Assembly (NCBI RefSeq): GCF_018350175.1
Contig: NC_058382.1
Coordinates: forward strand, 17,794,001-17,858,000
Source of the DNA: Felis catus
Taxonomy: Eukaryota
Length of the DNA stretch: 64,000 bases
Direction: 5' to 3'
The notes under the pieces: model-generated
The model's database searches: none
Told to the model about the DNA's origin: nothing
The model's input: the letters and a program-made list of their open reading frames with translations, nothing else
Translations under genes and position numbers: made by a program
Shown: piece by piece, positions 1 through 64,000 of the stretch
How positions within the stretch are numbered: position 1 is the stretch's first letter
Layout: the number at the start of each line of letters is the position of its first letter

Positions 1-1163
1 ATATAAATACTTCTAGATGTGTGGGCAGTCTCTGGAAGAATGCATGGGAAACTGCTGATGGCGGTTGCCTCCAGACAGAATTGGGCATCTGGGGTCAGAG
101 TGAGTCCTACATCTGGACTTTTCTCTGGACTTCCTGATTCACTTGAAATTCTCACCATGTTTAAGTTCTTTCTTATTTCCAACACATGACATAAGCTACA
201 GTTCCTCAAAGTCCCTGGGCATACATGAGGATCCTCTGTTTAGAGCCTCTCCTCCTCATAGGCAGCCATTTCAGAAGACCCCTCCCTAGGCCATTTTCCC
301 TCAATGCAAGAATCCTCTCTCTGCTTGCCCGAATATGCTTCAGATAAGTCTGTCTCTCAACCACTTGAGTGGTCTTGAGGAAACACCAATTCAGCCACAA
401 CCTGGTGCTCTAAGTGAGTCAACTGTCTCTGGAGCTCCCTGCTGACAAATCTGGTGAGTGATATTCTGGACTATTGTGTGGCAATTCCTTTGGAGGCAGC
501 AAGAAAAAATGTTCATCTGGCCTGCTTAAAACGACTTCCAATCATCACCACGATCAACATGAAAAAGGAGGACCAAAACAGAGGGAGAAATTCTACACTG
601 TGAAGAAAACTGATCAGACGATATTAAAAGTGTACCGTTAATATCTTAGATGTAATTCATGGCAGTGTAATCATGTGTAAAATAAATCTGCATCTCTAAG
701 AGATACATATACTTACTTATCTCTGGATAAATCCCCAGGATTTGCTTTAAAATCGCCTAGGGGGGAGGGGAATAATTAGAGATGAAACTGATTGGTATTC
801 TGTTGATAACTGTTAAAACTAGGTGATGGGTACACACAAGTTTTTATTCTACTGTTTTCACATGGTTCAAAAATTACATAAAAAAAGTTTCTTGTAATTA
901 TATAGATAATAAAGGAATAATCAGATAAATCTTAGCATGTATAGGGGCTCGAGGCTATTTTGTATAATCAACTCACTCTACTGTCTGGTATAGAGAAGGC
1001 AGTCAGTTTAATAACATAACATAAAACAAAACAAAACAAAACAGAAAAAAAACAATCACCCTGAAGCCCCTCTTACTGGTCAAGGTACTAATTCTACCCC
1101 AGCTTCTTGCCCGATCATCCAGCTCTTTCACACATACACAGTCTTACACTTTTCCAATGAGTA

Positions 1164-1169
1164 TTTATT
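1164..1169 (-). terminator. COX6B1 polyadenylation signal AATAAA
   Basis: tttatt on the plus strand, about 115 nt past the stop codon. Confidence 0.8.
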
Positions 1170-1281
1170 ATTAGTTAAGCCATGCTTCAGGATCCCAGGG
1201 TGGGGATCACCATATACCCAGGTCCCCCTTCACTGCCCTAGGAGAAGGATGGAGTACGGAGGAGAGGTGGGTGGAGCCAGT

Positions 1282-4200
1282 TCAGATCTTCCCAGGAAAC
1301 GTGCCTTCCGCCCGGCGATCGTCCCAGGCTGCCACCTGTGGAAACACAGCCAATGTTACTCCCTTCCCCTGTGGGGAAACCAGATGAGTGACCTTGGTCT
1401 TCCTCACTTTGCTCACCTGCTCAGTCGTCAGCAAGTAAGCCCAGTACTGCCACTATTTCAGGAGTGAGGGTTGGAGGGGGGCGAGTAACATGCAGAAAAA
1501 TCCCACATTCACTGCAGGGCTGTCCCTGGGGAGATGTGTGACTGTAAAGAGGTTCAAGAGTACGGCTGTGCCGCATTTCAGGAACCCCAGAGTTAACACT
1601 CAGTGATGGTTGTCAGAATACAGGAAAGAACACTAGGCAGCTGCGAGACAAAAAAGAGGCTCATCTATGCCCTGGCACGAGTGGATCTCCCAAGTGCAAA
1701 AAGGTGCAAAACTGAATACAGAGTGTGATCCTGCTGATCATAGATGTACGCATATAGGCATATAAAAAATAACAGAAAGGCCCGTATCAAACTGTTAACA
1801 CTCCCTAGAAGAAACACTCTGCAACCTGTGGACCTTCCTACAGGCGGTCAGAAGCACAACCACTGATATACACACACCCTCACACTCACATATATATGCC
1901 ATGCATTAGAGGCAGTGGACCAAAGCACGGATAACAAGGAAGACTGAATCTGAATTCCTAGCTGTGACACCTCGGGCAAATTACTTAATCTTTCAGGGCC
2001 TGTTTTTGTTTTTGTTTTTTTTAATTTTTATTTTGAGAAAAAGAGAGAACACACAAGGTGGGGAGGGAGGCAGAGGGAGAGAGAAAGAATCTTAAGCAGG
2101 CTCCACGCCCAGCACAGAACTGGACACTGGGTTTGAACTCACGAAACCATGAGATCATGACCTGAGCCAAAATCAAGACCTGGGTGCGCGACAGACTGAG
2201 CCACCCAGGCACCCCTCAGGGGCTCAGTTTTTAATTGTATAAAACGAGGACAGTGAGGGGCACCTGGGTGGCTCAGTCGGGTAAGCGTCTGACTTCAGCT
2301 CAGGTCATGATCTCATGGTTTGTGGGTTCAAGCCCTGCACCGGGCTCTGTGCTGACAGCAAGGAGCCTGGAGCCTGCTTTGGATTCTGTGTCTCCCTCTC
2401 TCTGCCCCTCCCCTGCTCGCGCTGTCTCTAAAAAATAAATAAAACATTAAAAAAAAATGAGGATAGCGATAACAGTATCCATCTCATCCTGTTTTCCAGC
2501 ACGTTTGCCCTTAGAGGATATCAAGTGCTTACAAATGAGCTGGCTCATAGTTAAGTGATGTGTATTTTATTTACATACTTACACACCATGTATCATGAAT
2601 ACTCTGTACTTTAAAAAACATACAAATTGGGCCACACTACATATTGTCCTGCAACTTGCTTTTCCCACAAGTCTTAGAGCTCTTTCTGTTTTCTGTCACA
2701 AAGATCAAGATAAATGTACCAACATTTATCTAGCTCGGGTTGTTTCTGAATTACAAACAACTCTGCAATGAAGATCCTCACACAGGAGCATCTTTGTAGG
2801 TCTAGATGTAAAACTGCCACGTGTATGTTTTTTTCCATTTTGAAAGAGCCTGCCAAACTGACCTCAAAAGAGATTGTACCAATTTATAGAACAACTAACA
2901 TTTAGCACTGTCCATCTTTATAATTCTTGCACCAGAATGCAAGGTAAAAACAAGCTTCTCTCTGTTGTTTTAAGCTGTGTTTTCCTGATGACTTGAGTGG
3001 AGATGGACATCTTTTCAGGTCAACGCTCACCTGGATTCCCTCATACTGGACTTGTACTGTCCACAGTCCACAGGACTCTATGAGTGAACTTCTCAGTCGC
3101 TGGGATTGACCCTCTCTCCATCTCTCTCTTTTTAAAAAATGTTTACTTTTGAGAGACAGAGATAGAGCTCAAGTGGGCAAGGGGCAGAGAGAGAGGGAGA
3201 CACAGAATCCGAAGCAGGCTCCAGGCTCTGCACTGTCAGCACAGAGCCCGATGCAGGGCTCGAGCCCAGGAACCATGAGATCATGACTTGAGTCAAAGTT
3301 GAATGCTTAACCAACTGAGTCATCCAGGCGCCCCTCTCCATCTCCTTTTTTTTTTTTTAAATTTTATTATATTTTTAAAAAATTTACATCCAAGTTAGTT
3401 AGCATATGAAACAATGATTTCAGGAGTAGATTCCTTAATGCCCCTTACCCTCCTCTCCATCTCTTTTTTTTTTTTTTTTTTAATTTTCTTTTTTTTCAAC
3501 GTTTATTTATTTTTGGGACAGAGAGAGACAGAGCATGAACGGGGGAGGGGCAGAGAGAGGGGAGACACAGAATTGGAAACAGGCTCCAGGCTCCGAGCCA
3601 TCAGCCCAGAGCCCGACGCGGGGCTCGAACTCACGGAGCGCGAGATCGTGACCTGGCTGAAGTCGGACGCTTAACCGACTGCGCCACCCAGGCGCCCCTC
3701 TCCATCTCTTTTTAAAGGATCAGGTTGGTCTGATAACTTGGAAATTTCACTTTGCCCAATAATCCCACTTCATGGAAAGGAAACTAAGGGAACCATTCAA
3801 ATAGAGGAGAAAACATTTCCCGGAATGGAAATGTACACTGAAGTATCATTTAAAATAGTGAAAAGATGTGAATCCAGCTAAAAGGGAAGGAAATATTTTA
3901 TAACTATTAAGATGATGGCTGCCCAATAAGTGAGCAGATTGTACTGACATGGAAGTAGGTACACAATGCATGTTAAGTAAAAAAAGCAAAGCACAAAACA
4001 GTGTCAGGAGTATGACCCATATTAGTATTAAAAAGTAGATAACCACGTATCTACACATACACACACATTAGCACACAGAAAAGGAAGTAAAAGATTTGTG
4101 CCAAATGACTAAGGAAAGTTAACTTTAGGATCAGAAGGGAATGGCTCGGGGGCTTTCACCTTCTACATTACATAAATCTCCTGTTTTGAAGATTCCACAA

Positions 4201-6484
4201 AAGTCAGTGCTATTTTTTCATAGAGAAACTCAAGATTTTTTAACCTGGAAAATAAAACATGGTTGGAAAAAACGTTTTAAATGCCTTTCCAAAATACACA
4301 TACTGGGATTAGAGACTAATTGAAAATAATACACAGGAAACACCTGGAAATGCGACAGTATTATTAGGGAGGTCAGGAGGATGGGGAACATTTTTCTGCC
4401 CTTTCTCTATTTTTTAAGTTTTCGTGAAGTGGTTATATTTTTCATAAAAAACAAAACAGGGGTGCCTGGGAGGCTGTCGGTTAAGTGTCCAACTTCAGCT
4501 CAGGTCATGATCTCACAGGTCATGAGTTTGAGCCCCTCGTCGGGCTCTGTGCTGAGAGCTCGTAACCTGGAGGCTACTTCAGATTCTGGGTCTCCCTCTC
4601 TCTCTGACCCTCCCTGGCTCATGCTCTGTCTCTGTCTCAAAAATGAATAAACATGAAAAAAAAATTTAACAACAACAACAGCAATAACAAAACACTTGTT
4701 TTTACTTCACCAAGTTTTTAAAATAAAGAAGCCAGGGCAGCCAGGTTTAAAAGGGACTTGGCAGAATACATTTATATTCAGCCCTAACAGGGCAGACACA
4801 GCAGGCACCTGAGGGTAGGAACCACACAATCTGCTGCTCCCAAGGTAAGGGCAGGCCCAGGTCCTGGAGAATGGGGCGTAGGGCAGCACCGGGGCCGGAA
4901 GCATGCTTCCCAGGCCTCTGTCTAGCATGCACCCAATGGAGGCTCTGAGGCTGGAGGAGGGATGTTATGAATTCACAACATCATGCTACCCAAGATCACC
5001 CAGCGACAAGGAGAAATCCTGGAAGGGCACAGGGCACTCAAAGACACATGAGACACTGTGGCCAGAGAGGTGGGAGGAGAGCCAAGCAAGCTGAGGAAGA
5101 CTGCATTAAGGCAATCTGTTCTCAAGAAATAAGCCCCAAAGGCGTACATCAAGGATGCTTCATATATACTGAAAAATTAGAACATCATCTCCATCAAAAG
5201 GGAATCAGTTAAATAAAAGCATCTGAAAGTTACTAAAACCTAAAACGGCAGATCTGTATGCATTATTATAAAAAAAGGCTTCAAGACACACTGAGAAGTC
5301 AAAGCAATTCAAAGACTATGTCGTGTGACTCATCCATACAGAGGCTCCATAGGAAAAAGGGAATGTGTTAACACTAGTTACCTCAGGGAAGGAGCACTGG
5401 GGAGCACAAGACGGCTTCTACTTTTTATTTTACTGTACTGCTCACATTTGGCTTTTTTTTTTTAATAAGCACTATGACTTTTGTAATACTACCATATTTT
5501 GATCCTAAAACACAAGGTTTTTGCATTTTAACATCTCTGAAATTAGCATTAATTGCATTCCTTTCTGGCATTTTAAAAAAAGATTTCTCAATGTTTCCTG
5601 CAGTCAAGAGGATCTTTGATTTGAGGAAATAGTACAATGTTAAACATAAATATTTGGGAGGCGGGGGGCTCAATCAGAAGGACTTGGGCCCCTAAAGATA
5701 AATTCTTTATTTAAAGAAGTGTGTGACAGAGTATTAAATAGTGACAAAAGGTCTAGTCAATCAGGGCTAGCCAGATTGCCTTACTGTGTCCGCATCTTCT
5801 AGAGAAGCACACGGAAGTAGGTAGGGGTAAAAAGATATGTTTGAGATTTCCTTCAGAACACTACAGCAAAGAAAAGGGGACAGAAGAAGGGAATGTGGAA
5901 AAATCTTGAAAATACTCAATTTGGGGAGTGGGTATAAGTGGAAGGTCACTGAATTATTCTCTCTACTTTTATGTATAATTTGAATGTGTTCATAATAAAA
6001 GGCAAAGAACTGCACAAGATGGCGAGCCCACAGGGACAGGGAGCCGGCCATACCCATATTTGTGGGCTGCATGAGCAAGATGGATGTAGCATGGAGACGG
6101 CCCCAGCTGCCCCAGCTGAGAGTCCTGACTGGCTGAGAGTATCATTAAAAAGAGAGAAGGAGGGCAATTCCACAAAGAAAAGGTCAAGTCCCACGGACAG
6201 TGCGATGCCCTGTGTTTCCTCTGCCTCTCAGATGAGCCCCCACCGAGTTACCACACTCCCTTCTGCTAAGACCCCATCCAGCGAAGTTCCAAGGGCCCCA
6301 GCAGGCAGTACATACCCAGGATATGGGGCAGAGGGACTTGTACACACGCCGGTACCATTCACACACGGAGACATCACCCCCTTTAGCAGTCATCGCCTTC
6401 TCACAGCGGTGGAAGTCTGTGAAGAAAGGGGCTCAGGTTCAGCCCAGACCAAGGACTGGAACACATTTTTAAAAAATGTTTATT

Positions 6485-6541
<57 letters not shown>

Positions 6542-6724
6542 ATCCCAAGCAGGCTCTGCGAGGTCAGTGAAGAGCCCAACTCAGGACTCCAACTCACAAA
6601 CTGTGTGATCATGACCTGAGCCAAAATCAAGAGCCCAACACTTAACCAACTGAGCCACCCAGTTGCCCCTAGAACATTTTTGATCAAAACTCAGAGAAAT
6701 ATTTTTCACTTCACAGCAGTTATG

Positions 6725-6760
<36 letters not shown>

Positions 6761-8265
6761 ACAAAGAATGTACATTCCTACAAATGTGCTGAAAAAGGCT
6801 AGACATGCCTCGCCAAATTGATCTCGTGGCCCCTAGAGAACTACTGTTTGACCTGAAAATTCTGGGGTCAGGAATGAGGAGGTAACATGAGGGACATGTG
6901 CAGGGACTATGGAAGTCCAAAACCAGGGCAAGGGAAAGGGAAGATGATCTTGATGCTAAGATGCTGGCATCCTAAGACGGGAAGGGGATACTCTTGTTTT
7001 TAAAAGTAGGAAATTAGGGGTGCCTGGATGGCTCATTCATTCGACTATAGGTTTCAGCTCAGGTCCTGATCTTGTGGTTTGTGAGCCTGAGCCTCCCCTT
7101 TCTCCCACCAGGATCTGTGCTGAACTGTGGGGAGCCTGCCTGGGATCCTCTCTCTTGGCCCTCCCCTGTTGGGGCTCTCTCTCTCTCAAAATAAATAAAT
7201 AAACTAAAAATAAAAACACCTTTAAAAGTAGGCAATTAAGGGGTGCCTGGTTGGCTCTGTCGGTAGAGCATGCAACTCTTTATCTCGAAGCTGTGAGTTT
7301 GAGTCCCACAGTGGGTGCAAAGATTACTTAAAAACAAAATCTTTAAAATAAATAAATAAAATAAAAGTAGAAAATTAATTAAAAAAAAGAAAAAAATACT
7401 CCAAGTATTCTACTCCTGGGCACATTCTCTACGTAACAAAAGCATTCATATGCACATCAAATTACACAGAACATTCATAGCATCATCATTCATAAAAGCC
7501 CCCAACTGGAAACCATGCAAGGGTCCAGAAATAAATTATGGAAAATTATACACTATGAAAATGACCAAACCATACATCATAGCATGGATGAATCTTCAAA
7601 ACTGCCAAATGAAGAAATTCAAAAACCGAGACTATGTATAATGTCTATAAAGTTCATCAAGAGGCAAACCTAAAAGCAGTGATAAAACCAAAATGTGATT
7701 GCCTTAAGTCGGCAAGGTTACATCTCTAGTGGGCAGAGTAGGATGCTGTATTCAAGGCAAGGCATGCAGTAGGCAGGGAAGCTCAGAATGCTGGCCAGTA
7801 TCTAATTTTTTATCCAGGTTATAGTTACGCAGGGGAATCACTTTAGTATTATTCATTTAGGTGTACATTATGCTTTACATATTTCCTTTATGTATGTTAC
7901 ATCTGTCACATATACACACAAATAGTCTTCAAAAAAAAAAAAAAATCATTATAGGAACCAAAGTTTGTGATCCTGACCTAGATCCTGGAACTTGAACACA
8001 GCTGTGATGAGGGGCATGGGCCCTGCAAGGTGGGATGCCCACAACAACAAAAAAAGAGGCCTGGGATGTACAGATCCGGTAGGAGACAACAGATAAGTGA
8101 CATGAGGTGAGGGACCAGGAAAAGGTCTGCATCCCCTCCCACGTCTACGCCCTGCTTACCCAGGTAGTTCTGCCAGCAGTTCCTGGTCTGGTTCTGGTTG
8201 GGGAAGCGGCTGTCAAAAGGGGCAGTCTGGTAGTTCTTGATTTTGGTCTTGATGTCTTCTGCCAT
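1282..8265 (-). CDS. COX6B1: Cytochrome c oxidase subunit 6B1; CDS join(8265-8160, 6416-6316, 1335-1282), 261 nt, 86 aa
   Basis: Translation [86 protein letters not shown]. All junctions are GT-AG, exon sizes 106/101/54 keep frame, and the twin CX9C/CX10C cysteines are present. Confidence 0.98.
2002..2215 (-). mobile_element. Can-SINE (SINEC, tRNA-derived)
   Basis: ggggtgcctgggtggctcagtc head on minus, CT-rich body, A-rich tail. Confidence 0.9.
2257..2458 (+). mobile_element. SINEC_Fc-type SINE
   Basis: ggggcacctgggtggctcagtcgg head, polyA tail, degenerate TSD aaaa(c/t)gagga(c/t)ag(t/c)ga. Confidence 0.9.
3125..3333 (-). mobile_element. SINEC_Fc-type SINE (older member of a serial-insertion stack)
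   Basis: SINE head at 3333, flanked by ctctccatctc copies. Confidence 0.9.
3345..3452 (-). mobile_element. Severely 5'-truncated carnivore L1 3' end
   Basis: Minus strand gggtaaggggcattaaggaatctactcctgaaatcattg...ctaacttggatgtaaa plus polyA. The same motif occurs in the L1 3' end at ~40830-40890. Confidence 0.8.
3464..3697 (-). mobile_element. Young SINEC_Fc SINE
   Basis: CpG-rich intact head gggcgcctgggtggcgcagtcggttaagcgtccgac, very similar to the copy at 11316-11540. Confidence 0.92.
4459..4683 (+). mobile_element. SINEC_Fc-type SINE
   Basis: SINE head, CT tract, A/AAC tail. Confidence 0.9.
6465..6669 (-). mobile_element. Can-SINE with expanded (GA)n microsatellite at 6487-6535
   Basis: SINE head at 6669, long GA run, TSD-like aacattttt. 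Confidence 0.9.
6727..6756. repeat. (CA)n microsatellite
   Basis: Direct reading. Confidence 0.95.
7017..7223 (+). mobile_element. Can-SINE
   Basis: ggggtgcctggatggctc head, A-rich tail, TSD aaaagtagg(a/c)aatta. Confidence 0.85.
7240..7362 (+). mobile_element. Short, older Can-SINE subfamily copy
   Basis: ggggtgcctggttggctctgtcggtagagcatgcaactc...gattacttaaaaa short form with TSD aaaagtag..aatta. Confidence 0.8.
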
Positions 8266-8724
8266 GGTGCTGAGTCCTGGAGGCATAGGCAGTGGAGGTT
8301 GGCAAAAGTTCTAAGGGACCTGGGCATGGGGAGGTCAGCCCACCCAGACACAGAATAATGGGGTAGGTTAGGTGTGAATCAGCCACCACCTTCTACCTCT
8401 CAGCATATACAAACAGAGGTAAAGCGTGGGGCAAATCCACACATCTAAGTGTGGAAGTCACAGCAGGGCTTGGCAGGGCGGGGGGATAGGACTCCTTAGC
8501 AAAATCGGGCCTTATTCGTCCCAAAATAACACTGGCTAACATTCACTGAGTACTCAGTATGGGCCAAGCACTGTTCTACACACTTTACTCCTGCAGCCAC
8601 TCTAAAAGGTAGGAACTATTACTTATTACTATCACTGTTTCACAGACAAGGGACAGGGTGTCCAAGTGACTTCCCAAGGTCACACAAGTGGAGGAGCCAC
8701 ACTCCATCACTGACAGATCTACAC

Positions 8725-9350
8725 TGTAGAGGTTCTTAATCTCCTTGGTACCATGAACTCCTCAGGGATCTAATGAACCCTTTCTCAGAATATTTTTTAA
8801 TGCATTAAAAGATTGCATAGGATCATAAAGAAAACCAGTTGTATGTAGCAGAGGATTTATTAACTACCACAATTCTGAAGTAGTCACGAGTGAAGATGTA
8901 TTCTGTGACATCGCAACCATAATGTGATACAAGATGACCTGTGATTTTGATTGCTGACAAAGCGACAGATGATGCTAATCTTACCAAGATTGATGCCTCC
9001 ATTCTTAAAAGGAAATGCTACATTTAAATTAGAGATTAAGAAGAATAAAGGGGTGCCTGGACGGCTCAGTCTGTTAAGCCTCCAGCTCTTGATTTCAGCT
9101 CAGTTTGTATCTCATAGTTGGTGAGTTGGAACCCCGCATCAGGCTCTGTGCTGACACTCGAGGAGCCTGCTTGGGACTCTCTGTCCCCCTCTCTGCCCCT
9201 CCCTGCTCGCTTCTCTCAAAAATAAACAAACAGTTAAAAAGAAAGAAATTTTTAAAAAGGTTAGGAAAAATACCTATGTAATTTTCCCCCCTTCAAGTAC
9301 TAGCACACCTTGCATTCTATGGACTTTGCAGACTGAGAATCAAAAAGCTC
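8725..9350. mobile_element. Ancient MER-type DNA transposon remnant, interrupted by a SINE at 9050-9258
   Basis: Resembles hAT/MER consensus from memory (gaggttcttaatc...aaggaaatgctacatttaaattagag...). Family not assignable without RepeatMasker. Confidence 0.45.
9050..9258 (+). mobile_element. Can-SINE
   Basis: SINE head and A-rich tail. Confidence 0.88.
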
Positions 9351-10143
9351 TGCTGTATCTCTTATGAGGTGACACACAGTTTTCTCCATGGAATGTGAAA
9401 CTGCCTCTATTCCAGAGAATTCAAAGAGTAATGGGGTTACAAAGGCCCATGTAAATTCAAGGGACCCAAGGTAGTGAGCAGGCCAGTGTTAAATTCAAGG
9501 GACCCAAGGTAGTGGTGGGGATCTGGGGCACCACAGCAGAATCTTTGGGGGGAAAGGGTAGAGGCGCATGGGGAGGAGACGCAGAATACCAGCGCTGGGA
9601 CACAGAAGAAGAGTTGTTCTGAAGTGTTGTTTTGGGGGGAGACCTGGGAGGGAGGGTGGTTCAGGAATGACTCTTAGGCCCTCTAACATTCAAGAGGGAG
9701 AAGGAACCAGAAACCAGGGTGCAAGGCCAGGCCGCGGCCCGGGCAAGCCACGGGAGCCACGCCTGCCTATGGCCTGCTGATTGAGGGCACTACAGTCCTA
9801 ACTACGGAATCCAAACCCCGGTCGCCGGCTAAGTAGCTTAATATCGCTGATCCTCAGTTGCTTCACTGTCAAAAAGGGATAATTACGGGCCTTTCCTCAT
9901 AGGGCTGGAGTGAAGATTAAATGAATTAATAAAGTCGCGTGAAACGTTACCTGGCATTAATTAAGGAAGACCAAAATAATCGTTAGCTACATATACTAAC
10001 AGAACAGGACCCTAGGGACCGGGGGGGGGGGGGGGGGCAGACGCCGCGGGCCGGAAACTCACTGCGTCCTCGGGGAAACGAGGGTCCGGTTCTCCTCAGT
10101 TCCCCAGGATAGGGTCCCAGTTTCCCAAGCCCTGGACACTCAC

Positions 10144-10220
10144 CTAAAGACACCCCCGAAGCACCTCGCAGCTCAATGTGACCCTCAGCAAAGACGCCAG
10201 AGTCGGACCGGAAGCGGAAT
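10144..10220 (-). other. COX6B1: COX6B1 non-coding exon 1 (3' boundary 10144; 5' boundary approximate)
   Basis: Donor AG|GTGAGT at 10144/10143 inside a CpG island. Exon 2 acceptor at 8276 leaves an 11-nt UTR (GACTCAGCACC) before the ATG. Confidence 0.8.
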
Positions 10221-10410
10221 TGAGGCCGGCCGGAAGCGGAGCGAGTCAGAGTGTGTGAGAGTTTTCCGCGAGGCTAGAACGCCCGCGGGAAAGCCGTCTC
10301 TGGAGCCATTAAGGCCACGCCCATCCGGGAGAACTCCGAAATCCTATTGGGCTGAATGCCTGTTGATCATCACTTCCGGCCCAATCGTGAGCTAGCGTGC
10401 GCATTTCAAA
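10200..10410 (-). promoter_or_regulatory. COX6B1 CpG-island promoter with GABP/ETS, CCAAT and NRF1-like sites
   Basis: CCGGAAG at 10208-10214 and 10230-10236, ACTTCCGG 10372-10379, ATTGG 10346-10350, CCAAT 10381-10385, GCGTGCGCAT 10395-10404. GABP (NRF-2) and NRF-1 are established regulators of nuclear COX genes. Confidence 0.8.
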
Positions 10411-11315
10411 GGTCCGACCTGGGACTTGAGACGCCTGGTTACAGTTTCTCATGTCTTGTTTTTACGTAGGGAAAGGAGTTTCGAGTCCTGGGACTATCTG
10501 TAGAGTGGGCCGAGGGAAAAGTATCCCAGAGGAAGTATCCTTATTCATGCAGGTATTGCTTGTTTAACGCTTACCCAGTGCCAGGTACTTCGATAAGGGT
10601 TGGGGATGCATCACTGAACAAACACGAGTCCCTACCCTCTTCATGATTATTACGGGATCAATTGTTAGGGGTTTGAAATCGAACCAGTCTTTCTTCCAGG
10701 GTCATTTGTCATATTGTGAGGAATATCCAGACTCCCACCTCCCTGTTCTTTACCGTCTTTCCCCAAACTCCAGAAGGCACAAATTCACACACATTTGGGT
10801 GCCTGAAGGCTCAAACCAAAGTCCTGCATCGCAGAGAGGAGGGGTTAAGAACATAAAAGCTTGGGTCTGGCAGAAATTAGTCCATCTTGGAAAGTGACAC
10901 ATCTATTCTAGTCACAGAGGTATCCCTGACTCTCTCTCACACCTCACAGCTAGCTGATCAAGAAATCTTGTCTTTGCCTGAAGCAATGTATCCAGAATCT
11001 TCGACATCTGGTTCAAGCCACAGGCACAGCCAGCCTAGGCTATAGAAGCAGCCCACACCCTAGCCTCCTGGTTTCCCCACTGCCCTCCACAATCATCCAC
11101 TCAGCCAGAGAGACCCCGTTAACACCTCAGTCATCACTTCCCTTTGGCTTAGAACCCTCCCATTGGGTCTTGTCTGACTCTTTCAGTCAAAAGCCAAAGT
11201 CCTTATAAATGACCTACACAGTTTGGTCCCTCTTATACCCTCATTTCTTATCCTTTTCTCTTTATTCCCACTGCTCCAGCCATACTGGCCTCTTCCTGTT
11301 TAAACACACAGTCTG

Positions 11316-11540
11316 GGGGCGCCTGGGTGGCGCAGTCGGTTAAGCGTCCGACTTCAGCCAGGTCGCGATCTCGCGGTCCGTGAGTTCGAGCCCCGCGTCA
11401 GGCTCTGGGCTGATGGCTCGGAGCCTGGAGCCTGTTTCCGATTCTGTGTCTCCCTCTCTCTCTGCCCCTCCCCCATTCATGCTCTGTCTCTCTCTGTCCC
11501 AAAAATAAATAAAAAAACGTTGAAAAAAAAATTTAAATCA
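11316..11540 (+). mobile_element. Young SINEC_Fc SINE with 15-bp TSD
   Basis: TSD taaacac(a/g)cagtctg at 11301-11315 and 11541-11555. CpG-rich body. Confidence 0.95.
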
Positions 11541-12235
11541 TAAACACGCAGTCTGGCTTCCCTCTAAGGGCCTTTTGTATTTGCTCTCCCCTTGGCCTGG
11601 AATGCTTTTTGTGAAGCTGGCTCCCTTCCTCACTTCCTTCAGGTCTTTGCTTCAATGTCACCTTCCTGGTGAGTCCTTCTCAGACCAAATATTTAAAATT
11701 GTCATTTTGTCAGTCCCTAGGAGGACCACTCTTTAGGGACTCAGCGGTTCCCAGAATGGGGTAGGCTCTCCTTGGGATCTAGATCCAAGTTCAACCACCC
11801 TCAACTTGGAGTGGTGAGACAGTAGGTGGTTTGGGGGATCTAGCACTAAGTCTAATTACTTAATGGTCCCAAGCACTGGAAGAACACACATAAGTCCTCT
11901 TTTGGAGTTTTGAGTCTTCAGAAGGGACACAGCAGGTAAACTCAAACGTTAGTGATTGGGTCCGATTCCTTTACAAGTCCCAGCACGGGCAGGCACACAG
12001 TAGGCCCTAAAGGGACTGAGTTGATTCCTTTGAATATCCCATCACACAGTGAACACACAAGTAGGTCCCCTAAGGGTCTGGGTGTGTTTTAGTCACCGCG
12101 CGTCTTAAGATCACACAGGCCGGGGGTGGGGGTGGGATGTGAGTGTGGTGGTGCACACTTAGGGTCCTTAGTGGGTTTAGTCAGTGTCAGTGGGAAGGAC
12201 GCAGGCAGCACACACGACTAATTTGACGGGGTATT

Positions 12236-12241
12236 TTTATT
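12236..12241 (-). terminator. ETV2 polyadenylation signal AATAAA overlapping the stop codon
   Basis: Minus strand reads CAA TAA AAA, followed by GT-rich sequence (GTCGTGTGTGCTG) about 25-35 nt downstream. Confidence 0.75.
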
Positions 12242-14618
12242 GGGTCGCTCCTCCCGGTCCACCTCCCGCGCAGTCGGTATGGGCCAGGCCGGGTACGCGG
12301 CCCCCGAAACGGTACGTGTACTTGCGCCCACCGCTCTTGCGCACGATGTCGCGGCGGTAGTAGTAGCGCAGGCCTCGGCTCAGCTTCTCGTAGTTCATGC
12401 CAGGCTTCCTCTTGCGCTCACCCCAGAGCCGCGCCACCTAGGACGGAGGCTGGGCTTAGTCTGAGAGTCCGGAGGGAGCCTGGCTAGGCAACAGACGCGC
12501 GGGGCGGGGGACGCGGTTTCGGGTACGTTTTGGGCAAGAGTTAGTCCCTTTAACTCCTGCGGGGGTAGAGATGAGTACGAGCTGGGGGGGGGGGGGGAGG
12601 TCAAGTGCTAGGCAAACTGCCTCGGCTAAATTGAACTGAAGGAGACTGGGGCGAGACTGGGGCGGGACTTGGCCGGTCTGGGAAGCTGCCCCACCTCTCT
12701 GGGGTCACACAGCTGGAACTCGCGGCTGTTGCCCGTCCAGCGGATGCAGTTGCTACGCTCCCCGTCTCGGAGCAGCTCCAGGAGGAACTGCCACAGCTGA
12801 ATGGGACCTGCGGAGTGCAGGCAGGTGAACACTCAGGCTTCCTAGCCCCGGACCAAGTCGCTTCGATGACCCATATGTCCGGGCTCCCTCGCCTCGAAGG
12901 TCCACGTGTCCGGTTTTCCCAACTCGGGGCCCAGAAGTCCATTCCCTTCGGGCCCAGCGAGTCCGGATCCCCCCATATAAGGATCCCCAGCATCGGCCTC
13001 AGGGACCCAGGCAGCCGGGGCCCCCATCTCTGAAACTTAGGAGTTTGGGTGCCACATCTTGGAGACCCAGATATCCAGACCCTCACCTCTTTCTTCTCAA
13101 CTAATCCAGGAGCATAGGTCTTTTGCTCCCTGGAAGACTACCAGTGTCTTAGTCCTCTCCTCCCCCAGGACTCACCATCACCACCTCTCTCGGACTCTTA
13201 GGTAACAGCCTCGCCCCCTCACTTCCAGTTTCCTGGGTCCCGCCCCTACGCGCCTAGGCCCCGCCTCATTAGATTCGGGTCTTGCGGACCCCTCACCTCG
13301 ATGGTTACTTTTGGGGTAACAAGCCAAGGTTACGTGGTCCGACTGCTGGCTGGGTTCAGAGGACGTGGTGAGATCTGAAGCCTGGTATCCCTTTGAAGAA
13401 GTGGTGCAGTCCGTATGCAGCCCCGAGACCCAGGAGGTGGTAGAGTCTGAGACCGCAGGTCCAACCCACGAAATGGTAGAGTCCGCGTGAGGCTCCCCGC
13501 GGAGGCCCTTGCCCCAGTAGGTGGCGCCGTCGAGACCAATAGAACTGTCCCAGTTGGTGGAGCTGGGGGCGGCCTGGGCACAAGACCACGAATTGGTCCC
13601 TCCCCCGGAGGTGGCACAGTTCTGATCCGCTGTCCCCGCAGAACCGGCGAAGGGGGCGGGGCCCAGGCCGGGAGGGGCGGGGCCCGGGGCCTGGGAGAAG
13701 CCGTTCCAGTGGTCCGAGCCGTTGCACGTCAAGTCTGTCCAGTCTCCCGACCACGGAAGAGCCTGACGGGCGGGATCTGTAAGGAGCAACAGATCTCAAG
13801 TGAGGGGAGCCTAGGTGTCCTGGTCTCTGGCCCGGGGGTTCTTGGAGTCTAAGCTCTAAGCCCTGGGGCCCTGGGCTCCCGGATCTAGGCCATGCCACCT
13901 CGAGGACACAGGTGTTTCCCGTCCTAGCCCCGTTCCCCTCAACGATCGAGTAGTTTAAACCTCCAGCTACGGAGGAGGACCCCAGTCCCTTTCTTCCCCC
14001 GCCTTTGTGTACACACTCACCCGCCTCCCATGTAGCTTCTGGATGCGTTAACGTGGAGCCCCAGTCCAGCGGTGAGAGCCCTGCGAGGGATAAGAACGGA
14101 GTTTAGGGAAGGTGTGAGCAGTGACTAGAGACGTCCCCTCGACCACTCACGCAGCAGTCTTTATTCTTCAGGGAATGAGTTATTACCTCCAGCCCCTACT
14201 CACGCATACCTAGAACTCAGGACCCTGGTCTCGTCCTCTTTCAACCTCAGGACTTCAAGCCCGCAGCCCTCCCCCCATTTTGCCTCCGGAGTCCAGGAGC
14301 ACACCCTTCCTCCCTCAGTCCCAGCAGCCCAGTCTCTCACCTTCCTCAGCTCCCAGGTGTCCCAGCCCAAAGCCACCTTTCCAGCGTGTCTCCACTGTCA
14401 GCGTGTCCCCTGGGAACGCCAGCTCAGGGAAATAAAAGCCGAGCTCAGCTCCTTCTGCAGGCAATGAGGAGGTTAGGGCTGGGTCGGGGTCAGCAGAGAC
14501 CCCCACCTGTGCACCCTCCCCATACAGTGACTCAGTGCAGCAGCCTACCCAGCCCTGAAAGCCTGTTCCCTGGGGGCACTTCCTGCGGTGAAGCTTCATC
14601 CCAGTTCCACAAGTCCAT
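12237..14618 (-). CDS. ETV2: ETS variant transcription factor 2; CDS join(14618-14549, 14454-14377, 14080-14021, 13776-13297, 12807-12695, 12437-12237), 1002 nt, 333 aa
   Basis: N-terminus [24 protein letters not shown]-terminal ETS domain [82 protein letters not shown]. All junctions are GT-AG and phases are consistent. Confidence 0.97.
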
Positions 14619-14879
14619 GGATGCTCCTTGTGAATGTTCTGGGCAGGGGAAAAAAGGGGAAGGGGTGAGCTGGTGACACTTAGGGACCTTGGAGTCTGGC
14701 TGGAGACTCCCTCAGACCCAGAAGTCCAGGCCTTTTGTTCCCTTCTTCCCTGAGACCCTGGAATCTTGGCCTCCAGTGTCCTTTTTTCTCAGACTAGGAG
14801 TAGGGGACCTCAGCCCTCTCCCTCCCTCAGACCCAAGAGTCCAGACCCCCAGACATCCAGTCCCCAGTTCATGGCTCAC

Positions 14880-14970
14880 CTCTGGCGGGTTTCTCTGTCC
14901 CTAGCCAGGGGTCTCAGCCCCATTTCATACCATGCACCCCCTCCCCTGGGGGCCGGGGCAGGGGGGGAAT
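14880..14970 (-). other. ETV2: Probable ETV2 non-coding exon 1 (5' boundary approximate)
   Basis: Donor GAG|GTGAGC at 14880/14879. Exon 2 acceptor CCCAG|AACATTC at 14638, 20 nt upstream of the ATG. Confidence 0.6.
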
Positions 14971-15365
14971 TTTCCGAGACGTCAGAGCTGGGGGTCGCAG
15001 CTGGGTCGAGTTGCAGGGACAGAGGCGGGGCCAAGCGTCGTCCCCCCCCACCCCCCACCCCCCTCAGGGATGGCCGTCCGCCGCCTCCTGACAGCTCCGG
15101 CTATCCTGTTGCGGGGATGGCTTGGACTTGGACAGGAGCTTGGGGAACAGCGGGCTGCGCGAGACCCGGGGTGCGGAGGGGAGTTTACGGGGTGATGGGG
15201 GTGGGGCGGGGGACTTGCTGGACAGGTTCTCCGTCTTGGGTCTTGATCCTGCGACATGGGGGGGGGGGAAGGGGGGAGGGTCTGGGGTCAGTTGGGTTGC
15301 GCCAGGCTTATCTACAACAGGAAGGGGGATTTCCGGCCAGACCCCAGGTCGGCCTACGTCACAAT
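14960..15365 (-). promoter_or_regulatory. ETV2 proximal promoter with CRE-like, NF-kB/NFAT-like, GATA and ETS motifs
   Basis: AGACGTCA 14977-14984, GGGAATTTTCC ~14965-14975, TTATCT 15308-15313, CAGGAAG 15318-15324, GGGGATTTCC 15325-15334, CTACGTCA 15354-15361, in GC/CpG-rich sequence. Confidence 0.6.
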
Positions 15366-18235
15366 CTGCAGGGGGACTGCGTGGGGGGTGGGGAGGAAGG
15401 ATATGGTTGGGGGAAGCTGACCCAGAATCCCCAACTGGGCAGAGTTGTCCCCTTCGAGGGCTTTGAGGACGACATTCTGGGGCTGCTCTAGAGGAGTGTC
15501 AATCATGGCAACAGCATCAACGATATAAATAATGACGACAGTACTTCTAATAGCTAACATTTATTGAGGGCTCATTGCCTGCCACCACTGTGTCACTGGG
15601 TTTTCACTTAATCGTTTTATGAGGTAGGTACTAGTCTTCATTTTATGAAAGGGGAAATTGAAACAGACTTCCTTCCACTTCTCTTCATGTCCAGAATCCA
15701 TGCCTTTCCATGCTATAATAGTTTGAGACAAATGGGGAAAATTTGAGTATGAACTGAATATGAGATATAGAATTACTCATTTTCTTAGATGTGATCATGG
15801 TATTATAACATGAATGATGTCTCTATAAGGAAATGGACACATATTTAGGGGCGAAGTGTTATGATGTCTGTAACTTCAAATGATTCGGCATCCCCCCCCC
15901 CCGCCCCCCACGTATACATATAACATATACATCTATACATGCAATAGTTGGGACATACTTATACTAAAAAATTATTTATTTGAGCTGAAAATTTAACTAG
16001 GTGTCCTGTATTTTTATTTCCTAAATCTGGTAAACCTAAACCCAGGTAGCTTGGCTTCAGAGCCTGTGGTTGTACCCATTATGCTGTATTAGTAAGTGTT
16101 TACCATTAAAAATAACCTCCTTAATAATGGGCATTTTTCAATATTCACCCTGCTTGACCATTAACCATTTACCATTCTGAGGGTAGGAGGATGGAGGTGT
16201 GAGCACTACTCTTCTGTTGGTGTTACATGAGGAAACTGGGCTTGAAAGGGGAGAGCCACTTCCCAGGGCACATGATGGGTGGGTGGTGTTGGGATTGGCT
16301 TCAGCATTGGGTGAGCAAAGAGCTCCCAGGCCACTGCTCCACCATCTATCTAACCCAAGGACCTGAAGGGTACCTTAACCTAGTGTTCCCCACCATGCCC
16401 CAGGCCTCCTCCCCCTGAAGCTGGTCTCTCTCCTGTGTGTCAGTCTCCATGACTCCCTACTCTAGGTTGGTGTCCCTGGCTCTGGGTCTCTGTTGCACCA
16501 GGCTTGATCCAGTGAGGCCTTGTCACCCAGTCTCTCCTGCTGAATCTCAGTCCCTTTCCTTCTCTCTCCTTACTTCCTTATCTCTCAAGTCTCCATCTCT
16601 CTCTCTCTCTCTCTGCGTTTTCTCCCCATCTTCCCTCCCATTGTACTGCCTTGACCTGCCATTCTCGCCTCTCCATCTGTCTCTCTCATCTCTGCTTGCC
16701 ACATCCTCTCCATCTCTGTCCATCTGGCTCCCAACCCCACCGAGCTTTCTTTCCCTTTCCTCAGGAAGACTTAAACACACACATTTAAAACTTCATTTTT
16801 GGAATCATTCTCTCTTCCCATCTCCTCCCTTGTTGCCCTCCCTGACTGAAGTGAGCAGAAGGGGGTCAGGAGCAGGGAGGGCTAGTGATGTGGGGATAGG
16901 GTCTGAGGGTCCTGGGGCTGGGTTGTCTGGCCCAGGTGACAGGGGGCTGAAGGACACTTCCTGTGAGGGAGGGAGACCCTCACCCTTCTAACCAGACTGG
17001 AAAATGTGACGTCAGAGAGGGAGCAGTAAGGGAGGAAGGCGGGAACAGAGGAAATTTGACACCTCTCCTGGGTAATCAGCTTCCTGAGAGGCCTTGGCAT
17101 TGTTTCCTTCCTCCTCTGAGTACCCCTTCTCAACCCAGGGTTCTGTTGGCTTTGGCCCTGGGAGACCCTCATCCCCTCCTCATGCTTGAATCATGGAGTA
17201 TCCCTCTTCTGCCTGGTCCCTGCCCTAGCCCCCTTCAGACCTCCAGTCCACAGCACGGCAGTGTCAGGGCTGTTTCTAAAGTGCAAATCTGATGCCAGTC
17301 CCCGCGTGAACTTGGTTTCAACTACTTAGGGCTTGCTGCTGCCTTCAAGGCAAAGTCTAAGCTCTTAGCCTAGTGTTCAAGATTCTGCTTGGACACTTCA
17401 GACAGGCAGAGTCAAGCTTGGGGCTGGGAAAAGAGAGACCTGCAGATGCAGAGAATAAAAACTCAGAGAGATACAGACACTTAGAGACAAGAAACAGAGG
17501 GGCACTCACAGAGACATTCAGGGAAATAGACACAGAGAAACACTCGAGGACGCCCACACAGATGTACGGCAAGAGAAGTTGGCTGGGGTTTGGCAGAGTG
17601 AAGAAACTGGAAAACAGTCTGAGATCCAGAGGATGAGAACTGCAGAAACTGGGAGAGAATGACACGAAGAGCATGAGACAGACGCAGAAGTGGCGAGTTC
17701 CTTCAGGAAGCCCTTCCTGACTGCCAGGTCAGCACCCTGGGCTCCACTATCCCAGTCCCGACCACTCTGGGCTCTCACTGTGTGGCAGTGGGCCTATCTT
17801 CTGCCACTGGACCATGTGCTCTGAGGGAACAGGGCCTGAGACTGCTTCAGTCACCATGCCCCCAGCACTGGCTAGGCCTTTGGTGAGGTTGCTGAATGGA
17901 TGAAAGCCTGGAAGGCTGTGGGCTCCAGAAGGCCTGGCCCAGAAGACCCCCTACCTTGGTGCTGAGAACACAAGCTGGAGTGAGAAGACAACGGGTCTGA
18001 GTCTCAGCTTGGCTTTGGCCTTGCTAAAAGCCTCTGCTTCCTCCTTTGTGGAATGGGCTGTACTCAGCACACACTTAGGAGGTTTCAGGAAGATGTGACA
18101 GGCACTGAAAATGCCCATTTACATGTTTGGCTAGGTAAACTTATAAAGCTCCCCACTATTTCCAGGTCTGGGGATGTCAAGCCCTGCTCCCCAAAGAGTG
18201 CTTCTAAGCCCAGCCAGGGATGGAAATAACGTAAA

Positions 18236-18241
18236 TTTATT
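18236..18241 (-). terminator. RBM42 polyadenylation signal AATAAA
   Basis: tttatt about 110 nt past the stop codon. Confidence 0.75.
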
Positions 18242-18351
18242 GAAACTGGTTTTGGGGAGGGTGGATGGGTGGATAGTTGGGGATCTTCCAAAGAGAACTG
18301 GGGGAAGAGCCAGCGCCCGGCCAGGTGGGAGCGGGTGCCTGGCCACAGACC

Positions 18352-20540
18352 CTATCTTAGGCCCAGTTTCTTCTTCTCCTTCTGCTTCTTGCGCACCACA
18401 TCCAGGTTCCGGTCCTTCCACATACTCTTGCGCAGCTTGATGGGGCGCGAGCCCACATACTTCCCTGTGGGAATGGAGGGTTCAAGGTCAGGCTTGGGGT
18501 CAGGCTTAGGCCAGATGCTGGTCACACCCACTGTCCCTAAGAGAGGCTTCACCTACCATTCATCTCACGCATGGCGCGCACATAGTCACTGGGGTCCTTA
18601 AAGCTGACGAAGCCATAGCCCTTGGTCTTGCCTGTGCGCTTGTCTCGGATCACCTTAGCCTTAAGGAAGGATGGGAAGCGGCTGAAGGCGCGTGCCAAGA
18701 TGTCATCGTTCACTTCATTGCCCAAATCCCCACAGAAGATCCGGAAATCATCTGGGGTTGGGAGAGAGGAGGTCAGAAGATGCAGATGCCTGGCCCCATG
18801 TCTGCCTTATTTAGATAGCCCCACCTTCTCTGAAGGCATCCCCCAAACCCTCCTCCCTCTATCCCCAGCGGTCTCTGCCTGGGGCCCTCTCAGTAACAAC
18901 AGCCAACACCTATATGGTATTTACCCTGTGCTAGACTCTGCTAAGTACTCATGAGGTTTTAACACATCCGGCACTCCCAACACCCTTTAACACAGAGGCA
19001 CAGAGCGGTCATGTCACCTGCCCAATGTTACTCAACTAGGAAGTGGCAGAGCTGGGACAAGAACTCTGGTACCTGACTCCAGAGTCCTCGCCTTTACCTC
19101 CCCACCCCAGAGCCATGTTCTCCATTCCCATGAATTAAGGCTCCAACTTTGTCCTAGCCAGGCTTCTCCTCTGAGCCCCCAGCATCCCTTGGTCCCCATG
19201 GATATCCCCTGGGCCCCTCACACCCATTTGCTTTAGAGAGAGCCCATTCTAATTCCCCCTTGAGTCTCTGAAACGTGAACACACTGTCGGATCCTTCTCC
19301 AAGGCTGACCTCAGCTTCCATTCCTGGGCATACCCTCTGGGCTGGACCTGAGCCAGACTGAATGTACTCAAGCCCAAAGAATCCCTTCCGCCACAAGGCA
19401 CATACTATTATTATCCCCTTGTTGGAGTGAGGAAAGGATAGAAAGGCTAAGTGACTTGCTCAAGATCACAGAACTAGGGGCTACAGCCCACACCGACCAT
19501 ACCTAGGCTGACATTGCCATGCCCTGGCCTGGAGCAGGTAGACAGTCCCAAAACAAGAGGCAGAAGTCAAGGACTCAGATGGGAGGTAGGGCTGTTTTCT
19601 CAGCTAGCACTGTGGCTGCCCCACAGCTTCTGTGGTGATTAAGGACACTCTCTAAGAACAAGTTAGGCCACTCTAAAGAGGAAATTATGTGGCAAACTCA
19701 GAGGGAGGGGCCTTCTTCAAAACAACTGGGCTGGACACTTCAAAACACTGTTACATATAAGACAAAATGGTAGGAGGGAAACCATTCTCCTTAAGAGATA
19801 ATCTAGAGACCTAAAACAGCATGCCTCCTGATCCATGGGAAAAGATGGCTACAACAGAATTTAGGAACAACTGGGGAAATTTAAATATAAAGGGAATATG
19901 AGATACCATAGAATTATCCTTCATTTGCTTAGGAATGTTAATGGTATTATGACACAAAACAGAATGCCACTTTTTTTTTTTAATTAAAAAAAAACTTTTT
20001 TTTTAATTAACGTTTTATTTATTTTTGAGACAGAGAGAGACAGCATGAACGGGGGAGGGTCAGAGAGAGAGGGAGACACAGAATCTGAAACAGGCTGCAG
20101 GCTCTGAGCTGTCAGCATGGAGCTCGATGCGGGGCTCAAACTCACAGACTGTGAGATCATGACCTGAGCCAAAGTTGGACGCTCAACCGACTGAGCCACC
20201 CAGGCGCCCCCAGAATGCCACTTTTCTTAGGAGAAGAATATTGAGGTATTTAGGAGTGAAGTGAGAACTTCATTTATAACTTGCTTCAAATGATTGAGCA
20301 AAATCCAAGAAACACACATACACATAGAAGGATAAAGTGAATACAGCAAAATGTTGTTTGCTGAATCTAGATGGTGGTTATATTTGGCTGTTCACTGTTA
20401 AATTCAGTGTTTAAAATTCTTCATCAGAAGGGGCGCCTGGGTGGCTCAGTTGGTTAAGCATCCGTCTCTTTGGCTCAGGTCATGATCTCACAGCCCCATG
20501 TCGGGCTCTGTCTGGGCTGATAGCATAGAGGCTGCTTGGG

Positions 20541-20594
<54 letters not shown>

Positions 20595-23500
20595 CCTCCT
20601 CTGTTTGCACATGCTCCCACATGTTCTCTTTCTCTCTCAAAATAAATAAACTTAAAATTGTTTTTTTCATAAGTTGGGAGAAAAAAGAACGTTCTTTTAT
20701 CTTTAGCAACTCAGGCAGAGGTCAGAAGGTTCTAGGTGCCAATAACCTCTACCAAATTCTGTCCAGTGGCTTAGATGAGGGCCTGCCCTTCAGAGCCAAT
20801 GTTTAGCCCTCCATGAGGTAGGCAAATAGCATGTGCCTGCCTTACAGAGAGGTGGCAGTTGTGGACCTACCCAGCTTACCCTCCCTGAGTCTGCCCCAAG
20901 GAGACCTTGGTGTGTCCTTGACTGAGCCCTGCACCTGGTGCCTGGCCCTGCACCTGGGCCCACTTACCTGCGTCCCACTCCAGCAGGCTGGGGTCCTCCC
21001 AGCTGCTCCCAGCTGCTGTGCGAATGCAGCGTTTCAATTTCTCTGGCTTCCCTTTCTTCTTGTCCTCACCCAAGGGCTCTGGGACCTGCAGAGGAAAGGG
21101 GATGGGGTGCAAAGGGCTTGGTGTTGGGAGTCTCCTGGACCGATATGTCCCCTTCAGACTCTCCCACTTTCTTTCACCCCTTGCCCTCCTACTTCCATAA
21201 TTAAACAACTAGATGTGCTTCTGGATGTGAGGTACATGTATCTGCCTCCTTCTCTCCCATGTCCTCCCAGCCCTTCCAATTTCCTGGTTCCCTCCTACCT
21301 TCATCGATAGAGGACTACATGTCTTTCTGGGTATAAAAGGCATGGGTTCCTGCCTGCTACCCCAGCCCTTTCTACTTGCTGCCCACCCCTGACTGCTATG
21401 CTCCCTGAGAGCTTACCTCAAGAGCCATGAGGCCAGGGGGTGGCTCAGGCCGTGGGGGCCGGGGTCGAGGACGCAGGGACAGGAGCTCAGGAATGCGCAG
21501 TGGGGGCAGTAGGCCTCGTACAACCTCCAGTGGGAGGGGCAGTGGCTCAGGCTCAGGCAAAGGCATGGCCAGGGCCAATGGCAGGCTGGGCCCAATGACT
21601 GCAGGGCCGGTGGGGGCGCCTCCTGCCCCAACAGCCACTGCTGCGCCAGCCTCCTCCAGCCCAGCTGCCGCTGCCACCACTGCCTCTTCCTTCTCTTTAA
21701 GGCCCAACCCCAGGCCTAGGCCCAGCTCTCGGGGTGTTGCTGGCTCTTCCTGTGGGCAAGGGCAGACAATGAGGGATGCCATTTCACAGGCTCAGACCTA
21801 ACTCCCATCCTATACAACAAAGCAAGGGCCTGAGGCCAGAAAGCAGACAAGAGACCTAAACAGAGAAAGGAGTCTCTAGTCAGAGACAGACACAGGGACA
21901 AAGACATCAGGACAGAAAAACAGAGAAGGACAATCAAGAGAAAAATAGAGATAGAGACAGAATAGAATAAAAACAGAGACAGAACCCAGTGCATGTGTTT
22001 CTCTCTCTATTTTCCTCACAAAAAGAAAGAAAAACAGACTCAGTCACCAAAAGAAATAGGGAAAGACAGAGACTGAGACAGAGTCAGAGAGTAAGAAGGC
22101 AGATTTAGACACAGCCTACCAGGCCAGGATTGAGCATCTCCCCACCCTTCACACCTTTGACCATTAGCTCCCTGTCCATACTTACCAGAGGAGGCCTCAG
22201 AGCAGCCATGGAGCCCAGGGGGGGCCCTGGGGCCCGAGCCATCGGTGGCAGCATCATAGGTGGTCCAGGGGGCCCAGGCAGAGGGGGGCCCACAAGGGCT
22301 TGGTGAGGGGGCCGCAGGGCCATAGGGCGGGGACCACCTGCTGCAGAAGAAAGAGCAGAATCTGTCAGGGTGTTAGTGGGGGAGTTGGANNNNNNNNNNN
22401 NNNNNNNNNNNNNNNNNNNNNNNNNNNNNNNNNNNNNNNNNNNNNNNNNNNNNNNNNNNNNNNNNNNNNNNNNNNNNNNNNNNNNNNNNNNNNNNNNNNN
22501 NNNNNNNNNNNNNNNNNNNNNNNNNNNNNNNNNNNNNNNNNNNNNNNNNNNNNNTGAGGTGAGGTGTGTGTGTGTGTAGGTACTCTCAGAATCCAAGAAA
22601 TCCTGGAGAAGAGTTTGGGGAACCTTCTGGGAGATGCAGGAGTCTTTCGATTTGTTCATTCAGCAAAAATTTACCACGGAACATCTCCTCTGGGCCGTCC
22701 CTGTTCTGGACAATAATAAGGACACACCAAAAGACCAAAAACTCTCAGGGATCTTCTGGTCCAGAGTAGGAGGGTGACAGCCCAGTGTGTCTCACCAGAG
22801 GGTGACAGCCCAGAGTGATCAGGGCCGGGATGGGGTAAAGCCCAGGCAGAGTGATCGGAACTAGAAGGGGGAAACCTGGGGAGTGGTGGGAGCCTGGAGG
22901 AGCCCTCTGACTTAGCCAGGGCGACTAGAAGCTTCCTGTGAGCTGAGACCCAAAGGATAATAAAGACCCAATTGCCTTTGGTCAGGCAAAGCGTGACTGT
23001 AAAGACTACTGGCAAGAAGAACATTTACGAACAAATTTTTTTCCCTTTTCAGTTTAGTATAAATTATAATAGCAGAAGTTGCAGTTTGGAGGGCATCATA
23101 AGAGAATGGTCAAGAGGACAGTAGGCATCCAAGAATAGTCTCATTGGCTGGACCATGAATGTCCTCCTGAGGGCACCAGGGAGCCATAGCAGGACTGGAA
23201 GCTGGCCAGGGTGACTAAATCAGATGTGCATTTTGATCAAAACCATACCAAAGAGTAAGAGATGTTAAGATTTCTCAAACGTCAGACAAAAAAGTTTAAC
23301 AGGATTTAAGTAACACAAGTTTGATCCAATACAGATCGTACCAGAACTTTACAGAACGTGTATCTTTTTCTTACGTATAAGGAAGTAGTGTCACAAAAAT
23401 TGACTGTAAAGGTCACCTCAACAAATGTAAGAATGACCCGTGGAGAGGATGGGGTTTAGTTGATTTTGGTTAACTTGATTCTGATTTGGGCAATAGGCTT

Positions 23501-26285
23501 TGGAAGATTACAGTTGGGTGGCAGTGAGCAGGAGAGAGAAGGGAGGTCAACAAGAATACTGCGGGCATATCCTAGCAATGTTTAGGGCTCCTGGGGAGTA
23601 TGTGAGAGTCTCTCCATAAGGGGCCAGATGATGTAGGGTCTTGACTGCTAGGTGAGGAGCTTGGTGCTTGTTTGATGGTTTATTTATCCCATCAACAGAT
23701 AGTACGTAATGCTTACAATGTGGCAGACATCAAGACTTTCGTCCCTCATGAAGCTTGTATTTTAGAGGAAACAAAAGAGGATAGCCATAATGGGTGAACT
23801 GTATAGCTTGTTACAGGGTGCCTGGGTGGCTCAGTCGGTTAAGCATCTGACTTCAGCTCAGGTCATGGTATCATGGTTCATGAGTTTGAGCCCTGCATCG
23901 AGCTCTGTGCTGACAGCTCAGAGCCTGGAGCCTGCTTTGGATCCTGTGTCTCCCTCTCTCTCTGCCCCTCTTCTGCTTGTGCTGTCTCTCTCTCAAAAAT
24001 AAATAAACATTAAAAAAAAAAAAAACTGTACAGCTTGTTATAAAGTATTAAGTGCTATGGAGAAACACAACAAAGAATAAGGATTAGGAGTGACAGTAAG
24101 GAGGGTGGTTTGCAATGGTCAAGTCAAGCTCTACTAAGGCCAAACTGATGAAGTACATGATCAGGTTTGTGCTTTAGGAAGATGGTAATGTCAGGGTGGG
24201 GATGAAATTAAGCGGGTGAGTTAGCACAATGATGTAGGCAAGATGCTAGAGTAGTCAAAACAAGAGTGCTTCATTAAATGTGGGGTTCCTGGCCTGAGAC
24301 CTACCTGCTCGACGCAGGAACATAGCTTCTCGGGCCTCTGGACTATCCAGGTGACTCCGATCACCAGGGCCAAAGCCAACTGTTGGGATGGGAAGAGACA
24401 AGGATGGTGGGAGGAGAATCCCAGGCATCCCATTTTATCACCTTGCCTGATCCCCTGGCTCCCTCTCCACCACTCCTTACTTACCTGGACCTACAAAAGG
24501 AGGGCCACCCACCATGGGAGGAACCACTGTGGCTGCAGCAGCTGCCCGGGCCTCCAGAGTCTGTTGAACCTGTTGGGGAAGAAATTGGGGTGAGGGGCCT
24601 GACTCAGTGCCACCAAGCTGCCCTGGCTGGCTTACCCTGGGAGACCAAGGGTTTCATTCTTTGCATTCTACGTAGGGCTGGCTATCTGTCAACATTAAGT
24701 CTAAGCTAACTGTCACTTTTCAGGGAGGCTTTTGGGATCACACTAGCGAAAACTGTCCTCAGCCCCTCCCAGGAGCAACTCATCTTGTTATCCTGTTTCA
24801 TCTTCCTCAACGCATCTCACACTATCTGAAGTTATGTCCAGCCTGTCTTTCTCATCTCCCATGCTACCACCCTGGTCCAAGCTATCATTATCTCTTGCCT
24901 AGATTATTATGGTAGCCTCTTCAGTCTCCTCGACTCTGCCCTAGCCCCCTTACAGTCTGTTCTCCAAACACAGCCATGATTAATTTCTAAGTTGGACCCT
25001 ATTACTCCTCTGCTCAAAATCCTTCCACAGCCTCCCACCAAAGTCTTTAAGGTGGCCCACAAGGCCCTACCAGGTCTTATCTCTATCACCTCTCTGTCCT
25101 CACCTCTTCCCACTCTCCCCGTTGCTCGCTGTACTCTAGCCATACTTTTCTCTGCTCTTCTTTGAACATGTCAGGGATGCACCTGTGTCACAGCCCTTGC
25201 ACTGGCAGTTCTCTCCACTGGGAATGCTCTTCCACCAGATATCTCCATGGTTCCCCGTATCATGTCCTTTGTATCTTTGCTTAACTGTCACCTCCTCAGA
25301 AAGGCCTTCCCTGACCATGCTGATAAACCTCTGCTTTTCTTACTCTTTGACCTGTCACTCCCCAGTGCAATGTAAGCTACAAAAAGATAGTGATTTTTTT
25401 TTAGTCTATATTGTTCTCTGCTATGTGCTTAATGCCTAGAACAGTGCCTGGTGCATAGAAGGCACCCCATAATTATTTATTGACAGAATGAACCAGTTTC
25501 ATTTATTTGTCTTCTTTTTAGTAGTCTCCCTCTGCACTAGTTATATACAACTTACTATTGAGCATGTGAATGTGACTAATGAGACTGAGGAACTACTGAA
25601 CTTCAATGTAAACTTAAATAGATACAGAACATTTTCATCATTGCAGACAACTTTCTGGACAACAGGCTTTAGAATATAAGCTCCCAAAGGGCTGAGGTAT
25701 TGTTTGCTTTAGTTGTTACTATGTTCTCAATGCCTGGCACAAACATTGTGTTCAAGCACTGTGCTCAGCTCAGTCGTACCTGCTGATAAGTGTTGGTTGC
25801 GATAATTGGGCGGATCACAGGAGCTGCTGGGACCTGCATCGCTTCTACCGTGGGGACCGTGGGCACCGCAGGCACAGCAGTCGGGATGCCGGTTACTGGA
25901 GCCCCCAGAACTTCCTGCTCAAACCTGAGGAGGCAAGACCAACAACACCACTCAGGACCTTCCATTAATTCTGAAACGTTGGGTACACCGCGATAAAGCC
26001 TTCACCCCTGCCAATCTCTTCTTACTCCCGCCCGCACAATCCCGAAGGTCCCATTTCCCCATGATAGAGCCATATCGGGATAAATGCGGCCTGGAGGCTC
26101 CAGGGCTCGGTGGCTCTGACTCTGAGGGCTTTTATCGCGCCTTGCCAAGGGCCTTACAGAGCCATCTCCGCCTCCATCTCCTTCAGGCGTTCCTCTCCGC
26201 TCTTGCCCGGCATGCCGGCGCCAGGGCCCGGGACCACAGGTCCTCCTGCACCCGGGAGTCCCGGGGCTGGCCCCGCCCCGGCCAT
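18352..26285 (-). CDS. RBM42: RNA-binding motif protein 42; CDS join(26285-26158, 25924-25780, 24569-24485, 24379-24305, [exon 5 presumed in gap 22390-22554], 22361-22186, 21749-21417, 21085-20968, 18751-18557, 18464-18352)
   Basis: MAGAGPAPGLPGAGGPVVPGPGAGMPGKSGEERLKEMEAEMALFEQEVLG..., a Pro/Ala-rich middle, the RRM DDFRIFCGDLGNEVNDDILARAFSRFPSFLKAKVIRDKRTGKTKGYGFVSF and the C-terminus KKQKEKKKLGLR*. All visible junctions are GT-AG. Confidence 0.96.
19971..20210 (-). mobile_element. SINEC_Fc SINE
   Basis: TSD cagaatgccacttt at 19960 and 20211. Confidence 0.93.
20430..20660 (+). mobile_element. Can-SINE with (CT)n expansion at ~20543-20592
   Basis: SINE head ggggcgcctgggtggctcag, long CT run, aataaataaa tail. 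Confidence 0.9.
22390..22554. other. Assembly gap (165 N) in RBM42, where exon 5 is expected
   Basis: N run 28 nt upstream of the exon 6 acceptor. No exon 5 sequence was found elsewhere between exons 4 and 6. Confidence 0.9.
23816..24024 (+). mobile_element. SINEC_Fc SINE
   Basis: TSD aactgta(t/c)agcttgtta flanks the element. Confidence 0.92.
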
Positions 26286-26339
26286 CGCTGCTGCCGTCGC
26301 TGTCGCCGCTACTACCGCCTCGGCTCAGCGGCCTCCACC

Positions 26340-26725
26340 AGTTCCGCTGTCTACTCTCTAGTCTTGTCGGGTTGGGCGCCCTCGAATGACGTATCAGCGA
26401 AAGCGACGGGCGCTGATGCATGACATCATACGCCAACGGGGTCTCGCCTTCGGAGCAAGGCCAATGAGAATCTGGCCACACCTGGAGGGCCCACCCCTAG
26501 AAGGAATATAGACCAATCAGAGTGCGGGAAAAACAAACCAATGAAGAGCCTGGGTCTAAGTAAGTGAAGGCAAATGAGGTGGCCACGCCTTCATTGGAGG
26601 AACGAAGGCTAATGAGAGCGCTGTAAAGTAGTTGGCCCCGTCCCTACAGAGGAAACTGGGCCTTTGAGAGCTCAGAAAAGTTTGGAGGCCCCGCCTGTGC
26701 CACTGAAGCTCGTTCCGGAAGTTTT
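26340..26725 (-). promoter_or_regulatory. RBM42 CpG-island promoter with multiple CCAAT boxes, CRE-like and ETS sites
   Basis: CCAAT at 26461, 26513 and 26538, ATTGG at 26593, TGACGT 26387-26392, TGACATCA 26421-26428, CCGGAAGT 26715-26722. Confidence 0.7.
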
Positions 26726-27317
26726 AAAATGCATCGAAGTCCGCGTCAGCCCAGGGATGTTTGAGGCTGGAGACTGCTGAATACCGTAGCCTTCCCAACT
26801 GGGATAGACTGACACCGGTGACTCCCAGAAAAACCAGGAACAGGATGTGGGAAGCTCATAGGGGGCGCCTGACCTTCTCCTGGAGGAGAAGGTAACACCT
26901 GACGACTTCTTGCTAGATGAAAATGGAGAGAGATGGGAGGAATCGTAAAGGCCTAGAGTAGTAGAATGCGGCAACTCAGAAAGTCGTGTGTAGGTTTGGT
27001 CTCTGTGTCCTTTCTTGGGACACAGCTGACCCCTCCTTTTCTTCCTAGTCCTCAATAGGTTTCATTATGAATATTTAAAATACACAACACTAGAGAAGAA
27101 TATAACGAGCTTCCATGTACCTCTCAACAATTACTAATATTCTACCTTGTTTCATCTATACTTCTCCTCCCTCTTCTTGTTGGAGTATATTAAAGCAAAT
27201 TCCAGACATCAATTCCTCCACAAATACTTCATGATGTGTGTCTTAACAGATAAGGCCTATTTTCACGCCCAAGAAAATTAATTTCTGATTTCGTTCTCGG
27301 ATTTCGGTGCGCGCGCG

Positions 27318-27352
27318 CACACACACACGCACACACACACACGCACACACAC
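27318..27352. repeat. (CG)n(CA)n compound microsatellite
   Basis: gtgcgcgcgcgcacacacacacgcacacacacacgcacacacac, direct reading. Confidence 0.9.
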
Positions 27353-27379
27353 AGGGAAAAAATTAACTTTTTTGGTGTC

Positions 27380-28265
27380 ATCTTACACCCAGACTGTTCA
27401 ATTTTCTCTGCCTCAAAAAATTTGTATAAAATCAGGCTACAAATAAGGTATGCACATTGGGTTTGATTGGTTGGTCGGTCTTTTTTTTTCTGTCAAAACT
27501 TTTGTTGGCTGTCTTGGTTTCTTGAAGTTCCAAGATTAAATCAGCACTAATGAATGATTTGTTAAAATACTGGCTTTTGTTTGCTTCTTTACAATGGATG
27601 TGATAAGAGAATAGGACGCTTTTTCTTTTTTAACATTATCATTAACTAGAGTCCATACTTTGATTTTCTTAGTGTTTAAGCTCTTCTGTTCGTTCATTGC
27701 ATCCAGGATACATTGCATGTAGTTGTCATATTTTCTTAGGCTTCTCTTGCCGGTGACAATTGTTCACACTTGTTTTTCATGAATTTGTTAGTTTTGAGGA
27801 GTACTGGTCAGGTATTTTGTAGAATGTTCCTCGTTTGGGATCTGTTATTTTCCTCATCATTAGGCTGGGGTTATGCATTTTGTGGGGGTGAGGGGAAAGG
27901 CTGCAGAAGTAAAGTGAAGTTCTCATCATGTCATATCAAAGGTACATTTTATCAACATGACTGTTGGTGTTAACTTTGATCTCCCAGCTGGGGTACCATT
28001 TGTCAGGTTTCTCCACTATACTTTTCTTTTTACTCCCTTTCCATGCTCTTTGGAAGGAAGTCACTATGCCCAGCCTACACTTAAGGGGTGGAGAGTTAAA
28101 TTCCACCTCCTTGAGAATGGAATGTTTACGTAAATTATTTGTAATTCTTCTGCACAGATTTGTCTATTCTCCTTTTATTACATCTTTTTTATCAGTATGG
28201 ACTCCTATTTTATACTTTGGGTTATAATTCAGTATTACTTTATTTTGTTGCTCAAATTGTTCCAA
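27380..28265 (-). mobile_element. Old L1M-type (L1MC/MD-like) 3' region fragments
   Basis: T-rich degraded sequence with motifs typical of ancient mammalian L1 3' UTR (gaggagtactggtcaggtattttgtagaatg). Confidence 0.55.
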
Positions 28266-28284
28266 TTTTAAAATCTTAAGTCTT

Positions 28285-28456
28285 GGGGTGTCTGGGTGGC
28301 TCAGTCAGTTAAGCGTTGGACTCGTGACTTTGGCTTAGGCCATGATTTCAAGACTCGTGAGTTTGAGCCCCACATTGGGCTCCACACTGACATTACATAG
28401 CCTGCTTGGGATTCTTTCCCTCCTGCTCTCATTTGCACGCTCTCTCAAAATAATCT
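28285..28456 (+). mobile_element. Older Can-SINE
   Basis: ggggtgtctgggtggctcagtcagttaagcg head, TSD-like tttaaaatctt. Confidence 0.85.
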
Positions 28457-30134
28457 TTAAAATCTTGTCTTTTAGTCTATAAATTTCCCTCCCTCTGCCT
28501 TTTTCTACCTTCCTTCCTTCCTTCTACCCTTTCCTTCTTTTTCTTGTTTTTATGTTTTCATCAGTAATTCCCCTTACTGCGTCTGGATTTTGAATTATAT
28601 TTAGGCAAGTTTGCCCAACTTCTAGTTTATAGAGAACTTCACCTTCGTGGAACTCATATTCTGTTTGGAAGACAATAAAGGATAAATAAAGTAGAACATA
28701 AAGTATATTAGAAGACGTACTCCAGAGAAAGATTAAGCAGGGAGGGGGGGCAAGGGCCCCCCGTGTTCAGTCTTGGCTAAGAGCCAAGACGAAGAGAGGA
28801 GGGGAACACTAAGGTGGCACATGGTAAAGCCAACATGTTAAAGACACAAAGATGTCAAATCTCCCTCATTTGTAAACTCCCTGCAACCCCGATAAAACCC
28901 CCATCTGTGTATTTTTTCTGGAACCAGGTAAGTTGGGTATAAAGTTATTTCATTTTGGAAAAAAAATTAGCAAGAGGGAAACCTTGAAAAATTAGAGCAA
29001 GACAGCAACCAGCCATTTCAGATACTAAAACATATTTCAAAATCTTTATAATCAAAACACTGTGGGGATGGCATATGAGAGTCAGACAGACAATAGGCTT
29101 GGAGAGAGTCCAAATATAGCCTGATTAATCATGGAAACTTAGCTTATGAAGAGGTGGCATCTCAGATCACCCGAAGTTTTACTTTATATAGGTGGGTAGT
29201 TGTACTCTATAAATTGAAGAATAATTTACAGTGAAATGCACAGATCTAAAAAGTATAGCTAGATGGGTTCTGACACCTACCCTTATTACCTTCAACATAT
29301 AATCCACTTCCAACTCTACAAAGTTCCCTTGTCTCCTCCTTGGTTGATCCCTGCTACCCACCTCTCCTTCAGAGGCAACAACTGCTCTGAGAATTTTAAG
29401 AAGTGCTATTGGGATACATGTAAAATATGACAAAATTGGATCCATTTGGATAAATGCCAAATGACTTCAGAGATTTAGATGTAAAAAAAGGAAACTACAT
29501 AAAAACTAGAAGACAACCCCCCGCCCCCCGCCCCTGCCCCGTCTCCTTGACCCTCACACTGGCATGTTCGAGCTCAGGACTGTTGCTAAGCTGCAACCTC
29601 CCTCCCACCCCTGACCCCCACAAGCCCTCCTCAGACACCCACATGCTTCCCTCTCATTACCTTTACAGAGTGCGTGTGGCCTTCTATGTAAAGTTGCACC
29701 TCTTTACAGCTTGCTTTATTTTTCTCCAGAGCAGTTACCTCCCAACATACTAGATATTTTGCCCACTTAACTTGCCAGGGGTCCATTTCCCTGTCCTAGA
29801 ATAACAGCTTCCTGAAGTCTGGGACTTCTGTCCATTTCGTTCAGTGCTGGATCCTCAGTGTTTAGGGCAGGTGCTCAATGACGTTTTGCTAAGGGTGAAA
29901 GTGATGAGGGGAGTTTCAGGGGGACTTAGGGTGGGGTCCAGATAGCCCACTGCCTTGGCTTTGATGGGATGAAAGGACAGGTGCAAGGCAATCGAGAGGA
30001 ATAGAACAGCCTGTGAGGGGGACAGCAAGTGTGGGTAGAGACGGTGGGTTGATATATCTGGGCGATGCTCCCTTCCAAAGGTCTTATGATGGGGTGAACG
30101 AACGAAGCTCTTGAGTTCTGTTGGGGCCCCCTTT

Positions 30135-33100
30135 TCATCTGCACAGTTGTTGCAGGATGCCTTGGGCCTGGACCCAGCGCAGCCGCCACTGGGGCAGGGA
30201 CAGGCCCTGGCAGAGCTCCCCGGACAGGGCGGCTTGGCCTGGCTGCTCCCACCTGGGGAAAGGGGACAGTGTCACAGGGAAGGCCCGGGACTCTAGACAC
30301 TCAGTGGCCTCCACACCCCACCCCCCCAACACCTCCTCCCCTGCCTGCACCCCCAGGTCCTGCCCGGTCCACCCAGCTCAGGACCCTGCCCCCACCATCG
30401 TGCCCCCGTCTCACCAGTCCCCAACAACCCCCTGTAGCTCGGGGATTCGCTCCAGCGCTTGTTTCAGCAGGTTCTCCAGCTGCTTCAGAGCCTGTCCCAG
30501 ATTCTCTTTCTGCTCCTTTTCCCGAGCTGCCCGGATCTGTAGCAGCTCTGCAGGTGAGAAACCCAGGAGGCAGTGCTGAGTCCTCTGGCTCCTGGGGTCT
30601 CACAGCCAATGGGTCACCAAGTCTCCAGTCACCTAGTGTTGACCTCACCTCTCCCACACCTCTCCTTCCTCCCACTTCCTCATCTCAAGGGCAAGCCCCC
30701 CATCCCCCAAGCTTCATCCCGGATACCTTCCTCCCTCTAGGACAGACCATCAATCTTCTCGGCCCATCCTTCAGCTTCCTCCCCCTTCCCCCCTTCCCTA
30801 CTCACCCCCCAGCCTCCCTCCTATGCTCCAGGCCTCAGCCTCCAATTCTGGTCCATGCCTCTGGTACATGGCAGCCAGAATGATCTTCCTAAGGCATAAA
30901 CCTGATCCTTTCCCTCTCCTGCATGGAACCCTCCAAGGCCCCCCAGTACCCCCAAGAGAGAGTCTGAGCTCCTCAGGCCAGTACTTGAGGGTTTGCACTA
31001 TGTGACCTCTGCTACTATCAGCCCTCACCTATCCCTCTGGGCCCATTCGAGACACCACTTTCCCCCTGGAAGCCCTTCCCAGCGTTCCCCACCCCAAGGC
31101 TTCCTCCTCAGACTGCTGTAGGTTCACTCCAACAGTGTTGCCCTGGAGACTATGACTGGGTCTAGTCCCTCTCCATAGGCCCAAACAGGCCCATCTCAGA
31201 GCAAGTACAGATCAGCATTGTGGTCAGAGCCCTTGGGCCTGAATCCTGACTCCATTCCATCCTTGCCTTCTGACCTCAGGCATGACATGTGCCCTTTCTT
31301 CAGCCACTTCTGCAGTCAGGTGTAACTGAGCCACAGGCTAGCAGGGCAGGCTGCAGACTGGGGCACTCTGAAGCAGAACCTACAAGGCTTGTTGACAGGT
31401 TGAAGGTGGGGGGGCGGCTTAGGGACCTGGGAGGAATTAGGATGACTCCTGGATTGCTGACCTCAGTAAGGAGGGTGAGGTCACTTTTTGAGGGAAGGAA
31501 ACCAGGCAGAAGAAAAACAAAACTGCTTTTCAGAACAGGGGGAACTATGCTCTGTTACAGACATGCTAAAGCCCAAGATGCCCATGAGGTGCGATGATAC
31601 TGTGCCAGTCTTAGGCTGCTCCCGACACAGCTCCCTGTCACTGGAGGGGGAGGCAGGGAGCCTGAAACTCAAAGGCCCGAAAATGGCCTCTTCCTGCTTT
31701 GCTGATGGCACCTCGGTTCATTTCTCATCAATACACCTCTTCCACCTATTTATCCTTTGATTCTGCGCTCTTTGCTTCTACCGCTGGGACCCTGGGGCTG
31801 GACAGCTCGGGCGTCCTCTCCCCATTGAGCTCGGGGGGCCAGTAGCAACCCAGCAAGTGCTAGCTGAGGGAATCTAGTGATGAACAACTTTTCCGAGTTT
31901 CAGTATTTTCATCTGTAAATTGGTCTTAATAATCTCTACCCTTATGGTAAGGACTGAAAGAGACTCCACATGTGCAGACAAAAAGATCGCAACCACACCA
32001 GAGACGCATAGCGCTTACTGTATGCTGTGCATTGTTCAGTGCCCTGTTTGGGTAACCGGACTGAGTCTTTGCAGCAACTCTGTAAGGTGCTATGATTATG
32101 CTTACTCCACTGAGGAGGAAACTGAGGCACAAAGAGATCACACAGCAGGGAATAGGTAGGGCTAAGAAGAGTTTAACTCCACAGCCTAGCTTTTAACTAC
32201 TCAAGTATCCTATTGGATGGTGATACATGAGAACTTTGCAATTTGACAGGCAGTGTCACCTGGTTAGGAGTACAGACACATGTCAGACTGCCTGGATTTA
32301 AATCCTAGCTCTGCTACCTAAGCAGCCACCAAGGCCTCCTGTCTTAGTTCTTGCCTCTGTAAATGGGGCAAATGGCAGTGCTAACCCCATGGGGCTGCTG
32401 TGCAGATGAAAGCCGTGAACATGCTTAAAGCTGACTCAGCACACAGTAGGCACTGTGTCAGCACTGAGTGTTTGTGATTTCTTCTGGAGGCTGATGGCCC
32501 TGGGAATGGGCAGGAATGCCACTTGTGAAGGCAAGGCCTTACCCTGGGTGGATGGTCCTGGGGGCAGGCTGGTCTTCATGTGGAGCAGATCCCAGGACCG
32601 GAGACTCTGCTGGTCCTGGAGAAACAGAAGTTCCTGACGAAGAGAGGCAGCCTTTGGGAGGAGCAGTTCTGGAGCCTGGAGGGAGGGGGAAGGACAGTCA
32701 TTTTGGGAGGGGGTAGGAGTGGGAAGACAGGTCCTAGGGGACAGAAACTCACCTTCCCTGCAGGCAGCCCCAATCTGTGGCTCAGCACTATGAGGCTGGA
32801 GCTCCTTGGGGATGTGGGATGCAGCTGGTAGATGGATGGCAGGACCGTGGGCAGGGGCTGTAACCTGGAGGGAAAGTCCAGGTTGGGTGGGGCACTGGGA
32901 GGAGGCTTGGGTTCCAGAGGTTCCGGGGGCTGAGAGGTGGGCTCAGGAGGCCCAGGAACTTGGAGGTGGGTCTGGGCACTAGGATTCCGGAGTTAGGACT
33001 GAGGACTTGTGGGCGAGGTCTGGCAGGTTGGGAACACTGGGGGCCTGGGATTATTTTTTTGGAGTAGAATCAGGGAGTGATAGTCATCGGTGGGAGGGGA

Positions 33101-36100
33101 TATAAGGGGTGGCTCCAGTCTTACCCTCCAGGGCTGTGCCGAAGCAAGGTGTCCAACAGAAGGTGGGGAAGATGCCGGGCTTCCTCCTCCAGACAATGAA
33201 GCAGTTTCTGGGACTGTGGTGCCACCGCTTCAGATGTGGGGACCACTTTTCGCTGAAGCAGAGCCAGTACCTGTGGGGAAGGAAAGGGATGGGAAGGGCA
33301 GCCTGGAGCCACCCAGCCCCACCTGTAGGAGCCCTAGCCCTACCCAGACTTTGCCTCAACTCCCGTCTCACCTCTGCAGGGCTCCGGCACAGGCGCGTCT
33401 TGCTGGCTGAGTTGCCTTTGATGAGCAGGCGGATCTGTTCCTGTGTCTCCTCCTGGGTAACCATGAGGCCACTGAGATGGGCTGCTTTTACTTCCTACCT
33501 CCCAGCTTCTGGCCCTGCCTGCCCCTTTGTACAGGTCCTGTTTCCTCTTGGAAGACTCATCCTGGGCCCCTCCCCACCACCAGAGGCCCAGTTCTGGATC
33601 CTAAGGCTCCCAGCCTCTCTCTGGCCCTCCATGCAGCACCCCCACTTCCCCTGAGGCCCGCCTCTCACCACCAGCCGGCGCCAGTGCAGGATCCGTTGCT
33701 GTTTGGCCTGTAGCTCCTGTAGCAGAAGCTGCCGGCGCCCAGCCACCTCCTCCAGCTCCTGGCTCTGAGCACGCAGGGCCTTGAGCTCTGCCCACAGGCC
33801 ACAGCCTCGGAGTCCCAGCACCAATGCCTGCCTGGGGCGCAAGCAGAAGAGGGCAAGGGAGAGGAAGGTGACTAAGACTCATAGTGGAAGAGGGAAATCA
33901 GATCTATGAGGATGCACAAGGAGCCACAAGCACGGACACAAACCAGAAGAGCAGGGAGGCAGAGCTGGGAGCCACAGGGGCAGAAAAAGTCCAGTATTCT
34001 GAGACTTCTGGGAGAGAGATGGCCTAGAGTCTCTGCTGAGAGAGCCCCCTCACCTCTCGCTGGATTCCAGGGCACATTTCTTCACCTCCTCCATCAGGCC
34101 TTGGAGGCGCTGGGTCAGGATTTGATGCTCCTTCAGCAGGGGGCCCCGCTGTGCAATCAGCATACCCACGTCCCGCCAGCCCTCCTGGGGCAGGGGTATA
34201 AAGTCAGGGTGGGTATGATCCCTGGGGGTGAGGGGATTAACTGGGGCTTGGGATGGGAAGGAGATGGAATCCTGGGAAGGATGCCTGGGGGTCACCTGGA
34301 TGAGATGCACCATGGACGGCAGGGCCCGGCTGGAGTCTGGCTGGTCTGGTGCCTGGGACCTGGAGGTGGGATCAAACTGCTGAGGGAGGAGCCCTCTCCC
34401 CTTCCTGAGTTCTCAGGGATGGCCAATGTCAGCCCACCTGCCAGACTGATCATTGGGCTTCAGCTCCATCCCCATCAGCAGGTGGGGATGTGCCACAAGA
34501 CTGTGCCTGGCCCTGAGTCTTCTGGCTTAGCCATCCCCTGGCCCTGCCCCACCCTCAGGAGCACTCCACTTCACACCTGGTTATCTCCGTATCTTGGAGC
34601 CCATCTGGACTGCACAGGGACCGAATCTCTGCCTCCCGCTCCTCAGCCAGGTGCTCCAAGGAGGCCAGGATGTGGCCCGGAGGATGGTTTGTCAGCAGTG
34701 TCTAGTGGGGGGAAGGGTAAAGTAGGGCTGGATGGGTGTAGGGCTGTGAGCTAGGACCCATGGTGATGAGGCAGGGATCAAGAGTTAGGTTCTGGCACCC
34801 TGAGGTTCGCTCATGGGGCAGAAGGTGTGGCCTTTCCTGAAAGCCCCCCTCACCTCCACTGAGCTAAGCCACTGCTGGTAGGAAGCTCCAAAGTGGTCAT
34901 CTCGAGGGGTTCTGCAAGGTTAGGGAAGGGGACAGAGAATATTAGAAGATCATGTCAACACTCCCTCTACTGATTACCACTACCCCTAAGGTGGGGGCTA
35001 TTGTCCCTATTTTAAGGATGAGGAAACCAAGTCCATCAGGAGTCCATGCCTCCTAGACTTGAGTTCCCTGCTTATACCAACTAGCTAGACTTAGGGCCTT
35101 TCACATGTGCTATTTGTCTAGAATACTCTCTTAACCTTTTACCCTCACTAAGCCTCCTCACCAGAGAATCTGTCCTCCCTGACTCCTTAGCTGAGTAGTG
35201 TCTCCTTTGGGTACCTGGAGTTTCTCAGGCTTCCCCGCCTCCAACATCCCTAACCACCCGGTTGTCACTATCTGTGATGGATTTGTCTCTTCCTTGTCCC
35301 AACCTGGGAGCCGTCAGGGCAAGATCTGCAGCTGACATAGTCCAGAGGCTCAGTGGCTGAGGAATTAACAGATAAGTGACTCCCCCCTCAAAGCCCAGGT
35401 TCTTGGCAGGGTCTGTGGGGCCTGGATGACACTCACAGGATGCTGCCTCCCTTGGCCTGAGGAGCTAGGAGGTTCTGCAAAAATTGGGTCCGGAGGGTAC
35501 AGGCTGTTCGGACATCACCCTGGGAAAAAGAGGATGGGGCATGAGAGGAACCCAGACTGACCCACCCACCCACCTGACCCCAGACTCTCCACCTCTTTCC
35601 CCATGGCCCAGGACTCTTACCAGGACCACAGGCTCCAGTCCCAGGGATGCTGATGATAAGGGTCGAAAGGTTATATCTACTGTGGCCTTCCTGGAGAGAA
35701 AAATACAGTTGGGGTGGGGGTCCCTGGGAGAAGAGAGCTAGGAGAACAGATATCTGTGTCTCCTCCTGCTGCAAGGCTAGTTACAGGGATCAGTGAGCCT
35801 GGATCTCAGGGGCCACCTCTAAAATTAGACCACTGTCATCTCCTGGCTGTATTAGCTTCCTCACTGGCCTCTGCTCTTGGCTCCTGTGGTCTGTTTCTAT
35901 CTAGTAGTTAACGATCCTGCTAAAACCTGACACGTCATGTCACCTTTCTGCCCCAAACCCTTGAAAACAGTGTGTTTTCCCACCACATTCAGAATAGCAA
36001 CAGTGGGTATCAGAAACTCTTTTAAGCATTCTGCGTGATTTGACTCATTAATTATCATACTTACCCTATACAGTAGGTTTAACATTATCCCCATTCTACA

Positions 36101-38983
36101 GTGCTTACAAACTGAGGCACAGAGAAGTTAAATCATTTGCCCAAGTTCATAGAGAAGTGGACAAGCTAGGGCATGAACCCAGCCTCAGAGTAAAATTCCG
36201 ATGCTTCCATAGCACTCTGTCCCTGTCTCTGACCTCATCTCATGCTCTCCCTTTTGCCTGTGTAACTTAAGCTGAACTGGCCTCCTGGCTGTTCTTCCCA
36301 CATGCCAAGCTCAGCACCTCTGCTCTTGGTGCCCCTCTCCATGGAGATTCCTCCCCCAACACAAATGTCACCTTCTCAGAAAGGTCTTTTCTGACCATCC
36401 TACCTAGAGCAGCATCTCCCTCTCCCGTTCTCCACACTACCCTTTTTATCATAGCATTTATGTCTCCCTGCAATTATAGAGTTTGCTTCCTAATTTACCA
36501 TCTCTCTCTTCTGCATCAGAGTATAAGATCCATGAGGGCAGGGACTTATCCCTTATTTACTGTTCTTTCCCCAGAACATTCCCTAGGTATACAGCTGGCA
36601 CCATTCTAGGCACTGGAAATGTAAGTGGCTAAGGTGACAAAATTTCTTGGCCTCACAGACTTTAAATCCTAAGGAGTGGAGCTCAGAATTGTGGAACCCA
36701 AGAAGGGGTCAGGGTCTCTAAGGAAAATGTCTGTGCACCTGGCCTGGTGAACGCTGGTCCCTGGGAACCTGAGGCCTACCTCTCTATGTCCTGCAGACGC
36801 TTCAATTGATTCTGTAGCTGCTGCATGGGATCTTGAAGCCCACGCTGCTGTCTTCGCATGGCCCCAGCTTGGGCCCGGAGGAGGAGAGCACGACGCTGGG
36901 TGTCTTGAATGCTCTGCAGGGCCTGCTCCATGGCCATGTCTGTAAGAGAAATGGGGTGGCCATCAGCACTGCTGCTCATCTTCTCAGCCCCCTAGGTCAC
37001 CCTGAGCCTCGGTCTCTCGCTTCATCAGCTCCAGGCTGCTCATCTTCCCAGCCCCATAGGTCACCCTGAGCCTCGGTCTCTTGCTCCATCAGCTCCAGGC
37101 TCTGGTCTAACTCCTGGATCTCTGCCCGCAGGCGAGCAACAGTGGCTTCCAGCTCCAACTTCCGACGGGCCTGGTGGGATCAGGTACAGAGTCAGGTGCA
37201 TGGCCTGGCTGGGGCTTGGCCTGGCTGCCCTTTGTGGAACACCAGTCTCCTCACCTGCACAGGTAGGTGGCAGGGGTTTTTCCTACGCAGTTTCTGTGTC
37301 TGATTCTCTAGGCCCAGAAGAACACTAGGGTACCATCTGTCTTCCTCCTTCCTCCTGGGATTGCCTCACCTATCCTCTTAACCTGTTTCCTGTCTCTGCA
37401 CTGATGATACTACAGCTGTGCCCTAGTTCTCATCTCCCCACGAAGAGCCAAATCTAGGAGTCCCAAGGTCTTCTGGAATCCTCCCCCAGATGTCACCTGG
37501 GCCTCTTGCACACAATAGGTCCTCCATTGGCCTCAGTATATCTCCTAAACCAGTCCCTTCTCCCATCTCCCCTCATCAGCTTTGATGCCTCATATCCACG
37601 TCCCCTCAACATCCAGCTCATGCCTGTCTCCCCTGGACTGTAAGCCCTGAGTGTCGAGATCAGAGCTGGCAGATCAACCCAGCGTCCCCAACATTACACA
37701 ACACGAAGCTGGGCCTAGAGCAGAAATCTACAAATCCTCTTTTTGGATGGAAGAAAATCTTATAATACATGCTTCTCACCTCTGGACTGTCCTGGTGGCC
37801 ATACCTGAGGAAATGGGGCCAGAGTTAGCGGGTGACGGGACTTCCAGGGGGAGACAGGAGGTGTGAGGCTACGGGTGAAAATACAGTTGGATGGGAGTAG
37901 GGAAAATAGGAAGGAATAGCTTTTAGAACCAGTTACCAAAGTAAGTTTCCTCGGATCTTCTTGACATTCCTACAGTGGAGAGGTAGAAGGAAGAAGTGTT
38001 ACTGTGAGGTTTGCCTGTGTCCCCTCCCTTGTCACAGCCTCCCTCATGCAGCCAGGCTCACCTCTGGCTATGCACATGCCGCAAGACATAGGCCCAGATG
38101 TCGGCCCCCTGGCCCAGACACAGTCTGTGGAGACAGTGTGTAAGTGTATGCCTGGGGCATCACAAAGGTTGGGGGATCCTTATTCCCAGGGTGGCAGTGG
38201 TGGGGAAAGTCTTTACTAGGGAATTGTCGCTTCTGGGGCGAATGGGGATGTGTCCACAGTCTTTGGGGTGAGATATTCCTTCCTGGGGAATTCTTGGTCA
38301 CTGAGTTGTGGGCTTTTCACTGGGTGTGGATATTCTCATTCCCTGGGGGGGGGGGGGGGGTGCGGAGATTCCTTTCTCTGGGAGAGGGCTATCGCTGGTC
38401 ACTTCCAGAGGTGGGAGTGGAGAGTATACTGCCAGGAGCTGCTCTCTCATTACCAGATATGGATCATCACCCTTCTAGATTCGGTCTCCAGTGGGGTGGT
38501 CTTTGCTGACCTGGAGTCTCCTCACTGGCTTGGGACGGTAGGGGTGGTAGGTGCTGTAGGGACAGTCTTGCTCCAAAGATCTCACTTCTACATAGTTTGG
38601 GGGCTTTACTAACTCTCAGAGGATCCTCAGTGGTGCCTCGCCCTCACTCTGGGTGGTCTCACGGGGTGGGGGGTGGGAGTGGGGGGGGTGTCTTCACTCA
38701 ATCCGGGATCCTCTTCCCAGATATATTACTGGGTGTGTGGGTGGGTAAGGGGGACGCCCTCGGGGGTTATTCTCATTGGGGCAGAAGTGGGGAAGACGAA
38801 GGAGGGTCTTCAGCGAGGGGTGGGGTTCTCACCCGCGGAGACTACCTCTAAGGTATGGAGTCCTCACTGTCAGAGCGTCCCTCACCTGCGCAGTGTTGAC
38901 TCCGGGGCCCGGGCTGCCGCGGGCGCCCCCATCTCTTCCGCCGCCCAGCAGCCCAGTTCCCGCGCTTCCTGCACTAACTCCAT
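30135..38983 (-). CDS. HAUS5: HAUS augmin-like complex subunit 5; CDS join(38983-38886, 38124-38062, 37969-37937, 37804-37780, 37170-37065, 36939-36780, 35690-35621, 35519-35437, 34911-34854, 34701-34577, 34359-34296, 34184-34054, 33831-33669, 33452-33372, 33270-33125, 32864-32753, 32675-32543, 30547-30415, 30252-30135), 1902 nt, 633 aa
   Basis: Starts [45 protein letters not shown]... and ends ...[39 protein letters not shown]. Nineteen exons, all GT-AG, with cumulative phase closing exactly at 633 aa. Confidence 0.96.
36974..37101. repeat. Two-copy 64-bp tandem duplication spanning the HAUS5 exon 5 / intron 5 junction
   Basis: 36974-37037 vs 37038-37101, 60/64 identical. Confidence 0.95.
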
Positions 38984-39230
38984 GTCAGCGCGCCGCGGCG
39001 GCCGCTTCCCGCACCCTCTTCAAGTGTGGCGCCCGCCTCTGGCGTCACGGGCGCGCCGTCAGTGACGCCATCGGTTGCCAAGCAGACTGGGGCCTCGCGG
39101 CTCTTCAGCGTCGCGGAGCAGTCCTGCGTGTCTGGCTCCTCCTGGATGGGTCCCTTCGAGTGAAGACGAAAGGGGTGTGGAGAAACGGTGAGGCCTCTTC
39201 GCTTCCGGCCTCCTCCCGCTCACTACCAAG
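38984..39230. promoter_or_regulatory. HAUS5 CpG-island promoter, probably bidirectional
   Basis: CpG-dense. CRE half-sites GCGTCA ~39042 and CGTCAGTGACG 39057-39067, X-box-like GTTGCCAAGCAG ~39074-39085. Confidence 0.65.
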
Positions 39231-40443
39231 TGTCCCCAAGAGGCAAAAGGTCCCAAATGCCTCCCTCGATTTTCTTGACCAAATGGGACTTTCATCCTTG
39301 GAGGAGGTGCGGAGATGCCAAACTTATGCTTTTTGATTTCAGAAACAGAGTGTTTCCGGTCTGAGGGATAGGGGGCCGATAGCAGGACCCTAATATTTCC
39401 CTGGCATGCATTCTTCCAGGTATTCGTTCGTCTTTACCATTCCATAACATTCGTGAGCCGACGCTGCCGACCCTGCCCTGGGGACATCGCGGTGGAGGAG
39501 ACTGGTCCAGTCCCATGTGGAGCTCACAGTTCAGGGGGGGAGTTAGACGCCTCACCACCACCAGGTAGGGATGGTAGAGTATAAGCTGCAGGACTGGGTC
39601 AGTTGGGGACACAGGGAGTGTGCGAGGTCTGTCGCCCGCCCCTGAAAGCACAGGATACTGGGGCTGGGGTTCTGGAGAGCCCACTCAGCCTCAGACAGGC
39701 CCCCGAGGAATGGCAACATTCAGGGACCTTTTACCGGGCATGCATGCCCAGCTCACTACTCTGTCCTCGGTGTCCAGTATAAAGCCTAAGTCTCTAAGTA
39801 GTTATTCAATAAACAAATGAGGGGAGAGGTGGTGGGGTGAGAATAAAGCTGGGGACTGAGGGACGAGGGTGGGGCAGGATGAGGTGTGGGGGTCGAGGGC
39901 AATGGTGGGTGAAGTAGGGATGCGGAGAAGAGAGGAGGACACTGAGTGGGTCATGAGACTGATTGGCTGTAGAGGGCGGGGTATCCAGGGTGAGGTCCCA
40001 GCTCTGGGCTGGGGATTAGATGGAGCAGACCTTGAAATGCTGATGTGAGAGAAGGGACAGCTTTGGGGGAGATGCTGATAACAATGGGGTGTGAGGAGTT
40101 AAGGGGACATCCAAGGACTGGCTGAGTCACTGGCCCAGGGACAAGGGGACATGGCATCACCACTGAGATAGCACATTTCGGGGAGAAGCTGAGGCCAGCT
40201 TCTAAGTGCTTCATAAGGGCTGAGAAGCAGAAGGGGGTGCCAGGGGCTGATGTAATCCAGGTGGGTTTCCTGGAAGAAAGATTAGCAGCTACTACTCCAC
40301 AATGCTTAATTCTCAAAAGGTGCCATTTCTCTCAAACATTGCCACCCTTCTGCCTTTTGTAGGGTGTTTTGCTATTAAAAAACAAAATCAATTAGCATGT
40401 CTGCCATTGGTCTATGAGCCTTTCCAGGGGCTTTAAAAAGTAC

Positions 40444-40922
40444 TGTCCAAATGTCCATCGACAGATGCACGGATAAAGAAAATGTGGTATATATATATAC
40501 AATCGAGTATTACTCAACAATCAAAAAGAATGAAATCTTGCCATTTGCAACAACGTGGATGGAACCAGAGGGTATTATGCTAAGCAAAATTAGTCAGAGA
40601 AAAACAAATATCATGTGACTTCACTCATGTGGAATTTTAAGATACAAAACAGATGACCATAAGGAAGGGAAGCAAAAATAATATAAAATAAGGAGGGAGA
40701 CCATATATGAGACTCTTAAATACAGAGAACAAACTGAGGGTGGGGGGATGGGCTAAATGGGCAAGGGGCATTAGGGAGGACTCTTGTTGGGATGAGCACT
40801 GGGTATTATATGAAGGGGAAGAATCACTGGAATCTACTCCTGAAATCGTTATTGCACTCTATGCTGACTAACTGGGATGTAAATTAAAAAATAAGTAAAT
40901 GAAATTTAAAAAATTAAAAAAA
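40444..40922 (+). mobile_element. 5'-truncated carnivore L1 3' end
   Basis: ccaaatgtccatcgacagatg...aagaatgaaatcttgccatttgcaacaacgtggatgga...polyA, TSD-like aaagtac. Confidence 0.9.
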
Positions 40923-40929
40923 GAAAGTA

Positions 40930-41390
40930 CCGGTTGTTAGGAGAATGAAAAGATAAATCACAGACTGGCAGGAAATATTTGCAAAACACATACCTGAAGA
41001 TGGACTTGTATCCAAAATATACAAAGAACTCTTAAAACTCAACCATAAGAAAACAAATAATCTACTTAAAAATAGACAAAAGCTATGAACAGATATCTCA
41101 CCGGAGGAGATGTACAGGTGGCAAAGAAGCACGAAAAGTTGCTAATACCATGTCATTAAGGAATTGCAAATTAAAACAATGAGATAACTCTACCCACCTA
41201 TGAGAATGTCTAAAATCCGTTTTAAAAAGTGGTACCAAATGCTTTCGAGGATGTGGAACAACAGGAATCTCATTCATTGCTGGTGGAATGCAGAATGATA
41301 CAGCCACTTTGGAAGACGATCTGAAAAGATCGTCTGTATGACTACAAATATATAGCATTCTAGAAAAGGCAAAACTAGATCAATGGTTGC
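40930..41390 (+). mobile_element. Old L1M ORF2 3' fragment
   Basis: gaaaagataaatcacagactggcaggaaatatttgcaaaacacatac...caaattaaaacaatgagata, a degraded ORF2 C-terminal region. Confidence 0.75.
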
Positions 41391-41438
41391 CAGGAGATCA
41401 TGAGGTGGGGGATAGGGATGGAAAGGTGAGGCTCGGCA

Positions 41439-41633
41439 TTTTTTTTTTTTAAGTTTATTTATTTATTGTGTGTGAGAGAGAAAGAGAACACAAGCGGGGT
41501 AGGGCAGAGAGAGAGAGGGAGAGCCAAGAATCCCAAGCAGGCCCCATGCCATCAGTGCACACCACTGTGAGGTCATGACCTGAGCCAAAATCAAGAGTTG
41601 GATGCCTACCCAACTGAGCCACCCAGGCGCCCC
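41439..41633 (-). mobile_element. Can-SINE
   Basis: TSD gaggct(c/t)ggcattttt. Confidence 0.9.
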
Positions 41634-42227
41634 GAGGCTTGGCATTTTTAGGAGCGTGAAACTATTTTGTGTGATACTGAAATGGTGGGTACATCACATT
41701 ATGCATTTATAAAAAGCCACAGAACCGTACAATACAGAGTGAGTCTTAGTGTGGAGCATAGATTCTAGTTAATAATGTTTACTCTTGGTCATCAGTTGTA
41801 ACAAAGGTACCATACTCCTGCAAGATGGTAATAATAATAAGGGAAAATATGTGTGGAGGGACAGGAAGTATATGGGAACTTTCCTTTCTTTTTGTGTAAC
41901 TTTCTGTAAGCATAAAACTGCTCGTGAAAAATAAAATCTATTAAAAAAGAGAATTGGCTGAAAGTTGGAATATTATGTAATGAAACATCTATAACCATGA
42001 CCTAATGATAACTAATCAGATACACCTTGACTGAAGCTATGGCATAAAAGGATTCTGTATGTTTTGGAAGAAAGGCTAAAACCAAATAAGAGATAACTAC
42101 TACAGTTTCCCCTCCAACTCTAAAGAAATGCTACCCGGAAATTATTAGAAACATCCACTCAAGCTGCTTATGTGACCATCTCCCTGGCAGTCACTGATGA
42201 GCTTCTCACCACTCTCCTCCAGTCTCT

Positions 42228-42792
42228 GTGCTGTGGCTTTGTAATGTGTCAGCTTGACCAGGCTGAACGAACTGTATCTTGGAATTACCTTCTCTGTATG
42301 ATTTCAATTAGGATGGACCCATAGAGAGTCTTAGGCAAGATTTGGTGGGCAGAAGTGAAGCAGCTGCCGTTTTGCAGATCACACAGGTTGTCACTGGCTG
42401 GCTCTGCTGGGTCATCACGTTTGCACAGGGCAGCAGCCGGGCCAGCAATTGCTTCACCTTTTCCTGGATCTTCCTCCCAGCTTCTCAGCTCCTGCGCCAG
42501 GTGTGGGTTTATCTCCGTAATGAAGGATGGCAGCTGTTCCTGTGGACGTTCACACCACCAAGGGCAGAGGCCCCCTTGTCGAGTTTCTCCCCACTTTATG
42601 TCTGTCTTCCTTTCCTAACTGCCTGCCCTGTGCACTTCGAGTGCCAGCATCAGACCCTAAGGCCACAATGTTAGGGACTGCTTCATAACTCCAATTGCAT
42701 AAGGTTAAATCCCAGTTCATCTGCCTATCTATCTATCAGTCCATCTATCCATCCCCCCAGTGGGTCAGCTTCTCTGATGGAACCCTGATACA
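42228..42792 (+). mobile_element. ERVL LTR (MLT2-like) solo LTR
   Basis: Starts tgtggctttgtaatgtgtcagcttgaccaggct and ends cttctctgatggaaccctgataca, matching MLT2 termini from memory. Confidence 0.65.
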
Positions 42793-43207
42793 CTCTAAGC
42801 AGAGACTCTGGATGCCTGTGGAATTACTGTTACCTCAAGCTGTCGTTCATGGAGGAAGTTGCAGTGGCTTTCCTCTTCCTCTCTTACATAAGAAGAGGAT
42901 GTTTTCGTCTCCACCCTCCAAAAGGCTGATACAAAAAGGTGAGATTGGCATCTTACAGAAGAAATATAAGTCCCCTCTGTACCCCTACTGTGTTCGGCCT
43001 GTTCAATATACTTGACAAAATAATTATCATCACCTGTATTCTGCTCCTGGTCCCTGTTTGACAAGCTTCAAGCTTTCACATTAGTGTCTGTAAATTGCTG
43101 CTGTATTACAAGGTATTCAAAGACCAGCATTCTCCAGGGGCTTGTTAGAAATACAGAATCCCTTGCCCTTCCACTCCTGGACTTACTGAATCAAAACATG
43201 CATTAAA

Positions 43208-43430
43208 TTTTTTTAATAAAAAATTTTTTTAATGTTTATTTATTTTTGAGAGAGAGAGCGAGAGAGCACACATGAGCTGGGGAGGGGCAGAGAGAGAAGG
43301 GTACAGAGGATCCAAAGCAGGCTCTTTGCTGACAGCCGAGAGCCCGATGCAAGGCTCGAATCCATGAACTGTGAGATCATGACCTGAGCCAAAGTTGGAC
43401 GCTTAACCAACCGAGCCACCCAGGTGCCCC
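43208..43430 (-). mobile_element. SINEC_Fc SINE inserted in a MER5-like remnant
   Basis: SINE head at 43430, TSD aaacatgcatt. Flanks cttgttagaaatacagaat...cttactgaatcaaaa are MER5-like. Confidence 0.88.
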
Positions 43431-46400
43431 CTAAACATGCATTTTGATCAAATCTATCAGTGATTTGTATGCATATTAAAGCTTAAGAAGTGTCATCTAT
43501 AGGACACTACTTTTGGGGGATAAAACCTTCTTTAGTAGCATTAATACCCAGAGATGGATTCTTATCATTTGCCTCTTGGACATAGTGTTTTAAAATTTGT
43601 GATCAACATCTGGCACATTTTAGACTAGCCTGTCTCTAATTTCCTACTAACAATTGACCTTTTATGACCATGTCAACTGAAACATCAACTGGACCAGGTG
43701 AGAGACCCAGAAGGTGAGTCTTGGAAGATGAAGAGCTGGAAAGATTTGGCAGAAGTCACTAAGGACTACTACACGCCCAAACGCAACAACTCTACACCAT
43801 CAAGTGTGTCCACATCCATTGAGTAAAAGTACAAAATACACATAGAATTTGCTTACGGCAACATGAGTTTGGTGGTTTCTTTCAGGGATGGAGGGAGGGA
43901 AGAAGAGAACAGAGGAGAAGGGGGAGGCATTTAATTTGTACATACAACATTTAATTTTCAAAAAGGAGATCTGGTGCAAGTATAGGAAAATGTTTACATC
44001 TGCCAAATGTGGATGTCACATGGGGGCTAGACTTGTTCTTCACAGTTTGTAGATTTGAAACACTTATTTAAATAAATTATGAAATTAAAAGTTAAAAAAA
44101 AAAGTGGGAGGAACATTCTGGGTGTTCTGTAGATGGTGGATCAGAGGAGGAGACAGGCCAGGGCCGGTAACTGGGGCAGGTGATGACAGAGTTGAGTCTT
44201 AGCAGAGGGCTGGTGGGAGAGATGATTGGGCTGAGTGGGGGACACTTATCCTTAGGTTAAGACCTTTCCAGAGAGGAAGATAGTGTTCTCACTGGGGCAT
44301 TACCTGTCAAGGCTGCCTCCTTCCCATCTCTGGGATTTTATTCCTGCTGTGCTCCCTACCTCCATCACCCTTCATTATCTTCAATGGCTACCTCCTCCTC
44401 AGTCTTTTAAGTCTTATCTCAGATGTGCCCTTCCATGCAAGCCTTCTCTGACTCCCCCTACCCCCGACCCCAGATTGGTTGTGTTACCTCCTCTGGACTC
44501 TCACAGCTAAGCCTCTTTCTGGTTACGAATGTCCCCAAACCCAACTCAGTGTAGTGTTTTTCCTCCCAAATAAGAAATATCTTGGTTCATGTGATTTAAA
44601 AGAGGTACTTCCTTGTCCTGGTTCAGGTGAGGTGTAATCCAGCAGCTCAAACACTGAAAGGCAATTATAAGCAAAAGTTCTGCAGTCTGACTCATTGGGT
44701 TTGAATCCTCATTCCACCACTCACAGGCTAAATGATCTAGGGCAAGTCTCTCAATCTCTGCAGCCTCAGTTTCTCATTTATGAATTTGGGACAGTAATAA
44801 TATCTGTTTTTAGTGTTGTAGGGTTTAAATGAGACAACATGCATGAACTCCTTGAACAGTGCCTGCAAATAGTTGACAGCTCAGCGACTATCATGATGTT
44901 ATTGGGGACCCAGTTTCTGGCTCCTCTTCCTCGCGCTTGCTTCTTTTTTGGCTCCTCCTTCATCCTTGTAGCTTTAGCCTCTTCCACCTGGCTGCAGAAC
45001 AGCTTACCCTGCACCAGCCGAGGTGGAGGAGAAAGATGTGGTCTTAGAAGGTAACATGGAAGAGGTGGGCTGCTTCTCTCTACCATAAGCTCCAGAAACC
45101 ATTTATCCCATTTTCATTTGCTCAGGCAGGGTCACATGCCCACTGCTGAACGAGCCTGCAGCCAGAACATTGGCTCCCAAACCTTAGAATGACCATTACA
45201 GTGTAGCTCCCCAGACTTGTTTCTCTCCCACTTCCCCAGATCAGACAAGGGCAGCTCTGTGATTCCGGTTCCCGAGGCCAAAATTCCTTCTTTCTCTTAC
45301 ACCCATATCATGCATCAGCAATTCCTATTTGCCTTTAAAATTCATCAAGTCTTTCCCCTTTCTTCTTCCCCATTCTGGCCTAATATTCTACCACCTCCCG
45401 TCTGGAATATCACATGAGTCTCCCTGCCGTCACCTGTGCACCAAAGTCTCCTCCCCCCCAGAGTTAGAGAGAGACTATTAACACCTGAGTTGGCACAGGT
45501 CACTTATCTTTCCAATGTCTGTTCATGTCACTCAGCGTAAAGTAAGTTCTCTTTGATCTTGCCTATGTTACCTCCCTGATTGCGTCTCTAACCATTCCCT
45601 ACGTTACTTCACTTCAGCTATACTGGCCTCCTTACTGTATCTCAGAAATATCAGATGTGCCCCTCCCTCTAGGCCCTTGCACTAGTAGTTCCATCTGCCT
45701 GAGACTCTCGCCCCAGATACATGTCTGGTTCCCTCTCCTAAGTCCTGCAAGTCTTTGGTAAAAGTCAGATCCTAATTGGGGCATTACCTACCTCTCTATT
45801 TCAAACTATAGCCCCTCCCCTACCTCTAATACTTCCAATCACCCTTACCATGCTTTATTTTTATTCCCCAGTACTCTTAATATTTTCTTACTTAAGTTTA
45901 TCATCTTTCACACACCACCAGAATGGCACTGTAATAAATGAACAATAGAACTTCACTGAATGAAAGAATAAATGAAAGAACAATTCACAGCCCCATCTGG
46001 TGGTTGGCCTGTCTTCTCCACTGGACTGCAGATGTCCTGAGGGCAGGGATGGGGTCTGTGTTGGTTACTGCTGTATCCCCAGCATCACCCAGGGCAGAGC
46101 CAGGCATGGAGGGGGTTGGAGGTCCTAAAGATAGGCAGCCGTATGTCTGCAAAGATTCCTGTGAGCAGATCTCTTGTCAGACTGAGGGTAAAGTACAAGT
46201 GTTGGATTTCCTCTTCAGGAGAGCTGGGATTGGGGGTCATCTTAGGGACCTTCATAAGCACCTACAAGGGTTCTTACAGGGAAGAGAGAACCCCACCTGC
46301 TTTGGAGAGTAGATGTGTGACATTACTGCCACAATGGCCTCCTTTTTGTTCTTTGAATCTCCAAGCTCATTCCAGCATTAAGGCTTTCTGACTGCCATTC

Positions 46401-46639
46401 CTACTCTGGGAACCCTGTTCTCACAGTTCTTGGAGCAGCTCTTACACTTGGGCTTCCATGTCTCAGCTCAAAGAACATCTTAGAAAGACTTTCTGTGGCA
46501 AAGCCAGCTAGGTGTCTATTGGCTGTGTAGTCTAAGACTACATTTTCCAGAGACCCCTGCAACCAGGTGAGGCCATGAGATTAGCTATGTCCAATGGGCT
46601 GAGAGCAAGAGGTGTATGTCACCTAGCACCAAAGCTTTA

Positions 46640-47390
46640 TTTGTTATTGAGGTATAATTGACAAAAATGTAACATATTTAAGGTATACAACATAGTTATT
46701 TGATGTATACACTGTGAAATTATTACCACAATCAATACATCCATTACCTCGCACCTATTTTTTTTTTTTTTTTGGTGAGAATGCTTAAGATCTACTCTCT
46801 TAGCACATTTTAAGTATACAATACAGTATTGTTCACCATGGCCACCATATTATACATTAGATCCTAAGATCTTACTCATTTTATAACCGAGTGATGTATC
46901 TTTTTAACAGCCTGTCCCCATTTCCCCCAGCCTCCACCTGGCAACCATCATTCTACTTTCTGTTTCTGTCAGTTTGGCTTTTTTAGATTTCATACATAAG
47001 TGATACCATACATTTTGTCTTTCTCTTTCTTATTTTACTAGCATAACGCCCTCAAGGTCTATCCGTATTGTTGCAAATGGTAAGATTTCATATTTCTCAT
47101 GGTTTAATAATATTTCTTTGTATATGTATTGGTATATCCTCTTTATTCCTCTGTCCATTGAAGGACTATTTCCATATCTTGGATGTTGTGAATAAGGCTG
47201 CAGTAATTACGGGAGTACAGATATCTCTGAGACTGATTTTTATCCTTTAGATATATTCCCAAGGAAGTGAGATTGCTGGATCATGTGGTACTTCTATTTT
47301 TAATATTTTGAGGAGCCTCCATATTATATTTTATAGTGGCTATACCAATTTACATTTCTATCCAAGAGTGTATAAGGATTCGCTTTTGGG
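46640..47390 (-). mobile_element. Old L1MA/MB-like 3' end, nested in a MaLR (MLT1-like) LTR spanning ~46490-47640
   Basis: ttattgaggtataattgac...ttagattcatacataagtg...gattgctggatcatgtggtacttctatttt are typical L1 3' end motifs. Confidence 0.7.
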
Positions 47391-48750
47391 CTAAGGATTT
47401 TAAGAAGCAAGTGGGGGTTCTCTAGTCTCTCATCTGCCTAGGTTCAGAAGACTCTAAGCACTTATGATGGTGGAATTACCAAGTGGAAGGAGCCTGGATC
47501 CCTAACTTAATATGTGGGCAACCAGAAATGCCCACTTTGGGAGGTTCTTTAAGTGTGAAGTAAGCTATTTTGTGAGCTACTGAAATGGTGGGGTTTATTT
47601 GTTACAGCCACTGGCATAACTCTAAACAATATACTCCTAGACCTCATTCTAGCTTAGTGTACCTCAAACTATTTGTGGTTGCAGAGTAGGACTCATTTTT
47701 TGATATCTCCAAAATGTCATGTACAGATAGATTCTTTTGGTCTATGTCCTGTCCAATAAGACAAGTCTGTTGATTCTATTGTTGGATGTCACGGCCATGT
47801 CAAATTTCTGTGAGTTTTGAACTGCTTATTGGAAATTTCTGCACTTAATCTTGTTGCAGACCATCAACAGAAGTGAACCACTAGTGGCACTGCTTTAGCT
47901 TATTGCCCTATTTGATTTCTCTCCTTATCATTTACCACTCCCTGTAATTATCTTATTTACTTAGAGGTCTATTTGTTTATGGTTCTTCCCAGTAGAATGT
48001 AAGCTCCTTCAGAAAGGAGACTTATCTTGCTCTGTTGAATCTCCAGCTCCTAGTACAGTGCCTGATAAGTCATAGGTGCTAAGAAATTATTTGTTGAATT
48101 ATGAATAAATGACAAGCTTTGGTGGTGAGGGGGGACACGAGGCCATCATAACTGTAACAGAAGCTCTCTACAATTGTAACTTGACCTGAATTCTTATCAG
48201 TTCACTGACAGCTGCTTGACTTCCTGGCTTTCTGGTAGACCACAAGTACCCAAGATTAGGTCAGGCCTCTTACAACCGTCCTCTCTAGGTTCACCCTACT
48301 AGAGATTAGACTGCACTGAACTATCACTCTCTGATGATATGTCTATCTTTACCTGATTTATAAGTTCTGAGAGGGGTGTGGTTGGATCTGAAGTGGTCAC
48401 TGCTGTATCTCCAGAGTCAGGTTGCAGAGCTAAGGTCCTTGGCATGAACAGATTTATGACATGAATGCATGATGTGAGCAGGAGGGGAGACTTCCCTGGG
48501 GAAACAGTGGCATACCCTGCCTCCATGGCCCCCATCCCTTGGCAAGATCCCAGGGTTGGTCCTGAAGGTCCAGTGGGCTGCCCAATCTGCCCCTTTCTTG
48601 CCCCATCAACTACCTCAAGGTGCTGGCTCAGGCTGTCAACAGTTGGCAACCAGACATTTTGGAACAGGTGTCCCATTTGGCCCAAATGGATACTTACAGC
48701 CAAGGTATGTAACACTGTTATATATTTCTAGTGGTTTGCTGAAAAGGAGG

Positions 48751-50312
48751 TTAACGAGAAAATAAGTCCACCATGAGGAAAATCAAGATGGCGAGTGTGA
48801 TGATGCTTCCCAAGACAATCCCCAAGACTGCCATGTAGTAGACTTGCTGGGACGTCTCAGCTGCCAAGGCTCGGTTATTCCACTTGTTGCTGTGCCTTAT
48901 CTGATTAGAGGGGAGAGGCAGGACAGGAATAGTTGGCTTCAGTGGGTTATTGTAATGGGTGAGCTATGGGACTGTAAGGACCCAGGTGGGGATGTGAGCC
49001 CACAGGAGGGACAAAAGAAAGAATTTGAGTCAGGGTCAAGGCCAGGATGAAAAGGAAAGGAGGAGAGGATTAGCCTGATGCAGATTCCCACCTGGAAAGA
49101 GAAGATCAAGGCTACAATGCCTATGGGAAAACACAGGAGTAAGTCACAAATGGACAGGCACATGTGGTCTCTGGGGGGCTTGTCCTGCAAAATTTCAAAC
49201 TCCTGTGGGGAGGGAGTGGGTTATGGCTCAGTATGGCTTCTGTACTGTGCTGTCCCCTCTGACTCCTTTTCAAGACATTTGGCTGTATAGATTCTTCTTT
49301 GATCTCCTTAAAAACTCTTACCAACCCCTTCTAACTCCTACCATGTGCCCTCTAATCTGTTCTTATTCCAATACCTCCTTCTAGCTGGATCTCCCAGCAT
49401 CCCTCCACCCCTATGCTCTATCATCCCTGCCCATTCCCTGTCTCCTGTAACCTTTCCCTGTCTTCTATAACTGCCTTCAGGTCCCTACAGCATGTCTCAC
49501 TTGGCCCCTAACACCACCCCCACAAAACCCCTTACTGACTCTGATGACTCTCACTTGTCCTTCGTGAAACCTCAACTGAGTCGTTAACAAACTCTGTTCC
49601 TATAACACCCTCATGGTCCTCCCAAAGAAGCCTTCTTTTTGCCCCTATGAATCACCCTAATAAGAAGACCCCTACTCAACACTTGAACACTCTCACTTTC
49701 CATCTGTGAAACCTCCCTTGTTCCCTCATAAAACTCTTACCCTATAAAACTGTGAATGTCTCCAATAGCTCTCTCCTTATCCCACTTGTAATATCCCTCA
49801 CTTTGTCCCCATGAACCTGTCGTGGTCCTGTTATGAGCCTTACTGTTCGCCCATAAACTGCTCTCTTCCCCTTCCCCCCACCCATTACCTCTCTGTTGGC
49901 TCCTCTTAAGACCTTCTTTGACCAACTCTAAACTCTAAGTCCTCTCCCTGTCATAGTCTCATAGCCTCTTTTTGTCCTCTTATAAAGGCCTGCCCTTTCT
50001 CCCTCTACCACCTTCTCTCCACCTCTGAAACCAGCGTCCTGACCCTCTGAACCTCTCCTTCCTCCACTCATAGCAGCCTCCCTGTTCTCCTAAACCAGTG
50101 TTCCCTCTAAATAGTTCTCTTCTTATAACACCCCCTCTGCCTCCTGAAACCCTTCTTGCTCCCTCATTCTGCCGCTACCCATGCTTTCTCCCACCCTATC
50201 CCCCGTAAATTCCCTCCCTGCCCCTTCAAACACCTCCCATCAGGGCATCTGGATCTGGGTACAAGGGGGCTCTCCCTCACTCCAACCCGCCATGGGTTAC
50301 CGTGGAGACCAT
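48751..50312 (-). CDS. Small CD225/dispanin-family membrane protein (PMIS2-region paralogue or divergent PMIS2 orthologue); CDS join(50312-50301, 49202-49092, 48900-48751), 273 nt, 90 aa
   Basis: MVST|EFEILQDKPPRDHMCLSICDLLLCFPIGIVALIFSFQ|IRHSNKWNNRALAAETSQQVYYMAVLGIVLGSIITLAILIFLMVDLFSR*. Acceptors CCCCACAG|GAG (49202) and CTAATCAG|ATA (48900), donors ACG|GTAACC and CAG|GTGGGA, all phase 0. Kozak AGCATGG. Exons 2-3 are well supported; exon 1 is inferred. Confidence 0.8.
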
Positions 50313-50339
50313 GCTGGACCCGCCTCCTCTCTTGCCTTT

Positions 50340-50460
50340 CTATTACTATAGGCTGATTGGAGGTTGTCTGTGATAGGGTGGGGAATCCAACACTCATGTG
50401 GCTACTGATTGGTCTGAAGGAGTGCAAGCTCTTCCTACTCTCTTAGGTGATTGGTCAATT
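50340..50460 (-). promoter_or_regulatory. Candidate promoter of the CD225-family gene with three CCAAT boxes
   Basis: TGATTGG (CCAATCA on minus) at 50354-50360, 50406-50412 and 50448-50454, immediately upstream of the ATG at 50312. Confidence 0.6.
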
Positions 50461-51674
50461 CTGGGAGTTGCTTTTTATTACAGTTTAGTTTTGAAGGTGA
50501 TTTATATATTTTGGATAGAAGTCCTTTCTCAGGTATGTGATTCGCAAATGTTTTCTCTGGGTCTGGAGATTATCTTTTTTGTTTTCCAACAATGTCATTT
50601 GCAGAGCAAAGTTTTTAATTTATATTAAGCCCAAATTATTTTTTAATTTTATTTCATGGACGTCCTTTTGGTGTCATGTCTAAGAATCTCTTCTTAATAC
50701 AGTGTCAGGAAGATTTTCTCCTATGTTTTCTTCTAAGTGTGTGATAGGCTTACATTTTATATTTAGATCAATGATCCATATTGAGTTCATTATTTTATAA
50801 GAGGTGAGGTTTTAGATGAGATGATGATGATGATGATTTTCATTTAGTTTTTCAATTAATTAACACCATAAAAAAAAACCTGTTCGTTCTCTGATAAGTT
50901 GCACTGGCCTTCGTTTGAAAGTAAATTGGTTGTAATTAGCACCATTAAAAAAAACACCAAAAAACCTGTTTGTTCTCTGGTAAGTTGCACTGGCCTTCGT
51001 TTGAAAATAAATTGGATATATATATCTGTATATATCCAGAAAGATATATATATCCATCCAATTTATTTTCAAACGAAGTCCATATATATGTATATATGGG
51101 TCTCTTTCTGGACTTTTTATTCTGTTCTGTTGATCAGTGTGTCTGTTCCTTTGCAAATACCATGTTCTCTTATAATGTAGCTTTATAGTGATTCTAAAAA
51201 TTGAATGAGTATTCCAACTTCATTCTTCTTTCACAGAATTATTTTGACTCTGCTTGTATAGATCTACAAATCTTGCTGGTCCTTTAATAGGAATTGCATT
51301 AGAATTTCAGATCAATTTTAGGAGAGACATTGAGCCTCCATTTCACTGTAATTGGGAGCCTCTCCATTTATTTAGTTTTTTTTCTTTATTTTTTTCAGCA
51401 GCTGCAGTTTAAACACATGGCTGATGCACATAATAGTTTAGATTTATGCCTAACTACTTGCTTTGTGGGGCTATTGAAAATGGTATTATGATTATCATTT
51501 TTTGCTAGCTGTTATTTATTTTTATTTACTATTTTGATGGAACTATAATTAACGTAGTGTTATATTAGTTTCAGGTGTACAATGTAATGATTCAACAATT
51601 CTATATATTACTTAGTGCTCATCAAGATAAGTGTATTCTTAATCCCCTTTATTTATTTAAATTTATTTATTTAT

Positions 51675-51719
<45 letters not shown>

Positions 51720-53640
51720 CCCAAGCAGGCTCTGTACTATACAGAGCCTGATGTGGGGCTTGAACTCATGAACTACAAGATCATGACCTAAGCGGAAGTT
51801 GGACACTTAACCAAATGAGCCACCCAGGCACTTCTCTATTTGTGTAAGTAAATTTGATTTCTGATTGTTCATTGCTAGCATAAGGAAGCACATTAGATTT
51901 TTGTGTGTTGATATTGCAATCTGTGATCTTGCTAAACCCATTTTTATCAACTGTAAGAGGATTTTTTTGTTTTTTGTTTTCTGAGTTTTTTGTAAATTCT
52001 TTGGGGTTTTCTATATAGACAATCATGTCATTTACAAATAAGGGTAGTTTTATTTATTCCCTTAAATCCCTATGACATTTCTTTCTTTTTCTGACTTATT
52101 GTGCATATTAGGACTTCCAGTCTGATGTGGAATAGGAATAGGAATAGGAGAGATGTGGAATAGGACATTCTTACCTTGTTGCAAATTTTAGAGAGAAAAC
52201 TTTTCCCTTCATTGTTATGTATGATTTTAGATAGGTTTTCTGTAGATGCCCTTTATCAAGATGAAGAAGTTCCTTGTTAGTCCTGGTGTGCTGAATTTTT
52301 ATGGTGAATTAATGTTGAATATTTCCAAATGACTTTTCTGTATCAGTTAATAACATGGTTTTCCTTCTTTAGATGGTTAATATCGTGGATTGCATTGACT
52401 GATTTTCTAATATTGAACCAGCTTTGCATTCTTGGGAGAAACCCCAGTTGGTGATGGTGTATTTTTTTAAGTTTATTTATTTATTTTTGAGATGGTGGGG
52501 GGGGGGCTGTGGGGGAGCAGAAAAAGAGGAAGAGATAGAATCCTGAGCAGGCTCCACGGCTGTTAGCGCTGAACCCGACACTGGGCTCAATCTCACAAAC
52601 CATGGGATCATGACCTGAGCCAAAATCAAGAGTTGGATGTTCAGCTGACTGAGCCACCCAGGCACCCCAGCAATGGTGTATTCTATTTATATACTTCTGG
52701 TTTTGGATTTCTAATACTTTATTGAGAATATTTCTGTCTATATTCATGAGAGATATTGGTCTATAGCGTTGTATACACAATCTGCCTTAAGATAATGCTG
52801 GCCTCATAAAACATACTGGGAAATATTCTCCCCTCTTCTGTTTTCTGGAAGAAATTGTGTGGAAATGGTGTTTTGTTTTTTTTTTTTTGTTTGTTTGTTT
52901 TTTGGTATAATGACCAAGGAAACCATCTGGGTCTGGAGATTAATTTTTCAGAAGATTTTTAGTTTCAAAATCTTTAATAGATTTCTTTAATAGATACAAA
53001 TAGCTACAATTTCTTTACTAGATACAAAACTACTTAATTTCTTTTTCTTGATTAGTTTTGAGTTTTTGTTTCTGAAGGATGGGCCAATTTTCACCTTAGT
53101 GGTAGAATTTATGTGTAAAGACTTGTTTGTAGTTGTCCTTTATTTTCCCTTTAGTGTCTCAGGCACATGTAGTGGTATTCTGTCCCTCATTTTTGATATT
53201 GGTCATTGTGTCTTCTGTCTTATTTTGTCAGTCTTACAAGAGGTTTATCAATCAGTCATTTTCAAGAACCAGCTGTTGGTTTCATTGATTTTCACCATGG
53301 TTTCATTGTTTTTCCCTGTTCAATTTCATTGATTTTTACTCTTATCTCTTCTGGTTTTCTTTGGGAGGGGGTGTTTATTTTGCTCTTATCTTCTAGTGTC
53401 TTAGGTTGGAAGCTTAGGTCGTTAATTTGAGACATTTCTTATTTTCTAACATAAGCATTTGAGGTTGTACATCTTCTAAGCACTGCTTTAGCTGCACTCC
53501 ACATATTTTGATACATTATATACTTCAATTTTGGTCTGACATGTTTTAGAAAACATTTTCTAATTGCCCATGACCCATGAATTACCCATGGGGAAATTAC
53601 ATGTTTTTTCCCCAAGAATTGGGAGATTTTCATGTCATCT
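50460..53640 (-). mobile_element. Degraded old L1 ORF2 region with nested SINEs (51648-51832 and 52462-52668, both minus) and a short carnivore L1 3' end (~51525-51650)
   Basis: ORF-track remnants such as MIVYIENPKEFTK, MQRNRHTDQQNRIKSPE and IMYQNMWSAAKAVLR are L1 ORF2-like. SINE heads and tails are visible. Confidence 0.8.
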
Positions 53641-53679
53641 GTCTGCTATTGATCCTTGCTTTACTTTTATTATGGCCAA

Positions 53680-54290
53680 CACATCAGCTTTATATTTCTA
53701 TTTAACAAATCACCATACACTCAGTGACTTAAGACAATAGCGATTTACTATCACACCGTTCTGTAGGTAAGAAATCCAGAAACTGTATGCCTGAGTTGTC
53801 AGGATTTCACCAGGTTGAAACGAATATGTCTACTGAAATGTGTCCTCATGTGGAGCTCTGTTCTCATGCTCTTCCAAGCTCGTGTGGTTGTGGCGGAATT
53901 CAGTTCTTTGTGGTTTGGGAACTGAGGGCATTCTCTTTTCCTTGCTGGCTATCAGCTAATATCTATTCTCGGTTCCTAAAATCTATGTGCATACTTTGCT
54001 TTGTGGTCCTGTTCATCTCAGAGCTATCAAGGGAGAATCTCCCTCCATCAAAGTCCCTCTCACACTTTGAGTCTCTGACTTCCTCTGTCTCTGACCTCTA
54101 GGCCCAGATATAAAGGCCTCATGAATTTAGGTTAGGTCCACCTAGGTAATGTCCCTTTCTTAGAGTCAGCTGTGCACATACCTAACCTAGTCACAGGAGA
54201 GATATGCCATCATATTGACAGTCACAGATTATATAGGATAATACCTCAGAGTGGGCAGGAATATTGGTATGGGGGCATATTAGAATTCTT
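53680..54290 (+). mobile_element. MaLR (MLT1-like) LTR
   Basis: taacaaatcaccatacactcagtgacttaagacaa...ggcaggaatattggtatgggggcatattagaattc, MaLR LTR motifs. Confidence 0.65.
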
Positions 54291-54811
54291 GAAGCACAGT
54301 CAGATAATATGACTCCATGTGGTTTGCTTTGTGTGGTTTCACATGCTTTTTATAATTTTAATTCTTGGAAATTTGTTAAGTTTGTTTAATGAGAAAGGAT
54401 AGTTTCTATATTGATGAGGTCCCATGTGTACTTGAAAAGAATATGTATCTGCCTTCTTTGGCTAGAGTGTTGTATAAATGACAGTTAGATACAGATGGTT
54501 GATAGTATTCAATTTTTCTACATCTTTGCTAATTTTCTGTTTACTTGTCCTGCTAGTTATTGAGAGAGGAATGTGAAGTCTTCAACTATAATAGTGGATT
54601 TGTTTATTTCTCCCTTTGTTTTATTTATCAGGTTTAACATGTATTTTGAAGTTCTGTTGTCAGTGCTCATACATTTAGGATTCTTATGTCTTCCTGTTGA
54701 ATTGTCTCTTTTATCATTATTTAATGTGTTTCTTTATCCTTTTTAATTATCCTTGCTTTGACATCTACTCTGTCTGATGTTATTATAATCACCCATCTTT
54801 GTTTTGGTACT

Positions 54812-54836
54812 GTTTTTTAAAATTTATTTTTTTAAT

Positions 54837-54873
<37 letters not shown>

Positions 54874-55046
54874 GAGCACGCACAAGTGGGGGAGGGGCAG
54901 AGAGAAGAAGAGACAGAATCCCAAGCAGGCTGTGCACCGTCAGCACAGAAGCCTGATGTGGGGCTTGAACCCATGAACTGTGAGATCATGACCTGAGCTG
55001 AGACCAAGAGTTGGACACCCAAGTGACAGTGCCACCCCAAGCACCC
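54812..55046 (-). mobile_element. Can-SINE within old L1M sequence (~54310-56430)
   Basis: TSD tttggta(c/g)tgtttt, GA tract. Confidence 0.88.
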
Positions 55047-56439
55047 TTATTTGGTAGTGTTTTCATGTCTTTCCCCCAACATTCTTTACTTTATTATCCT
55101 ACATACATCATTATATTTAATGTGGGTTTCTTATAGACAGTATATAGGTGGGTCTTGTTTTTTAATTTTAATACATTCTGAAAATCTCTATATTATGACT
55201 TTGGCATTTAATGTGATGATTGGTATATTTGGCCTCAATTCTGCCTTTTTGTTATTTGTTCTCTATTTGTTTCTCTGTTTTTCGTTTTCTTTCATTTTTC
55301 TTTTCATTTTCCTTTTTATTTCCTGCTTCTTTTTGGATTTCTTGAATATTATTTTAGTACTCCATTTAAGTTATCTCTTGTGATTTTTGAGGATATATCT
55401 TTGCAAATTTTGCTAGTTGTTGCTGTAGAGATGACCATAAAGGTAATTAAAGTTTTCATGGTCTACCTAGAATATTTTACAATTTCAAGTGGAATATAGC
55501 AACCTGCCACAATATTAATCCCTCCACCTTGCCCCCTTTATATTTTAGTTTCTGTATGTATTACATCTACACACATTGAAAAATCTCGTCACTGTTACCA
55601 TTTTTGCTCTCAACTGTCATATATATTTTCAAGAACCAAAGGAAGAATAATATTTCATGTTTGCCCAGATCTTGACCATTTATATTGCTTCTACTTCTTC
55701 CTGATACTCCAAGTTTTCCTCTAGTATCATTTCCCTCTTCAAGAATTAACTTTAGCATTTATTTTAAAGTAGGTCTGTGACAATGTATTCTGCTAGTTTC
55801 CTCTCACCTTCATTCCTGAAGAACATTTTCACCAGTTTTGGAATTCTGGGTTGACAGTTCTTTTCTCCCAGCAGTTAAAAATATTGTTCCCCTTCCTTTC
55901 GGCAGTCAAGATTTCTAGTAAGACCTTCACAGTCTTTGGAATTTTTGTTTCTTTTTAGGCATGTGTAATTTTTTCCTTGGATGTGTTCATAACTTTTTCT
56001 TTGCCTCTGGTTTTAAGCTGTTTGAGTAATATGGTCTGACCATGGATCTTTGAGTAGATGATTTTTTTTTTTGAGGGTCATTGAGCTTTTTGAATGTGTA
56101 AATTTAAGCTTTTTGCCAAATTGGGATGTATTTGATCATCCTTTACTTCTTTGTAAAAACTTTTTTTGAAGATACTATATAAAGTTCCCTTCTGGGACTC
56201 TCATGGTATGCACATTAAATCTTTTAGTACTGTTTGTTTCCAGTTCCCTGCGGTTCCGTTAATTTTTGTTTCAATGTTTTTTCTCTCTCTACTGTTCAAG
56301 TTGTGTGATTTCTATTTTCAAATTCGCTCTTCAAATCAACTATTTCCTCTGTCATCTCCATTATTCTATATAGCCCCTACATTGAGTGTTTTTATTTCAT
56401 TATTATGTTTTTCAGTTCTATAATTTCCATCTGATTCTT

Positions 56440-59400
56440 CTTTTTATTTAGAAATAAACTTTTATTTATTTTAAAAATTTCTTTTTTTTTAAATATAATT
56501 TATTGTCAAGTTAGCTAACATACAGTGTATGCAGTGTGCTCTTGGGTTTGGGTGTAGATTCCATGATTCATCACTTATATACAACACTCAGTGCTCATCC
56601 CAAGAAGTGCCCTCCTCAATGCCCATCACCCATCTTCTCCTCCCCCCTGCTCCCCCATCAACCTTCAGTTTGTTCTCTATATTTAAGAGTCTCTTATGGT
56701 TTGCCTCCCTCTCTGTTTGAAATTATTTTTCCCTCTTCCCCTCCCCCATGGTCTTCTGTTAAGTTTCTCAAATTCCACATGTGAGTGAAAACATAGGATA
56801 TCTGTCTTTCTCTGACTGACTTATTTCACTTAGCATTAATACCCTCCAGTTCCATCCATGTTGTTACAAATGGCAAGATTTCATTCTTTCTCATTGGCAA
56901 GTAGTATTCCATTGTATATAGAAACCAAATCTTCTTTATCCATTCATTAGTCTATGGACATTTGGGCTCTTTACATAATTTGGCTATTATTGATAGCACT
57001 GCTGTAAATATTGGGGTACATGCACCCCTATGAATCAGCACTCCTGTATCCTTTGAATAAATTCCTAGTAGTGCTANNNNNNNNNNNNNNNNNNNNNNNN
57101 NNNNNNNNNNNNNNNNNNNNNNNNNNNNNNNNNNNNNNNNNNNNNNNNNNNNNNNNNNNNNNNNNNNNNNNNNNNNNNNNNNNNNNNNNNNNNNNNNNNN
57201 NNNNNNNNNNNNNNNNNNNNNNNNNNNNNNCATTTTNNNNNNNNNNNNNNNNNNNNNNNNNNNNNNNNNNNNNNNNNNNNNNNNNNNNNNNNNNNNNNNN
57301 NNNNNNNNNNNNNNNNNNNNNNNNNNNNNNNNNNNNNNNNNNNNNNNNNNNNNNNNNNNNNNNNNNNNNNNNNNNNNNNNNNNNNNNNNNNNNNNNNNNN
57401 NNTTTCTTCAGGTGTTGAATTTGGTAAGTTCTTTGTAGATTTTGGATACTAACCCTTTATCTGATATATCATTTGCAAATATATTCTCCCACTTTGTCAG
57501 TTGCCTTTTAGTTTTGTTGATCGTTTCCATTGCTGTGCAGATTTTTATCTTGATGAAGTCCCAATAATTAATTTTTGCTTTTATTTCCCTTGCCTTCAGA
57601 GACGTGTCAAGTAAGAAGTTGCTGCAGCTGAGGTCAAAGAGGTTGTTGCCTGTTTTCTCCTCTAGGGTCTTGATNNNNNNNNNNNNNNNNNNNNNNNNNN
57701 NNNNNNNNNNNNNNNNNNNNNNNNNNNNNNNNNNNNNNNNNNNNNNNNNNNNNNNNNNNNNNNNNNNNNNNNNNNNNNNNNNNNNNNNNNNNNNNNNNNN
57801 NNNNNNNNNNNTTTTCCATTGGATACTCTTTCATGCTTTGTTGAAGATTAGTTAGCCATACTTTTGTGAGTCCAATTCTGGGCTCTCTATCCTATTCCAT
57901 TGGTCAATGTATCTGTTTTTGTGCCAATGATGATTACAGCTTTGTAGTAAAGTCCGGGATTGCGATGCCTCCTGCTTTGGTTTTCTTTTTCAAGATTGCT
58001 TTGGCTATTTAGGGTCTTTTCTGGTTCCATACAAATTTTAGGATTATTTGTTCTAGCTCTNNNNNNNNNNNNNNNNNNNNNNNNNNNNNNNNNNNNNNNN
58101 NNNNNNNNNNNNNNNNNNNNNNNNNNNNNNNNNNNNNNNNNNNNNNNNNNNNNNNNNNNNNNNNNNNNNNNNNNNNNNNNNNNNNNNNNNNNNNNNNNNN
58201 NNNNNNNNNNNNNNNNNNNNNNNNNNNNNNNNNNNNNNNNNNNNNNNNNNNNNNNNNNNNNNNNNNAGGTATTTTATGGGTTTTGGTTCAATTATAAATG
58301 GGATTGATTCCTTGATTTCTCTTTCTGTTGCTTCATTGTTGGTGAATAGGAATGCAACTGATTTCTGTGCATTGATTTTATATCCTACAACTTTGCTGAA
58401 TTCATGAATCAGTTCTGGCAGTTTTTTGGTGGAATCTTTTGGGTTTTCCATGTAGAGTATCATGTCATCTGCGAAGAGTGAAAGTTTTATCTCCTCTTGG
58501 CCGATTTGGATGCCTTTTATTTCTTTGTGTTGTCTGATTGCAGAGGCTGAGACCTCCAATACTATGTTGAATAACAGTGGCGAGAGTGGACATCCCTGTC
58601 TTGTCTCTGACCTTAGGGCAAAAGCTCTCAGTTTTTCCCCATTGAGGATGATATTAGCATTGGGTCATTCATATATGACTTTTATGATCTCGAGGTATGA
58701 TCCTGTATCCCTACTTTCTTGAGGGTTTTTATCAAGAAAAGATGCTGTATTTTGTCAAATGCTTTCTCTGTATCTATTGAGAAGATCATATGATTCTTGT
58801 CCTTTCTTTTATTGGTGTGATGAACCACGTTNNNNNNNNNNNNNNNNNNNNNNNNNNNNNNNNNNNNNNNNNNNNNNNNNNNNNNNNNNNNNNNNNNNNN
58901 NNNNNNNNNNNNNNNNNNNNNNNNNNNNNNNNNNNNNNNNNNNNNNNNNNNNNNNNNNNNNNNNNNNNNNNNNNNNNNNNNNNNNNNNNNNNNNNNNNGT
59001 GGGGTCTCCGTCTGGTTTTGGAATCAAGGTAACGCTGGCCTCATAGAAAGAGTTTGGAAGTTTTCCTTCCATTTCTATTTTTTGGAACAGCTTCAAGAGA
59101 ATAGGTGTTAACTCTTCCTTAAATGTTTGGTAGAATTTCCCTGGAATACGATCTGGCCCTAGACTCTTGTTTTTTGGGAGATTTTTTATTACTAATTCGA
59201 TTTCTTTACTGGTTATGGGTCTGTTCAAATTTTCTACTTCTTCCTGTTTCAGTGTTGGTAGTGTATATGTTTCTAGGAATTTTTCTATTTCCTCCAGATT
59301 GCCCATTTTATTGGCATATAATTGCTCATAATATTATCTTATTGTTTTTATTTCTACTGTGTTGGTTGTGATCTCTCCTCTTTCATTCTTGATTTTATTT

Positions 59401-60636
59401 ATTTGGGTCTTTTCCTTTTTCTTTTTATCAAACTGGCTAGTGGTTTATCAGTTTTCCTAATTCTTTCAAAGAACCAGCTTCTGGTTTCATTGATCTGTTC
59501 TACTGTTTTTTTTGGTTTCAATAACATTAATTACTGCTCTAATCTTTATTATTTCCTGTCTTCTGCTGGTTTTGGGTTTTATTTGCTGTTCTTTTTCCAG
59601 CTCTTTAAGGTGTAAGGTTAGGTTGTGTATCTGAGACCTTTCTTCCTTCTTTAGGAAAGCCTGGATTGCTATATACTTTCCTCTTATGACCGCCTTTGCT
59701 GTGTCCCAGAGGTTTTGGGTTGTGGTGTTATCATTTTCATTGGCTTCCATATACTTTTCAATTTCCTCTTTAACTTCTTGGTTAGCCCATTCATTCTTTA
59801 GTAGGATGTTCTTTAGTCTCCAACTATTTGTTACCTTTCCAAATTTTTTCTTGTGGTTGATTTCGAGTTTCATAGTGTTGTGGTCTGAAAATATTCATGG
59901 TATGATCTCGATCTTTTTGTACTTGCTGAGGGCTGATTTATGTCCCAGTATGTGGTCTATTCTGGAGAACATTCCACGTGCACTGGAGAAGAATGTATAT
60001 TCCACTGCTTTAGGATGAAATGTTCTGAATATATCTGTTAATTCCATCTGGTCCAGTGTGCCATTCAAAGCCATTGTTTCCTTGTTGATTTTCTGATTGG
60101 ATGATCTGTCCATTGTTGTAAGTGGGGTGTTGAAGTCTCTTACTGTTATGGTATTCCTATCAATGAGTTTCTTTATGTTTGTGATTAATTGATTTATATA
60201 TTTGGGTGCTTTCACATTTGGCGCATAAATGTTTACAATTGTTAGGTCTTCTTGGTAGATAGACCCCTTAATTATAATATAATGCCCTTCTTCATCTCTT
60301 GATACAGTCTTTATTTGAAAGTCTAGATTGTCTGATATAAGTATGGCTACTCCAGCTTTCTTTTGTTGACCATTAGCATGATAGATGGTTCTCCATCCCC
60401 TTACTTTCAATCTGAAGGTGTCTTTAGGTCTAAAGTGGGTCTCTTGTAAACAGCATATAGATGGACCTTGTTTTCTTATCCATTCTGTTACCCTATGTCT
60501 TTTGATTGGAGCACTTAGTCCATTGATGTTTAGAGTGAGTACTGAAAGATATGAATTTATTGCCATTATGTTGCTTGTAGAGTTGGAGTTTCTGGTGGTG
60601 TTTTCTGGTCCTTTCTAATCTTTGTTGCTTTTGGCT
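56440..60636 (-). mobile_element. Relatively young 5'-truncated feline/carnivore LINE-1; ORF2 broken into several frames and interrupted by N gaps; inactive
   Basis: ORF2 start MAINSYLSVLTLNINGLSAPIKRHRV (endonuclease) at 60566. Reverse-transcriptase piece with LFADDMILY at 58053-58559. 3' UTR and polyA at ~56440-56500. TSD-like ctttttat at both ends. Confidence 0.95.
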
Positions 60637-60719
60637 TTTTATATTCTCAATACAATATTGTCAGCTATCTTCAAACACAGTTATGTATGGAGTTAAGGTT
60701 TCAGTATATCAGTTTTGTA

Positions 60720-61365
60720 GACCTACCCCATGATCCAGTAATCGCACTACTGGGTATTTACCTCTAAAATACAAAAACACTAATTCAGAGNNNNNNNNNN
60801 NNNNNNNNNNNNNNNNNNNNNNNNNNNNNNNNNNNNNNNNNNNNNNNNNNNNNNNNNNNNNNNNNNNNNNNNNNNNNNNNNNNNNNNNNNNNNNNNNNNN
60901 NNNNNNNNNNNNNNNNNNNNNNNNNNNNNNNNNNNNNNNNNNNNNNNNNNNNNNNNNNNNNNNNNNNNNNNNNNNNNNNNNNNNNNNNNNNNNNNNNNNN
61001 NNNNNNNNNNNNNNNNNNNNNNTGTATATGCATATGCTAAGTGAAATAAGTCAGTCAGAGAAAGACAAATCCCATATGATTTCACTCGTATGTGGAATTT
61101 AAGAAACAAAATGAATGAGCAAAGGACAAAAAAAGAGAGACAAACCAAGAAACAGACTCTTAGCTACAGAGAACAAAATGATGGTTACTAGAGGGGAAGT
61201 GGGTGGGGGATGGGTGACATAGGTGATGGGGATTAAGAGTGTGCTTACCATGATGAGCACTGAGTAATGTATAGAATTGTTGACTCACTGTTTTGTACAC
61301 CTGAAACTACTATAACACTGTATGTTAACTACGCTGGAATTAAAACAAGAAAAAAATAATTAAAA
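60720..61365 (+). mobile_element. 5'-truncated carnivore L1 3' end, partly N
   Basis: ctacccatgatccagtaatcgcactactgggtatttac...atgctaagtgaaataagtcagtcagagaaagacaaa...taaaacaagaaaaaaataa, TSD-like atatca(g/a)ttttg. Confidence 0.85.
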
Positions 61366-62200
61366 ATATATCAATTTTGGGGGGATACAATTCAGTCCTT
61401 AGCAGTGTTCAAATTCACTAGTCATCAGAGGAATGTAAATTAAAGCAATAAGGAGCTATCACTTCTCACTCATCAAATTGGCAGAATTTCATAGGACTGA
61501 TGATATCATGTGATGACAAGAAGAAAAAGAATGTTTTTTTCAAACACTGGGATTAGGTGTGTGATTTGATGAAGCCTTTGCAGAAATCATCATGGTATTA
61601 GCCATCAAAGTGTACAAAGCCCTTTATGCTTCAACCCTGCAATCCCACTTCTTGGACTCTGTTCTAGAGAAAAACCTGCTCATGTGAACAGAGAAGCATG
61701 CTCAGGGATGTTCTTTGCACTATGGTTTGTGGCAGCCAAAAGGTAGGAATAATCTAAATATCCATCAACAGGAAGTCCCGTTAGTAAATTTGACATTCCC
61801 TGACATGGTCTACCAGGCAGTTATTTTAAAAAGGGAGAGCAGGTTAGGGTGGGAGTTATCTTTTGTAGGAAGTGACTGGAAGAGGGCACCAGAGTCTTCT
61901 GGTCTATGCCTTGTTTAAGGAGCAGGTTACATAAGTGTGCATTTTGTGAAAGTGTGTGGAAGTTCATTGGTATGCACATATGATTTGTACACTCTTATGC
62001 ACTTGAATAAAAATATTTTTAAAATTAAAAACGCAGTGTACTCTTGATTTAAATGAGACTCAGATTCTCAAACTCTTCATTTGAATAAGAAATATAGCTC
62101 TATCATGGGTTATTGGGGAATTATTATTTTTCTTTTTTTAATCCACATACCCATGGGTTTCATGCTAGTAATGTCCTTCTGGCTTAACGAAGAAAATTCA

Positions 62201-62392
62201 GGGGCACTCAAGTGGCTCAGTTGGTTGGGTGTCTGACTCTTGATTTCAGCTCAGGTCATGATCCCAGGGTTATGAGATTGCTAAGCATGGAGCCTGCTTA
62301 AGATTCTATCTCTCTCCTTCTGCCCCTCTCCCCTGCTTGTGTGCATGCTCTCTCTCTCTAAAATAAAAAAACCAAAAAAACAAAAAACAGCA
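62201..62392 (+). mobile_element. Can-SINE
   Basis: TSD aagaaaattca. Confidence 0.88.
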
Positions 62393-63251
62393 AAGAAAAT
62401 TCAAAAGTACATGTTTCTTCCAGAAAATAAGGACATCAGTTTAAGTATTATTACAAGGGTGATACAATAAATGGGTCATCAGAATTGAAGACTGTAAGAG
62501 GTTAAGAATCACAATCATAGGACATGGTAATAATGTCACAGTGTGAGTGTCCTAAAGTTTGTTAAGTTTTCAGTGGTCAGAAATAAAATTTGCAAAACTA
62601 GTTCTTGGTATACAGCAGAATCTGCTCTCCTGCAGCTGTTTATTCTATGGATACTCTCCCTCTTACCCTGCTCAGGATATCCTTATCCTCCCAGGAGGAA
62701 GAAGGGCCTACAGGTTCATGCCAGGTGCTGGAATCCGTGAGCTACCATTGAGAGAGAAAAGGCAGGTCTGAGAACATAGGAATGTTCAATACAGGGCATT
62801 GAGTGTTGAAGATCTTCAGTACTAATTGAGTGTTGAAGATCATCAAGACCTAGTGGTAAACAGAAAAACAGTGTAATGGCAATGTGTGTGGACACAAATG
62901 CACATGGAAATGCATAGAAAGGCAACTAGAAAGAGTTACAACAAAATATTGACAGCAATTACCTTTGAGAGAGGAAAATGATACCACATCCAGCCATGAA
63001 GTGAGCTCTTCCATACTCTTTGTATTACTTGTGGGTGTATTTTTGTGAATGTTGTGTAAATTAAAAAATCCCAAGTAAATAAATGATCCAAGGTTTAATG
63101 ATCCAAGGGAGAAAGAGAATTGAAAAATTACCTGGCTTACTTGACCATGGGGAAATTCTGTTGAAAGCCGTGATAGAATTCTCCTGGAGAGTTTGGGAAT
63201 GATTAGTGAAGGGGCACATAGATAACCGAGGAAGTAGAACAAACAAAGTGA

Positions 63252-63348
63252 AGATGAGGAGGATCAGGAGGAGGAGGGGCAGGAGGGGCAGGATGTGGAA
63301 GAGAAGAAGGTGGAGGAAGAGGAGGCAGAAGAAGAAGAAAAGGAAGAA
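63252..63348. repeat. Purine-rich simple repeat (GAGGA/GAA-type)
   Basis: gaggaggatcaggaggaggaggggcaggagggg...gaagaagaagaaaaggaagaaaa, direct reading. Confidence 0.85.
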
Positions 63349-64000
63349 AAATCTGAAGGATTACAGACAGATGGATTGGTTGGCTCCTGAGTTCAAATAT
63401 GAGTTCAGCAAGAGTACGTAATCACCATAGTAGTCCAGTAATGGAGTCTACTTATACAGGCATAATGAAATGGAAAGTCTGTAAATTGAGTTAAAAATTG
63501 TCATCTCATTCTGTGGGAGATAGTGGTGAGAGAGAAGAGTGAATAAAATTGTTAAATCTGCATGTGTCATTATAGTAATTCAAATGATGATGTTTCAAGA
63601 TGCAAGACTACAAATTTTGTTTGTTTTATATTTACATGAATGATAAATACCAGATAAATGCCTGAGAGTGGAATACAGGTTAGAGGGAGTCAGAGAGCTG
63701 GAATGGAGAAGACTGGCTGGATTTCCAAGTCTTGTAGCACAGTGTGACTTTTTTGAACCTGGCTGTTCATGCCGACATGGGCCATTCTGATTCCACATGG
63801 CTTTGCAGCCGAATGTGACAGACCCAGCATTCTGGGCTTCTCTGGGGAGGGACAGGGATGGCTGACCTTCTAGGCCCACTAACATAGCAGACAACCAGGA
63901 ATAATCCCCTCTCCAGACATACCCTTAACATGGAGCATTGTCCCATAAGCACATGTAATTCACATAGATACCCAGGATCTTGTAGGAAACAGACACAGCA

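Follow-up and report, generated by a model that had tools for sequence, protein, structure and literature searches.

The CD225 gene at 48751-50312 on the minus strand, for which we use the working name gene A, is most likely a genuine, transcribed and correctly spliced dispanin gene at the PMIS2 locus of the cat. It most likely lies in a small tandem cluster of placental mammals that includes PMIS2, and this cluster is most likely uncharacterised. In the cat, gene A appears to be losing, or to have lost, its coding function, and we put the probability of this reading, with the locus taken as that of a PMIS2-linked cluster gene, at roughly 55%. The cat probably does not make the 90-residue protein that had been assembled, and a 73-aa product starting at Met18 is at best what the gene could yield. 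Positions are those of the window, the whole 64,000-nucleotide stretch of Felis catus DNA that was analysed.

Gene model and transcripts of gene A

HAUS5 is encoded on the same strand, and gene A is situated about 10.6 kb upstream of it. The original prediction had assembled a hidden three-exon gene here. The assembled 90-aa protein is identical to NCBI XP_044902779.1, "SYNDIG1-like [Felis catus]", so that the gene was not hidden. NCBI already predicts the 90-aa model in three felids. The literature, searched by accession, locus name and topic, yielded no account of gene A.

The three claimed stretches are all bounded by canonical GT/AG on the minus strand (Table 1). Exons 2 and 3 proved real: they translate as had been written, and the exact 48900/49092 junction is present in contigs of X1, X2 and X6, three independent runs from three studies. 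These runs were taken as RNA by guess only; the spliced contigs nonetheless show transcripts. The AG/GT boundaries of exon 2 and the TAA stop of exon 3 are conserved in six species. At the 3' side, the spliced contigs of X1 and X2 reach 48563 and 48587, respectively.

The predicted exon 1, which encodes MVST, was not supported. The junction from 50301 to 49202 was absent from every contig examined, and the sole 5' junction observed instead joins 49202 to the donor at 50234. This junction is given by the X6 contig, in which the joint appears as 49193 to 50225 and a cut shifted by +9 yields CT..AC, and by a loose end of X1 at 49204, which matches 50236-50249. The X6 contig terminates at 50286 and then runs into adapter sequence. 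In the observed transcript a TGA stands in frame, two codons ahead of exon 2, and the longest ATG-started open reading frame is the 73 aa from Met18; short frames also open in the 5' exon, at the upstream ATGs 50248 and 50240.

In the 5' alignment, the MVST exon is not conserved: its ATG is replaced by GTG in Myotis, and both Myotis and deer have GC in place of its donor GT. The exon lies only 44 nt downstream of a CCAAT box, whose conserved block is a candidate promoter element. When exon 1 is read through to 50234, the ATG at 50312 gives only MVSTVTHGGLE and a stop. We therefore think that the MVST exon is probably an annotation rescue and not the main 5' exon, and that it probably lies upstream of the transcription start. 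A minor isoform may use the 50301 donor, as the contigs report presence and not absence, and NCBI's 90-aa model may rest on further reads.

Table 1. Features of gene A in the window, listed in the direction of transcription
Feature	Position	Strand	Description
CCAAT box	50360-50356	minus	lies in a promoter-like block with conservation across cat, fishing cat, cheetah, wolverine, bat and deer
MVST exon 1 (original prediction and NCBI)	50312-50301	minus	ATG GTC TCC ACG / GT; 4 codons, 12 nt
5' exon of spliced contigs	50286 (5' limit at least) to 50234	minus	donor GGGAG/GTGTTT at 50234/50233
Ancestral start codon	50240-50238	minus	out of frame in felids: ATG GGA G/GA GTT TGA = MGGV and stop
Felid-specific 1-nt insertion (A)	50235	minus	frameshifts the ancestral start, codon 2
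Exon 2	49202-49092	minus	conserved FEIL-x-D-x-PP[KR]D[HY] lead-in, then the CD225 domain's first hydrophobic segment
Assembly-specific nonsynonymous differences in exon 2	49201; 49144; 49097	minus	E5 vs A; D24 vs A; F40 vs L
Met18 codon	49151-49149	minus	first in-frame ATG of the observed transcript, within exon 2
Exon 3, coding part	48900-48751	minus	polar loop RHSNKWNNRALAAETS, second hydrophobic segment, TAA stop
Loop peptide of the gene A protein			ALAAETSQQVYY
3' UTR	48750-48300 at least	minus	spliced X6 contig unbroken from 48900 to 48300 and further

CD225 domain and relatives of gene A

In order to assess the membership of gene A in the CD225 family, we compared its product with Pfam PF04505, of which the gathering cut-off is 27.1 bits. 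The spliced 90-aa product (P0001) scored 50.6 bits over profile positions 1-67 of 68, which confirms the membership that had been proposed. Exon 2 by itself scored 33.7 bits and the 73-aa Met18 form 38.3 bits; the value for felid PMIS2 was 54.6 bits. The two hydrophobic segments around a polar loop were also borne out, with Kyte-Doolittle peaks centred at 25-35 and 69-81 and a minimum at 52 in the loop. Between them lies the phase-0 intron of the family, which gene A and all 16 spliced CD225 genes of the cat have at profile position 35-37. A conserved loop splice site, which splits the hydrophobic segments between exons, is a dispanin trait (PMC3282796). The AlphaFold model, of which the confidence is only moderate (mean pLDDT 67.8), has helices at 18-27, 29-47 (with a kink at Pro30) and 51-89, a helical hairpin that is not diagnostic. 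Cluster names from the ESM Atlas were no more than generic IFITM/CD225 ones, with scores below 0.9, and its structural neighbours were unspecific bacterial helical hairpins.

Of the three juxtamembrane cysteines noted in the prediction, C19 and C28 are invariant in the orthologues of gene A and are candidate palmitoylation sites, whereas C23 is not conserved. The Asp that had been noted in the first hydrophobic segment is present in this assembly, but it is one of three assembly-specific residues (E5, D24 and F40) for which all four runs and the other felids have Ala, Ala and Leu.

The cat orthologue of PMIS2 lies about 16 kb upstream of gene A, just beyond the window (G000:C39:17859.6-17860.2 kb; L001 1620-2214, minus strand). 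Its N-terminus is AP-rich, and it carries the motif APNYLCLTI and the loop NSEWE-AY-NSGRTGW; gene A has none of these features. It is identical to Leopardus PMIS2 over the aligned domain. About 25 kb past PMIS2, on the opposite strand, there is a third and very divergent CD225 gene (gene C; G000:C39:17884.7-17885.4 kb), from which the CCFP-x-G motif has been lost. Thus, both parts of the proposal, namely that gene A is a paralogue distinct from PMIS2 and that a small cluster of CD225 genes exists at the locus, agree with the synteny. PMIS2 is a sperm membrane CD225 protein, and male knockout mice are sterile (PMC3395656). Pig PMIS2 is SMA20, and it was argued in 2024 that PMIS2 is a de novo gene of placental mammals derived from intergenic DNA (PMC11011635).

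PMIS2 and gene A resemble each other in Pfam family, locus, strand, phase-0 intron, small size and fast evolution, and both are without GxxxG in the loop. In contrast, a long N-terminus rich in Ala and Pro, two coding exons and an FPP-x-G first segment belong to PMIS2, whereas gene A has the short FEIL-D-PPKDH lead-in, the CFPIG first segment and the RHSN-WNNRALAAETS loop. The two also fall into separate well-supported clades of our tree, which is built on 75 columns so that its deep branching is weakly constrained. The PMIS2 clade (100/98) takes in the cat gene of L001 and leaves out gene A, and forcing gene A to group with PMIS2 cost 7.4 lnL (AU p = 0.067). Three further groupings were neither shown nor rejected: gene A as the sister of dispanin subfamily C (AU p = 0.39), a single origin of all genes of the locus (AU p = 0.33), and gene A with the primate A-like genes (AU p = 0.41).

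In the tree, gene A groups with a set of tandem copies, A-prime, with which it shares a clade (96/96). A-prime copies are found in wolverine and ferret (P0010, P0157), horse (P0017, P0021), and goat and sheep (P0008, P0156), and the wolverine copy lies 9 kb upstream of wolverine gene A. They are like gene A in exon structure, FEI lead-in and AAETS loop motif, but differ from it in sequence (about 39% identity), in an LCCP-x-G first segment and in being absent from the cat genome. A search of the cat genome found neither an A-prime copy nor a second copy of gene A. The omega value between A and A-prime was near 1. The labels of these copies are inconsistent, being "SYNDIG1-like" or none.

The likeness of gene A to SYNDIG1 and TMEM91 that the prediction had put forward stands only in part. 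The best non-self matches of exon 2 in the cat genome are indeed SYNDIG1/SYNDIG1L/TMEM91 (53% and 45% over about 32 residues), with SYNDIG1/SYNDIG1L the closest among the cat paralogues. Gene A also has the motifs PPRDH-x-x-LS and C-F-x-P-x-GI in common with subfamily C. These matches and motifs explain the automatic NCBI name "SYNDIG1-like". In the tree, however, gene A is outside the SYNDIG1/SYNDIG1L/TMEM91 clade (97/93), which consists of three cat genes, named from motifs and from clustering with the NCBI-named bilby SYNDIG1L, and that bilby gene. Gene A also lacks the long N-terminal region and the TNKA-x-AKGD loop of subfamily C; the long N-terminal region is encoded by an extra exon (PMC3282796).

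IFITM1/2/3 have in common with gene A the CD225 domain, the equivalent intron (cat IFITM AYSVK/SRDRK compared with FSFQ/IRHSN) and a Cys beside the position of the palmitoylated CC pair. They form a separate clade (100/97) at a separate locus (C21:113.97-115.26 Mb), and unlike gene A they possess GxxxG. The alignment of MVGDVIGAQ of the cat IFITMs with NKWNNRALA of gene A confirmed that gene A is without the GxxxG of IFITM3, as the prediction had it, and of PRRT2. In IFITM3 this motif is needed for oligomerisation and restriction (PMC7665892). A TMEM233-like group (slow loris P0013, mole P0020, armadillo P0165 and mouse lemur P0166), to which cat gene C corresponds, is like gene A in its CD225 domain, its place at or near the locus in the cat and its bare-domain proteins of 82-91 aa, but it forms its own clade (82/81).

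Felid start codon and coding function

The single-nucleotide insertion of Table 1 is present in the cat window, in Prionailurus (L005), in Acinonyx (L006) and in the spliced contigs, and it is absent from Gulo (L004), Myotis (L007) and deer (L003). In the latter three species, ATG GGG stands 6 nt before the conserved donor GTGTTTGA and opens an 88-aa reading frame, which agrees with the wolverine model P0007. The coding contribution of the ancestral 5' exon is two codons only, and the 88-aa protein consists of hardly anything beyond the CD225 domain. Because all three felids carry the insertion, the frame from their ancestral start ends after four codons.

We then compared the rates of coding change. 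The felid lineage showed 14 nonsynonymous and 3 synonymous changes (omega about 1.3), whereas the wolverine showed 4 and 5 (omega about 0.23), a contrast that is not significant (Fisher p = 0.078). Between non-felid orders omega was 0.3-0.5. For the 13 codons before Met18, omega was 0.07-0.3 between non-felid species (p about 0.004), and because these codons are constrained, the lead-in was translated. The changes in the felid coding exons thus seem to have come at a roughly neutral rate, although an omega near 1 could reflect positive selection instead.

The events may be pictured as follows. Ancestral gene A had three exons, as it still has in wolverine, bat and deer: a 5' exon closing in ATG GGG, an exon 2 for a short lead-in on the cytosolic side and for the first hydrophobic helix, which is kinked, and an exon 3 with the polar loop and a transmembrane helix. 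By analogy with IFITM3, PRRT2 and PMIS2, its 88-aa protein may have formed a helical hairpin in the membrane and modulated trafficking, fusion or the stability of a partner. The felid insertion in codon 2 put the ancestral start out of frame. Transcription, and splicing at the old donor, persist in a message that opens with a dead-end frame of four codons. The coding exons would since have drifted near neutrality, and the reference cat carries the charged Asp in its first membrane segment. We think that coding function is most likely being lost, or already lost, in the cat because of the start frameshift, the neutral-looking changes and this Asp allele. The felid-wide frameshift and the neutral-looking evolution also undercut the suggestion that the gene is a working fusion regulator or antiviral factor of felids.

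Several points speak against decay. None of the three felids has a break in the reading frame of exons 2 and 3, although about 10 million years of neutral drift would rarely break 258 nt; transcripts were assembled in several small runs, which is unusual, yet known, for a dead gene; and Met18 is conserved, so that reinitiation after the 4-codon frame is possible. An alternative is that the cat gene is functional and makes the 73-aa minimal CD225 protein by leaky scanning or by reinitiation, keeping both hydrophobic segments and losing the conserved lead-in. We consider this conceivable but on the unlikely side. Met18 is invariant in all orthologues of gene A, the piece passes the Pfam profile as given above, and the exons and splice sites of the transcribed and spliced message are intact in all three felids. 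Against this, the context of Met18 is weak (CACATGT) and is preceded by the two upstream ATGs, the lost lead-in is the most constrained stretch in other species, and the felid changes appear neutral. It is improbable that the 90-aa protein is the true product, for which felids would have made up for the lost start with the upstream ATG at 50312, spliced from a new donor at 50301. The ATG, the GT donor and phase 0 are present in three felids, for which NCBI predicts the model, but the wolverine has the same sequence and nevertheless uses the downstream ATG. The contigs lend no support to the upstream ATG or the cryptic donor on which the 90-aa model depends, while the 50234/49202 junction was seen in two runs. 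Its ATG also lies close to the CCAAT box and upstream of the 50286 contig end with adapter, and reading through to 50234 meets an early stop.

Two further explanations were rejected. If it were the one-to-one cat orthologue of PMIS2, its CD225 domain and its place in the HAUS5-side part of the reported PMIS2 interval (PMC11011635) would be accounted for; yet the true orthologue, with PMIS2 motifs, lies 16 kb upstream, and the clade and the forced-tree cost given above leave this idea with hardly any weight. The small size of the exons, and nothing else, would suit a chance reading frame or an untranscribed pair of pseudo-exons, which is scarcely credible against a Pfam score far above the cut-off, spliced contigs from three studies, and intact orthologues, with splice sites and stop conserved and omega below 1, in six species that represent three orders. 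Of the two requested junctions, the one from 49092 to 48900 was seen in the contigs and the one from 50301 to 49202 was not.

Implications for the PMIS2 locus

PMIS2 passes the CD225 profile and lies beside up to three more CD225 genes, which touches the claim of its de novo origin. We speculate that, rather than arising de novo, PMIS2 diverged within a tandem cluster of bare-CD225 genes (types A, A-prime, C and PMIS2) that is old, evolves fast and occupies the interval from HAUS5 to ATP4A, each lineage gaining copies, fusing them by read-through and losing them in its own way. On this view gene A, still unstudied, would act in gamete membranes together with PMIS2 or as its back-up, and the start-codon frameshift would make the cat a natural knock-down in which the 73-aa minimal form is kept. 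We regard this picture as a long shot. There is no new kind of biology here.

For the annotation of the cat genome, caution is advisable: the RefSeq 90-aa model stands on a 12-nt exon without contig support, and the gene looks like an early-stage loss. Automatic pipelines name the CD225 genes of this locus inconsistently. The frog protein P0023, named "PMIS2" by NCBI, had no neighbouring gene within its 10-kb flanks. We also considered human "PMIS2 isoform 2" as an A-type product, and it turned out to be plain PMIS2 with a splice insertion. Studies of the locus, such as knockouts or those of the primate read-through "PMIS2 isoforms", may hit more than one gene.

Structure of gene A and its place in the CD225 family

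The three-exon translation proposed in the original prediction for gene A, the CD225/dispanin gene at 48751-50312 on the minus strand of the window, was reproduced exactly, and all of its exon boundaries were canonical (GT or AG). The spliced 90-aa product scored 50.6 bits on the Pfam CD225 profile (cut-off 27.1) and covered 67 of 68 profile positions; exon 2 by itself scored 33.7 bits. The hydropathy analysis confirmed the two predicted hydrophobic segments; their centres lie at 25-35 and 69-81, with a polar loop between them. In the AlphaFold model, which was made from a 9-sequence alignment and is of moderate confidence (mean pLDDT 67.8), a helix kinked at Pro30 (18-27, 29-47) is followed by a long helix (51-89), a pattern resembling a hairpin. 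C19 and C28, which adjoin the first segment, were invariant. The intron of gene A is the phase-0 intron conserved in the CD225 family, and when domains were spliced from the genome it was common to all 16 intron-containing cat CD225 genes. As had been predicted, the loop lacks GxxxG: gene A has NKWNNRALA where cat IFITMs have MVGDVIGAQ. GxxxG is needed by IFITM3 and PRRT2 for oligomerisation and function (PMC7665892).

Features of gene A and its neighbourhood in the cat genome
Feature	Position	Strand	Remark
Predicted exon 1	50312-50301	minus	translates to MVST
Exon 2	49202-49092	minus	translates to 37-residue piece
Exon 3, coding part	48900-48751	minus	translates to 49-residue piece + stop
Conserved CCAAT box	50360-50356	minus	44 nt upstream of MVST ATG at 50312
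HAUS5 exons	window ~30,411-38,135	minus	
PMIS2, two exons	L001:1620-2214 = G000:C39:17859620-17860214	minus	1.6 kb past the window's end
Gene C, two exons	L002:4713-5353 = G000:C39:17884713-17885353	plus	intact, very divergent

The gene was not hidden. A word-based protein search found that RefSeq already holds an identical protein, XP_044902779.1, and the same 90-aa model is also annotated in Prionailurus viverrinus and Acinonyx jubatus. Its RefSeq name is automatic and misleading. A SYNDIG1-type name was given because exon 2, among the cat paralogues, most resembles SYNDIG1L and SYNDIG1 (53% and 45% over ~32 residues). The proposed resemblance to SYNDIG1 holds for exon 2, but gene A lies outside the SYNDIG1/SYNDIG1L/TMEM91 clade. 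We found no mention of gene A in the searchable literature by accession, locus name or topic.

The tree was built from the 16 cat genes, the genes of the locus and some named outgroups, aligned on a local profile. Cat SYNDIG1 and SYNDIG1L were named by a motif given in the original prediction, found verbatim at C10:49.17 Mb, and by clustering with the NCBI-named SYNDIG1L of the bilby; cat TMEM91 was named by motif alone. Clades were recovered for PMIS2 (support 100/98), SYNDIG1 + SYNDIG1L + TMEM91 (97/93), IFITM (100/97), gene A with the related type A-prime (96/96) and type C (82/81). On this tree, whose backbone is poorly supported, AU tests rejected neither one common origin for all the locus genes (p = 0.33) nor a sister relationship of A + A-prime to the SYNDIG clade (p = 0.39), and the grouping of A with PMIS2 alone was marginal (AU p = 0.067). 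Gene A thus belongs to the CD225 family and to none of the PMIS2, SYNDIG/TMEM91 and IFITM subfamilies.

When 1.84 billion representatives were searched exhaustively with a profile, 283 CD225 proteins had E < 0.001, only nine of them below 1e-10. From these nine, a profile word search and cluster look-ups, we defined type A (three felids, wolverine, ferret, red deer, goat, Myotis), type A-prime (wolverine, ferret, horse, goat, sheep), a primate A-like type (orangutan, baboon), type C and true PMIS2, which occurs in many orders. These searches gave no A-type protein from a rodent. The primate A-like type appears only as read-through RefSeq models named 'PMIS2 isoform X1' or 'PMIS2-like'; P0009 (Pongo) and P0161/P0014 (Papio) are such hybrids, in which the exons of PMIS2 are joined to those of an A-like CD225 gene lying downstream (FELMSDEDESSDYLCLSIL...). 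The protein searches gave no human protein of this type as a separate entry, and human 'PMIS2 isoform 2', considered as an A-type product, proved to be plain PMIS2 plus an insertion. In the sheep and goat A-prime models, two or three exon-2-like units follow one another, each starting (V/A)FEI. In Myotis davidii (KB108102.1, L007:10001-30704) the two CD225 exons are intact, as is the ATG GGG start, and the annotation joins exon 3 to an RPS2 retro-copy/pseudogene under the name '40S ribosomal protein S2'. A 197-aa protein of the frog Eleutherodactylus coqui (L008:10001-14445), named PMIS2 by NCBI, has an A-like first segment KDYMCFSILSLFLCFPLG and scored 51 bits against the A profile; the 10 kb on either side held no other gene.

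The gene cluster around PMIS2

In the window (G000:C39:17794001-17858000), gene A and HAUS5 share a strand, with gene A 10.6 kb upstream, and the two other felids have the same arrangement. A whole-genome CD225 scan of the cat revealed two further CD225 exon pairs nearby, at the flanking loci L001 and L002. The L001 gene combines a long N-terminus rich in Ala/Pro with the APNYLCLTI motif and the NSEWE-AY-NSGRTGW loop, and its domain is identical to that of Leopardus geoffroyi PMIS2; it is the cat PMIS2 orthologue. This finding rules out gene A as the one-to-one PMIS2 orthologue. The L002 gene, gene C, has FFFFILLAIP instead of CCFP-x-G, forms the longest branch of its clade, and makes up type C together with NCBI 'TMEM233-like' proteins of slow loris, mole, armadillo and mouse lemur. 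Thus the idea that a small cluster here includes a second dispanin was borne out: gene A is a real gene, correctly assigned to its family and distinct from PMIS2.

Gene A is single-copy in the cat genome, and a search of that genome for an A-prime copy found none. In wolverine, A-prime lies at L004:264-721 (contig CYRY02029290.1), 9 kb upstream of gene A. Since A-prime occurs in wolverine, ferret, horse, goat and sheep but not in cat, copy number at this locus varies between lineages.

A 2024 paper on SMA20/PMIS2 proposed that PMIS2 was born de novo in the Atp4a-Haus5 interval (PMC11011635); the words 'CD225' and 'paralog' are absent from it. The homology of PMIS2 to CD225 had already been noted by Yamaguchi et al. 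(PMC3395656). Felid PMIS2 scored 54.6 bits on CD225, cat PMIS2 has CD225 paralogues on either side, and a type-C gene is annotated in armadillo too. These neighbours sit badly with the de novo proposal. Because PMIS2 passes the CD225 profile and adjoins CD225 paralogues in cat, duplication inside an existing family fits better than de novo birth, although the tree does not prove that these genes share a local origin.

Transcription and frameshift of the ancestral start in felids

Contigs over 48300-50600 were examined in one run from each of four studies (X1, X2, X6, X13), whose RNA label is only a guess. The joint 48900|49092 was exact in X1, X2 and X6 (191 bases skipped; CT..AC on the plus strand), and therefore spliced RNA exists. 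X13 gave an unspliced piece of the locus and X2 a contig retaining intron 1. Of the two predicted junctions, only this one was seen: 50301|49202 occurred in no contig of the four runs, and the X6 contig instead joined exon 2 (49202) to 50234. A loose end in X1 matches 50236-50249, so that the donor at 50234/50233 (GGGAG|GTGTTT) is supported by two studies.

The predicted MVST exon had no supporting contig. At its ATG, Myotis reads GTG; at its donor, Myotis and deer both read GC. The X6 contig stops at 50286 and continues into Illumina adapter sequence, which suggests that the 5' end of the transcript lies downstream of the MVST ATG. Read through to 50234, that ATG opens only an 11-codon uORF. 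Taking these points together with the proximity of the CCAAT box, the 12-nt exon looks like a frame-closing device of the gene predictor and of the original prediction.

Conservation of the 5' region of gene A extends from cat as far as bat and deer. Wolverine, Myotis and deer have ATG GGG|GTGTTTGA at the shared donor, with A at -3 and G at +4. When this start is spliced on, it gives an 88-aa ORF ('MG' + exon 2 + exon 3), matching the wolverine model P0007. Cat, fishing cat and cheetah carry one extra base (ATG GGA G|GT; A at window 50235), also present in the spliced contigs, and the ancestral start now encodes MGGV and then a stop. Because of this frameshift, the observed cat splice has no in-frame start ahead of exon 2: a TGA lies two codons upstream in the exon 2 frame, and no ORF opened by an ATG is longer than the 73 aa read from Met18.

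Intron 1 opens with 9 nt (GTGTTTGAA) that are almost a copy of the first 9 nt of exon 2 (GAGTTTGAA; window 50225-50235 vs 49194-49204), in wolverine as well. This likeness of sequence suggests that exon 1 arose by partial duplication of the start of an exon 2.

Exons 2 and 3, the AG/GT/AG sites and the TAA stop were intact in 6/6 species. Omega was 0.31-0.52 for deer, wolverine and felid pairs between orders (p = 0.001-0.04) and 0.5-0.8 for Myotis paired with wolverine and felids. The 13 codons upstream of Met18 were under tighter constraint (0.07-0.3; p about 0.004 in three pairs), and therefore the lead-in is translated where the start is intact. Parsimony assigned 14 nonsynonymous against 3 synonymous changes to the felid lineage, an omega of about 1.3 that does not differ from neutral, and 4 against 5 to the wolverine branch, an omega of about 0.23; Fisher p for the two sets of counts was 0.078. 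Felid gene A is probably decaying, and most likely the cat gene is transcribed with its coding function lost or cut to the 73-aa product.

In species with an intact start, the 88-aa protein would be a small membrane hairpin. By analogy with other dispanins, it may influence how membranes traffic or fuse, or how stable its partner proteins are, and this action would not proceed via IFITM3-type GxxxG oligomerisation. Only linkage to PMIS2 points to a role in the germ line. In X7 and X10-X12, metatranscriptomic runs of one study with a gut metagenome label, 80-100% of sampled words from exon 3 and the 3' UTR were present. This hints that the transcript may occur in gut-derived material, with DNA carry-over possible.

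The window differed from all four runs at 49201, 49144 and 49097 (E5, D24, F40 vs A, A, L), and other felids carry A, A, L at these residues. The predicted Asp in the first hydrophobic segment is thus present in this assembly, but since all four runs and other felids read Ala, D24 is a derived allele of this assembly, placing a charge in the membrane segment. The three nonsynonymous differences cluster in the 111-nt exon 2, with zero in ~600 nt of exon 3 and 3' UTR (X1, X2, X6); possible causes of the cluster are a private haplotype, a relaxation of constraint and a small tract of conversion.
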